Shown here: positions 1 through 64,000 of the stretch, one piece after another | Position numbering within the stretch: the stretch's first letter is position 1 | Layout: each line of letters starts with the position of its first letter | Position numbers and translations under genes: made by a program | Assembly: GCA_905178155.1 (NCBI GenBank) | Contig: CAJINV010000011.1 | Location: 3,437,077-3,501,076, forward strand | DNA from: Amoebophrya sp. A120 | Taxonomy: Eukaryota; Protista; Dinoflagellata | Direction: 5' to 3' | DNA: 64,000 nt | Notes under the pieces: model-generated | What the model was told of the DNA's origin: nothing | Seen by the model: only the letters and a program-made list of their open reading frames with translations | Database searches by the model: none

Positions 1-314
1 TCGTCAACATCTCGTCAGCAGATGATTCGTGAACGAGATTCATCTTCGTTGCTCTTAAACCGAACTTGCTGTGCGGGTCGTATGCAAGGTTCGCCCTCCT
101 GTTAGTTAGCCGTGGCTCCTTCGTAGAATGATGAAATATTTTCGTTGTCGTTGCAAACAAATCAGAAGTCGGACTGAGCAACCTTGATTGAAGATGCACC
201 TAGAACCAATCAACACCTCATTCATTTTCTGTTTTTGCTCGCAGGGCGCGGTTTTTTTGTGGAAACAAATATTGGATTTGTTAGTTGCATAGCAAAGAAG
301 GCCCTTTTCGAAAA

Positions 315-3300
315 ATGACGGACCTTTCGTCCTCTCTCTCGGGAGCTTCAAGTTCCACTTCAAGTTCCGGGTCCTCTTCGTCCAGGAGAAGTTTTATCAC
401 GACCAGCAACTCGAGCTCATCCTCTGCGTCGTCAGCCTCAGAATCGGCTTCTTCTACGTCCTCTTCCAGCGCGTCCGGTTCTTCATCTTCCAGCAGTTTT
501 TCGTCAGCTAGAGACAGCAGTCACCTAGGCCCACCGTCGGAAGTGCCAGAGATTGACGATGATGGGTCAAAAATGTCATCCTCTGTGGCCACCTCTTTGA
601 TGTCCTGGACTGTGAAAGAACCGATTTATTCACATTCCTCCTCCCACCATCGAGAGCCAGAGAGCTCCATCACGGCCCGTGCCCGCGCGCTGAAGGCGCA
701 GGAGCCGATTTTCCTCTTTGCGCCCTCGTCGAGAAGTGGCACGACATCATCGGCCTCTTCGTCCGGGAGCGGCTCATCTTCTGCCGCGGGGTCAAAGAGC
801 AGCAAAGGTGGCTCTGGCTCCTCGTCATCGTCTGGGGGTAGTAGTAGCAGTAGCGGTAGTTCTAGTGCGACTGCGAGCAAAGAGTCCTCGTCCACAGCGA
901 AGAAGTCGTCAGAAAAGTCTTCGAGCAAGCAGACGTCTTCCTCCTCCTCCAGTAGCGCGACGTCATCATCCTCTCCCGTGACCAGTTCTACCGATCAAAA
1001 GAAAAGCACTTCCGAGAAGAGCAAGCGGAAAAGTACTAGCAGGAAAAGCATAGACGACTCGAGTGGTGCAGCAGGGGCAAACATGAAAAAATCCGTCTCG
1101 AACATTACAACCGTAACGGAGCCGGGGCTACACGCGGAGGGCGAAGCACCTGCGCCAGGGACTTTGAACATGGCTCAGCCGCAGGTAATTCTTTCCGGAT
1201 CGGAGTCCGCACAAGATTCTTCTTCATTTGCGGCTAGCAGTAAGGAGCAGAACTACGGGACGAATTATGCGGGGAGTAGAACCTCTGCAGCACAACGACG
1301 GGAGCTGAAAGTGCAGCGGGCACTGGAGCAAACGAGACGCGCACTGGACGCTGGCGCACGGATGCACGCGGTCGGCGCGGAAATGACGGCGAAGAAAAAG
1401 GCGCTCGCGGAGGCGAAACGAGTAGCGGACGACGAACTGGTCCGGCGGTCGCAGCTGGAGCGGATCGCAAGGCGGAAGGGGTTGGGAACCCGGGTGGATT
1501 TGCTGACCAGTCACGACTATGAAATGCAAAAATGTCTGGGTCTGGAAGAATGCAAGATTTCGATTTGTGATGCAGGTTTTCCATGACCCATGAGGTCTGG
1601 GATGCGAGACCCAGCATGACAGATTCTTTGAGGTCTCTATCATGCCGTTCCTGCATGAGAAACTCCCTCTCAACTTGGTCAAAAGCGGACAGCTTTTGGC
1701 ACTCACGCAACACAGATTTTTGCATCATTTAGATTTAGCATGACAAGTTCTAATCTTCCAGACCCAGACATTTTTTCAATCCATAATGACGACGTGCATT
1801 CGAAAGCGGAGCGGGATGCGTTCCTAGCCGGGATGTTTTCCCAAGGCATGGAGATGTTGGAAAGGAGAAAAGAGGTATGAAACAAAAAATAAAAAATGAA
1901 ATCAAGAACTTCAAGTGCTGACGCTTTTCCTCGGGTTTTTGGCTTGACATTACATGTAACGAACGAGATGTGGATCTGGAAGTTTCAAGAATAATATGTT
2001 TGCCTCTATTGCTTCTAGAATTGGTTTATCACAAAAATTCGTACCAGCGCATCGCCAACGCGCGTCCCCAGCGGGACTACCAGAAAGAGCTCGAGGAGAT
2101 GTTACATCAGTCCATGGCCTCCTACGCGGCATTGCAGAAGAAGGGTCTCTACCGCCCCGAAATGAGCGTGGAAAAATACGCGGAGGAGGACGCGGCGTTG
2201 CCCCCCGACGTCCCCCGTGCGTCCGACATCAGTAAAATGACCACGGCGTTCGAACGGTTACACTCCCTGGGGAAGCTGTCGCTCGCGCGGAACAAGCTCC
2301 GTGCGGAGAGGAAGGAGAAGGAGGAAGTCGAGCTGTCGGAGAAGGTGGAAACGACGATTAGAACGGCGTTGAAATCTTACAAAGACGATTTCGGCGGGCG
2401 AGATTTTTTGGACAACGACCCGACCTGGGCGATGAAAGCGCACGGCAACTACGCGAACATCCTGCGGCAAAGAGACCACGAGCGGGAGCACGAGGCGGAC
2501 AAGGATTTTTTCCACTTCCACGCGCCGCAGGTAGCTTTGCAGGTGAAGTATGAGAAGTTGGCGAATAATGGTGAGTGGGACCCGGAGACCGCCTGGTTGG
2601 GACTCTACAAGGACTACAAGCGGAGGCAAGCGAAGAAGGCGAACCTGCTGAAGCAGAGCGAGTTGGCGCAGAAGGTGATGCTCAGGTCTCTGACCCAGTT
2701 GGTGCAGAAGCAGCGGCAGGAAAGAAGGGCGTTCCTCGGCATGGACCGGCCGTTATCAAATGCAAATATGTCTGGGTCTGGAAGAATGCAAATTTGTCAT
2801 GCTGGTCTGGCATGACTTTTGAATCTGTGATGCATGAGCAGGAAAAGGGCCTATTGCCACCTGTCATGCAAAAACGCAGTTTGTCATGCGAAAACCGAAA
2901 CACACAGCAGCGCAAAAACATGTCATGCTGGGCAGCATATTGCAGTGTGCCCACCATTCGTAGATTCGCATCGCAAGTTTCCAGGCCCAGACATATTTGC
3001 AATGCATAGCCACCGCGCGCGCCGCAGGAGGTCAGCGCCATGCTGTACGCGGAATTTTTCGCGCGCAAAAAGAACAAACAGTTGCTGCTGAAAGATAGTA
3101 TCGAAAGGGAGCGGGCGCGGATTCAGGAGATGCGGAAGTGCATTTTTGTGCGGATGGAGAAAAATTACCACCGTGCGGTCAAGCTGTACCGCGGCCAGTT
3201 GGTGGAAAACCACAACCGAAGCAGCGGCGCAGGGTTAGCGCCCATGATGAAGGCGATCTACAGCACGAATGACGGAGGTGGGAGTAGTAGTAGTGCGCTC

Positions 3301-4080
3301 GACCAAAATGAGGAGTTGCAGGAAATGCAACACGATCTACCGAGACTGCAGATGCGGAAGCACTTGTTCGCGAGCGTTTTCGACTACTTGCACAGTACGA
3401 AACGCGTCCTCGCGGTCGCCGCGGACCCGCACCCAGACCGGCGGACGGCGTCCTTGAAGCCGAGTAACATTTTTACGAAGCTGCACAACGACGCGGTGGA
3501 GCGGCTGGCGCGACGGCAACAGGTCCGAATCGCGAGGGCACTGTTGGAAACCCGGCAATTCAAATTGCGGGAGTGGGAGCGAAACGAGTACGCGCGGCAA
3601 ACGTACAAACTCTTATCCGGGGCGGGGGCGGAGGAAGATAACGCGACAAATAAATCTGGACCACGAGAAGGAGAAAAAACGCAAGAGAACAAAGACAGCA
3701 TCCCAGATTCCTTCCTGATGCGACAGGAGTTCGAGATTGTGTGGCGCAAATTCAACCGCACGCGGGACCGGGCCTACGCGGCCGCCAAGATTGTTACGGA
3801 GGAACGAGAAGCGGCGCAAGCCAGGGAAATCGAGCTGGAGCAGCGCAAGGCGCAGTTGGCGAGGTTGCAGGCGGAGTCACCTCACCCGCCGGCGGTGTAC
3901 GATCCAGCGGAGAACGCGGAAAAGGTAAAACAGGAGCAAGTTGTACCAGCGCCGTCTGTTGTTGTTCAAGGAAATAGGCCTAGTGCTGGTAAAACTAGTG
4001 GCGTATTGAAAGGGACAGGAGAGATCCGCTCCGCACCGTCCGTGTCCGCGGGGACAAAGCAGCTGAAAACGAGGAAGTGA
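315..4080 (+). CDS. Hypothetical protein with a Ser-rich N-terminus and coiled-coil C-terminus; 4 exons
   Basis: ORFs 285, 1970 and 3040 join in frame after removing TIR elements 1518-1785 and 2754-3008 (each plus one 5-bp DR) and GT-AG intron 1875-2047. Junctions read LTSHD|DVHSK, RKE|RIANA and MDRP|PRAPQEVSAMLYAEF. Confidence 0.75.
1518..1785. mobile_element. Introner-type TIR element, family A (non-canonical intron)
   Basis: tatgaaatgcaaaaatgtctgggtctggaaga ... tcttccagacccagacattttttcaatccata; flanks acgac/atgac; excision restores the frame. Confidence 0.9.
2754..3008. mobile_element. Introner-type TIR element, family A
   Basis: tatcaaatgcaaatatgtctgggtctggaa ... ttccaggcccagacatatttgcaatgcata; flanks gccgt/gccac; excision restores the frame. 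Confidence 0.9.
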
Positions 4081-4859
4081 AGAGAGGTAACTGGTACTTT
4101 ACAGAGAAGAAGCTAACAAGGTTGTCCTGTCTTATGCATTGTTTTTCTGTAGTTTCGAAAGAATTACATCATGTTTAGTCCTATTCTGAATGTATCTTAT
4201 TCTTGGTTTCCCCTTTAGGTTGAGGATTATCGACACAATGTACATATTCATGTTCTCGCAGGATTTTATGCATATGGAGGTACCTCCGACTTTTTTACGC
4301 CGTGTAGACTTTTTTAGCATACATACAAACCATTTTTTCCAATTGACAAAGCAGAAGAAACCGTTTCGGTTTTTTTCAAACTTATCACTTTTTTGGCATC
4401 AGGGAAAATCGCAGTTTATCGGATTGGATTCGAAGTGATTACCGTGTGTGGATCTATTTTTGACGTTGCTAATGACGAAACACAAACATCAACATGTACA
4501 ATAGGCACTGTGTTTTTATCAGAAACAGAAGGGCAGCAAGCCATCGCATACGATCAGCGCACATCGTTACAGGTCGTGTTTCCGTACTAGGAGAGTTCCA
4601 TTATTTGAACTCTCTGTCTTGAAACGGTAAAAGCTCACTACTTGATCAACTAGAACGAACTCTGGCACTTGATGCAAGCCGCCTGGCTTTGTTGTATTTT
4701 TGGGTACGTCGGTAGTTCTGAGTCGCATTTTGATTTTTCAGGTTACAAACGCAAGCCGCACTCTTTCCAGCGTTTTTGATGACATTTCGATTTCGCCTCT
4801 TTATCTTACTTCAAAGTGGATTAGGCATCCTATCGCATTATCGTGAATATTAAAACAAA

Positions 4860-7800
4860 ATGGTTGAAGTTTTGCGAGCCCCCGACGACGATCGGAGCTG
4901 GGATTGCTCGCAGTGTCAGCACACAAACGTCGCTGTGGTAATCCGGATTTCTCGTCCCTTTACACAAAGTTTTTTTGATGATTTAGCTGAACAAGAGGAT
5001 AATTCGAATTCCTATAGTACTCACTTCTTCGCGAAAAATGTGGCGAGGACTTGTATCACAAAAGGAAAAGTGTGAAGATCAAAACCTTTATCAGGTCGAG
5101 TGCATCTGCAAAACCTGGCTCTGCATCAAGTGTGGGAACCGGAACCTAAATTTTTCCGGTCGTCTGGAGTGTAACCGCAAGGCCTGCAAGCAGTGGAAAA
5201 CGACGGAGATAACCGATTTCGAGCTCCTGACTATTCGCGAAGGTCGCGACAGTTTTCTGGCTCAATTTTGCCGAAGCCCGACCTAATGCATGAGATTTCT
5301 GTAGTCATGATCTGCGCCGCGCTAATCAATACCGAATGAGCCTGGTTGCTTTACATGGTGATGAAATTTCAGAAAAAAGTACCGCGAGCTCCGGCAGTTT
5401 CGACTCGCCAGACCTCACATCTCGAAGGAGTTGCTCCCGGTGTGGTTGCTTGAAGTCCTGAAAAATTTTGCCTTCCACGGACTTGAAGAACCCGTTATCG
5501 CGGCGCGGGTCGCGCCAATGTTTTCGGTGGGAGTCTGGCCCGAGCCCACCTGATCAACAGGCTGCTCGACAAAGTCAACAGTGGCTCAAGGCCCATCCTC
5601 GCCCATGGCAATGGGAGACACAACATCTTTCTGGCGTACGACAATACACGCCAGTCCTCGCAGGGTTTAGGGTTAGCGTTCCGTCCCCAAGGTGGTGCAA
5701 CATGAGAACCTCCGGATCTGAGGCGTGCCTCGGCGACCCATCGACCGTTGTGGCCCCTGCTGGGTCCGCGCTATCCTCAATGAAAAAATGGGACTCAAAT
5801 TTAGCTACTCTTGATTTGCTGTAGTGGGACCCGAAAAGTAGAAGATAGCTAGACTATTGCAGTTCTGGAATGTGTCAATGGCTAGCTAGATCAAAACATG
5901 TTTTCTCATCGATCAAAAGCGTATTCTTTTCCAGATGCAGGTAGAAGCCGGCACCCAGACGCCGCGGCCTAGTCGCTCGGCAGTGGTGCGGACGGGAACG
6001 AGGATAAAGTCGCTGCTCTGGGTTGTTCCTGGAAATGCGAGGTGGTGGCCACTGCGGTGACGAACTCGAGGCCGACCCTGGAGACCGGAGGCGGAGTCGA
6101 CGAATGGGCGTCGGAGAATGAAAAAATTTGAAAAATTTCGTCTGCGGACAAAATTCACGTTAGTATGCAAGCAGTGGAAAACGACGGAGATAACCGATTT
6201 CGAGTTTATCAAAAAGTACTTCCTTGACAAAGCAGCTTTGTCGATTGTTTTTGCTGTCACTTGTTCGCAAGTGCTACTTGAGGCTGACGTTCTAAAATGC
6301 ATAGCCAACAGCGTCGCGTATGGTGCATTGGGCGTGTTGTTCTTTTTGATATCTCGGCACAGGAACTCCGATTTGAGAGCCTTTTCCTCGTCACCGTTCG
6401 TTTATCCAAGGGAGAAGCACATCCATACCAGAAAAATCAATCAGATGCAGTCGTGTCTGATCTGATGCATGATGCACTGTGTCTAGCATGACCCTACTCT
6501 CCTGGGAATTCCACAATGACAATACCGATGGAGTTGTCCTTGTGGCTCAGTATTTTGAGAATTTGGATTTCGATTTTTGGCAATGTAAACTCATATATAA
6601 TTCTGGTATGGATGTTCTTTTCTGTAGGATATTTTTCCATCGTTCGGAATTTCGAGCATCGCGAGATGAAATTTCTTATCACCTGCAAACGCGTTTGGAT
6701 TTGGAAATCTTTGATGCTAAATTGTATGTGTGGCTAGTGCGCTTCGAAGTGTAGCCCGAAGTGGCAGTGCAATGCTCTTGCTCGCTCGAGCGTGGAGCAT
6801 ACACATGATACTATACAGCAGAACACTCTAGGAATTATACTGCTCGCGCCGCGAGCAGTAAGAATAGCTTCTGAACATAGTAATCTCGACTGCCCGTGGC
6901 GGGCAGTCGAGATTACTATGTTCAGAAGCACAACAAGACGGCGCATGCTTTTGGCAGGTGATCGCGTTCTGTTTCATCGTTCCTCTCCCAAATAAGTAAC
7001 ATGTTTGCAACGGATAATCTTCCAGAGAAACGATTTTCTCGGACCCAAGCAGCCTTGCTGCGCTCTCGCGGATTTGCGTGGTAATCCGATACTTTATGGG
7101 GTTCTCAAACGTTACATTCTCAACTGTTACTACTCCACAGGCTAGCAACGACTGCCGGTCCAGCCAACCACTTTCACAAGTCCTGTATGACAGTGCACAA
7201 CCCCCCCTCCCCCTCATTTCTCATGCAAAATCCCCGATCCGGCTGCTGCCTTGTAGCACTGTTCGCATGACAAATTCTGGAAGCGAGAACAGCACTACAA
7301 TCCGTGCATAAATTTGTCATGCACAGCATACACGTGTGCTGTTGCTTGTATTGCTGTTGATGCTATACAAATGAGGGGGAGGGGGGGTTGTGCGCTCTCA
7401 TACCCTGGCCCAGCACTTCCGAAGCCCGTCCCGGGTCAGCACTTTTTTCGAACACTCGTCCTGGCCCAGCACTTTCAAAAGCTCGACGTCCTGGCCCAGT
7501 GCCAAAAGCTCGTCCTGGTGTGCTTCGTTCGTTAGTCCAGCCGTGTCAAGAATCTGGGCCGGAGGAGGCGTGACCACGCTGGACTCTCGGCGCGAGGAGC
7601 CTTGAGGACCCGGTTTCTGCGATGAATTCTCGGCTGGAGGACCGCCCGCGCTTTCCCTCCTGCGGTCCGACGAGGACGAGGACGACGCGCAGCTGCGCGG
7701 TTTATTCCGGCAAGCAGTGGAAAACGACGGAGATAACCGATTTCGAGTTTATCAAAAAGTACAAGCAGCATTGTCGGAATCACGGGACCGCTGGTGATAA

Positions 7801-10236
7801 GAAGAACCATCAAAACGGCCGGAGCGGCAGTAACAATAGGCCAGGAATAGATAACAAGCGCCGGGATCGTGCCGCTGCCAGGGATGAACTTCGCGGTCAA
7901 AACCCTCTTCCTCGATCGCGCGCGAGGGACGATGACCGATCGCGCCGTCGCAGCCCCCGTGGGCTCCGGGGAGGTCGAGGAGATCGAAATCAAAGGTCCG
8001 GCGAGCGCGGCCACGCCCGCCACCGCAGTGAAGGGCGTAGCCGTAGACGCGAGGACACTACCGCTCGCGCCGTGCACGATAGGGACAACCGGCGGAAGCC
8101 GGAGAACGGAGAGTGGCGTTGCCCGAAATGCTTAAATTTGAATTTCGAAAAGCGGAAGATTTGCAACGCCTTCAACTGCGGCTACCCAAAAGAACCCTGG
8201 AAGTGCCCGGCGTGCAACGCGCAAAATGCCGCGGGGGAGTTTCTGTGTGCCGCGTGCGGGAAACCGCACCCCAACGCTACAGAGAAGCATCTGAAGTTCA
8301 TGCCCAAAAACCAGCCGAATAATCAGTATCAGGCGGATCGGAGAAGCAACAATGGCGCTGCGGGAGGGTCGTCCCCGTCTTGCTCCGCGGATATGGTTAT
8401 TGACCAAGCTCCCGTGGTATCAAATGCAAAGATGTCCGGGTGTGGAAGCATGCAACTTGTGATGCTACATCTGGATTCCAAAAAAATCTGTATTGCATGA
8501 GCAGCAAGCAGTGGAAAACGACGGAGATAACCGATTTCGAGTTTATCAAAAAGTACAAGCAGCATTGTCGGAATCACGGGACCGCTGGTGGTAAAAACCA
8601 TCAAAACGGCCGGAGCGGCAGTAACAAAAGGGCAGGAATAAATAACAAGCGCCGGGATCGTGACGGTGCCAGGGATGATGAACGTCGGGGTCAAAATCCT
8701 CTCGCTCGATCGCGCGCGAGGGACGATCATGACCGATCGCGCCGTCGCAGCCCGCCCCGCGGGCTCCGGGGAGGTCGGGGAGATCGAAATCACAGGTCCG
8801 GTGAGCGCGGCCACGCCCGCCGCCGCAGTGAAGGGCGGAGAGGACGCGACGAGACCACCCCACGCGCGGTGCACGATAGGAACAATCGGCGGAAGCCAGA
8901 GAATGGGGAGTGGCGTTGCCCGAAATGCTTAAATTTGAACTTCGAAAAGCGGAAGATTTGCAACGCGTTCAATTGCGGCTACCCAAAAGAACCCTGGAAG
9001 TGCCCGGCGTGCAACGCGCAAAATGCCGCGGGGGAGTTTCTGTGTGCAGCCTGCGGGAAACCCCACCCCAACGCTACAGAGAAGCATCTGAAGTTCATGC
9101 CGAAAAACCAGCCGAATAATCAGTATCAGGTGGATCGGAGAAGCAATAATGGCGCTGCAGGAGCGCCGTCCTCGTCTAGCTCCGCGGATCTGGTTGGGGA
9201 GATGATGAATATAAAGCCACTTCAGGTCCCGGGGGAACAAGCGATAATAGGAAACAGCTCCAAGTCCAACCAACAAACCCCTTCGAAAGCGAGTTCCGTT
9301 GTGTCTAGTAAGAAAAACAACAACAAAGCGACTAATCGAGATCGACCGCCCCCACCGCCACCGCGAAGGAGAGTGCAGAGCGAATTTAATATTGACGCGC
9401 AACAGACTACAGGCGCAGCGAGTCGGGAAAGAAGTCCGAGGCGGGCGGATGATGGTGGCGTGGGAGTAGGGGACGGGCCACATGAAGATGACATAAATCG
9501 CGGACAACAAGATGACTCCTTCCCTCCCAGCGAAAACTTGGAACACACCAACGAAAACTACGCTGACAACCTCGACCAGAGTGCTCTTGAGCAAGCGGTA
9601 GAGCCAGAGAACCCTTTTCTTGATCCGCAAGAAATAAAACCCGGTTCATCTGAAGCTGGGCGTCAAAACGATCAGGAGCGCGAAGATGAACCGTCGTTGT
9701 CGCAAATCGACGAGCCCTCTGCGCTGGACCAGGAGATGAAGTCTCGAAGTAGTTCTCGGCAAAGCGACAAGAGCGGCGGCAGGCTAAGCCGCGCGAGGAG
9801 GAGAAAAGAAGACGGCGTGGTTGAAGATAGTGCGTTGGACGATCCAGGGCCGGTGGGGAAAGGTGTAATAGACGAAGTTGTGCCTGAGCCTGTAGCGGTT
9901 GAAGCGGAGGAAAAAAGTCCACCAGCAGCGCACCGCACAGAAACTTCCCAGCCAATAGGGAAAGCGGAAACATGTCAAGCACTAATACCCATGCCCGGAG
10001 GAGGTACCTATCCTGGTTTTTTGCTGAACTGCTTTGTGCGCACTTCAGTACTGTGTTTTTCTTTATCGCATGCTAACTATCGAAGAAGCCTAGTCCGCAT
10101 TGTTCTTCTTAACCACGACTTGGTATCATCGGTAAAAAGGAAAGCACAAAACTCTTCTAGGTGGAGTAGAGCTGGTGACGATGAGGCCCCTCCTCACGGC
10201 CGACGGTGAGCATATCCATGTGAACGGGCACGCCAT
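4860..10236 (+). CDS. RanBP2-type zinc-finger, RS/RD-rich putative RNA-binding protein; interrupted by repeated exon restarts; 3' end uncertain
   Basis: Exon 1 at 4860-4937 and GT-AG intron 4938-5094 give WDCSQCQHTNVAV|VECICKTWLCIKCGNRN...ECNRKACKQWKTTEITDFE. It continues in the copy at 8504 with WRCPKCLNLNFEKRKICNAFNC and WKCPACNAQNAAGEFLCAAC (W-x-C-x2-C-x3-N...C-x2/4-C). A further GT-AG intron lies at about 10003-10160. Confidence 0.7.
6403..6631. mobile_element. TAT...ATA TIR element, distinct family (E), inside a captured antisense exon fragment
   Basis: Imperfect 31-bp TIR: tatccaagggagaagcacatccataccagaa / ttctggtatggatgttcttttctgtaggata. The DR is weak, but removing the element plus 5 bp restores a minus-strand frame. 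Confidence 0.75.
6838..6929. repeat. Two tandem perfect hairpins (11-bp arms and 30-bp arms)
   Basis: tactgctcgcg-c-cgcgagcagta (6838-6860); gcttctgaacatagtaatctcgactgcccg-tgg-cgggcagtcgagattactatgttcagaagc (6867-6929). Confidence 0.95.
7186..7402. mobile_element. TAT...ATA TIR element, distinct family (G)
   Basis: TIR tatgacagtgcacaaccccccctccccctcattt / aaatgagggggagggggggttgtgcgctctcata (2 mismatches); flanks tcctg/ccctg; internal gcatgaca/tgtcatgc motifs. Confidence 0.9.
7403..7520. repeat. Degenerate minisatellite, unit about 27-31 bp (gtcctggcccagcactt...aagctc)
   Basis: About four imperfect units containing cctggcccag(c/t) or cccgggtcagc. Confidence 0.7.
8418..8503. mobile_element. 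Truncated family A introner (one TIR only)
   Basis: tatcaaatgcaaagatgtccgggtgtggaagc..., similar to the left end of 34137; cut off exactly at the exon restart at 8504. Confidence 0.85.
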
Positions 10237-10479
10237 GTATTACAAAGCGCCACTGAGTCCAAAACTGACAGGAAGCACGGGGGTGGGCTCGAAACCGAGA
10301 GCCAGCCGCAAGTGAAGGGATTTCGGTCCTAAATTTTTGAAAATACGCCTGAATTCGTGAAGAAATTCCTTGATACAGGAGGCAAATAGATACTATACTT
10401 GTGATTATAAAAAAAAACAATTACAATACAATTCCGATTTATCGATCTTCGTGCAACGCCAGCTTGTAATCGTTTACAA

Positions 10480-12420
10480 GCTCATCTCACAGAGGGGAGC
10501 CCCGGAAGTCCATCTGAGATGACTTGCGGCCACGCCAAAAGTTTTGCTTTTTTGCGAAACAGGGGGCGTCGACGTGAAGGCGGAAGTGAACTGTGTTCGT
10601 CTTCATTTTTTTTCTGAGTGTTGGGCTTCAGTGTCAGGGACCAAGCAGCCAAAAATCTGCGGAGGGCCAACAAAGTCGGCAGCCTTTGTCGCATTGCGCT
10701 GGGAGGCCCACGGTGCGCGATTGGTACCAGGCCAACGGAAAACAGGGCCACGCAATGCCGTCGGGCATTGTATGCCTTCCGAGGAATCGAGCCGGCCGCT
10801 TGAGGCGTGGAACGAGATCGGCCACCCATATGCGAACGCTCCGGGCGGAGCTCTTCCGTTGGGGCTCCTCGGGTACAAGAAAGAGGGGGAGCCGCGGAAG
10901 GAGAAGGACCGCGGACCCCGCCCGCGTCCGAAGGTGTTTAAGCCGCGCCGGGTATTCGAGTCGAACAGCCCGGGGGGGCGACGTAACGCCGTGAGAGACT
11001 CCGGCCCTGAGTCGGTGGGCTCCGCAGTGCATCCCTAGCGCCCCCCGGCAGGTTCCGGATGCTGCCAGCAGGGCGGCAGACTTCGGGCCGCGTCGTGCAT
11101 TGATGGGGAAAGGGGGGGGGGCCTGCGGCCGCCGGCTTTGCCGCGGCCCCCCTGCATTGGCGGGGTGGCGCCCCTTCATACGGACGCAAGCCAAAGCGCT
11201 TTGTGGACAACTGCGCCCGCGCGACAGCAGGGCCGCGGACTTAGGGAAGACCCTGGTGGAGCGCTGCCGGCACTACTTCGAAGCGACGGCCGTGCGTTGC
11301 AGGTGCGCGCGGGCCGAGGTCCGCCCACTTCACTCAGCAGGTCGCACGACAGGGCGGCGCCGCGCAGCCTTGCGAAGCTGCAAGCGCGCCCCGCTAGAGG
11401 CCGGCGGCGGTGGCGGTGTGCAGATATCACAGCCAGGCCATGTCTTCGGTGATTTGCAGGGCGCGCCATATGTCGCGCATATTCAGCGGGTCGGTCGCGA
11501 TCGCGAAGCGCCGGCCCGATGGCGGCGGAACTTCTTCGGCAGCCAGGCCAGGCGCGCCTTGGGGCCCTTGGGGCCTTACTTAGGGGAGGGCGCCAGCCGA
11601 GCCAGCCCCCCCCCATCTGGGCATATATATTCCCGAGTGCGTAGCCCCGCGGGCGCGCGGGAACTGGTTTGGCGCTGGGGCACTTGGCGGCCCGGAAAAT
11701 AAAGCGCGGGCCGCCGCTTTGGCGCTCGGGCAGCCCGACTCCGGGACGGCAGACAGGGAAGGAGGGCGCGGCAGCGCGTCGGGGGCCGCGAGGTCTGTGG
11801 GCCCGCCGGTCGGCCCATTGGCCGCAGGCCGGCCGCTTCCTTCCATTCTTCGTTCATTCGATGGGCGGGGGGGAGAGGCGGGCGCGGCAAGATGCAAAGC
11901 CGTACCCGGGCCCAAGCCCGGCCGGCGGGCAACATCGGGCGGGCACGCGATAGGGAATGGATCAACTACAGTGCCCACTCCATGGCGCGCCAGCCTCGCA
12001 AGTCGCTTGCTTGCTGCGCTCGGCCGGGCCGCCGGCCTGGCGGGCCGGCCCGGACTCAGTTCCGCGCCCCTCGTCCTCCCGGGCTAGCCGCGCCGGCCTG
12101 TCTTACATGCATTGGCCCGCCCTCCCCTCACATCGGGGGCCCGCCCTGTCTACCCCGCCCTTGGAAACCTATATCGCCCCCGCTTGGGGGGCGGGGGCTT
12201 GGGCCAAGCCCGTGCGCGATTCAGGCTTTTGGTTCTCGCGCTGGGTGGTCCCCCCATGTCGTATGTTGAACAGGCTGGAAGCGCCAGCGCGCGCGCGGTT
12301 GTCTTCGAGCGCGCTGGGCGCCGCGGGAGTCGCAAGCGCGCGCGCGTACCCTTCCGCTGGTGCAATGAGTATAGGTGGTATAGGTGCGCGCAGTGGCGCA
12401 GCTTCGTAAGTGCATCGCAG
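10480..12420. other. GC-rich intergenic block, possibly a decayed mobile element
   Basis: Abrupt rise in GC, G/C runs and only low-complexity Arg/Gly/Pro/Ala ORFs; hairpin agcttgtaa-tcgt-ttacaagct at the left edge. Confidence 0.4.
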
Positions 12421-13022
12421 AACTTGATGTAGACCCCTTGTGCTCTGTGGCTTCTTGCCGTAGCCATACTACCTTTATTAGGTTTAGTCAATCTTATTTT
12501 GTCTTTCTCTTTTGCTCGACCCAATTCGCGTTGGTTTGTTTTGCGGCTGAGCAAGCTATTGGGAGTGAAAAATGAGAAGTGTCGGAGCGCAGCTGTTTCA
12601 ATGTCAAATGGCAGGCTTTTTTTTCGTCTGGACGAGCGCAAATGAGTGTTGTCACGACTATGAGAGTTCATTCAGTCACTCATTGGTCGTGCCGTCGCAA
12701 AATGACCCTGATTTTGATTTGTCAGTTACGTAGCCTAACAGGAGCTGAAAAAATCACGAATCATTCGAGCAAGTCTGTGTAAAAGCCGTGTGATAGCAAA
12801 GTGCGTCAGCAGAAAGTAAGAAAAGGACTCGTGTCGTGAAAGTTTGTTGGCCTCGTGTTATTCTTTGTTTCCGGGACCGTGACAAGGACAGTACCCGAGA
12901 ATCAAGCTCTTTTGCTTTTGCGTGGCTGAGCATTGCTGCGGCCGATCAGCGCTCATTGACTGTGTGCAATCCGATATCAAAACGCGAGAACAAGCCAGGC
13001 GTCCGTGTTCGAAGCCGCCACC

Positions 13023-16000
13023 ATGGCCGAGACCGAGGAAGTGGACGAGTCGCCCGTGGACTCGGCGGAGAACGAACCTCTGTCTGACGATGCGGCGAGC
13101 AACGAGGAGCAAATCTTGAACCTCCGGGCCGCGATGGAGAAAAACGACATCGCGCAGGTCAAGGAGATTTTGAACAACAAGCCCGGCCTGGTGGACGTGG
13201 GGATAGACGACAACAACCGCACGCTGCTGATGAAAGCCATCACGCGGAACAACGCGGACCTGGTCTCCTTCCTCTGCGGGTTGGGGGCCAATGCGGACAC
13301 GAGGTTGGACGTCTTCCGCTGCAACGCGCTGATGTGCGCGATTGACAAGTTCAACGACAACATTTTCAAAACCATCATGTCCGTCATGGACACCTACCAC
13401 CCCTACGACTTCGACCTTGGTATAGAAGTACAGGAGGATTTGTTCGCTTTTCATCGGGGTTTCATCTTGAGCACCGACATTGCAATAGCAGTCGTCTTTT
13501 CATCATCTTCTCGTCATGGCAATGTTCTGGCCTATTTATCTAAACGGAATAAATTTTTGCTCCAGTCAAAATGGAATTAAAATTACGATTACGTCGTGTA
13601 CGCGTGATACGCAACATCACAGGTGGCGAGTGCTCCCATATGGTAAAGCAGGACCCGGGTTACTGCGGGAAACCAGGCGCGGAGCTAAACTTAAACGACT
13701 CGACCAGACTAGCGGTCGAAGTAGGCTTGACACCATTTGGCGTTGAGGACGCACTCGAGTACATAGACAACGCCGCATCACGGATGCAGTCGAAGATGGG
13801 CAGCAGACAGATAACGCCGAGGGTAGTGAATCTGATGTCTTGCGCTAATTGCAATCGTCTCAAGTAGCTTTCTTTTGTCGATGTCAACACATATCACAGC
13901 AAGTACAGCGAAGCAAGGGGCCAAAGTAGGAGATGCTTGTTTTCTAATCGACCACTATTAATCAGGTACCAGCAACGGCACTCACGCCGCGAGACGATGC
14001 TTCCGCAAATGGTGAATTTGGGGCTTTTCAACTCCCAGAGGTCGCGAGCTCAGTCGGCGCAGCGTCGTTTTCAACGGCACAGATACTGTCACAGGTAGTG
14101 GATGCGAAGAAGCCGCTCATAGCCCTGCACGCAATACTACTCGACAAGGACGGTATACGGGATTCTTTTATCTTTTTTTCGTTCCGAAACTTCGACCGCG
14201 AGCTCATTCTCATTGCGACTGATCTATGTGACTTCGTTTTCGAATCCCATTCCCAATTCCCTCACCTGCCAAAACTAATCAGGCACCGAGCTCGACCGAA
14301 TAACCGCGGAGAACAACAACGTCGTGAAGCACTTCGCGCCACACCTTCTCCCCAAGGAGATGGCCGTTGACCTCACCGGTGCGGACAAAAGGCAGGGCCT
14401 CCAGCAGGATAAGAAAAAGATGCGACGGAGCTTTAGCAGCGTCTCCGGGCGGAAAGCGAAGAAGATGCCGAAGAGGTTTCAAGCCGAGGGGATCTACGCA
14501 GTGGACTACGAGGATAGAATCGGAAGGAAGAAACTGCACGACACGTGGCTGGCGAAGCAAGACGGGTTTTCCCCAAGATCTTCGCCCACCGAAGACAGGA
14601 AAAACGGAGGTGGTCTAGACGCCGATGACTCGCAGTCCGTTGTCAGTCGTAGTTGCGCCTCCGCGTCCGCCGCGTCCGCGGCGCCAAAATCGGTGCAGTC
14701 GGCGGCCAGGCTCGAGCGGGACGCGTTTATTCTGGACCCCGAAAGACATAAAGTCGGGCTCTTTCTCGACTTGCACAAAGTCCCGAAGGAGGTCGCGAGC
14801 ATCTGCTTCAAATTGGAAGCACAGGGGATCTACGCGGAGAAGCAGGCGAATTTGAGATTTTTCACAGAGAAACCCGAGTACAGCACAAGGGAGAAGGAAA
14901 GGGAAAAATCGGCGTATATAATTTTGGTGGTTTGATGATGTTTTGGCATGACAAATTTGCAACAAATTACCTATGGTGATTCGACACACGAAAAACTAAC
15001 GGCGCTATTTTGAAACCACCTCACTCAAAATTATACCACCGCAGCTACGAGTCGGACCGCGGTTCTAACGCGAGATCGATGCGGTCCCAAATGTCGTTCG
15101 CCGCTACCACCGCCATCGGGTCGGACACACAACCAAATCCCGAAAACGAAACACTTCTCACCGTCAAGACCCCCTTCGAGGTCGACAACCTTTTTCTCGT
15201 CTCTCTATGCCGCGACTACAGCTCCAATACCTACGTCGTTCCCCACTGGATGGCCCACTTCGACTGGAGGGAAGCGGAAGCGAGCTTTGACGACAACTAC
15301 GAGATTCCAGAAACCAGGCAAGCACCGGTGGAGGAGGAGGAAATTTTCAGTGAAATTGCGAAAAGATCAAACCCAGTCGTTTGTAGCAAGTCGAGCAACG
15401 TGAGGCGCTTTCCGGTGTTAATCAAAATGGTGTTCCAGAACAACGTTACCATGATGATGCAACTCCTCGAATCAAAAGCCAGCTGCGATATCGCCGACGT
15501 GGAGTTCGGCATCACGCCACTCGGTTGGGCCGCGAGAAGAGGGTTCGACTTGATTGTCCGGAAGTTGGTGGAGCAGGAGTGTGACATCAACGCCACGGAT
15601 TTTCTGGGAAAATCACCACTCTACGCCGCGGTGGAGCAGAAGAGGCTAAAAGTGGCACGGTACCTGCTGGAAAACAAGGCGGACGTGAACCACGTAAATC
15701 CGAGAAGCGGGGAAAACCCGTTGTGGGAGTGCCAGTCCGTGGAGATGGCAAAACTGCTCATGTCCCACAAAATCGACCTGAATTGGCGGTCGTCGTCCAA
15801 TAAAGCCAGCGCATTGTTGCAACTCGCGAGCAGGAGGTGTAGAACCAGGAAAGAAGCGGAGGAAATCTTCGACATCATAAAGCTACTGGTATTCTTGATC
15901 ATTCCACTTCGGGTTCGGTTTTCATGCGCAACGACTCGCTACGGCTACTAGTACTAGGTCGTACGAACACTCACGGACATTGTTTTTTCGTCCGTTACGT

Positions 16001-17720
16001 ACAAGATGAACATGAAATAGTAGCTGAAAATCACATGTCCGGTCAACATGCCTAAAACTTTTCTCTCAGGTTGACGGTCGCGCGGACGTTTTAGCGCAGG
16101 ACGACCGGTGCGTTTCCCCTCTTTTCGCTGCGGTGAACAACGACAGCAACGCGAACATTGCGCAGCTGTTCCTGCAGGAGGGCGCCTCCGTAGAAGTTTT
16201 TTCCGCTATTTGCGGGTGCGCGAACTTGAACGAAGAGCGCCTGTGCGAGGGCGTGGAGGAGGTAGAAGCTGGCTTGAATACAGGGGAGGAGGAGGAAACG
16301 GGATCGGTGCAGGATATCGACGCGGGCAGCAGGATAGGGAGACGAAACCCGTACTTCGACACAGAACCTTTAACATTAGAGAAGTTCACTCAACTGTGGC
16401 ACACCGTGAAACTCGCAGACGGGATGGCGCCGACGTTTTTTGGCGTGTTGCAGGACGCGTTCGAAAGGCTGGGCGTGCCGCTCACAGACGTCGGGGCGCT
16501 GGATAGAAAAGTCTTCAACGCGCTGGAACTGCTTCTGTCAAGGGACATGGAAAGCGCGATTGATATCCTGTTCGACTCGGGGCAGCTGCGTACTACTTCC
16601 GTTTTTTTTTTTGAGTATGTTGGTGCATGGATGAAGAAGTATGTACTTACGTGTTTTATTCGGTTCAAAGCCGCCCATCCGGGATAAAACTACATGAGCA
16701 TTTCGATAGTTTCAGAATCGTGAACAAAACACATAGAGAAACTACGGAAAATAAACACAAACTAAAACAGAATCCATGACGATGGAAGATTTCGTCTTTC
16801 TCTTCAAGTGCACCCAAGTCTTCTGCTTAGCCATCTGCAACGCCTTTCTCCTGGACGAGCTCGCGTTCTGCGACCTGGACCCGCTGTCAGACGAGCCACA
16901 GGAGGATCTGGAAGCGACCAAAAAAGACCTGGTCGCGGAAACCATGGCCGGTCTGGACACCAGCAAGATGTCGCTGCAAGAGATGCTGGAGGCGACCGCC
17001 GCAGCGGGGGCAGAGGCGGCGAGGCTCGCGAACCAGCGGAAACAGGAAGAGGAGTTCAAGGGACTCGACCGAGACGGGCTGTTGACGCAAATCGTCGGCG
17101 ATCCCACGAGCATATCGCGGACAAAATTCTACTGGCAGTGGCTGGAGGAGCAAGACGCGCTGCGACAAAAGGAACGAGACGTGCTAGTCTCGAGTCTGAA
17201 GCCCGGAGAGAAGCTCTCCGATCTGTTCAAAAAGTTCGGGGTCAAGGAAGAAATTCTGGAGCCCAAAATGAAGGACATTCTGCCGCCTTTGGAGAAGAAA
17301 AGCCCGGTAAATACTTGATGCTCGAAGTTCTTCAGGTTATATCGTCTGCATGAAGTTAGATGATGTTGCTTGTTGATGCTTCTGATTCGGTTCTTCCAAG
17401 AACCAGCAACCCAATCAGCTTGAAGTGTGCATAGAAAACAAAAAACAACACAGGGCAAAATCGTCGAGGCACTAACCCTTCGCGTTTTCGGGAAGAACAA
17501 GTTGAAGAATCTTGCCAAAAACGTCGGCGTAAAGGAATTCCAGGAACTGTGCGACTCTTGTCCGCACTTGAGGAGACACATGTTTCCCCACTGGACGCTG
17601 GCACCCCTCGGCCTATCCAAGGCCGCGCGGAAAACAGAAAAGCTAGCGAGGCAGCAGCGCGGACGGGCGGTCGAGTGCCTGACCGAGGAGAAAATGCGGT
17701 CGGATTGCCACGTTATGTAG
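13023..17720 (+). CDS. Multi-exon ankyrin-repeat protein
   Basis: Ankyrin motifs NRTLLMKAITRNNADLVSFL, GITPLGWAARRGFDLIVRKLV, GKSPLYAAVEQKRLKVARYLL and SPLFAAVNN. GT-AG introns with donors at 13420, about 13822, 14153, 14914, 15889, about 16590 and about 17307 join all ORFs in frame. Confidence 0.85.
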
Positions 17721-18701
17721 TGAAATAAAACGACCCTGCTAGTAGCTCAAATAAAAGCGGATGAAGAGGTAAAGCTAGAACTAAATGACCACGCAAGTAG
17801 TCAGACCAATTAGTTTGAAGTTGAAGTTGGACGAAACAACTATTTTCTAAACCTATCACCTACGCCTTCAGGGCAAATTTCAAACCGATTTTATGATTCC
17901 AGTTGAACTTATAGCAAATCCACTTGTAGTGTGGTGGATAATACTCGCGCCTAGCCGCTAAGTAAAAATTCGTATGTTACCATTTTTACGTCAAGTTTCG
18001 GAAAAAAATGAATGATAAGCTTTGTACAAACGGAAAATGATTCCGAGCGCGACCACGTAGTTCTTCGTCGTGCTTGGAAAATTTTCGTCGCCAAAATGAA
18101 AAAATGTGCTTTCTTTGTCGGATGTATGTAAAATGTCTTGCATTTAAACACGACGGCCTCTCCCCCGAGGCTGTATGGTCGAACGGAGGATCCCGCCGTT
18201 TTATCATCCCCGATTAAAAGTTAGTACGTTTCTGGCAGGTACCCGGCCGTAGAAATGAACCTTGTATGTAACGCGGAACTTCAATGTTTGTACGTCTTTG
18301 CGGTCAACATCAAGAAGAACTACCCAGAACTAAAAAACAAACATTAGTTGCCTCGCTGTGCACGTAGGCAGCAAGCCGCCAATGCTGATGTGGTTTACAG
18401 CTTGGTTCTAAGAACGGCAGACCATTGGTCCTTGTTCCTGGTTGTGTGATTTTATGACTGCCTTGGAGCGAAGGTGAAAAAAAAAACTGATCACATCAAA
18501 CTTTGAGCGATCATGGAGAGCAGGTCAGTTGCCATTTCGAGTATCGCAAATTGGAACTGATTTTCATGGTGGTACTTTTTTTTTATCATCTTCATTCTTC
18601 CGGTTCTGCCACCCCACACTCTCCATTGACGCATCGATTTGTAGTTCTTACGCGTTGGCTCTTCTAGTGTTGGTCCTCTTGTTTGTTCGTTAGTGAAATA
18701 A

Positions 18702-21700
18702 ATGTGGAAGTCTTCACCTTCCAGCATGGCGTCCTCAAGTTTTCTTGCCTCCGCAGCGGGAAGGCAAGCGAATTTGATGGACAGGTACAGAGTGCGCGAC
18801 AGGCAAGTTCCAGCACACCAGACGGGGAATCGCAGCAGAAATACTCCTGGCGGCTCACAACATTACGCGAGTTCTACCTCCAGTCAAGCAAGATCAAATC
18901 TGCAGATGATTCAACATTCCGCTTCTTCCCCAGCATCTTCCAGAGACTATTTGATGTCGGACGAGTACTTCACCACGCTTGAAGATGTGATCGAGGACGC
19001 TTTGTGCGTGGTTCTGCAATTTCTGGATGGAATAGACCTTCTCACCACCAGATTAACCTGCCGGTACTTACGCGATACGGTCGATATCAGCTGCCAGCGA
19101 AGTTTTGTCTTTTTTTTTGGAGAACCAGTTCCGAAAAATGTCGCGCCGAAGGAGCTGGTGTTGCTGGTTTCGAAGCTGAACTTCGGCTGGATGCAGCGCG
19201 ACGCCTTTCTCTGGGCCGTGAAAAACGGAATGACAAGTTTTGTCAAGCAAGCGCTCATGTTCGACGGGCAGGATCTGTTTCGGATTAACGTCGTGGACGA
19301 GGAAGAGGGTTTGGACCACTTAGAGGAACAGCAACAGGGACAAGGACAACTGCAGCAACAGGAAAATATTCAATTTGAGACGGCGCCAGGAAGTACTCCG
19401 GGCACTGGAATTCGGTGGAGGGCGCTAATGCCGGAAAGTGGGGCTGTAGATCATGGTGCGCAGGTACTAGACGGGTTCGGCGCCAACAACAACTACAACT
19501 TGCGAGAGCAGAGCGATTCCGATGCCGACAGCGACTCTGATAACGAAGATCATGCTGGAGGACGAGATGAAACAACATCAATTTCTACCCGGACGAGGTT
19601 AATATCATCATCTCTATCAAAGCGGTACATCGCCGATGCGATAATGACCTTTCCCCGCAAGCTCCCACGGCATGTGTCCCCCTTCCAACCTGCTGCGGCG
19701 ACCTACATGCTCGAGATGCTGCGGGTGGACAGCACCTTCCGGGTGCCGCCGCTCCTGCTACTACTGTGCCACGGACAGGCGACCGCGCTGCACGCAGAGA
19801 CGTGCGTCTTCAACGACCTGGAACAGCGCCTGCGCACCGTCGCGGTGCTGGATCCACGGAAGCCGACGGAGCAAAGTCTCCTGGCCGGGGTGCACGCTGT
19901 TCTTAGTCTCGCGGGCACGGCTGAAGTCGAGAAGAGGTTTGAGGACCCGCGAGGGCGGCGGATTGATGAAATTTGCGGTCCGGGAGCCTCTTTCGCCATC
20001 CAAGAGCAGTCCTTTGACGCGTGGTCGCAGACCGTTCTGTGGGGACCACTGCCTGTGGAGCAGACCAAACACGGAGCGAACAAGCCCTTCCCGCTCCGGT
20101 TTGTAACCGACCCGTCTTGGCGGTTGACCAAGCACCTGGTCGGGAAAGTGATTGCCCCACTGCTTTCCCGCGACTCGGAACTAGCAGGCTGTCTGTACGT
20201 CGCGGCCAGGCACCGCAGAACGGAGATGGTGGGACTGTTATTGAGCGCGGCGAAGGCGCACTTTGAGTTACTCTGGTCCTCTCCGTTGATCAGCAACAAA
20301 ACGGAGGGCGAACACGCGCTGCGACCCAGTGCGCTTTTTCGGCTCTTCATTAACATGACGTCCACGAGCCGGCTGCGCACGCCGCTGTTCGTCGCGGCGC
20401 GGAACGGGTTTCCGGATGTGTGCAAGGTTTTACTGGAGGCGAACGCCGAGCCGTTACGCACTGCCAAGCCGGAACACATGACGCCGTTGGAGATTTGCGT
20501 CGCAGCCGCGGCAGGGGAGAATGGCGGGACGGCTGGAGTGACCACAACGTCGAACAACAGCAGCAATGCCGGCGGCAAAAATAACAGCAACCGACCAACA
20601 GCCTCCGCCGCGCGCCGCCGCACGAGCTCTTCCATGACAGAGCAAGAGGACGAAACAACAACGAACAATCAGCCACCTCCTGCTTCCGATCGCGTCGAGA
20701 CTTTGCAGTTGTTAACCAGCGCTTTGAAGGAACACGAACGGGAAAGCAAGGTCGGCCGCAAAGTGCTGATGGCCGTGTGTGCCAACGGGGATTTACCGCT
20801 GTTGAAAGTGTTAGTCGAGCAGAAGGTCGGGCTGAAAGTCCGCGAACCGGCCCGCGGACCCATGAACCTGCAGTGGCTCAACGATCCGTGGGCGCACGTG
20901 GCGCGGGCGAATGAATTGGAGCTGCTCAATGACGAGTGGATCCGCGTGCACGAGCGAAATCTGTTTCCCGGCTTCGACGGCGCGGATTTTCGGCAGGGAC
21001 CGCCACCAGAGCCCGGTTTAGGCAGTGCAAAAGTGTCGTACTCGTACTAATCGCCGTCTTGCATGACAAATGCATCAACTAAGAGAAATCAGCATCACAA
21101 ACTGCATTTTTTCTCTTGAAAATATTTGTGATGCGATTCATACTATAGTGCGATGCTTTTGCAATGTATAGGGTTTGAACATGAACAACGAGAACAACAC
21201 CGGCAATTTGCAGGGACAGCGCGACATCCCGAAAACGCCTCTGCACGCGGCGATCGTCAATCAGAAGGACGCCGCGGCGGAATATCTACTGGAACACGCG
21301 CGCTTCGAAACCATGCAGGAGGTCGACGAGCCGCTCGCGTCCGGTAAAACCGCGCTCTACCTGTGTTGCGAGAAGGGCAACGCCAGGTTGTGCAAGCAAC
21401 TGCTGAAGTGCGGCGCGTCGCTGGACGTGCAAACTTGCCACGGAAAAACCCCCCTGCACGCCGCCGTGGAGCACTCGCACGAGCAGGTGGTCTGGGTACT
21501 TTGTGAGGACGCGGTGGATGTCCGGCACATCACGAAGAGGACGAAGGGGGAAACGGGGGTGTCGCCCTTCATGCTCGCGGAGAAAAGAGGGAAGCAGTCT
21601 ATGGCTTGCTCAGATGTTACAATCTCAAACGTTACAATAGAATCTGAAATTTGTCTTGCATGACGAGCATGAGTACCATGCAGAGACTTGGGCTTTTCAC

Positions 21701-23042
21701 AATACAAATTTCGTCAGATTCTCATGAAGTTTGGGGCGCCGAAACTTGTCATGCGCGCTCCTTTGGGAGTAGGCCAGATGTTGCGGATTTTGCAACACAA
21801 ATTCCAAATTCTATTGTACCGTTTGAGATTGTACCACCTGAGCGGGTTATACAGTCCTTGATTTTGCCACTGCTGAAGGCCTACCACCGACAGGTGAAGA
21901 AGCGGCACTGGCTGCGGCAGTGTGGCGACGACGTGGGAGACGTGACGCACCCCTACCTCACGCAAAAACTTCTGGAATTCAAAACCCAGTTGTTCGATTC
22001 GGACACGAAATGGAATGTGAACTACGATGGCAGGACAGCAGGTGCGGACCAACGTGGGGAGTTCGACGCAGATCATGCTGCTGGCCCGCCTCGTCCGACG
22101 CGCCCGAGCACTGCGGCGGCTACTCGAACTACGGTGTCGTCCGGTCAAGGATTGGTGTCCAAGCTTGTCGGAGCACGGGCTGCAACGTTGCAGCGGACCA
22201 CGAGCGGCAATGATCCGAGGTCCTCGAATTCTATTCCGAGTGGGGCGGGTGGTGCAGTTGCAGCGCTGCAGCGCGAAAATACGAGTAGCAGCACAAGATC
22301 TTCGAGGAACTCTGCGAGAACACCACGGGCAACGACCGGAACAGGCGCAACAAGCGGATCTGCGTCGTACGCACTTGAGGAACGAGCGAACAAGAACTTG
22401 ATAGACTTTGATACGAATAACGCGTACCCCTCCGGGTACTTCGAAGAACCCGAAAACAACCAAAACGCCTCCTCCTCTTCCTCCCGTACAAGACCGAAAT
22501 CCGCTTCCGCCAGGTTCGGTTACTCCGGGATTCAGGTTAGCGGGGTCGCTTCGCGCAAGCAGCAGCGCAGCTCCATTCGCGGAGGAAGTTTTGCGAAAGA
22601 GGAGACGCGGCGGATCCCGACGAGTCCGCCACGGGGGATGACGCAGGGTTTGAGCTCCGAAGTAGAAATGGACGCCGGAGTCGTGGACCACGAAGCGTTC
22701 CGAGGCGGAAGGAAGCGAGCGCAGTCCTCTACCAGCGACTTCTACCACAACATGAATTTGGAACCACCGAGTCCTAATCACCAGGTTCCGGTGGAACTGT
22801 CTCCGTACGATGTGGTAGATGGTGGTGGTCGTGCTGCTGCTGCACAGGGAAGCGCGCCGAGAACAGACGAGAAGGAGAGTCTTTTGAATGCGACCTGCCG
22901 AGGGAACTTGACATCAAGTATCGGATCTTCTGTCGCTGGTCGCGGTTCGGGAACAGTTGAGAATCATCCCAAAGCACTCGGGGACACAGATTCAAATGCG
23001 ATGAAGCATTCGCCTTCCGACAGCATGTACGACTCTGACTGA
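18702..23042 (+). CDS. F-box-like and ankyrin-repeat protein
   Basis: F-box-like LEDVIEDALCVVLQFLDGIDLLTTRLTCRYLR; ankyrin motifs RTPLFVAARNG, KTPLHAAI, GKTALYLCCEKG and GKTPLHAAVE. ORFs join after removing elements 21019-21170 (EPG|LNMNN) and 21600-21851 (GKQS|LILPLL). Confidence 0.85.
21019..21170. mobile_element. Introner-type TIR element, family B
   Basis: taggcagtgcaaaagtgtcgtact ... agtgcgatgcttttgcaatgtata; flanks cggtt/gggtt; frame restored. Confidence 0.85.
21600..21851. mobile_element. Introner-type TIR element, family D (long TIR of about 55 bp)
   Basis: tatggcttgctcagatgttacaatctcaaacgttacaatagaa ... ttctattgtaccgtttgagattgtaccacctgagcgggttata; perfect DR cagtc. Confidence 0.92.
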
Positions 23043-23479
23043 AGAAAATGCACTTGGCTCGATGGTCTTGAGACTCTTTCATTGTACGGGCTGAGTTTTT
23101 TCTTTGCGAAAATAGCATGTCAGACAATATGACTTTCGACCGTCCGGAGACGGAGAGTTTCAGTTTCAACGTTTTGTTGGTGTTGTGCCTGTTGTAGTAG
23201 TTGCAGGCCGTGGCTCAGCTGCGGACTAGTTGCAGAGCCTGCTCGTTCGTTTCCTTTCGGTGTTCGTTCTCATACAGGATGTATCCACAGCCATAGCGTA
23301 CATGGCACGGTGATGGCAGAGGGATGCGACAGCTGAAGATGTCCGTGCTCGGCCTTGAGATTCCCAGTGAACTAGAGCGACTGAGACGCAAAAGTTCTGC
23401 TCATATCATGAGAGCAGATGAAGGAGGAGCTCTCAACGTGCACGCGTTTCCGTTTCCAATCTGTCAAAACATGCGAGAG

Positions 23480-25500
23480 CGAAGTGGATAGGTAATGAGT
23501 TGCAGTGAGCGCGGACAAGTTGCGCCGTGGTCTGCGTTTTGTCGGTTTGGGCTGGGGCTGCCGCTCCGAATGCGTTCCGTTCGGGCCGCGGCGGTTGAAA
23601 CCGCCCGCGCACTCCTGTCCAGGCTCGTGCGCGCGCTCGGGATTCATGGAGCAAAGCCGCACGGGCCCGCGGATCGATGTGCGTGGACGACACCGGTGAA
23701 GACAGTCCGACCGCTATCGGAGACTTTCGGCGCCAGCGGCCCACCGATCGCAAGAGAGGCGCGGGCGCTGTGGGCGTCGTCTCGCCCGCGCGCAGCGCAA
23801 AGAAGGCCAGGCGGCGCGCGGGGCCGCAGGGCAGCACCTTGCGCCCCCCGGCCCCACCTCTGGCCGCGCCGCCCCCCACCTCGCTCCGCCGGCCGGCCGC
23901 GATGCACGGCCCTGGCCCGGCGTGCGGGTTCCAGTAAAGTTGAGGCGGGCGCGGTTTTGACCGCGGCGGCTTTTCGGCTGTGCACTGGCTTCAGATCCTC
24001 CAGGGCGCGGGCGGCTAACCTCGTTGGGGCTTCGTGGCCTCGGCTCAGCGCCCTGGCTGGGGTGGCACATGGCTGGCCGCTCTACCACAGCGCGTTTTCA
24101 CCAGGTAGCGCATGGCGCGGCACTTTGCCCCCCGTAGCGGCTTAGCGGCGCGCCCAATTGTTTCCTGTGTGTGGCTGGGCGCGCGCATTTTGTTTTGGCT
24201 TTTTCTTCGTGGCCTCGTCTCCAGGAGTGGCCGTGGCGACTTAGCACTTTCTTATGCTGAGGCCAGCGCCTCCAATGTTTATTCTTGTTATATCAATTAT
24301 GCGTGAGGCTTTGGATCGTGTTCGCCGAGTCGCCCGGAACACCGGAACCGGATCTACCTGTGCCTTGCGGAGACGTTTTCTTTGCTGCCAGTCCGTCGCG
24401 TTGTTTATTCTACTTCACTTGAGGGTCTCGGTCTCGCGCGCACTGCCTTTCCCTTAGAGAGTGACGAAGATGCCGGATCTGTTTGATTGAATTTGGGCGA
24501 GATGCTCTTTTGGTGTGAGTTGTTAGATGGCTGCTGATTCAAGTCCCGACGTTTCTGTTTGATTTCGAGGCGTCGCAGCTAGTTCACTAGTAAGTATGCA
24601 CAACAAAGGGCTTTGCTTTTTCCAAGAGTGGGGCGCATGCGTTCAAGTTCCGCGACAGGGCCCCGATCACGAGCAAAAACGATTGCGCGGCGCAGGGCCG
24701 GCGTCTATGGCAGCGAACCTCCGCGGAGTTTTTCGAAGGCGCCCGCCAGAAGATCCAAGGGGAGGCGCCCTGTGTGTCCGGTTGAGGGCACCCCGCGCGC
24801 GCGCCCGGCCTGCCCGTATCCCCTAGCCCCAAGAGGGCGCCGTCGCCGCCGGGGGCGCACGGGCGGCCGGCGGATGCTTGCCGGGCAGGAAAATGGCGCC
24901 GCGCGGCGCGCCCGCAGCCCCCGCCCCTCCTGCCCAGCTAAGCGAGTGCGGCCGGGCCCCGATGGGTTCGTCGCAGGTCGGCGGCGGGGGTGCGCGTGTT
25001 GCCTCGCGCGCCCAGCTACGGCTAGCGCGCGCATAGGCGCCGGACTGCGGAGTCCCCTCCTTGCCCGCGATCTTCGTCGCGGTGGTGAGCAAAGCCGGAA
25101 AAGGGAAAGCCGAGCGACCGGCCCAATCAGGATCGTGAAGAACGAAGAACGCCGACACAAAGAACACCGAGGCCATGCAGGCCATGCGCCCGCTGCGACC
25201 GTGGTCCCCGCGAGTTTCAGAAGGGCCCGCCCCCTCGTTCTTTTCTTCATCCCCGCGGCCATTGCCACCAGCTTGGCAGGCTGTCATTGCGTGCTATGCC
25301 CCGCCGCGCACGTGGGGGCCTGCCCGGCTTGCTTGGTTGGCGGGCCGCCCCAGCATTCCAGCACGCAGCGGCGTCATGTCGCGTCACGACTTTTTATTGT
25401 GTTGTCGTCGGGTGTGGCGCTGGCGCGGTAGTGGTATGGGGCGTCCCGCAGCCGGTCGGCCGGCGTGTCCTATGTGTGCCAACTGCAGCTCGTAAGGCAA
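23480..25500. other. GC-rich intergenic block(s), possibly a decayed mobile element
   Basis: Very high GC in about 23500-24150 and 24620-25480; only low-complexity ORFs. Confidence 0.4.
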
Positions 25501-25963
25501 AGGCTGACTGCTTGTAGTTGTTTGCTGCATGGCCATGGTGGCCATTGCCATTTTCTGATTGTTGATTGCAGGAGGTTTTGGCGAGTGTAGATCTGGCGCT
25601 CAGCGTCGTCAGCGTCTAACCCGGAAAAGTCGAGTATTGCAGCATCGTGTGTTCATGGTTTGAGTTGGTAGGCGAACTGGAGTAAGGGAAAACTGAGAAT
25701 GGAGCAAGCGTGGGGCGTGTGCGTGCTTGTTTCTTGCGGAAGCATTCGGATGTGAGTCGTTGCGGCTATTAAATTGAGGGGCACGCGCAGGACGCCAAAC
25801 AAATTTAGTGACAGAGTCTGAGTGTGTACTTTGCTTCTTCCAGCTGCAATGTATGAAACAAATGTGGGTGCACTCGAGCGGCAGTATCATTCTTGTCCTA
25901 CCGAACTAGTAATAGATTTAAAGATACAAATACGTAAATCTAGAAGCTTTGCAATGAATGCGA

Positions 25964-28273
25964 ATGGAGAGCGTTGCTTTTCCAGCAGGCGTGGCGGGTG
26001 TATGAAAAATTCAAGTTTCACCACTTTCATGGCTGTACTTTAAATACGGGCAAAAATGGGACTCTGTCTCTTCCGGGAAGAGGAGAACGATGCGCGCATT
26101 TTGAAAATTTCCTCGTTGAAAAAGCAATTCGCGATCGTTCTTGGAAACCGCGAGAACCTGAACCAAGAATGCCAGTTTCTCTGGGCACAAATCTTGCGAA
26201 GTATAGATTTTGCGTTTGCATGCATGAATATGAAAATGATTGTGATTACCTCTTCGTACTCGTCCTGCTGCTATACAAATTCGATCTTTTGTTGAAGTAC
26301 GCTCCGCAAAATGAATTTCGATAAAGAAACATTGGCCAATTACAGGCACCGGCGCCCAGACGGCGTCCGCTGACAGTTTCATCGACAAGGGGGACGTGAT
26401 GAGCTGCACCCAGAAGTTCATTGACCAAATTGACGGTGGCGACGAGGAGTCTCTAGCGGCGATTGATCTTTTGATTAACCAGCTGGAAAACGCGATCTAC
26501 TTCGACAAATTCCTCCTGTACGTCCGCGACATCATGTTAATTCTGGATAAAGAGCTGCAGAGAAGGTACTGACCACAAGCAACGGGAGCGTTATACGACA
26601 ATGAGCATGAAGATGATGATGATGATGCTCAACTGGATCACTCGTTTCAAAACTTCGGCGTGAAAAAATGTAAATGCGCTCTTGTAGTTGTACAACTATA
26701 TCTTGTCTCAAATGCAACCTTTAGGTACGAGCACGCCCTTGACGCGCACGGTTCCCTGTGCACTCCCGCCTACCAAGAAGCTCCGGACAGCCCGGCGCAG
26801 CACTACTGCTACAATGCCCGAGACTTGAAGCGAGCGCCGTTCCACGCCACAAACTTTGTACCAGCCGGCGGAGTGGGCGGCGTCGTCGGCACAGCGCCCA
26901 ATCCCGTGCGTTTCGGCGCGTCGCAGCAGGGGTTTGGTGTCCACAAAAGCACCTTGGCGCCCGTGCCCGAGGGCGTGGAAGCGACGGCCTCGCCGATGAA
27001 GGGGTCGCCGTACTTCGTGCAGCCGGCGTATGTGATGCAGCAACAGCAGCAGCAGCGGCCAGGTACTATGATTTTGTTGTCTCTATTGTTACATCTACCA
27101 AAAGAGGCCCCACGCCGGATCATGAGAAGTCCTACATGGAGCGGATTTATGGTCACGTCAACAATCAATCTGCCTCTGTTGTGTTATTTATGATTTTCAT
27201 TTTTGTTCTCAACAATCTCAGGAACCATGCCACCGTCACATCCTCCCCCCGATGCTGGCACCGCCAACTTCACCGTGATCCCCGGGAGCCAGAGCCAGCA
27301 AACCGCGCGAACGGAATCCGCGTCGCTAACGGGGACTTTCGATTCGCTGCCCGACGCGCGGATATTTCCCATCCGCGGGGACCTATACCCGCCGGAAGTC
27401 ACCCCCTCGAAGCCCAGCAAGGTCGCCAGCGGGTTTGAAAACGTCGAGCAGGTACGGGACGCGCTGCTGGCAGAGGGGGTGCTGATGCAGGTACAGTTTT
27501 GCTGTGCAACTAGTTCTTAGTTCTTGTGCATCTTCGCTTTATTCCTATTTCATTTCTTTGCTTTGTTGCATGGGAAACAGATTTCGTTTTGTGGTCTTGC
27601 AATAGAAATCCCCTGAACAACTATCAGGTGTTCAATAGCGAGTTCCTCCTAGAGTGGAAGTACATCAAGTTCTCCCGGACCGCTGCAAACGCAGCGCCGA
27701 ACCAGATCCAACTGCTTATGAAATGCAAAAGCATCGTACTAGTATAAATTGCAATACAAATTGGCTCAGCATTACAAATTGAATTTGTAATGCGGATTTG
27801 CCTTCACAAAAAAATTTGTAATGCATAAACGCAATTAGTACGAGTACCATACTTTTGCACAGGATACTGCTAGCGCCGCAGCAATCGAACGTGAACGTGA
27901 TGACGTTTGAGCTGAACGACCTAGAACGCGTGGAGCGAGGCCCGCAGTGTCTGGCACTAGGCGATGAAATCGCAGAAGCAGCGACGCAGCATGTATAAAA
28001 ATATACCGATTTTTGATTTAATATGATGATCCTGCTCGCAGAAGTACGAGTAGACCTTAACGTATTTTACTTTCGACACGAGCGAGCCTGCTGTAGTTTC
28101 GAATTTGTTCCAAACTCTTTCTCCCCAACGCTGCGCAGGTGTCAGACGCGTCTTCGCGGATGGCCGCGTTCATTTTTGGCGGAGACGGTTTCTTAATTTT
28201 GGTATTTCCAGACGCATCACTCGGCGACCTCTGCTTCAAGGCCTTCAAGACCTTCGGCCTGCAAGTTGGGTAG
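25964..28273 (+). CDS. Hypothetical multi-exon protein with a possible C-terminal PH-like (ISP-type) domain
   Basis: GT-AG introns and element 27717-27866 join MESVAF...FDKFLL|YEHALD...LLAEGVLMQ|VFNSEFLLEWKYIKF...IQLL|APQQSNVNVMTFELNDLERVERG...FLILVFPDASLGDLCFKAFKTFGLQVG*. The fold assignment is a guess from the pattern. Confidence 0.6.
27717..27866. mobile_element. Introner-type TIR element, family B
   Basis: tatgaaatgcaaaagcatcgtacta ... gtaccatacttttgcacaggata; perfect DR ctgct. Confidence 0.92.
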
Positions 28274-29916
28274 ATAGAGATGGCCTGGTTTGTTTTAGGC
28301 GACATCGGCAGCGCAGGAGAAGCGAGAGCACTCAGGAGGACACCAAAATCAGCCAGAGCTTTTTTGCCTAGCCGGAGACCGCGGGGCGCACGAAGACTCC
28401 TACGGAGCGCTTGCGGTCGCTGGCCACTTGACGTGGTCTGACGTACGGGGTATGCAGCTGCTCAAAGTATGCGCACCAAGGGTATCATGACTCTTGGCGA
28501 TGATTGATAGTTGTTATTCCTCATCTTCATCGTGTGGTGGCATTAAACGCACTGAAATATACGCCAACGAAGGATCACGTGGTGCGCAAAGGCATCCATT
28601 CTTAGAAAGCTACAACTTGAAGAATGTATGCACAGCCAAAAAAGCTGGTATGATACGTTTTGTTTGCACCGGAACGTTTTGTTTGCGCTGGATTGATCCA
28701 TTTTTTTCCGCCTCGCTTTGCGGGTCGGGTTGCACAATGACTTACAACGAGCATATTCACATTAGTGATCATGGCATGTGTATCTTTCAATTGTGATCGT
28801 AATTGTAAAAATGAACAAACAGAAACAATTTGCGTTGGCGCCTCCAGCGCGAGTTTGATGGATATCCTCACCTTCTATATTGTACTTCTCTTGCAACCGA
28901 TCAACAACAGCACAATCGACCTCTTGTATCTTTCTGGTTTGGCGATAGAAAAATAAATGCTGCACCGAAACTCGTTGCCCTTCGAGGGGGCTCGAACGAA
29001 CCAGAGCTGCGCTGCTGATCAAGATTTCACGGCGCCACATTATTTCTACGACGGTGTTCCTCAACATATGTGTCTGCTTCTTTTTTGTGATTGTCTGTCA
29101 GCGCTTTTTCTCGCGGATCAGGAATTTTTCACGTTTTTTTCTTGCAAACAAAAGATCATCAGGCGACCGTAGGGAAGGTCTTTTTCGCGTTGTGCCGTTC
29201 GTGCCGCGCAACTATTTTATCATCTTCTTCTTCATCTTGAAGAATAGCCTGCTCTTCGCAACAGCTTACACCAGGGCTCTACATCTGATTATTGTAATTG
29301 TGCGAGTACATCAACAAATAAGTAGAAGAAACCACAAAACATCACATGGCCGACGCGTGTGACTTCACTGCTATGTCAGAGTAAACAACTTCACCATCTT
29401 AATTACCATCTCGTGTTTACGATTGAAAATACAAATAATTATACCCAGATATCACAGACTCAGACCCAGTCACGGATACAGGAACTTATTCTAGGTAGAA
29501 ACTTGTGCTAAGTAGTAGTACTATTTCCGCAGGATTGCTTCCGCATAGCTGTAGTTGCGTATGCAGAGCGCAGCGTAACCAGTGTGGATGTGGGAATCCC
29601 GAAAGCGATAAGTTTCACTCATTCTTTTTTTGATTTCCAATTTTCCGTTCCCGACGCCAACACGCAGCTTCGTGAAAACCCTTTCTGCTGTCGTAGGTGT
29701 CGTTTCCCCATAAGAATTGTTCTAAGGTCATTCGTTTCTGTAGCTGCACAGTGATACATATAGTACAAAAAATAAGGAAAAATTGTTCAAATCTTCCACC
29801 TTGGCAGGCTATATTAAAACTGAGCATCTTTATTTTACTACAGTGTGACAAAGAAACGCAAACAGTGCCGCTCTGTAGTAGCCCACATCAACCCATCACA
29901 CAGTAGATCTGCAAGC

Positions 29917-30639
29917 ATGGTGGTCTGCCCGCTCGCTACCGGCTTTACGCTGGGAGTTTTTGTGGGAACCAAAGTGACTTTGGGTATGTATTTCACCCTT
30001 CTCGCTATCGTGAATTCTGGCAATAGGGAGGAAGAGGAGGACGAAAATGCGGAGGAACTCGAAATGCAACGTGAGTTGCAAGAATTGCAACTGCTAGAAG
30101 CGCTCAGAAACGATTACGAGGAGCGCAAAAGTTTTAGTCCCTCCAACTTTATTCGCTCCGATGTGAAAAGTAACAACTACAACAACTACCCGATTTCTAC
30201 GTCTAAAAAGAAGATCGAACTAGTTAACGATATGGAGCACCGACGCCATATTGTAGCGAAGAATTTCTTGAAGCACAAAAATCGAAGCACTATCCCCACC
30301 AAGACTGTCGTTGCCCGTACCGCTCAGTCCTCCCGTGTGCAGCTGTATAATCAGGATATTGCAACTAATTCTATTAATTCGATGAACACAGTGGGAGTAG
30401 AAGTTGCCATGCTGGAAAAGAACGGAAATCATTTTTACAACGAGGGCGGGGATCAGGAAGACTCTGGAGCTTCTACCACTTGCTCGCCCTCTTCCGTCGG
30501 GCATGACAGCAACTATTCCGACAATGTTAGCGTCACCGATTACATCAACCAGTTGAACAACCATTTGAAGGTGCAGGCCCCCGAGCCAGCCCCGGCAGCG
30601 GCCTCCAAGGCTGCTGCTGCGGCTGAGTTCTGGTTCTAG
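29917..30639 (+). CDS. Hypothetical protein with an N-terminal hydrophobic (signal/TM) segment
   Basis: Single ORF MVVCPLATGFTLGVFVGTKVTLGMYFTLLAIV followed by an acidic coiled-coil. Confidence 0.55.
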   Translation: MVVCPLATGFTLGVFVGTKVTLGMYFTLLAIVNSGNREEEEDENAEELEMQRELQELQLLEALRNDYEERKSFSPSNFIRSDVKSNNYNNYPISTSKKKIELVNDMEHRRHIVAKNFLKHKNRSTIPTKTVVARTAQSSRVQLYNQDIATNSINSMNTVGVEVAMLEKNGNHFYNEGGDQEDSGASTTCSPSSVGHDSNYSDNVSVTDYINQLNNHLKVQAPEPAPAAASKAAAAAEFWF

Positions 30640-32325
30640 CTCAGAGTGTTTTGTAATTGGATTGCGTACGAAAAAAATAAATCGCGATTTTTACTATGTA
30701 CTAGACGTACATAGTTGTACAGCCAGAAAAGAAAAATTGCTTCATAAATATCTCTACATATAAGAATTATCATGTAAACTGCCTTCTTCATTTTCAATAA
30801 ACCCTTCACAGGATGTGCTTACACATTTATGCTCAGTTCGCTATGCTACAGTGCTTATTTTCAAACTTCCCTTTGGGATTTTAGTTTTCAATATAAGAAT
30901 TATCATGTAAATGCACAGTAGATAGTACGGTACCGTAGCATACATAGATAAGGAGATCTACACAAAAGCGTTACGATCATAGGGGGAAAAGAAAACTAAG
31001 AAAGACAAAAATTTTGGAAAGCGACCATCTTGTCGTGGCCAACTGCGAAAAGTCGTGGCTAGACTTTTGGGTTGCGAAAACAAATTATCGGGCAACGTCG
31101 AACGGTTTAATATCGGAAGTACGTTGCCTAGTTTCTGGGATACGGATCTCGTCTTTTTAGTGCAAATAAAATGTTGATTTTTTATATCACCCCTGTATTC
31201 CGTGAGGCATTCTTATTCACATTATGTATAGCACCTCGAGGAAGTTGCTTCTAGCATGCTGACTCGGGAGATAAAATTGGTGAAATTGAAGACAGAACTA
31301 CGGATAGCATGCATAGGCATAGCGAAGCCAGAGGCAAGCGCAATTCTCTTGTAGTTACTGACAGATATGAATTCACTCATCTTAATTTCAAGAACAGACG
31401 AGTTCGCATTCATTTTGGGAGCACATGATAGGCACGCTTGAGGCATTGATTACTATGGTACAGGACAACAATTCTACAAAACCAAGTTTGAGATACAACA
31501 GACCTACAGAGGCAACAGAAAAGGAAGACTCTACTGTACAAGTGTGTTTGTACGAACATGTTACAACAACTAGAGGACGCTACAACCGGGATTCAGTAGA
31601 ACTTGACTTGAAAAAAGGCGATCACTGAACTTTTGCAGCGGTTTTGTAAAATCAAAGTCATGAAGATGAAAGAACATGAGCAGAAAAAATTAGAAGTAGA
31701 GCCACAACCTGCGCGTGCGTGACAGGCAAGAACCATACCTCCAGGTCTTAACAATAACGAAAAGGAGAGTTGTTGTACACCATGCGACGATAGTTTTGTA
31801 GAAAATCAAGACACAAGTTGGTTTGCTGTATGCTGTTGTTAGTTTAGCGTAGAAGGGGTCTCTCGATAGAATCTTTACAATTTCTTTGTATAGCCACTGG
31901 ATGGCTTCCAACCGCAGTAGAAGTAGATGCAGTAGAGTTACAGTGCTGCGTCCCAAACACAGTACTACGTACAATCAAAATTTCAGTTTGTTTTGAATTT
32001 TGCATAAACTTTTTTTGAAAGTTTACATCAGTCATACAATACAAATTGATAACTCTAAATAACAGTAAAATCGGTACAACCTCCGGAAAAATTCACGGAA
32101 AAGTAACTCACGAGGATTTATTTTCCAAAAAAGTACTACTCCTTAATCCAAGAAGTGTGGCAATAGGCGGTCTAAAGCGGAACAGCCTACTCGGGAGCAG
32201 CATATCTGGCACCACGGGCGCGAATCTTCAAACTCGCACAAGGCTGCAGAACTTGTCTTCTTCCTTCTGCTATCGAAAAGAAAGACCGCACGACCACCTC
32301 CACACGACTGCCAGAGGAGAGCATC

Positions 32326-35300
32326 ATGCGGACTTTCAGCACCAACGACCCGGTCCACGGGACCATTGCACTCCCGTTGTTGCTGAAAAAGTTCATTGAC
32401 CACCCGCTTTTCCAGCGGATGCGGCAGATCAAACAGCTCGGGGTGTGCGAATACGTGTACATTGGTGCGACCCACACGCGATTCTCCCACAGCATCGGCA
32501 CCGCGCACCTTGTATCCTGTGCAAAAGTATCGTACTAGTATAAATTGCATTACAAATTTTATGAGAAAGAAAAATGGAATTTGTAACGCTAATTCAGGTA
32601 AAAAGGCAGGTTTGTCATGCAAGATTGCCATTAGTACGAGTGCGATACTTTTGCACAGGATACCTTGCTTTCACGCTGTGCGAACGGCTCCGCCGGAAGG
32701 GGCTGGTGGGGGGCGGGAAAGGCGCCAAGTTCTTTTTGAACAATGACAGCGACAATGGCGGCGGCGGGCGGCGGGGCGGGGAGCAAGATGACAAGGAGGA
32801 GCCGCTGATGACGGACACGGATCTGGTGTGCATCTGCATCGCCGCCTTGCTGCACGATGTGGGCCACCCCGCGTTCTCGCACATGTTCGAGGAGTTCATG
32901 CGGACGTCTGGGTGTAGCGCCAACAATATGCATTGCAAAAGCATCGCATTAGTAGTAATTGCATTACAAATTTGCTTAGCATTACAAATGAAATTTGTAA
33001 TGCTGTTTTACCTTTTGTCATGCTGTACTACCAGTACGATACTTTTGCAGAGCATAAACAAGAAGCTGGACCGAAAGAAAATCGAAGCAGTGTTTGACGC
33101 GGGCAGCGTATCCGAGGACGGGTATAGAGTTGTACTTTTTGGAGATAAATGCAACTTACTATACTTCAACTTCAGGACTTTTTTTTTGGTTCTGCTCGTC
33201 CTGGAACACTTTATCACTCTATAGATAACTTCAAATTAAAATTATCAACATAACCGCTAGTACACGAAAGAATCATCTATCATCTATGGTGTGTTGATAA
33301 GTATTGACTTTCTTCAGAATAAGTCAACTTCTAGTATATACCGCCCTTTTTTATCAGCCTTGAGGCACGCGTTCCAAACAGTTCTTGGGACCACGAGGAC
33401 GCGTCGCTGTTGCTTGCCAAGCAGATGTTTGCGGACCTGCAAGAGGTGTTGATCGCGGAAAATATCACCAAACTGGACCAGCAGTTCATTCTCGAACTCA
33501 TCCACCCGCCAAAGAAAAAGCTCCTGAAAGCGCTCCAAAACGGCACGCTGTACAAGGAGTGGCCGCTGCTGATCAAGGGCCGGGACATTTCCAAGGCCTG
33601 GATGGTGGAAATTGTGTCCAATTGGAGGTGCGGTTTGGATATGCATTGCAAAATTATCGTACTACTTGGTATAAATTGCATCACAAATTTTTTTCAAGAA
33701 GAAAAATAAATGCAATTTGTAATGCAATTATACCTAAAACGGGATATTTGTCATGCACGATAACAATTACTACGAGTATGATACTTTTTCAATGCATATT
33801 GGACGTGGACCGGTTTGACTATTTTTTGCGGGACGCGTACCACTTGGGCGTGAAGATTCAGTTCGATTTGTCCTATCGCAAGAAAAAACTGTTTCACTGT
33901 GAGCTTGTAATGCAGAAACTGTATCTGAGAAGTGTTTGTTTTGCTACACATGCAAGACAATGGATTTTTAGCTGTCTTTTCCCTTAGGAATCTAGCATGG
34001 CAAATTTTCTCTGTGATGTAGAGCAAACTTGTGATGCAGAACTCGCAAAATCCTTACAGTGAAACACTTTTTTCGTACGATATGTCCCGGTACTTGAACA
34101 ATGTCTCCGTCGCGGAATACGACTACGAGGAGAAAGTATCAAATGTAAAAATGTCTGGGTCTGGAAGATTGCAACTTGTCATGCTAAATCTGCAGCATGC
34201 AAAAATCTGTGTTGCATGAGTGCCAAAAGTCGTCCAGTTTTGACCAAGTCGGGAGGTAGTTTGTCATGCAGGACAGGCATTAGAAAGGTCTCGCAGAATC
34301 TGTCATGCTAGGTCCTGCATTCCAGACCTTATGGGTCATGGAAAAGCAGCATGACAAATCGCGCATTCTTCCAGAGGACCCAGACATTTTTACATTTGAT
34401 AGAAAGTTTTGCAAGAAGTAATTGCGGACGATTTAGAACTACAGGATGTGGTGGATAGTACTGAACAAGCCAGCAGCGGGGCGGTGCCTGCAGCGACTTC
34501 GTCATCTTCCACCTCCTCTTCTTCAATGGCCTTGCCGCTTGGTAGTAGTTCAACATCTACTTCTGCAGCCGAGCAGTCCGCGACCTCTGATAACGTCCCG
34601 GACACGGTTTCCGTCGGCGCGGCGAGCAGTGTCCCAACTACAATCCTTGACCCGAATCTGCTGACGCCGCCGCCGAAGAGTAAAACCAAAAAGATGATGA
34701 AAATCGTGCCCGTTGTCAGGAAGCTCCGCACGCTGGGCGTCCTGCGGAAAGACGCGGACATGCTCCAGCGAGATTTTTTCGAGCAACGACAGCAGCTGCA
34801 CAAGCAGGCGTATCAGCACCGGACCACGAAGAAAGTCGAGCACCACTTGCTGGAGATTCTGAAAATCCTGAACAACAGTCCAACCGTCCGGATAAAAAAC
34901 AAAAAGGGCGAGCCGGTCCGGTTGAGCCAAGCGGCCCGCTTGGACGAGAAAAATTGGGACCCCTACGCGTACGCGCAGCTGACGGACAGCATGATATCCA
35001 CTTTGTTAAATTCCGGTGGTCTCTACCTGGCGCCGGCGAAGGAGGACGACGACTTGACCGATTTATCAACTGCAAATATGTCTGGCTGTGGAAACTTGTC
35101 ATGCTGGGTGGCGTATCATGATGAGGCCGCAAGTGCTGGCTCAGCATGACAGGTTTCTGAGTTTCTAGGTGTTGCCTACGTACTCTGCATGACAAACTGC
35201 GTTTCTGCATGACATAAAAATGGAGCTCTTGGGTATGCGTGCATGACAGAATCAAGAGTCATGCCAGACAAGCATGACAAACATGCATTCTTCCAGACCC

Positions 35301-37281
35301 AGACACTTTTGCACTTGATACGACTGCGGATTGTCCGATGTGGATTATCCCGATAGCTCCCCGACCGCGGCAGGCACGTCGCTTGTGAACAAAGACAAGA
35401 AGGAACAACAGCCCGACGTTGACAAAAAGCTCCTGCATGCGCAGCGGCTGTACAAGGCGACGGTGCAGGAACGGCGACTGATGCGCAACGTGGGCGTCGC
35501 GGACTGCTCCTGGGCGCCGATGAATTTTCTGCAGACGCCGGAGGAAAAGGAGGCACTCAAGGAGAGAATCGTTGGTGCGGCGATTTTATGGATTGTGAAG
35601 ATGTCTGGGTCTGGAAACTTGTTATGCTGGGTGGCGTATCATGAAGAGGCCACAAGTGCTGGCGCAGCATGACAAGCTTTTGAGCTTCTAGGTGTTGCCT
35701 ATTCTGCATGAGAAACTGCGTTTCTGTATGACAGCAAAATGGGGCTCTTGGGTATCGTGCATGACAGATTTAAGAGGCATGCCAGACAAGCATGACAAAC
35801 ATTAACATGCACTCTTCTAGACCCAGACATGTTTGCATTTGACACATTTCGGGGAGGCTGAAAGCGTTAATGCCTACGACCGGGAAGAGTCGGTCGCTTT
35901 CGAAACACGAAATGAAAAAACAGCTACACGTCGTGCTCGCGCATTACCACCAGGGTATTGTTTTGATTTTTCCTTACTTTCGGGGGACTGTCTTTTCTTT
36001 GCAATCCGCTAGAAGATCATGAAGATATTATCGGACTGATTTCTTGATCTTGTTGAAGAAGACAGATACTAAATATAGACCGCAACGATAACTACATAAG
36101 TCGTTATATTTTTATATTTATTCCAGGTGCCGGCGAAGAGCGGCCTATGAAGTGGACGCTGCTGTTAGACCCGAAACTTGGGAACCACTGCTTGGGCAAA
36201 GACACGCAGGACCGATTGTCGCAGTTGTTTGAGCCGGAAATTTTGGAAAAGATCGAGGCCCAAAAGTACATGCAGAAGACGCTGTTCGTGTTTTGGCACG
36301 CCCCGTCCAAGTACGACGAAAGTCTGGAGACGCTGATGCCGGAACTGGTGCCGGAGGACGAGGCAGTCATGCTGAAGCGCATGTGCCGCTCCCTCATGGA
36401 TTGGCTCAAGGAGCAGGGACCGGAGGAGGAAGGTACTTATTTTTCAGATGCAGATGCTTGCGTGCTGAAGATCAAGATGTCGCGACAGCAGATTGCGCAG
36501 ACGTTGATGAAATCTTGGCACTTTTTCAAGCTCTTTCAACGAAAACGACGGATGATTTATGGATCACTTCGTGTCGGTCCTCCAAAAACTAAAACCTTCG
36601 ACCCCGCCAGATATCTCCGGGCCGCAAACCCCGGTAGACCAGGAGCCGGGAAACGCCGGCGCGGGGCGCATGAGCCGTCCCCGAGCAGAGGCTGCCACTG
36701 GGATTCTCCTTTCCCCGGGTATCAAATGCAAAAATGTCTGGGTCTGGAAACTTGTAATGCTGCGCTGGGAATAGTAAATGCTCTGTAATGCACAGCCAAG
36801 CATGAGAAATATCTGCGCCTCTTTCTGTTGCGTTTTTCGCATGACAAACTGCGTTTTTGCATGACAGGCAAAAGGGTCTCTTCTTGGACACGCATCACAA
36901 ACTTTTTGGTCATGCCAGACAAGCATGACAAGTGTCGCAATCTTCCAGACCCAGACATTTTTGCACTTGATACCGGGGCCCCGGGCGCAAAACTCCAACG
37001 CGCCGGTCGACGCAGCTGCAAACGGAGAGGCGGGGGCGTCGACACAGCATATTCAAACTGGTGCTGCTTCCTCCTCGTCCTCCTCTACTGCACAAGGCCA
37101 AGCTGCGCGACCGGGCGCGAAGCGGAAGCCGCGCGTGTTAAAACGAGTCATCGACATTCAGTCTTCCGCGGTTTTGGGTCCGGACGATGCCCACATGGCC
37201 CCGCACGAGCGCGGACGAAATATGGCGCGGGAACTGGCCCAGATCAGCGAGGCAGAATCTGTGCGACAACCGAGCGGGTGA
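32326..37281 (+). CDS. SAMHD1: SAMHD1-like HD-domain dNTP triphosphohydrolase (N-terminus may extend upstream)
   Basis: Motifs NDPVHG, FQRMRQIKQLG, HTRFSHSIGTAHLA, AALLHDVGHPAFSHMFE, WDHEDAS, IVSNWRCGLDVDRFDYFLRDAYHLG, RQQLHKQAYQHRT and YAQLTDS. Reconstructed by removing 8 TIR elements and GT-AG introns 33122-33357, 35955-36126 and 36433-36610. Confidence 0.92.
32513..32662. mobile_element. Introner-type TIR element, family B
   Basis: tatcctgtgcaaaagtatcg ... cgatacttttgcacaggata (perfect 20-bp TIR); perfect DR ccttg; restores AHL|AFTL. Confidence 0.95.
32927..33056. mobile_element. Introner-type TIR element, family B
   Basis: tatgcattgcaaaagcatcg ... cgatacttttgcagagcata; perfect DR aacaa. 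Confidence 0.92.
33640..33798. mobile_element. Introner-type TIR element, family B
   Basis: tatgcattgcaaaattatcgtact ... agtatgatactttttcaatgcata; perfect DR ttgga; restores GLD|VDRFDY. Confidence 0.95.
33874..34082. mobile_element. Introner-type TIR element, family C
   Basis: tatcgcaagaaaaaactgtttcactgt ... acagtgaaacacttttttcgtacgata; perfect DR tgtcc. Confidence 0.92.
34137..34401. mobile_element. Introner-type TIR element, family A (inverted relative to 1518-1785)
   Basis: tatcaaatgtaaaaatgtctggg ... cccagacatttttacatttgata; perfect DR gaaag. Confidence 0.95.
35064..35320. mobile_element. Introner-type TIR element, family A
   Basis: tatcaactgcaaatatgtctgg ... ccagacacttttgcacttgata; flanks cgatt/cgact. 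Confidence 0.92.
35587..35844. mobile_element. Introner-type TIR element, family A
   Basis: tatggattgtgaagatgtctgggtctgga ... tctagacccagacatgtttgcatttgaca; flanks gattt/cattt; interior close to 35064-35320. Confidence 0.9.
36720..36972. mobile_element. Introner-type TIR element, family A
   Basis: tatcaaatgcaaaaatgtctgggtctggaa ... ttccagacccagacatttttgcacttgata; perfect DR ccggg. Confidence 0.95.
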
Positions 37282-38732
37282 AGGGACCACTTGAGGTAGT
37301 TTTCAATCGCTTTGGGTGTGGTATCTTTCCAAATGCAACAAGAAGCGGCTTCTCAACGCAAGTTATTACAACTTGAGTACGATCTTCCAAAACGATAGCG
37401 ACATTTCATCTCGGTCTCGCGCGACAATCGTCCTCCGCATAGTTCACGCCTGATCTCTATTCGCCCACTTTTATATCACGCACTTGTAATCCAAATCTTT
37501 ATCTCGACAGAAATTATGGCGACAAATAAACCTGAAACAGTAAGTAGCAGTAGAGGTCTTGTTTTGCAACTTTACTGTGAAAGTAAGCAAGCCAAAAAAA
37601 CTTTGACTTGCTTGGCTCAAAACGGAACAAGATTTTGCCTCCCAGCCTCTTCGTGCTTGGCAAAATGAATTTCTATACCCCCGACCACCAGATCTGGACG
37701 ACGGTAGTACGCGACTTCCTCGCTTTGAACCTTATTTGAGAGGACCCAAAAATTACCTTGAGACGGCCGCCTGGAAAAAGACGCTTCTTTCTTTGGCTAT
37801 TCAAAGTACTTCGGATTTGTTCTCGATGATGTTGATGCAATCTGACTTTAAGGTCAGAGCGACCATTTTCGACGCATCTAATGGAATGTTGTATGCAGGA
37901 TGGATGGAAAACATAAACGTGAACATCAGTGATTGTGATCGCGATACCCTGTCTGTCGAAGCAGTTTAAAAGATCCCAACTGATGATGAGCAGTAAGAAC
38001 TAAAGTTTGTTGCGGGGTAGAAAGATCCTCACCTTCTCTTCGATCACGACCTACATGAACAAAGTAGAAGTACTTATACACGCATGCGCCTTTGCCGTGC
38101 ATCTTCCGCGGAAGTAGTGCGGAGGAAAACTGTGACTTGTCGAACTACTTGTTTAGCTGCAATTATAGTGGAATTACCCGTACCCGTAGTATTAATTATT
38201 TCGATTGTTCCAGAAGTGCTGCTAGTGGGTCCGTTTGCCTCATTTTTTTTCCACCCCGTTTTTGATCCAGCGGCAGCGTGTTGTCCTTGCATTTTTCATG
38301 TACTAGCGAACACAAATTTGCATTTTACGTACCAATACATAGAATTTTATGAAGCAAAGAAGAAACGAGGTTGCATTTTACGCCCTATTTTTTTGGAAAC
38401 TAGAACTACTCGCGATTAATACATTTTCGTAGACGCAACAAGAATCGAAAATCATTTTTGTAGGTGCAGATTTTCTGCTGAAGAAGATTAACCGACTACG
38501 AGTACGATTTGCATTTGCCCAAGCCAAAATAAGTCTTCACCATTAAGTCGAGATCTACAAAAAGCCGCATCGGCCTCACTCAGCCCGCGGAGCTGCTATT
38601 ATTGGCATATATATACCACTCGATTTTGAAGCGATCTCCATCGCTTCAGTACAAATTTAAATTTACTTTTTTTCCAGCTTTTTTTCGTGTATCAGGATCT
38701 CCAGTACGAGCACCGTTCCCTCGAGTGGCAGG

Positions 38733-41005
38733 ATGGGAAAAACGACTAGCTTTTTTTTAGCTGGTGTGTTGGCCGCGAAGGGTTGCGTCGAGCTGGTGCA
38801 TGGATCTAGCCTGCCTTCCTTTCCCTCTGCCTCTAGTTGGGAGTCGCAGCCAGCGCCGCCCCACAGCGTCAAGAATCAACGAGACGAGGAGGATCCCGGC
38901 ACCGGCCTGCTGCCGGAAAAGAAAAGTTGCGTCGATAGCCTGCCTTCCTTTCCCTCTAGTTGGGAGTCCCCGGAGCAGGAGCCACAGCCGGGGGATGTGA
39001 ATAACACTGGACAACAACTTCGTCGTGACCAGAAGGACCACCACCTGGGAAGTTTATCGAGGAGTTTCGCAGGCCTTATTTTGAATCAAGCCGGCCCAGC
39101 TAGAGCAGAGCGCTCCTCGTCTCCCTTGCCGTCTGGACCCCGGCGGTCGCGCTCCTCCTCTCCGCGGCGTTCTCGCTCTCTGCGCGGTCTTCACTCTGCC
39201 GCGGGTAGTTCTTTGCCGAACGACACGACGCATCGCCAGTACGATCAGAATTCTGCAACGGGGCTGCTCCCGCGAGGGACAACTGGAGGAAATAGTGGAA
39301 AGGATTCCGGCAGCGGCAGCCTGCCTCGATTTAGCACGTTCGGGGCGGAAATAGATCAGGCGACTGGCTATCGCAGAAAAGTTCCAGTGCTCGTCGACAG
39401 TGATGTTCAAGAAGTTGCACGTCCGGCGGAAATAAGCAGCAGCTCCCCCGCTGGTGCTCGTGCGCAATGGTCTGGGCGTCGTCCTCGTGCGCTGTCTGGG
39501 CCCCCTGTAGAAGTTCTTGCACGGGGGAGCACGAGGACCAACATTGCACGACCAACACGAGCAGAAGTCTACGCGGAGCTGTCCCGAATCAAGGAAAATG
39601 CGGAAGAAGTGGCCAAAACCTACATTCATGGCAAAAAAGTATCGCATATAGAAATCAGAACGATCGAAGGAAGAGATACTGAAGTTTAAGTGTTCGACCA
39701 CTACTACGCCTGGCAGGACTGGCCGTCGGTATCGCAGAACGGTATTAAAGTGGTCCCTAGTCAGCTTCCGGGCAGCATTGAGCGAGACTGGCCGTGTGTA
39801 GTATCAAAGGCAAATATTGTTTCTGGGTCTGGAAGAGTACAGATTTAATTTTTGCCATGCTGTTTTTGCATGTTGACACAGAATGGCTGTCAACATGGAA
39901 GCCCTACTAGCATCACAGATCTACTCGAGAAGCTTCTGCATTGCTTGATCCGCATGACAATCCCCCACTTTGGTGACAGAAAATGGACCTCTTTTGCTGC
40001 CTATGCATGAGAGATTTGTCCTCTGTGTTGTGAAATGCGCGTCACCAGTTCGCATTCTTCCAGACCCAGACATATATTTGCACTGGATATGTAGAGGAGG
40101 ACGGTAAAACTAAAAAGGTCGGCGGTCGGCTTCCGCGCATTTACTACGGGCTGGCTGGTCTCGGACTCGGGATTTCCTCGGATGTTAACTGCAGATGGTT
40201 TCAGCAGCGTCTTTTCCTGGACAAAATGGCCACCGAACTGGGCAAACTTGTGGATTTTGCTGTCAAGCAACGTAACCAGAAGGACCGGACGGGAGACGGG
40301 CTCATCGCTGCAGACCACGCTGTGCAGATTGTTGCTGATGTTTTGTCTGTGCGGCCCGAAAGCCGCGCGGGGGACGTGAGGACCACCTCGTGCTCGTATG
40401 GCATTCTGATTCCGCACAGGGAAGATGAGTACCCAGAAATGCCGGCAGGGTGGGAGCAAGAAATGCCATACCCGGCGAACAAGCACAAGGTTTTCACCAA
40501 GTATTGGCTGGGCCGCATGCAGTATCGCAAGAAAAAATAAACTGTGTATAGTTTAACGCTGTAATGCAGAACATGCAACAGAATTACTTTACACCTGTGC
40601 CTGTCATGCCAGACAGCCATCAAGTCCTCTTCTCGTGCGTGTTTTCCCTTACAACAAGCCACGCATGACAGGTTATTTTCTCTGTCATGTAGTGTAAATT
40701 TGTAATGCTGTCAGCCAATAAAGAAAGTTACACTACCACAGTTTTTTTCGCACGATATGCATGGGACACAAGGTGCAGAGCCTGCGGGTGAACATCAACC
40801 CGTAGCACAACCACCGCCAGAAGACCCGATCCTTGTGTCTTTCTTTTGCCACTGCGTGCTGGTGCAGTGGAGGGAGCTATTCGTGGAGCGGGTTTTGCAC
40901 CCATTGTCGGCGAAGGTGGAAGAGATTGTCGAACCGCGCGAAATCCGGGAGAAGCTAGCCGCGAAAATAGCAGAGGCCGAACAAGAACTTATTCATCGTG
41001 CGTAA
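38733..41005 (+). CDS. Hypothetical secreted protein (signal-peptide-like N-terminus)
   Basis: Starts MGKTTSFFLAGVLAAKGC. Downstream frames join across elements 39802-40089 (WPCV|EEDG) and 40523-40757 (LGRM|HGTQ). An in-frame TAA at 39687-39689 is unresolved. Confidence 0.55.
39802..40089. mobile_element. Introner-type TIR element, family A
   Basis: tatcaaaggcaaatattgtttctgggtctggaaga ... tcttccagacccagacatatatttgcactggata; perfect DR tgtag. Confidence 0.92.
40523..40757. mobile_element. Introner-type TIR element, family C
   Basis: tatcgcaagaaaaaataaactgtg ... cacagtttttttcgcacgata; flanks tgcag/tgcat. Confidence 0.88.
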
Positions 41006-42047
41006 AGCTGAGCTGGTGCGGAGGGGTGCGCCATGAAATAGCTGGAGCAGTGTTTCTGATAAAGGAAAAAAACTAGAACTAGAAGTGCCGAGCGTCACCT
41101 CCAATATTATGTTCATCAGGCCCGATAGAAGTTGCTGCATCTGCAACCGCAAAACCGATGGTGCCGTGTCAAACAAAGCGGTGAAGGGGGATGGTTTTAG
41201 ATGGTTTTGAAGGTGGTAAAAGAATATGGTTTTTCAGTGTTTGCAATCATGAATTATTGCGGCGCTCATGTGGTTGTGGTTCGTTGATTTCGTTTAGAGC
41301 GAAAAAATGAAAAAGTCTCGTCTTGCAAGAATAAGAATGGATCATGTTGAAAAATACAAATCTGTGCAGCTGCAAGTGCAACCGATACCGAATAAAACTC
41401 ATCTAGACGTCACTGGTATTAGTCACTGCTTGATCGATGAATGTGGACACTCGTCTGTTCGTGTGCAGTGGCTCTGGCAAAACTAGATCCTATCAAGTCT
41501 CTTAGATGGAGGCTGCAGAATTTCTCACTCAAATGCTCTTTGAAATTACTTCGAGACGAAGATCTTCTTCGAAGGCCATGAATCGCCGAAGCGTAAATTA
41601 CTTTTTTGCTGAACGCTAACCCCCACGCAAAACGCCATCTTCATCCTCATTCACCGCAAATTGGCTTTTCTTGTTCCGATTTCTGCTTGCAATCAAAAAG
41701 ATCCGAATTTGAAACTTATTGCCGCAGGACCTCACGACCAGTGGCAGTGACCCAAAAGCAAAAGCTACCCTATCTCCTCAGAACGAATTCCCAAATGGAC
41801 TGTTAACGCGTACGTATACGCCCTATCTTTTCTCGTATAAACGATTTTTCCTCTCTCTTTTTCGCGACGTATAGTACCTTGCGACCCATCAAAGCTATTT
41901 TGTGCTTTCTAGCTACTCTTTGTGAACAGTAGAGAACTCTACACACAGACACAAGACCAATATCACTTTTTTTGGCTTCCTCCAGAAAGAAAAAGAATAG
42001 TTTCAATTTTTGGATACATCTCCTTTCGAAGAAAAAACAAATCGAAA

Positions 42048-44099
42048 ATGTACAACGGCATTGGGTTAGCGACCGCCCGCGGTAGTGGGACGAGCGGGTA
42101 TGTGCAACGAAACTTGGGCCATGCGAAGGAAAAGCGACAGGATCTCTACAAGGTACTATGGATACTTCTTGAGTTTTTTGAATCTCAACGCAGGAATGTA
42201 ACACGTACAACGAAAAAAATGAATATTTTGATCCTTGAAAAAATCTCTGAGTCGTGGACTTGAAACTCCAACTCAAAAATCCTTATCCTTTTCCGTCATT
42301 CCACAACAGAAAGCGGGGGCTGAGAACACCGGCGTGCTGGTGCGACGAGCAAACCCGGAGCTGATGGAACACGAGATGAAGCGACGGGTGGAATTGCAAC
42401 TACTGGAACTCCGCGAGAAGTGGGAAGAAGAAGGAAAAATGTATTCATTTGCTTTTTTTTCTTCATGCTAATCTTGCAACACTTGGGCATGTTGCAAATG
42501 GCAGCTTACATCACAAGCTAAACTTAGCTAACCCTTGAATCACAAAGACAAACACGATCACAGGACCGAGGAAGAAATCGAAGCCAAGCTGGAATCCGAG
42601 CGGGAACGCATCACGATCCAAGTCAAAAGGGAGGGCGTTACTATGACGGGGAGCACGCACGGGATAGCCCTGCGGAAAGAGCAGGAGTTGGACAAATTCG
42701 GAAGGGCGTTGCGGCTCGGTGCGTCGCATTCTATCGGTACTATGTTTGTGAATTCTTAACGTTTCATCTTTTTCAATTTCAACTAAATCTACCTCGTTTA
42801 CTTCAGGAGCGGATCTGGATTCGTCACACACAGTAATGTGTATTGCGTTGCAACGTCAGCATGAGCATCTTCAAATTCCGTCCCCACCATGATTACCTCT
42901 CAGGTGACGGCTTTTTGTCAAAAGAGGAGCGGGACGCAAAGCGCCGGCGGATGATCGCCGAGCGCCAAGCCGAGATGGACGCTATCAAATCGGAGCGCGA
43001 GAAGGAAAAAGCCATCGAAAAGGCGCGTCGCGAGCAGGAGGATGCTGAGCGGCGAGCGCGTGAGGAGGTGCGGTCCGGGCGTGAGACGGACAAATTTCGG
43101 CAGCGGGAAAAGGAACGGGAGCTGGAGAGATTGCAGAAACTCGTGGAAATCGAGAAGGCGAAAAGACTGAAAATCACCGGCGAAGATGCAGAGGAAGCTG
43201 ATGAAGCAGATATTAATACGAAGAAAAAAACAGGAAAGGACGTCTCTGGTGCCGGCGCCGCTTCGTCTAGAAATAACAATGGTTCAACAGCGAAGAAGGA
43301 CGATGACGTCGAGCTTTCCTCTTCCGCCAATTTTAGTGATTTCGACGAATTTTCCGATGACGACCGGAAAAAGAACAAGAAAAAAGCTCCCGCTCCTCAA
43401 GGTCCCGCGCCGAGGCCCGAAGGCCCGTCGAATAAGCCAAAAGTGGAGCTGCTCGCACGCAACGACAAGAGGAACGACAGCCGAGCTAGGCGCTCGCGGA
43501 GTCGCAGCTTCGACCGGCCAGCTGCTAGTACAACCAGAGGTGCAGCACCAGCAGCTCGAGATCGCCGGGATGATCGTCATGCGGACCGAAGAAACGACAG
43601 CCGCGGTACCGGTGGCAGAAGTAGAAGAAACATCAACCGCAAGAAAGATTCCAGATCCCGGTCCCGCTCCCCCGCCGCTCCGCCGCCGAAGAAGGTTGAA
43701 ATTCAACCCGCCCCACGACTCGGACAGCTCGGGCAGAACAGTAAGAAGAAAAGAGACGATGACGAATACTCCGCGTCTTCGCTCAGTCGCAGCGCTGGTG
43801 CAGGTCGTCCCGCTGCAAATAACGGTAAAAAAAATTCGAAGTCATCGAAAAACGATAGGGAGAAAAATGTTCGTCCTCCATCCCCACCTCCCGCTAAGCT
43901 CACGAAGCCGCGCCCGCGATCGTTGTCTCGAAGTAGTGAAGGCGACTACATTTCGTCCAACGTTGCGGGAGGATCATACGCGGAGCGCAAGGAGAAACTT
44001 AGGGAAAGACTAGCGGAGAGAAAAGGAGACAGGAGACCGCGGTCGGTATCGTCCGATAAATCCTACCGGTCGGCGAAGTCCCGGGATCGGCGACGCTGA
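42048..44099 (+). CDS. CWC21: CWC21/SRRM2-like splicing factor (cwf21 domain plus RS-rich tail)
   Basis: N-terminal MYNGIGLATARGSGTSGYVQRNL; ELMEHEMKRRVELQLLELREKWEEEG..EEEIEAKL; three GT-AG introns (donors about 42152, 42441 and about 42737). Confidence 0.9.
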
Positions 44100-45686
44100 T
44101 TTTTCGTTTGAGTAAGGATGAGCTGCTGCTGTACGACTCTTCTTTTGGAACAAATTGTACTTAGTGCTTGTAGTGACTACGGTTGCGGATTATTGCGGAT
44201 ATACTATATCGCGACAAGGACAACCTGTTGGTGTTGGCCCCCGACACATGGTGTCCACGTACCTAAGTCGAAGAGCAACTACAGTTTCACCATCAACAAT
44301 CAACGACTCAAAGAAATATTTTGAAAAGTAAGAAGTTGAAATTACAATCAAAATAGCCCAGGGAGTGACGTTGCTCGGCACTATTTCGTATTGAGAAACA
44401 GCTTCGCCTTCGGTAATTGCCATTGTTTGCACTCGTATTTTTGAGAAGTTCGTGTTTTCCACCAACACAGCCCGAGTATTAAAGAGCTGAACTGAGAGAC
44501 AGATAAGAGTGCCCCACGTATTACCGCTATTGCATCTGTGGAGCGAAGAGCGAAATAGAAAAGTACAAGCGAAGGCTCGCTTTTCGACTTCGCCTCGTAA
44601 TCGGTCACGCTTTTTTGTGGTTTTACCTTTTTCGACGTGAAAAGTAGTGAACATGATACGTACTGCAGATGTGTACTCGTCTTTGAAAACTTAAACTCTA
44701 CTGTAAAGAAGCACCTACAGTTCCCCATGAAGTGCCATTCACTAAAATCACCTGTAACTTTTATGGTTTCTCTCTGTCAACAACAACAAGAAATTTTTGA
44801 CTCGCACCTGAGCAAGAAGTTGGTGTCTACCCCTTTACCACTATTGTTGATTCAAGGTTCATCTTTTTGATCCTGGTTTCATCGTTATTTCTTTTAGAAA
44901 TCTATTGGAGCCAATTTCAAGCCTGTTGATAACCATTTTATTTTTGTGCATGAGCATAATTTCTAAAGACTACGCGTACGCTGTGCTGAGCTTTGTGATC
45001 TCGTAGCGATAGGAGATATCACAGTACTATAATCAGTTTTGAAGCTATTGACGAGTACAGGAACAGGGAAAGAGAAGTTTTGAAATAATACGAAAATGTC
45101 CTCCGCCCGTTGCACTTTTTCCCCCACGGGAGACAGTGCACCAGAGGTGGCAGGAATTTCTGACGGGCCAAGTAGAACTCCCAGGAGCAGTTCTAGCTCG
45201 TCCTCATCTGTTGTCCGGGGAGATTATCGGCAACACGCAGAACGACAATGTGAAATCCATACAGCGAGGATTTCTAACTCAACAGCGTCTAGTTCCAGTA
45301 CATCGTCTTCCGAAGGAGCAAGAAGTCGAACAGCCACAGCGTTCAGCTCCGGAGCGATTTCTCAAAAAACCGGGGAGGCTGACTGTCAGTTTATCGCTCG
45401 TCCTGCGATAAGTGAAGCGGCAGCCGGAATTACACGCATCCGACAATTCGGGGCGGATCTGGCGAGGGCTGGAAGTTGCAGCTCTACTTCCAGTTGCTTC
45501 AAAATCTTCGCAGCACACAGCTCACCCACAACGGAAAGCAATAGAATAAAACCGCACACGAAAAACACCTGGTCTTGTTGCACAACGAGAAGAAAAGAAC
45601 CACGGACTACAGCTATGTCGTTTTCAGAAGCTCACGCCGCACGACCGGCAGCAATGACACAACAACATGGACGCTTTTCGTTCAAA

Positions 45687-47615
45687 ATGAAAAGCAGTTT
45701 GGCCAGACTGTTCTGCGTTTACACCTCGTTTTTCTCCCTTTTAACGCATGCGTTCGACGAACAAGATCCCTGCAGACACCACGACTACCCCGACATGGGT
45801 GTGGAGAACCCGCTCAAGGATGGCCAGTTTGTCCACGCGCAGATTGTCGCGAACAAGACACACAGGTACTCAGTACTAGCATTGGGAGATGGAGGAAGTT
45901 TTTTTTTGAGATTCAGTGCACAGCAGGTGCGAATGATTTTTTGTGTTTGTCTTTTTTTGCGATGTAGTTCATGTTCATGTAGCGGATTTAGATGGCGGGA
46001 TTGAAAAAATAAATTATCCTCAGGTACTCCTTTCAAACGATGAATACCACTTTAATCCACGTCCCCGACCAATTCCGAAAGTTGATCATCAACCTGGAAC
46101 CCTGCAAGGGCATCGTGTACCTGTTCGTGCGAAAAACGCGGCCCTGCTACCCGGATCCCTACAGCTGCATGAAGTTTGGCCCCACGGTGGCCGGCAGTTC
46201 GCAGGAGACCGTGCCCCAGGCGGACGAGTGCGAGTGGACCCACTACGTGTCGGTGATTGATGGCACCCGGGATGGCGCGCCGACCTTCTTCGAATTACCT
46301 TTGACTTCCACCCGGTACTACATCGCAGTCTACGCGAAGGAGACCTCCTCCTACACCTTGACGGTTTTGACCGACATCGGGGCCTGGCCCCGGCCGGGGA
46401 ACGAGGGACAGCTGCAGGCCACGCAGTTGCAGGAGCTGCAGGTGCAAATCGGCTGGGACACGGCGTATTACCGGCCCACAGGGGTGTCAGAAACACTGCA
46501 GTACTACGTCTGGTCCGCCATGCTGCTGGAGCGGGACCAAAGGACAAACGCAGCGGTGTTCTTGACCAAAAGAAAAATCATGAACACGGTATTGGTTTAT
46601 TTTCACTTGTTCAGTAGCATAGAGTCCTCAAAAATGTGGACGTTGTAGAGTTCTTTGCAATAGTCTTGCTAACAAGAGATGCGAGTTGGAGAGTCGACAT
46701 GATGATAGATCGATGATAATAAAGAAAGTACTAGTACATCAAAATCCGAAAATGCTCCATCACACCCTGCTACAGGTCTGCGGGCTGACGAACAACACGG
46801 ACCGGCCCGCCACCCCGACGCCGATTCCCGCCAGCCGGTGCAGCGGCGGCAAGTGCAACGCCACGATTGACGGTGTAGTCACGGGCAAGCGCTACGTGTT
46901 CAATATCAAATGCGAAAATGTCTGTGTCTGGAAGAATGCAAGATTTGTCATGCATATTCCGGATCACGCCAATGGTGTCTGATGCAGGCAAAAGCATCAC
47001 AGGTTTTGAGCACGCCTCACGATGCGTGTCCTGCATGAGAAACTTCCTACTTGCGTACCAAGAAATGGGCAGCCTTTGCCGCTCATGCAACACAAATGTT
47101 TGTGTGTTCCAGAGTTTGCATCACAAGTTCCAAAGCTTCCAGACCCAGACATCTTTGCAATGCATATTCAACGTCGTCGCGGAGTCCAAGCGCGGGTACA
47201 ACATGAGCTACGCGGGCTTGATATGGATGGCAAATATGTCTGGGTCTGGAAGAATACAAACTTGTGATGCGTATTTCAGAACACAGAAAAATCTCTGATG
47301 CATAGGTAGCAAAAGCTGCCCACTTTCTGTCACCAAAGTGGGGGATTTGTCATACGCATTCGGCATTGCGGAAGCTTCTCGAAACCTGTGATGCTGGGGC
47401 TTCCATGCCAGACCTTCTGCGTCATGCAAAAACAGCATGAGTCTTCCAGACCCAGACACTTTTGCATTTGATACTTGATCCTGCGCACCGACTGGTCGGT
47501 GGAGCGGCGAGCTGCGAGTCAGCAGACTTTGATGGCGGTTGGGGGGCTGACCGGGTCGATTTTTGCCATGGTCATCGTCATCTACTGCTGGATGATCTCG
47601 TTGTATGGGAAGTAG
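45687..47615 (+). CDS. Type I membrane protein with a Cys-containing beta-rich ectodomain (possibly FN3/NDNF-like)
   Basis: Signal peptide MKSSLARLFCVYTSFFSLLTHA; two GT-AG introns; junctions RYVFN|VVAES and YAGL|ILRTDW across two elements; C-terminal TM AVGGLTGSIFAMVIVIYCWMISLY. Confidence 0.75.
46904..47166. mobile_element. Introner-type TIR element, family A
   Basis: tatcaaatgcgaaaatgtctgtgtctggaag ... cttccagacccagacatctttgcaatgcata; perfect DR ttcaa. Confidence 0.95.
47222..47473. mobile_element. Introner-type TIR element, family A (inverted relative to 39802-40089)
   Basis: tatggatggcaaatatgtctgggtctggaaga ... tcttccagacccagacacttttgcatttgata; perfect DR cttga. Confidence 0.95.
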
Positions 47616-48496
47616 GAGGAGAGGAGATGAAAGTGGGTATTTTTGAGGAGTGCATTACTACCAGTAGTAGTGCAAAGAAGCATCTTGTTCTGAACTTAGT
47701 TTTGTCGCCAAAAATACTAAACGAAATGCGAAACACCACATCAATTTGCTCAACGGGAAGAAATAATAAATCACATCTGTTTTGTCGAAAATTTAGCCGA
47801 TCACGAGTTCAAATGGTATAATACTATCGCTTTTAGAAGATGATCAACGAAGTAAATCACAGCTTCGCGTTTTATCGTTTTAGTTTAGTCACAAGTTTAG
47901 TACAAAAAGTGCCGAGCGGATGGAGGGCCGCCGAGAGGTTTCGGTTTTGCAGAAGAAGTAGTACCGAAAGTAAATGGGAAGAGGAGGAGCGTCTGCGAGG
48001 TTGCAAAAATTCTCGGGTCCGGACTCTTCGTTCGGCACTTGTCTCGTAAGGAGATGGAAAAATTGCATGAACACTTTGAATTATACGGGGACAAACTCTG
48101 TACAAATTTGTTCTTTGATTCATTGGAAAAAATGGATTTCTACTCATGCAGAAGCGACTGGGTTTCCAAGCCTAGGCAGGCCAACGGTGTTCGCTGGCTC
48201 GCAAAAATGGTTCAAGTTGATGATCTCGAAGATGTCCAGTTGTACACTGAATTGTGGAAGATCTTGAACTGGAGCACTGTCGGTTTCTCATTCTGTTTGA
48301 GCTCGAAGATTCTAGTATTAGTTGAAGCATGACGGAGTTGGAGTTCGCTCAGCGACCTTTTTATCCAGAATGTTGTTTTTGAGGAGATCTTGGACTTGAT
48401 TCCGTAACTACTAGTGCGTCGTGGTCTTCGAAGAAGATTGTCATGGTGAGGTTTCTACTTTTCCTCATTTGGGCTACTTATAATTTTTAAACAGAC

Positions 48497-49691
48497 ATGT
48501 TGATGTCCTCCTCGTCTTCCAGCTCATCTAACGGAAAAATGCCACGCCGACGGCGATGCCGCTTCGCCGTTTCAACAGCGTTGCTCTTCTCAACCCCTGC
48601 TCTGAGCAGCTACGAGTTCGGTCCCCCTATAATAACGCCCGACGGTGCTGAAACCCCCGAGGACAAAAATGCTCTGCCAAAAGAACCCCAGTCCGACGAA
48701 GTGCTGGAAAACACGCCCTTTCCCTGCAGGGGGCGGGACGACTACAGCGGATCGGAAATCAAGGCCTGGATCGACGAGCACTTGGCAGGCATTCCCGAGC
48801 AGCCGAAGAACCAGAGGCGGATGCTGTTGCTGATGGGGGGCTCGGGTGCGGGGAAGAGCACGTTGGTACGGAAGTTGCGGGAGGAATCGGAATTTTTCAA
48901 GTCCAGCTTCTTGTTGCACGGTTTGGACGAATATTTGAAATATCTGCCGGAATACCAACAGAGCCTCGCTACGGGGAAGAAGTACAAAGACGCCGCCGAC
49001 GGGTGTTACAGTGCGGCGATCAGGATAGCGAAACGGGCGGAAGTGGTAGGCAATGTTGATGATTTTCATTTTTACCAATATTGGACTTTGGAGTATGTTT
49101 TGTCTACCGGTTGCCCATGCGCGTTCCTGTCTTGGGTCAACATGCTCAAGTAAAAACACAACGGGAAAAAATTTGAAAAGCAATAGCGTCGATTATCTAT
49201 CAAACTCAAAACAGGAAATTTTGAAGCGAGGAGTAAACCTCGTATATGAGGAGACCGGCAAGGACCTCGACCGGATCCAGACGCGCGTTCTGCCCCCGTA
49301 CGCTGCGGCCGGCTACCAAATTTCCCTCGCGTTCGTCGCCGTCACGGAGGAAGTGGCGCTGCAACGAGCGCACGAGCGGTTTTTGCTCGAGGGCAGACAC
49401 GCGGGGATCGACTACATCCACAAGACGTTTAAGAACCTGCATGGAAACTTCTTCGAATTGCAGGCAGACCCGAGAATGCACACAACCTCGATGTACTGCG
49501 ACAACAGTTGTACCAAGTACAACCGCGACACGCCGCAGAACTGCATGCTCTGCTGGGAAATCAAGCAGCCGGAAAACTTCGACGCGCATTTTCTGGCATT
49601 GCCGGACGCATTGGTAGATGGGGAGGCAAGTTTCGTGGCACGAACGACGCCACTGGATTACATTACTGAGCGGTATAAGCCAGAGCTTTAA
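48497..49691 (+). CDS. Zeta-toxin-like P-loop kinase
   Basis: Walker A MGGSGAGKST, then LDEYLKYLPEY, NLVYEETG and GYQISLAFVAVTEEVALQRAHERFLLEGRH; GT-AG intron 49046-49214. Confidence 0.8.
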
Positions 49692-50019
49692 GAGGTGTTG
49701 AAGCCTGCTGACTGGTCCATATTTTCGGGCGCCTGCTGATTTTTCTTTGACTGACTATGTTGTGGGGAACAAACACAAAGTGCAGAACGTGCTTGCGCGT
49801 GCTTAAGGAGCGCAGGCTGAGCAGGGCAGTTACCTTTCGCCGAAAAGCTTTTTTTGTCACGTCAAAAATAAATTATGGACACACCACTGACTTTGGATAC
49901 AAGGCGATGTTCGATTTTCGTTGCAGTTCTCCTGGCTGCACAGATATCGCGTTTCTGATTTCGCCAACGTGGATGTGTTGGCTTCGGTCTTCATCCTCTT
50001 TTGCCTTCTTGATAATGGA

Positions 50020-51710
50020 GATGATGGGGGCCGCTAGGTCGGTAGCTCGCGCAGCTGGAAGCAGCCGGCCGCGCCGGGGCGAAGAGGTCGCGGGCGTGCT
50101 AGCGCGCAACCTCCTGGCCTACGTGGTGCATGCCCTGGACTTTTACACACCGCAAGCGCCACAGGCGAAGAACGCGCGCGGCAAACGCGGCGGGGGCTTT
50201 GGAGGTGTCTGCCAGCCTGTCGCCGATGCCGGGCCCGACTGCGAGGAAGCTGCCCAGTTTGTGATCGATAGGCGGGCTCGATCTGTGAGACCTGTGGGGA
50301 CGCCGACGGGCACAGAAGGCGCCAGACTGCCGCCCGCGAAAGTTTTTAGGGCGGCCCAGCCCGCAACCTTCTGCCGGTTATTGGGGGCGTCTCAGCGAAT
50401 GCGGCCGCGGCATGCCCGTGGAAATGCAGCAGGGGATGAATGACATAGGCGAGACCCATTCGGTGGCGTTGTGGGCCGCAGCAGCGGCCCTGGCGGGCGC
50501 TCGCATGGAGCGCGGAACGGGCCCGCCGCCCACGAGGGGGCAGACCAAGGAGGTAAGAATGGCCGCCCGGCAGGCGCCGCCCGCGCTTCTCGCCAGCGTG
50601 GTAGCGTAATAGATTGCGCCCTTGGCGAGCAGTGCCAGCCGCAGGCGTGGTTCGGGTGCACAACCGCGCGGAAGCCACCCCGGACAAGGTCCCGCGCCCC
50701 TTGTACGGCGAAAATTTCCTGGCCATGGCGCCGGACAAGAAATTTGCAGCCTGCTTTGCTCCCGAGGGGCATACTCTTCTCCTTTTCACTGTTTCGGACA
50801 GGTAGCATCTATAGGAAGAGCGGCGCCATTCGAGGTTATTATGGGGTGGTGGGGCGTAATAAATTGCGAGCAGCCGCTGGGCCGTTGCCCTGCCGCCGTG
50901 CGTGGCGCGCGTCATATCCGAAGCGGCGCACTTCGCCCGGCCCCCGCTGCATTCAGCAGCCCCTGCGGGCGCGCATTGGGGCAAGCGCCCCGGCGCGGCC
51001 CCCCTGTTGGCTTCCGCGCGCAAGCTGCCGGCGAGTCCGGTTTTGGCCGGGGTCGGGGATGCAGGCCGCCGGGTGGCGCGCGGTCGGACGTACGGCCAGG
51101 CGACGCCCCGCGGGAACTAGTTGGCCGGACTGACGGGAAAGCCAGCGGGGGAGAACGACGCGCGCTCTGTCTCTCGAGAAGCCGCACGGCCGCCCTTCGT
51201 TCAGGTTCGTTGACAGCCTGCCGGCCCCGGTAGGCCTGCCTGGCCCGGCGCGCGGCGCCCATTTGCTTCCGCCACGGCCGCGCCCCGGCACGTGGCGCCT
51301 CGCACGCCGGGCGCCCGCGTGCAGCATGGCCGGCCCCGCTTCTCCGCCTGCGGGCCGGCGTGGTCTTATTTTCTGCGCCGCCTGGGGTGCGAGTGTGTGC
51401 GCCGGGCCTCGCCCGCGGGCGGGCCGGCCACCCAGATGCGCCCTTGCCTGCTTTCGCCGCGCGCGGCGCCGACTTGCGCTTGCTGGATGTGGCCCCTCTT
51501 CCTGGTTTGTGGCCCTTCGCGCCCGCCACGCCGGCGAAGTTGCATGTGTGGTCGGCTCTTGGTTGCGGTGTGGGTTTGGCCCCGGCCCGCATTTGTTGTC
51601 GCGGCGCCGGGCTACATTATTTTCGGCCGCGGCCGGTTCCCGCTTGCCTTCATTGCTTGGCCCCACTCGAAGCCAGCCACGCCCGATCACGTACCAGCGT
51701 GCGCGCTACT
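50020..51710. other. GC-rich intergenic block, possibly a decayed mobile element
   Basis: High GC and overlapping low-complexity ORFs in all frames. Confidence 0.4.
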
Positions 51711-52281
51711 GAAGATCTGCTCCAGAAAGAGATGAATGCAGCAGGTCTCTCGGCATCTTTCAGCCGGAGGAACTCTAACTACCTACGACCCTCAATCCGG
51801 TTCGGCGCAATGCCTGGATCATTTATCAGCCCGTACTGTTGTGCGGCTTGTGTTCTGGTTTTCACCCTCATCTTTGTCAGGCAGTTGTTGGTCGTCTGTT
51901 CTATCTTTATCTTGTATGTAATCTCTTTGGCATTTCATGGCAGATCGCTCCCAATTGAGTAGCAGTCCTCGCGCAGGTTTGTATTGTGCTCGCACCTATG
52001 TATCAATTATACGCGACGTGATGGGGCAACTAACGAAAGGGCTGCCTCGTGCCCCTGGGCTCCCTCAACTCCCGTTTGTAAAACAACAGCCGTGCTGGTG
52101 GAGCAGAAGCACCGTCACATTGCAAAACAATGGGACTCACCGCAGTGCGGCAGATGCTCTTGCAGGTCCGGGATCCTTTCATACCACATACATAATACAA
52201 CAAACCATCACTCGGCTGATGTCCAGCTCGTCTTGTTCCTCCACAAATCTTCCCAACTCACAACCGTATTGCCCGCTGCCT

Positions 52282-52680
52282 ATGCGGAAGGTAACAAGAA
52301 CAAACGCCTCCCCCCTCCGACCACTCTTCTCTCCTTCCCCCATCCTCCTCGGCCCGAAGAAGAAGAACGCGGGCGGCGGCAAGGACGCCGGGCAGCAGAC
52401 GGTCGCTCCGGGTGCGGGGGACGTCTTCAACATTTTCGCCAACGTACCCGACGTGCAGCTGCAGCCGGACGAGGCGTATCCGAAGTGGCTGTGGGACGTG
52501 GAGAAGCCGCAGCCGACGTACGGCGAGCTCTCCCTGATGTTCATCTACGGCCAGAACATCGAGGCTGCGACGCTTCCGCTCTACAATCGGTTCCTCCGCA
52601 TGCACCGAAAACTTTGCATCAAGGTAAACAACTTAAGGCTGAAAAAATCAAAAAGACGGGCGTCGATTCAGGTGGACTGA
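52282..52680 (+). CDS. Mitochondrial ribosomal protein mL54/L37-like (start uncertain)
   Basis: GDVFNIFANVPDVQLQPDEAYPKWLWD ... RFLRMHRKLCIKVNN fits the mL54 (P-D-x-x-Y-P-x-W-L-W) pattern. Confidence 0.7.
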   Translation: MRKVTRTNASPLRPLFSPSPILLGPKKKNAGGGKDAGQQTVAPGAGDVFNIFANVPDVQLQPDEAYPKWLWDVEKPQPTYGELSLMFIYGQNIEAATLPLYNRFLRMHRKLCIKVNNLRLKKSKRRASIQVD

Positions 52681-53457
52681 GCTTTATTTTGTTGGGAAAA
52701 CGAAAACGAATCAAATCTGCAATACCAAGAATCTGAGAATAAAGGCGTAGTATTGTCCACTCAGCCAGCTGCAGCGCCCTGCCGCTTGGTTCGTAATTGG
52801 TGCATATTGTAGTGCGTCAATAGTGGCTGTTCGAGTTCTTTTTCTATATCGAAAAGAGGCACTCACACTCAGTAGCGGTTCGGTTGTAGTACCCTCGGCA
52901 TTGTTGTATGCGCAAGGTAAAGTGGGTTCTTGCTGAGAAGGCTATGGTCGTGACTCCCCATCGATCGTCGAACTGAATTGTCTTATTTTCCATAAAAGGA
53001 CTCAAATTGAAATTTGAAGGTGTTGATTCTGAATCGTCGTGAACATCGTGCGTGAAAACAGCTCTTCGTGATAGCTACGTCAAAGAGGAAAGACAAAACA
53101 CCGTCAAGCGTCTGTCCATCGTATCACCTCGTCATCCATATTTGCAAAGTTGTTTCAGAGGGGCTTGATTGGGGGTTGTCGTGGTGTAAGAAGTACATAA
53201 TTTTGCCACCAACTTGCTCGTCTGTTCTGTGCCCGTGGCAATATTCCTTGGGGATGCATGGAGGATACGGATTTGCTTGGATACGGATAGTGATACAGAA
53301 CTGCGCAACATCAAAGCGATATTCTAGTGTAAGTAAGTACTTTATCTTCATCTGCATATCGTCATTTGTACTTTTGAAAACTCACGAAGGAACGTACTTC
53401 TTGAATTTTTTTTACCGTGGTTCCCGTCTTGACATCAAACTAACAATAATAACGACA

Positions 53458-56400
53458 ATGCGTCTGAAGCGCCGGCGCGCTGCCAACATAGCGCCACAGG
53501 ACCGGCGTCGCGTCCTTTTGACTCTACTTCTAAACGCCCGCGGTGTTGCGCCCGAAGAGGAGAATGCTGGCGATAAACCGTTCCTCGCGACGAAGCGACC
53601 CCTCGCGTACCCCATGGTCGCTCCCTACGACAGCCGACCGTTGAATAGCGTCTTTTTTGAAAGGTACGGGGAGGAGGTTCTTGTTGAGCAGGGAAGTCGA
53701 AGCAGTAGCAGTTCTTCTTCATCTTCCTCCTTCGGGACTAACGGGGAAAGAACGGCAGCAGGATCATCTTCTCCAAGCAGTAGTAGCTCTACTTCTACAG
53801 TGCAAGAACTATTAGATGCGGAGAAAAATCGGAAACCGATATTGAAGTACAGTCCCAATTTCATCAATTTGCAAGAACTGCCCATCGGGGAGGACCCAAA
53901 GTTTGGGAAGAATTTTAACACCGACAACTACAAAATCCGACCCGCGGACATCAACGTGCCACTACCCGAAGCGATGCTCGAAGAGAAAAACGTATTTGGT
54001 GATGTTTCATCATGTCGTTGACGACAAAATACTTTAGATTTTGATCAAGATGAAAACACTGTGTGTCTGAAAAATCATTAGTCGGTCCTAATAGTTGAAA
54101 TTCAGAAGTGAGGTGCTGTGTGATGAAAAGTGTTACTTACCTTTTTATACCAAAAAAATCCACCCAGGTTCCCCTACCGGAGCAGCAAGTAGAGCAACTC
54201 CCCACGCCTCTTGCCTCGACCCTCCAGCCTAGTGAAAACTCGGAGAACAACTACGACTCCAAGACCACGTCCACCATACAGACCACCACATCCAACATTG
54301 CTCCTCTGAACGGTCCCAGCGTGAAGCTCGCGTCGCCGCCCATGGGCTGGATGAGTTGGGAAAACTTCCGGTGCCAGCGCGACTGCGAGACCCATCCGGA
54401 CGACTGCGTGAGCGAGAAGCAGTACAAGGAAATGGCGGACACCATGGTACGAGACGGCTACGTCAAAGCGGGGTACAACATTCTCTGGATTGACGACTGC
54501 TGGATGGCGGGGCGGGGGCCAAACAAGGAATTTTTACCGGTGCCGAAGAGTGACGAGGACCGCATCAAGCACGCCGAGAACTACATGGTCTTCAACAAGC
54601 AGGTCAAACAGAGCCACGACTTCGGCCCCAACCGGGATGCGAAAACCGGTGCGAGCTTACTGGCGCGAAATCCGGACACGCAGGAATTGATCCCGGATCC
54701 GCTCCGATTTCCGAGCGGCATGAAGGCGCTGGGGGAGTACTTCCAATCAAAGGGGATCAAATTTGGGCTGTACACGTGCGCCGGAACGCTGTCCTGCGAG
54801 CAGGACGCGGGGAGCATGTATTACGAAGATTTGGACATGCAGACCTTCCACGACTGGGGGGTCAAGTACGTGAAAGTGGACGGGTGCTTCGTCCCGCAGG
54901 GTAAGGTCCAGTCCCAGTACAAGAAGATCGGGCACGCGCTCCAGAACAAAGACATTGTGTACGCGTGTTCGTGGCCGGCTTACTTGGATAAGCCAGAAGC
55001 GGAGAAGCCGTTCTCGGAAATGTACCATGAAGCGGGCTGCAATATGTGGCGCAACTTCGGTGACATCTCGAACTCCTTCCCGGTCCTGCGCTCCATCATC
55101 TCCCACTGGGCAAGCCAGACGCAGGGCTTGGAATCTGCCCCCCTCGGTGCGTTCAACGACCCGGACATGATGCTGGCGGGGTCGGACCACGACCCGGGCG
55201 AGGACAACGCGGGATTTACGTACACGCACGGTTCCCAGTACCGCCTGACGGTCGACCAGGCGCGGATTCAGTTCGCCATCTGGGCCATCGTCGCGGCGCC
55301 CTTGCTGCTGTCAGCGGATTTGCGGAAGTTAGCGGGGGACGAGGGCAAGCCGTACAGGGACTTGATTTTGAACCCGAAAATGATCGCCGTGAACCAGGTA
55401 TAGTTGTTTTTGCATCACAAATTTTTATTTTTGCGAAATTCAAAATTTAAATTTCTTTCACAAAGAGAAAAGTCGTGTTTCCATCAAAATGTCAAACTGA
55501 AACTTGTGGAGCCAGCACTTATGTTTTTCGTATTGCATGATAAGCACTCTATCGCTTTATTCCTCTTATCAGGACCCCAATGGTGTCCGCGGCGGCTGTC
55601 GTGCGGGTTGCGACACGGACTTGCAATTGTGGGCCCGCGACCTAACGGACGGGTCGGTGGCTATTGCGCTCGTGAACCTGGTATGCACTGCAAAAGTATC
55701 GTACTAGTATGTAGTGAGGTCACCGAACGGTTCTAACCAGGGAGTTTTTTTGCCATCTACCCTCAAAAACGGCCGGCAGTTTTCAAGCGGTCGGAAGTGT
55801 TTTTGAGCATAAAAGGTTTTCACTTATCAAGCGGCCGGGGCGTTTGCGGCAAAATAGCCCGGGCGGATTCTATCGATTCGCACTGGATAAAACGACGCAG
55901 GGGAGCCGGCAAAAGGGGCGCCCTTCTGAGGCGCCCGCCGCCTTGGTTTCTGGCGATTTGGGGCGCCCAAAAAGGGGCGCGCAAAAAACGCGCCCAAAAT
56001 CAGAACAGCGAAACAGCATGGCACGGCCGCGATTTCGGAGCATTTTGGGCGGTCGCGAAAGCGGCCGCCTTTTCGCCGGTTTTAGAGCCTGGGAAGCTTT
56101 GCAAAAAGCGCCGGCGTGAAAAATAAAAACGCGAAAAATAAAAAGCGCCCCAGACGCGCAAAGCCAATCCGCATGCTATGGGCCCGGTTTTTCTTCGCTT
56201 TTTGGGCGCCCCCCGTGGCACCCGGATCGGCCCCATAGCATCGGGGCTGGCTTTCGGAAAGGAATTTTGGAAATGTGCCAAAATTTGCGACGTTTCCCAA
56301 GTGGGCGCCATACCGTGCGGCATAACGTTACGCGCGGTGGTATGGCGAGCCCATAAAAAGCAAAGCCGCGGCCAAGGCGGCGGTCGGCAAAAAAACGCCC

Positions 56401-58461
56401 ACGACCTCACTACCCCCGCCCCGGCGGCTATATTTGGTATGAATTGCATGACGAATTCAAATTTTTCCTAGAAGAAAAATGAAATTTGTCACGCAGATTC
56501 AGGTAAGAAAGCAGATCTGTTATGCTAGATTCGCATTTATACGAGTACGATTACGATACTTTTGCAATGCACACCTGTCGCCGTCCGCGATTCCCCACTA
56601 CCAATTCGGCACGAATTTGAAGAAACCCGTAAAAAGTGTGAATGATGTCTGGCAGCAAAAGGGGTACGAAGCGGAGTATGAGGAGGAACTACCGGTAGAA
56701 CAAAAACTACCAGGTGGACAGCAGGGACGAAACAATATTCCGGTTTCGCAGGAAACAATCTCCGCGGCTGCTCCGGTTCTTCCAGCTAAAACGTCGGTTA
56801 TCGGAGATGGTGACCAATGGCGCATTAATGTCCGCATCGCCACCAAGCAAGTCGACGAGGAGCTTATGCCATGGAAGAATGCTGGGAATTTTTCAAAATG
56901 TGACGGAGAAATTTTTGATCATGCGCAAAGCAAAGTGTACTTTAGAAGTACATCTAGGTAGATACACCTTCGGTGACGGTGATTCTATTCGGTCTAGCTA
57001 AATTTTCCTTGACTCTGTTCGGTTTCGGTTAGAGAGTAATGCTTTGCTTCAGGGTTCTGCTTCGGTTAGGCTTTAGCTTTTGTAGCGTTCTTTTCGTGTG
57101 AACAACCCTTTTTAAGCTTATGATCGGTTGTATTTGCTTTCTTGAAAGTCGTCGCGCTCGCGATGCGTCGCTCGGTTGGTGAATCAATGTTGAAGGATTT
57201 TGAACATGTTTGTGTTGTCATCGGTTTCTATCCGAGCATGCGTCTACAACGAATTCTTCCGGGCTTGTTCAAGAGATGAGCCTACCCTCGCCAGCGTGTA
57301 AGTATGTGTATGCGCGCGCAATCCTGCGAACCCTAGGGACCACCTCTGAGTATTTTCAAAAGACGACAGGAGCTGCACTAAAAATTGCGACTTTCTTCCC
57401 AGAAAATCGCAGCCCCACATACCGATAGCATCAAGTCATCTCCTGATCTCATCGTCTCTCTAAGTAGACAAAACTAACGTTAATTCGCTCTCCCTTTTCA
57501 GAATTCTCTTCCGTCATTTTTCAAATTTCCCATTTCCCTCACCACCTGCATAAACCTGGTCGAGCACACAGCGGCGGACATTACTTTTCAGAACCTCGCC
57601 CCGCAGAGCACCTTGTTCCTCGTCTTGCAGGCGAGTGCGGAGCCCGTGAAGGTAGTACGATCGTCCCCCGTTGTAGTTCCACCGCCTCCGACTATCGCAG
57701 CGCCGCCGGTCACACCAGCGGTAGCGCAAGGACAACAGCAAGTACCGGTGAAAGAACACCAGCAGGTGAACGCTGCGCAGCAGACCACCCCCACCACATC
57801 AGGATCCGACCGCGTCATGGTGAAACGCGAGGAGGACGAGGACGACGCGCCCGTCGGCGGCGGCCCGCCACCGTGGGAGCTGGCGCAAATGCAACACGAA
57901 AAAGTGCACGAGGAAGCGCTGGCGCGGGAATCCCCGATTCGTGCGGACGGCCAGAAGGAAACGGTCCCGTTGCCCCACCCGAATCTCGTGAACCTCGCCT
58001 CGAATCGGAGGCAGGGCAAAACGGATTTGGCCACCACCATCGCGTTTGTCGTGCAGCTGATCTTCTTGATCACCGGAATTGTCCTCTTCCTCAGCTGCCT
58101 CAATCGGTGGCGAAAGAACTGGCAGCTCACCATGCAGCAGAACCGGACGGGTTTGAACAACAGTGTCCGACCTGCACGACATAACAGCGACGGCACGCGG
58201 TCGCCGATAGAGGACGGGAGATCGGGGTCGAGCCACAGTTTACACGGGCCATTGTCGACCCGGAAAATTGTGTACGACAGCGAAAAGCAGTCCTCGTCCA
58301 GCGGTACGGAGGACGAAGACATGAAAGCGAAGCGACCATTTTTGCACTACCCGGAGCCGTTAGATCATCGTCGAGAGGTGGATTTAGAGCAGGGCGGAGC
58401 CCTGTTCTCCGATTACTCCTCAGACAGCGACGAGGATGACGAGCAGTCGTACTCGCTTTAA
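53458..58461 (+). CDS. GH27 alpha-galactosidase / alpha-N-acetylgalactosaminidase with a C-terminal transmembrane anchor
   Basis: PPMGWMSWENFRC, WIDDCW, RFPSGMKAL, YVKVDGC, CNMWRNFGDI, FNDPDM, APLLLSADLR and IAVNQD. GT-AG introns 53992-54167 and 55398-55572. In-frame joins across elements 55682-56573 (VNL|SPSA) and 56865-57552 (DEEL|VEHTAADITFQNLAPQSTLFLVL). TM TIAFVVQLIFLITGIVLFLSCL. Confidence 0.85.
55682..56573. mobile_element. Family B introner expanded by a nested insertion
   Basis: tatgcactgcaaaagtatcgta ... tacgatacttttgcaatgcaca; flanks cctgg/cctgt; about 165 bp without the insert. Confidence 0.88.
55709..56433 (+). mobile_element. Non-autonomous Helentron/Helitron2-like element nested in an introner
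   Basis: Asymmetric 11-bp inverted repeats gtagtgaggtc (55711) / gacctcactac (56403-56413), a 3' hairpin ccgcc-cc-ggcgg, T/T insertion context and no evident TSD. Confidence 0.6.
56865..57552. mobile_element. Degenerate, long TAT...ATA introner
   Basis: tatgccatggaagaatgctgggaatttttcaaaatgtgacgga versus tccgtcatttttcaaatttcccatttccctcaccacctgcata; flanks gagct/aacct; removing 693 nt restores the frame. Confidence 0.7.
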
Positions 58462-59435
58462 GTTTTAAGAATTTGAGAAAAAGTAGGAATGTCTTGTCTT
58501 ATTGTTGAAAGCAAGCAGATGCAGAAGCTTGTTTTGAAATCTCTTCGACCATAGCAGTATGGACAAATAATTTGTTTATCTTTTGATGTTTGACATAAGT
58601 TGTAGTTACTGGTCGCTTTGTTTCCGTACCTACAGATCGATGACTCATTGAAGATAATGCCCGGAGTTTTTCAACAAAAAGAAGCTTTGTATTTTTTCGT
58701 ATGCTTATGCAACTCCTTTTAAATGTATCTAGCTTTGCGAACAGCGGTCTCTTTCTTGTGCTTGTGCACGTCCTGAAACAACTGTATTGCCTTTTGATCC
58801 AGCAACACAAACTTCGTGAGAAGATAAACAAGAGCGGCATCAGCGCGACCGCGCGTGTCGTCGCCGATAGCTGTTGGCAGAAGTAGCGCCCGACCAGAAG
58901 GTAAGGCGCTTCACCGCGCTGCTGCATTGAAAGGGGGATGATCTCGAAACTCTGCACATTCACTTTTTTGGAAGTGCCTGCTGGTAGGACGCGATACGTT
59001 TTTCCTCGCTGAAAAATCGTGCGTGCATGATGTTGTTTTCGCTTAACTTCGTTTACGGATTGTCATTGTGATTGTCGCCGTCGGTTTTATTTCGCTTAAC
59101 TCGTTGCGGTCGTCACCATCGTTTTCGGCCTCTTGACTCGGAAAATGAATGAAAGTCGTGTGAGTCGCTATCTCTACTAGGTACCTTCGTTCATCGTCTT
59201 CCTCTTGGGATCGCAGTTGCATTTGGGAGGCACAGACGAGTATCAAATCTTCGGATTAGTCACCAAATCATTCTTTTATGGAGTCTAGGAGTCCTCACGG
59301 ACAACAAAAACAATTTTGATTTGCAATTGTTTTCCGCCCACCTGTTTGTCCTCGTCGAGTTGTCCTCATTTCTATTTGTAGAAACATTTACGCAGGTTGA
59401 ATATTTGCAAAGAAGAAGCAGAACATCAACAAAAA

Positions 59436-60257
59436 ATGGCTCGTGGAACAATCGTGATTGGCGAAGCAGCTGCGTCGCTCTCCGCACCTGTTTCCTCCAG
59501 CCCTGATTCCGTTTCGTCTTCAACGAGAATCTTCAGAAGCCTAGCACCAGCACACAACGGCTACTATGATCAGGAGTTGCAGCGCCAGTGGATTTTGCGA
59601 CAGAGCGGGCCCCCGCGCCAGTGCCTTTTTCGAGCAGTCCCAAGAACATCTTTTGCAGAGAATTTTGATAATGACTTGTCCAACGCACCATCGTCCAACT
59701 CGAACTCCAACGGCACCAGCACAGCTTTCGCAGAAGGTGGCGAAGCTGCAAAAACGGAAGAAGATGAGCCCAAGGAAATGCAGGAGGGAGAGCAGATCGA
59801 CGAGAACGTGCGCCGACAGGTGGTGAACAATTACCCGGTCCTGCCTTTTGTCATCCCCATCCCGACCGGCGGCGCCAGCAGCAGCACAATGTCTCGCTCG
59901 AAGAACACGGCCCGGGAAATTATCCCGTCCGCTCACGATCTGGGGAGTCAGGCCAAGTGGAACGGGTTTTGGAAAACGGTACAGGACGTGGCGGCGCTGA
60001 AGCTGACGCAACCAGGGGCGGGTAGTACTAGCCACAGTACTAACACCGCCACACCTTTCCTCGCTCAGCCCGCGAATTTGTCGGCCGCCCCGCGGCTGGA
60101 ACTCGCCAAACGGCCCGAGTCGTTCACGCGAGGGATGGTCGGGGCGGATTTTGTCTACGAGTCGCCGATAAACGCGCTCGGGCAGCCCGATATAACGGCG
60201 CCGGTTTCCGTGCCGGGAAGTGGAATTGTGGTAGATTCTGGAAACCCGTTTTTCTAG
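59436..60257 (+). CDS. Hypothetical protein
   Basis: Single ORF of about 273 aa with codon style similar to neighbouring genes; no recognised motif. Confidence 0.55.
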   Translation: MARGTIVIGEAAASLSAPVSSSPDSVSSSTRIFRSLAPAHNGYYDQELQRQWILRQSGPPRQCLFRAVPRTSFAENFDNDLSNAPSSNSNSNGTSTAFAEGGEAAKTEEDEPKEMQEGEQIDENVRRQVVNNYPVLPFVIPIPTGGASSSTMSRSKNTAREIIPSAHDLGSQAKWNGFWKTVQDVAALKLTQPGAGSTSHSTNTATPFLAQPANLSAAPRLELAKRPESFTRGMVGADFVYESPINALGQPDITAPVSVPGSGIVVDSGNPFF

Positions 60258-61643
60258 AGAAATAACGGAACTGCATTTTGATTTTTTACTTGGACAGACG
60301 ATTATTGGCGCCGGCTATTGAAATCCGAGTTATATCATAATATCCTCAGACAAAGATGCGGGAAGATGAACGCTTGCGCAATTCCTAGCTGGCTTCAGCC
60401 GAATTATTCCTAGTATCCCTATGGTGTTCTAGTAGTTCTGTATGTCTTCTCGTCCGTTCCTGCCACAGTGAACAAGCTTGTGACGTTCTTTATCTTTCTT
60501 CTCAGTTGAGTGAATACAAACATCGAGATCTATTTCCCTTTGCGCTCGTGCCAAGCGGTTTTTTTTTTTGAAGCACGAAGAAGATCCAAAAGGTGAGCGA
60601 TAACAAGTAGGAAACTTTTAGCCAAGCAATGCGTTTTACCTAAGGGTGCGGTCAACTTGCGATGCAGATCTATCTTTTTTTTTGATTCCCACTGTACAAG
60701 AACTAAGAACTGGAACTGATGAAGCGCGATGATTTTGAATCCGAAAGAGTTCTACGATGTTACCTGCGTCATGACTTGTAGACGAGGAGCTCTTTCAATT
60801 CTTGTTTCTCCTGTGTAGTAATATGCATGATTAATAACGACAATGGCAATCCATCGTAGCGACCTATGCGACAGTAGAAAGCATTCGTTGTAGTTTAGCA
60901 TCATGAAGATGCGACAGCGGCAGCACGACCACGACGACCTTACAAAACATGACCACATGGTTACCGTAAATTTTGGCGTTTAGACATCACCACTCAAGCT
61001 GTGTTGCATGGCATATCCTGCACATTTTTGCATGGGCCGATTACTATTTACAACTTTATCATCCTCGAGGATTAGATTTGTTGGTTTTGTCAGTCACGCC
61101 GCACGCAGGTTGCGGTTTGTCCTTGAATAAAAGTTGAATTCTATTGTTATCGAAAGCACTGCTACTACCTTCTCTTATCCCAGCGCGAAAAAAAAAGAAC
61201 ATTCCCAAACATCGTAGAAAAATGGTTTTTAAAACCATTCGTAACCTTCCCGATAATTCCTCTGACGCATTATTGACTTTTTGCTTGCCTTAGGCACCAC
61301 GCACCATTCGAGTACGACATGCACCCTGTCCCTATCGACGCGGAAAAATAAACCAAGAAAGGCCCTGTCCGCGCGAAGATGACCACTGACAATGATCGGC
61401 ACGAGATGAAGGCGATCCTTCTAGGACGCGACTTCATCTACTGCGGAAAACTACAACAGACGACCACAAAAGTGTAATACACATGACAATGACACCTTTT
61501 AGTCATAAATCTACTTCTGCGCATTTTATTGAACAGAAGTTCTTACAACTTTTACCTATGTAATTGATACGACGATTCTTTTTGAATTCGTTTTACTCTT
61601 TTTCTATTGCCCCTCCCACGCCCGGCACTGTAATTCGTATAGA

Positions 61644-64000
61644 ATGAATATGAAGCACAAGCATTCTGGAAAGAATGAAACAACGGCGCGAATAAGCACC
61701 AGCACACCTGCTGCTTCGCCTGCGACGGGCGGTCCTGCTGGAAGAGGATGCGCTTTGCTGTATCAGGCAGGCGAAGGCCAGATCCAGAAAGCTCCCGGTC
61801 CGCAAGTCAATTGCAAAGAAGCACAACGGGAAGGCCAAGGCGCTCCTACCTCACTCGATGCAGTAGACACACGATCTGCAGTAGTTTCATCTTCTTGTCT
61901 TGAAACCGCGAGAACATCGTCACCGATTACAACTATGACTGCCCCTTCGGGGCCCCCTTGCAGTAGAACGGCTCCCGTTCATCAAGCACAAGCAGGAGCG
62001 AAGGATGTTGGCGCTGTTCCCTGTCCCTCTTCTAGTTGCAGAGGAACTAATATTCCCACTACAGTGCCTCCTCCACTTGCGCAAGAAAAACTACATCAGG
62101 GCGGTGAAAAAAGAAAAACGAAGAGCGACCCCGTAGTTGCCCGCAGAGGACATGTGGATGTGATTGCGCGGCACCTGCCGGGCCCCATGCGAGATGACTT
62201 CGCGCGGATGCTGCTGCAGGTTTTCCCGCACCTGTGCCGGGTGGTTATCGCGAAAGGAAATCGAAAAAAGCCGAAAGTGATCAGCGCATTTGACGAAGCG
62301 AAGGAGATATTGGACCAGTGTTCTTTAGGTCGTGAGAACGTCGACGGACCCGCCACGCAGAAGTGCAACGAAAATGGGGTCGTTGAAAAATCTTTTCCAA
62401 AGGTGGAAGCAGCAGTAGATCATCAGTTGGGGCAAAACAAAAACTACATTGACGCGACTGGCTCGAAAGAGCGAAAGATGAAAAAATTAGAAACGACGAG
62501 AAGCAAGAAAAATCAGCAACAAAATACGCTACATCTTCTAAAAAGTGCTCCGACGGTGGACGACAAGCACCATGGAGCCGCGCCACCGGCGTCTTCGGCG
62601 AGAGTAGACACGCGCGCGGGAGCCGCGGAAGAGAAGAAAACTCAACACGCAGATGCTGCCGCAGGCGGCGGGAGGGGAAGGCGAGCGCCGCGTGGTCCTT
62701 CTACGGCTTCGACCACCTGTTCTAGAACAACTTCGTGTAGTGCTGAGGTTCCTGCTAGCGATACAACTTCCACCTGCCTAGCATCCACGACTGGCACAAC
62801 TGCGTGCAATAATAATAAAGTAAAAACAAGTTCCTGCTCCTGCGATCCCAGGCGCTGCCTGCAGCTGGTCGTCCTTCCCGGGACCCAGCACTGCGGCTTC
62901 GTTCAATGCTGCGAGTGCGAGCTGCACAAGAACCAGCCGCCGCTGCCGAGGGTCAAGTTGGAGCAGATGTTGGAGGACTTTGTGGCACTCTCGCGGACCT
63001 GCTCCTTCGCGACAGAGCACTTCGTGAAATTTCTCTTTCCACCAGTTGTGCGACAAAGTAGACAAGAACTTCAGCAAGCAGCTACACATCTTCATCACGA
63101 AGAAGATAAAGAAGATGATCAAGGTGACCGTCATTATGTGCGGCGAGATCACCCACAGCTGGCTGATTTCGTTGAAACGATGCGGGAAGGTGTTCGGTGC
63201 CATGTGCTGCTCCGCGGGAGGTGGCTAGACGAGACGAGTTTTGTGGTTGCTGACATTCTTTGGTTTACCAAACGCCGTGATGCGCAGCTTTTCCGGGACC
63301 GCCGGATAAAGGAGCTCGAGGAGTTGAAGCGACAGAGTGCGATGACCACGATCACGGGGCAGGACAACAAGGCCAATAATTCGCGCAACGGCATCTCAAC
63401 ATCGTCTTCAAGTGAGCCGGTCGCGCCGGGCACAAAAGAGGCTAATACGACTTTTTGTTCGTCGGCGAACTGTCCTTCCGCATTAGATTCATCGTTTTTC
63501 ATGGTTTCGACGCTGCAGCTCGAGCAGCAATGGCGGCTCGGTGCGGTTTCAAAGGAAGATTCTTGCAGCCCACTGCTTTCGGTGGAAGAAGTAGAAAAAG
63601 GCACTACTTCTACCCCCCCACCACCGCACTCAACAACCTCTGTGATTTGTCACTACTTCATCGAGAATCGGGTGAAGTGGCAATTCCGTGCGCGTCAAGG
63701 CCCCATGTCGAGTATGCACGCCTTCAAAAAGTCGGCCCGCAGCGGGCACCGGAACCTGTTTTGGTCCCACCCGGACGCCGAAGTGACAACCTCCAAGGAT
63801 GGCCGCGTCGTGGTAAAGGGCTACCCGGGCCTGGCGGAATTCTCGGACGTCAGTAGGAGTCTGGCGAGGGAGCGGGAGGCGGAGAGGGAGAATCAGAACA
63901 AGAAGAACTCCTTTACGACCTGCGCGGAAGGAGCACTTGATGGTGCAAATGGAGAAACAATGCCACGGGCTACTACACGAGGCGAAAAGGAAAATTGTAA
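61644..64000 (+). CDS. Hypothetical protein, partial (runs off the window)
   Basis: Frame MNMKHKHSGKNETT...RGHVDVIARHLPGPMRDDFARMLLQVFPHLCRVV... appears open to the window end, which would explain its absence from the ORF track. Confidence 0.6.
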   Translation, partial: MNMKHKHSGKNETTARISTSTPAASPATGGPAGRGCALLYQAGEGQIQKAPGPQVNCKEAQREGQGAPTSLDAVDTRSAVVSSSCLETARTSSPITTMTAPSGPPCSRTAPVHQAQAGAKDVGAVPCPSSSCRGTNIPTTVPPPLAQEKLHQGGEKRKTKSDPVVARRGHVDVIARHLPGPMRDDFARMLLQVFPHLCRVVIAKGNRKKPKVISAFDEAKEILDQCSLGRENVDGPATQKCNENGVVEKSFPKVEAAVDHQLGQNKNYIDATGSKERKMKKLETTRSKKNQQQNTLHLLKSAPTVDDKHHGAAPPASSARVDTRAGAAEEKKTQHADAAAGGGRGRRAPRGPSTASTTCSRTTSCSAEVPASDTTSTCLASTTGTTACNNNKVKTSSCSCDPRRCLQLVVLPGTQHCGFVQCCECELHKNQPPLPRVKLEQMLEDFVALSRTCSFATEHFVKFLFPPVVRQSRQELQQAATHLHHEEDKEDDQGDRHYVRRDHPQLADFVETMREGVRCHVLLRGRWLDETSFVVADILWFTKRRDAQLFRDRRIKELEELKRQSAMTTITGQDNKANNSRNGISTSSSSEPVAPGTKEANTTFCSSANCPSALDSSFFMVSTLQLEQQWRLGAVSKEDSCSPLLSVEEVEKGTTSTPPPPHSTTSVICHYFIENRVKWQFRARQGPMSSMHAFKKSARSGHRNLFWSHPDAEVTTSKDGRVVVKGYPGLAEFSDVSRSLAREREAERENQNKKNSFTTCAEGALDGANGETMPRATTRGEKENC

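Follow-up and report, generated by a model that had tools for sequence, protein, structure and literature searches.

CRISPR arrays and integrons alternate a constant repeat with spacers of similar length and have a dedicated integrase nearby, and Helitrons have TC...CTRR ends, a sub-terminal hairpin and no target duplication. Templated insertion at staggered breaks (SD-MMEJ/polymerase theta), as described in PMC7407515 and PMC8355091, duplicates the target around an insert copied from other DNA and is accompanied by short junction overlaps and fold-back hairpins; paired-nick 3′ overhangs are reported to yield large templated insertions (PMC7407515). R2/R9 and Dualen LINEs leave target duplications of tens to hundreds of base pairs with one fixed and one variable end (PMC5035012, PMC9977147): R2 cleaves the bottom strand at a fixed site and the top strand variably (PMC5035012), and the duplication length is given as a median of 900 bp for Dualen and as 126 bp for R9 (PMC9977147). 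Amoebophrya itself contains TAT...ATA introners, described with direct repeats of 3-5 nt (PMC7789003), and introners derived from non-LTR elements are reported in Amoebophrya A120 (PMC12130899).

We analyzed a 64,000-nucleotide stretch of the Amoebophrya sp. A120 genome (the window), in which a RanBP2-type four-zinc-finger gene on the forward strand carries an array of repeats and spacers. The gene begins with an ATG at 4860. Its exon 1 (4860..4937) aligns with the orthologs P0056 (strain A25) and P0067 (AT5), and exon 2 (5095..5185) runs up to a recurrent break point at 5185|5186, within the last Cys codon of finger 2. Copy 4 of the repeat (8504..10003) is the full resident exon carrying the second finger pair, and the last exon (10161..10315) encodes a C-terminal motif common to the orthologs. 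GT..AG joints for exon 1-2 and for the last exon were seen in contigs of the RNA-like run X3. In each ortholog the repeat segment and the second finger pair are present once, and identity in the fingers is only ~45-52%; by this sequence comparison, the repeat is native exon sequence that is single-copy in both. A protein search with copy 4 gave no match at E 0.001, the top three matches of an HMMER search lay on one contig and all matched the window, and metagenome scans found no close strain. A single viral match was discarded as a chance 17-18-mer, and Rfam returned 5 matches for the sequence, none at gathering score.

A preliminary description of this DNA had noted four restarts of the exon at the same nucleotide (5186, 6167, 7710 and 8504), and exact comparison confirmed that the left ends agree to the base. 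Leftward sharing is 0 bp in five of the six copy pairs and 1 bp in one (1 nt at 6166), while exact rightward sharing extends for 38, 53 or 87 bp. Copy 1 (5186..5223) is 38 bp long and copy 2 (6167..6219) 53 bp, with the same letters as copies 3 and 4; copy 3 (7710..8398) spans 689 bp, of which the first 87 bp have the same letters as copy 4. The right ends therefore vary as described, with the 38 and 53 bp exact, but the ~690 bp given for copy 3 is an extent of homology in which exact identity covers 87 bp. With 0/91 differences, the repeats look <3% old. A search with the first 16 letters of the repeat gives 4 exact hits, and 7 at ≤3 mismatches vs 0.87 expected; all exact direct repeats of ≥28 bp within the 64 kb belong to this family. 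The lengths of 38, 53 and 689 bp all equal 2 mod 3, and the right ends of the three repeats all lie at codon borders (a common phase has a chance of 1 in 9). Repeat length decreases leftwards, as expected from left-end growth, which is a weak indication (1 in 6 by chance).

The array resembles templated insertion in that the target is duplicated exactly around the inserts (38, 53 and 87 bp), a junction shows a short overlap (4 nt at 8504-8507 vs an introner family) and a fold-back hairpin is present; a further pair of copies shares 1 nt at 6166. As to possible donors, 8399-8501 has an identical second context, but the contigs showed no counterpart of spacers 1-2 or of copy 3. It differs in that a single base was hit by at least three natural events, the inserts are mosaics of kilobase size and, apparently, a diverged working homolog served as template. 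A fixed first nick and a variable second nick, as in the R2 account (PMC5035012), would also fit the duplications, and the geometry thus has precedents in the fixed and variable nicks and long duplications of LINEs (PMC5035012, PMC9977147). However, the three spacers have no poly(A) or simple-repeat tail and no common element 3′ end by the fixed end, their 3′ ends being unrelated, and no element was found; the target is a single-copy protein exon and the cargo is like genomic DNA. Introners belong to the same organism group and lie inside the spacers (PMC7789003, PMC12130899), but the array repeats measure 38-87 bp instead of 3-5 nt (PMC7789003), the spacers have neither terminal inverted TAT...ATA ends nor a 3-5 nt direct repeat at their borders, and spacer 1 is still present in RNA-like X3, where seen. 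The likeness to CRISPR arrays lies in the repeat-spacer layout, the rebuilding of the site at each capture and possible growth at one end. Here, however, lengths vary widely (repeats 38-689 bp, spacers 105-1490 bp), the repeat is a host exon and there is no sign of guide use; a Pfam scan covering 94 of the window's 99 ORFs of ≥150 aa, which spliced genes may escape, showed no integrase. Helitrons do not match either, with differing ends, internal hairpins and duplications present.

Spacer 1 (5224..6166) is a 943-bp mosaic in which read-through stops after 20 codons. It is covered by two contigs at flank-like depth in the DNA-like runs X1 and X2, and has no identical second copy except a short repeat near 5790-5815. 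It contains a telomere-like 11-mer on the forward strand (5662..5672; ~1.5 units of TTTAGGG, the telomere motif named in PMC7789003), the sole one in the window (0.03 expected). Spacer 2 (6220..7709), a 1490-bp mosaic, opens with 61 codons in the repeat's frame that have no relative in a protein search at E 0.01 or in the Atlas. Within it lie a TAT...ATA inverted-repeat element (6403..6631) whose flanking 5-mers mismatch at 2 places, two adjoining hairpins (6838..6929) with perfect arms of 10 bp and 30 bp, a 36-bp piece of a very high-copy repeat (7095..7130), recognized by depth and loose contig ends, and an intact TAT...ATA introner (7186..7402) with 35-bp arms and a 5-bp duplication with 1 mismatch. 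The 30-bp arms belong to the hairpin at 6867-6929, and the segment 6825-6945 folds at z = -13.4; the hairpins likely derive from fold-back synthesis. The intact introner with its duplication, the perfect hairpin and the telomere-like piece are DNA-type cargo. All three kinds of feature had been listed in the preliminary description, as had the mutual unrelatedness of the spacers, which stands: translated and sensitive DNA comparison of spacers 1 and 2 with each other and with the rest of the window gave no match beyond an introner remnant. The other-gene fragments that it also listed were not recovered, with no spacer frame among 82 ORFs reaching the Pfam cut-off. No identical donor for spacers 1-2 was seen in contigs, and a donor within 5% would share a 31-mer in 2000/2000 simulated 900-bp stretches; this argument is weaker because contig building pops bubbles (seen at 9048-9063).

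Copy 3 aligns with copy 4 over 7710-8398 at 91% identity, with dS 0.184 and dN 0.043. Over 227 codons there are 25 synonymous and 22 replacement changes (Fisher p 2e-6), the finger region has 10 synonymous and 0 replacement changes, and all indels (5/5) are 3 bp; copy 3 has diverged under coding constraint. That the first 87 bp are identical is only weakly unexpected at synonymous sites (p 0.047), and what lies beyond would come from a diverged functional homolog. Copy 3 has its own contig at single-copy depth, and no donor for it was seen in contigs. The third block, which had been placed at about 8400, exists with corrected bounds of 8399..8503 and consists of 19 bp followed by 86 bp from the beginning of an introner whose family has 9 other members in the window. 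Homology between copies 3 and 4 stops at 8398, and at 8399 begins a stretch (8399-8501) identical to a second context whose different upstream neighbour is absent from the window, with 0 differences in 103 bp (divergence bound < ~3%). The block ends in a 4-nt overlap (GCAA) at 8504-8507 between the continuation of the introner family and the repeat start. Such identity makes the junction much more recent than a dS of 0.18 would imply, and since the 103 bp that follow copy 3 match the second context letter for letter, copy 3 likely arrived already diverged, which speaks against an aged duplicate. The templates were mixed, because the twin of block 3 belongs to the same DNA sample. The preliminary description had overlooked both the coding-constrained divergence of copy 3 and the second upstream neighbour of block 3.

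Contigs from short reads reach over five of the six junctions at flank-like depth. At four of these five, only 26-30 letters lie on one side, and our rule for junction support, 31 letters on both sides, holds only at 6219|20 in run X2. DNA-like contigs (X1 and X2, two runs of one sample from which the assembly itself may have been built) cross 5223|4, 6166|7, 6219|20 and 8398|9 with no other letters and at flank-like depth, and RNA-like contigs from two other samples cross 6166|7 and 8503|4. Junction 7709|10 is in no contig table; the summed bin depth, a rough measure, fits better with the junction than without it. X1 depth stays at 40-49 from the flank through the spacers and copies 3 and 4 to the downstream DNA, and spacer 1, copy 3 and the opening 900 bp of spacer 2 (a single contig) are covered by contigs of single-copy depth that do not branch at the repeat-spacer borders. 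A hand count from depth fits 4 repeat copies in X1 and gives no consistent value in X2. The anatomy is otherwise confirmed; array order and copy number are provisional, and no listed short-read contig spans the whole array. Chance or pure amplification chimera was rejected as the main explanation, as the depth of junction contigs resembles that of the flanks in both DNA-like runs and two of the junctions were seen again in other samples.

Eight of the eleven available runs were compared with the array. Runs X3-X6, none of them registered as RNA, are taken as such from two GT..AG joints (X3) and from introner depth far below that in X2 (X4-X6). Spacer 1 occurs in X3 contigs at 5331-5493 and 5467-6195, and the contig that runs from spacer 1 into repeat 2 has a depth of 5.17 vs 5.2 for the spliced exon 1-2 contig. 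Copy 3 also occurs in RNA-like contigs; an X3 contig at 8050-8304 (copy 3 start, copy 4 end) was left out as perhaps stitched through a 74-bp identical stretch. Spacer-removing joints are not listed, and contigs from 31-letter words cannot show joins through a 38-bp repeat. X3 has no cover at 6336-6947 and 8580-9599, and at 98% likeness X4-X6 leave most of 5224-8398 uncovered, gaps that alone prove nothing. The word shares of X4-X6 (0.29-0.31, vs 0.095 from the aligned pieces and 4700-5130, and vs 0.30-0.34 for copy 4 and the last exon) give a weak hint of a fit with copy 4 and the last exon, if the coverage gap is real. The raw RNA run X9 gave 2 partial read matches, both within repeats. RNA-like contigs also enter copy 4 from two sequences, neither found anywhere in the window, and a further unit is therefore probably collapsed in the assembly or missing from it. 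An outside sequence joins at repeat +6/+8 in X4 and X5, and the CAG at 8509-8511 is likely the splice acceptor for an outside exon. The outside-neighbour contig has a depth of 29/25.3 in X4/X5 vs 29.6/25 for the one that leads out of block 3 to the repeat, and in both runs the contig through 8399-8501 shows no branch where the introner begins.

We favor, at about even confidence, a recurrent site-specific cut at 5185|5186, mended by DNA synthesis that used several templates, some of them in a diverged homologous genome. One position would be cut repeatedly, and synthesis from the left end would copy 38, 53 or 87 bp of the target; alternatively, a staggered cut would leave 3′ overhangs of these lengths. 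Synthesis would then switch to other DNA, and the product would be joined to the untrimmed right end, so that the site is rebuilt at the left, can be cut again and takes up new spacers at the left. For copy 3, the template would have been a working, diverged version of the gene, followed by a jump to block 3; we estimate that another lineage's allele is a somewhat better candidate for this template than a former paralog. Repeated-break capture, as the preliminary description had proposed, fits because of the fixed left end, the 4-nt overlap, the second context of block 3 and the fold-back hairpin, although the geometry has LINE precedents. The right ends at codon borders are unpredicted by a blind repair process, and the window and contigs revealed neither a cutter nor donors of spacers 1-2 or copy 3. 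The likeliest candidate for the cutter is a sequence-specific LINE-type endonuclease, whose nicking fits the geometry. The native promoter likely gives a truncated product, and the 3′ half of the gene is probably re-expressed from captured DNA in the further unit absent from the assembly.

The geometry could also be produced by a site-specific LINE that nicks the bottom strand at 5185|5186, reverse-transcribes passenger RNAs and nicks the top strand variably, the repeats being long target duplications and the spacers RNA copies. The R2, Dualen and R9 precedents, the non-LTR origin of A120 introners and the 4-nt overlap at 8504, which could be a priming site, keep this as the chief competitor, an unlikely one in our judgment: apart from the missing poly(A) and common 3′ end, the 82 ORFs of ≥35 aa contain no RT/endonuclease domain (divergent or trans-acting enzymes would escape), introners in the cargo remain unspliced, young RNA copies should have identical donors that contigs over spacers 1-2 do not show, and a 689-bp duplication cannot arrive at dS 0.18. 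Copy 3 might instead be a long-standing duplication or tandem paralog under selection, with spacers spliced singly, repeats serving as in-frame exons and younger inserts stacked at the same spot. Purifying selection on copy 3 agrees with this, lengths of 2 mod 3 let acceptors at repeat +5 or +8 preserve the frame, a GT at 8417 joins in frame to the AG at 8511, and the outside sequence joins at +6/+8 in X4 and X5. We nevertheless consider it improbable, as the RNA-like contig that joins spacer 1 to repeat 2 has no branch and is as deep as the spliced exon contig, the contig through 8399-8501 is likewise unbranched, block 3 is identical to its twin though it would be old and mostly non-coding, and the orthologs have one module only.

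The two upstream neighbours of block 3 in X2, the balance in X4 and X5 between the outside-neighbour contig and the one from block 3 to the repeat, and the lack of a spanning piece among those listed could also mean that the assembly joined two loci or haplotypes via the 105-bp block 3, copies 3 and 4 being separate paralogous loci with three restarts remaining. This is slightly more doubtful still: a tandem unit collapsed at block 3 and the repeat gives the same contigs and explains the end of homology at 8398, the X1 depth is uniform from flank to downstream DNA, and the restarts at one base persist regardless. Finally, the whole 3.3 kb might be spliced from RNA as one direct-repeat-bounded intron, restoring a 607-residue protein. 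Deletion of 5186-8503 does rebuild a 607-aa ORF matching both orthologs, many non-canonical introns are described as spliced in Amoebophrya (PMC7789003), and the join through the 38-bp repeat would be invisible to our contigs. However, of the six deletions from one repeat to a later one, all of which had been expected to rebuild the ORF, just that from copy 1 to copy 4 does so; the repeat has no AG|GT, AG|GC or AG|GA for an exact canonical cut, requiring non-canonical ends at every register, the described introns have repeats of 3-5 nt (PMC7789003), and RNA-like contigs contain spacer 1 and copy 3. The giant intron suggested in the preliminary description thus appears very unlikely.

The ingredients of the recurrent-cut reading, namely staggered cuts, long duplications and templated insertions, are known. 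Our literature search found no natural array of such events at one base in a conserved single-copy exon, though long direct repeats may be catalogued in the supplements to PMC7789003 and PMC12130899. More broadly and quite tentatively, Amoebophrya may have sites that break recurrently at an exact base and are mended, in a shared-nucleus stage, with DNA of a diverged conspecific or of a sister lineage, forming polarised allele-archiving arrays in which a captured promoter and first exon re-express the broken tail. If true, such arrays point to a site-specific cutter and to a route to new genes via promoter and exon capture. Many strains are already sequenced (67 individuals in PMC7018713), and, should copy 3 and the spacers derive from another lineage, such arrays would be direct traces, open to testing, of genetic exchange among parasites whose inter-ribotype gene flow is reported to be low, if any. 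Part of the captured DNA is probably from a diverged relative, in which case the array would be a record of otherwise unseen genetic exchange.

The four-zinc-finger (RanBP2-type) gene carries one exon segment that restarts at 5186, 6167, 7710 and 8504 (copies 1-4), exactly where the preliminary description placed it. The copies share their left end, with pairwise exact identity reaching only 0-1 bp leftwards; rightwards, pairwise exact identity extends for 38, 53 and 87 bp, and copy 3 aligns with copy 4, the resident exon, at 91% as far as 8398. No other exact direct repeats of at least 28 bp were found in the 64-kb window. Joining exon 1 (4860-4937, forward strand), exon 2 as far as 5185, copy 4 and the last exon yields a 607-aa protein that aligns with P0067, its ortholog in Amoebophrya AT5, in both finger pairs, and with P0056, its ortholog in Amoebophrya A25, in the second finger pair and a C-terminal motif; the first finger pair of P0056 also matches exons 1-2. 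Because both orthologs carry the repeat-matching segment and the second finger pair once, the repeat is, judged from these alignments, a host exon, and the ancestral gene had no interruption. The break (5185|5186) lies within finger 2, inside its final Cys codon. Around it, 5177-5187 falls one letter short of a 12-bp palindrome, and a second GCAAG lies 9 bp upstream of the repeat start; together they make a possible recognition site. The two canonical introns of the gene (4938-5094 and 10004-10160) are 157 nt each.

Contigs built from 31-letter words support the junctions. In X1 and X2, DNA-like runs of one sample that may be the source of the assembly itself, contigs cover 5194-5815, 5793-6195 and 6190 (6188)-7121 with no extra letters, at an X1 depth of 40-49 against 39.9 and 42.1 in the flanks, and X2 additionally gives a contig at 8275-8428. 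Junction 6166|7 is crossed in the RNA-like run X3, and 8503|4 in the RNA-like runs X4 and X5, from two other samples. Only one piece has the 31 letters on both sides by which the tool defines a junction contig; the remaining pieces have 26-30 on the short side, near the maximum for such a contig at a branch. Junction 7709|10 is absent from the junction tables, and a rough depth sum (observed 13,444; 11,904-14,208 with the junction, 7,784-9,264 without) fits its presence better than its absence. No contig spans the whole array, so that order and copy number, given here as assembled, are provisional. We conclude that the array is real and read it as a case of break and capture with long duplications.

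Copy 3, a 689-bp segment, has diverged from copy 4 under coding constraint. Over 227 codons there are 25 synonymous and 22 replacement differences (dS 0.184, dN 0.043), in the 70 finger codons 10 synonymous and none replacement, and all five indels are 3 bp long; these coding-type differences indicate that copy 3 diverged while part of a working gene. Homology stops at 8398, and the 103 bp from 8399 are letter-identical to a second context (8399-8501 behind other upstream sequence), present in X2, X4 and X5; the absence of any difference over 103 bp sets an upper limit of about 3% on divergence. This junction thus appears young, in which case copy 3 would have come in already diverged, perhaps as an allele of another lineage or a former paralog. 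Its dS of 0.184 beside the identical 103 bp makes it unlikely that copy 3 is an aged duplicate. The short repeats show no difference in 91 bp, and their age appears to be below 3%.

Spacers 1 (5224-6166) and 2 (6220-7709) are mutually unrelated, as claimed, and only an introner remnant matches elsewhere in the window. In block 3 (8399-8503), 19 bp are followed by the initial 86 bp of an introner whose family has nine further members in the window. TGAC, noticed post hoc, occurs within the first 10 bases of all three spacers (5224-5233, 6220-6229, 8399-8408); the chance of any common 4-mer in three random 10-mers is 0.006. The cargo holds an intact introner that keeps its 5-bp duplication, another whose duplication is worn, a 30-bp perfect hairpin adjoining a 10-bp one and a telomere-like 11-mer, the last two as described earlier, and no tail; on these features it looks like genomic DNA. 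Fragments of other genes, also claimed, were not demonstrated among spacer ORFs compared with Pfam or relatives of the spacer 2 frame. The hairpins at 6838-6935 have an ANANNA hinge between them and ACA after them, which is the layout of an H/ACA RNA, and Rfam SCARNA20 scores 38.9 bits there, below the cut-off of 44; since the stems are perfect, we argue for fold-back DNA rather than H/ACA RNA. Short imperfect tandem repeats (7404-7510) directly follow the introner at 7186-7402, and a related unit precedes it. Spacer 1, the initial 900 bp of spacer 2 and copy 3 lie on contigs of single-copy depth that run unbroken across the repeat-spacer borders. In simulations of 900-bp stretches, a donor within 5% shares 31-mers in every case, and one at 18% divergence shares none in 72% of them. 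Given the young repeats, donors of spacers 1 and 2 are therefore likely to be missing from this DNA or to have diverged as far as copy 3 has, an argument weakened by bubble popping in contig building.

Elsewhere in the window, two same-family introners 55 bp apart (46904-47473) together form a 600-bp imperfect palindrome. Two ORFs at 48491-49688 match Pfam Zeta_toxin above the cut-off (29.2 and 40.3 bits) and are probably exons of a single P-loop kinase-like gene. GC-rich blocks (62-66%) at 10300-12400 and 50000-52000 contain overlapping open frames with no Pfam match. The TAT-ended introners of the window belong to the type that PMC7789003 describes in strain A120.

Since the cargo looks like DNA, lacks a tail and contains a diverged homolog in register, the explanation that we prefer to all rivals, at about an even chance, is that a recurrent site-specific cut was followed by host repair synthesis that switched templates. 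The fixed left end and variable right ends match the trace that a fixed bottom-strand nick and variable top-strand resolution would produce. The literature describes site-specific LINEs that cut with one fixed and one variable end (PMC5035012), very long duplications left by some LINEs (PMC9977147) and large templated insertions from paired nicks with 3′ overhangs (PMC7407515). The same features of the cargo speak against spacers being passengers copied by reverse transcription, the likeliest of the rivals and still a doubtful one. An old spliced duplication is less probable again; all three right ends lie on codon borders, which hints at selection for splicing. We think a misjoin of two loci slightly less probable still. 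One giant intron bounded by the repeats, as proposed in the preliminary description, is very improbable: deletion from any repeat to any later one was said to rebuild the ORF, but only one of the six deletions does so, no register within the repeat allows an exact cut with canonical ends, and X3 carries spacer 1 into repeat 2.

Under host repair, the break site would early on have captured DNA with block 3 at its end; a later break would have extended 689 bp on a diverged homolog, switched to block 3 and re-annealed at the repeat; and the 53-bp and then the 38-bp events would have followed at the left. This order would account for all contigs without coincidence. Against it count the codon-border right ends, the low gene flow between ribotypes reported in PMC7018713, and the fact that neither a cutter nor donors for spacers 1-2 or copy 3 were found. 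No description of such arrays was found in a literature search that had most subscription papers and all supplements outside its reach.

Both canonical introns are spliced in X3, which is therefore at least partly RNA. There, spacer 1 runs into repeat 2 at a depth of 5.17, the spliced exon 1-2 contig standing at 5.2, and read-through into spacer 1 ends the product at 89 residues. Spacer 1 ends 3 bases past a plausible 3′ splice site (TAG 6161-6163); joining GT at 5243 to it would be in frame, and the X3 contig has no branch there. In X4 and X5, an unbranched contig leads from a sequence outside the window through 8399-8501 (depth 29 and 25.3), and another leads from 8478 into the repeat (29.6 and 25). 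A different sequence, likewise absent from the window, joins the repeat at +6, at the AG of CAG 8509-8511 (20.8 and 15.4); to the eye, the 30 letters listed for it hold no stop in the reading frame of the gene. Copy 4 is thus probably preceded by another unit with block 3 at its end, which the assembly has collapsed or lacks and which would drive the gene's 3′ half, in part through splicing into 8512.
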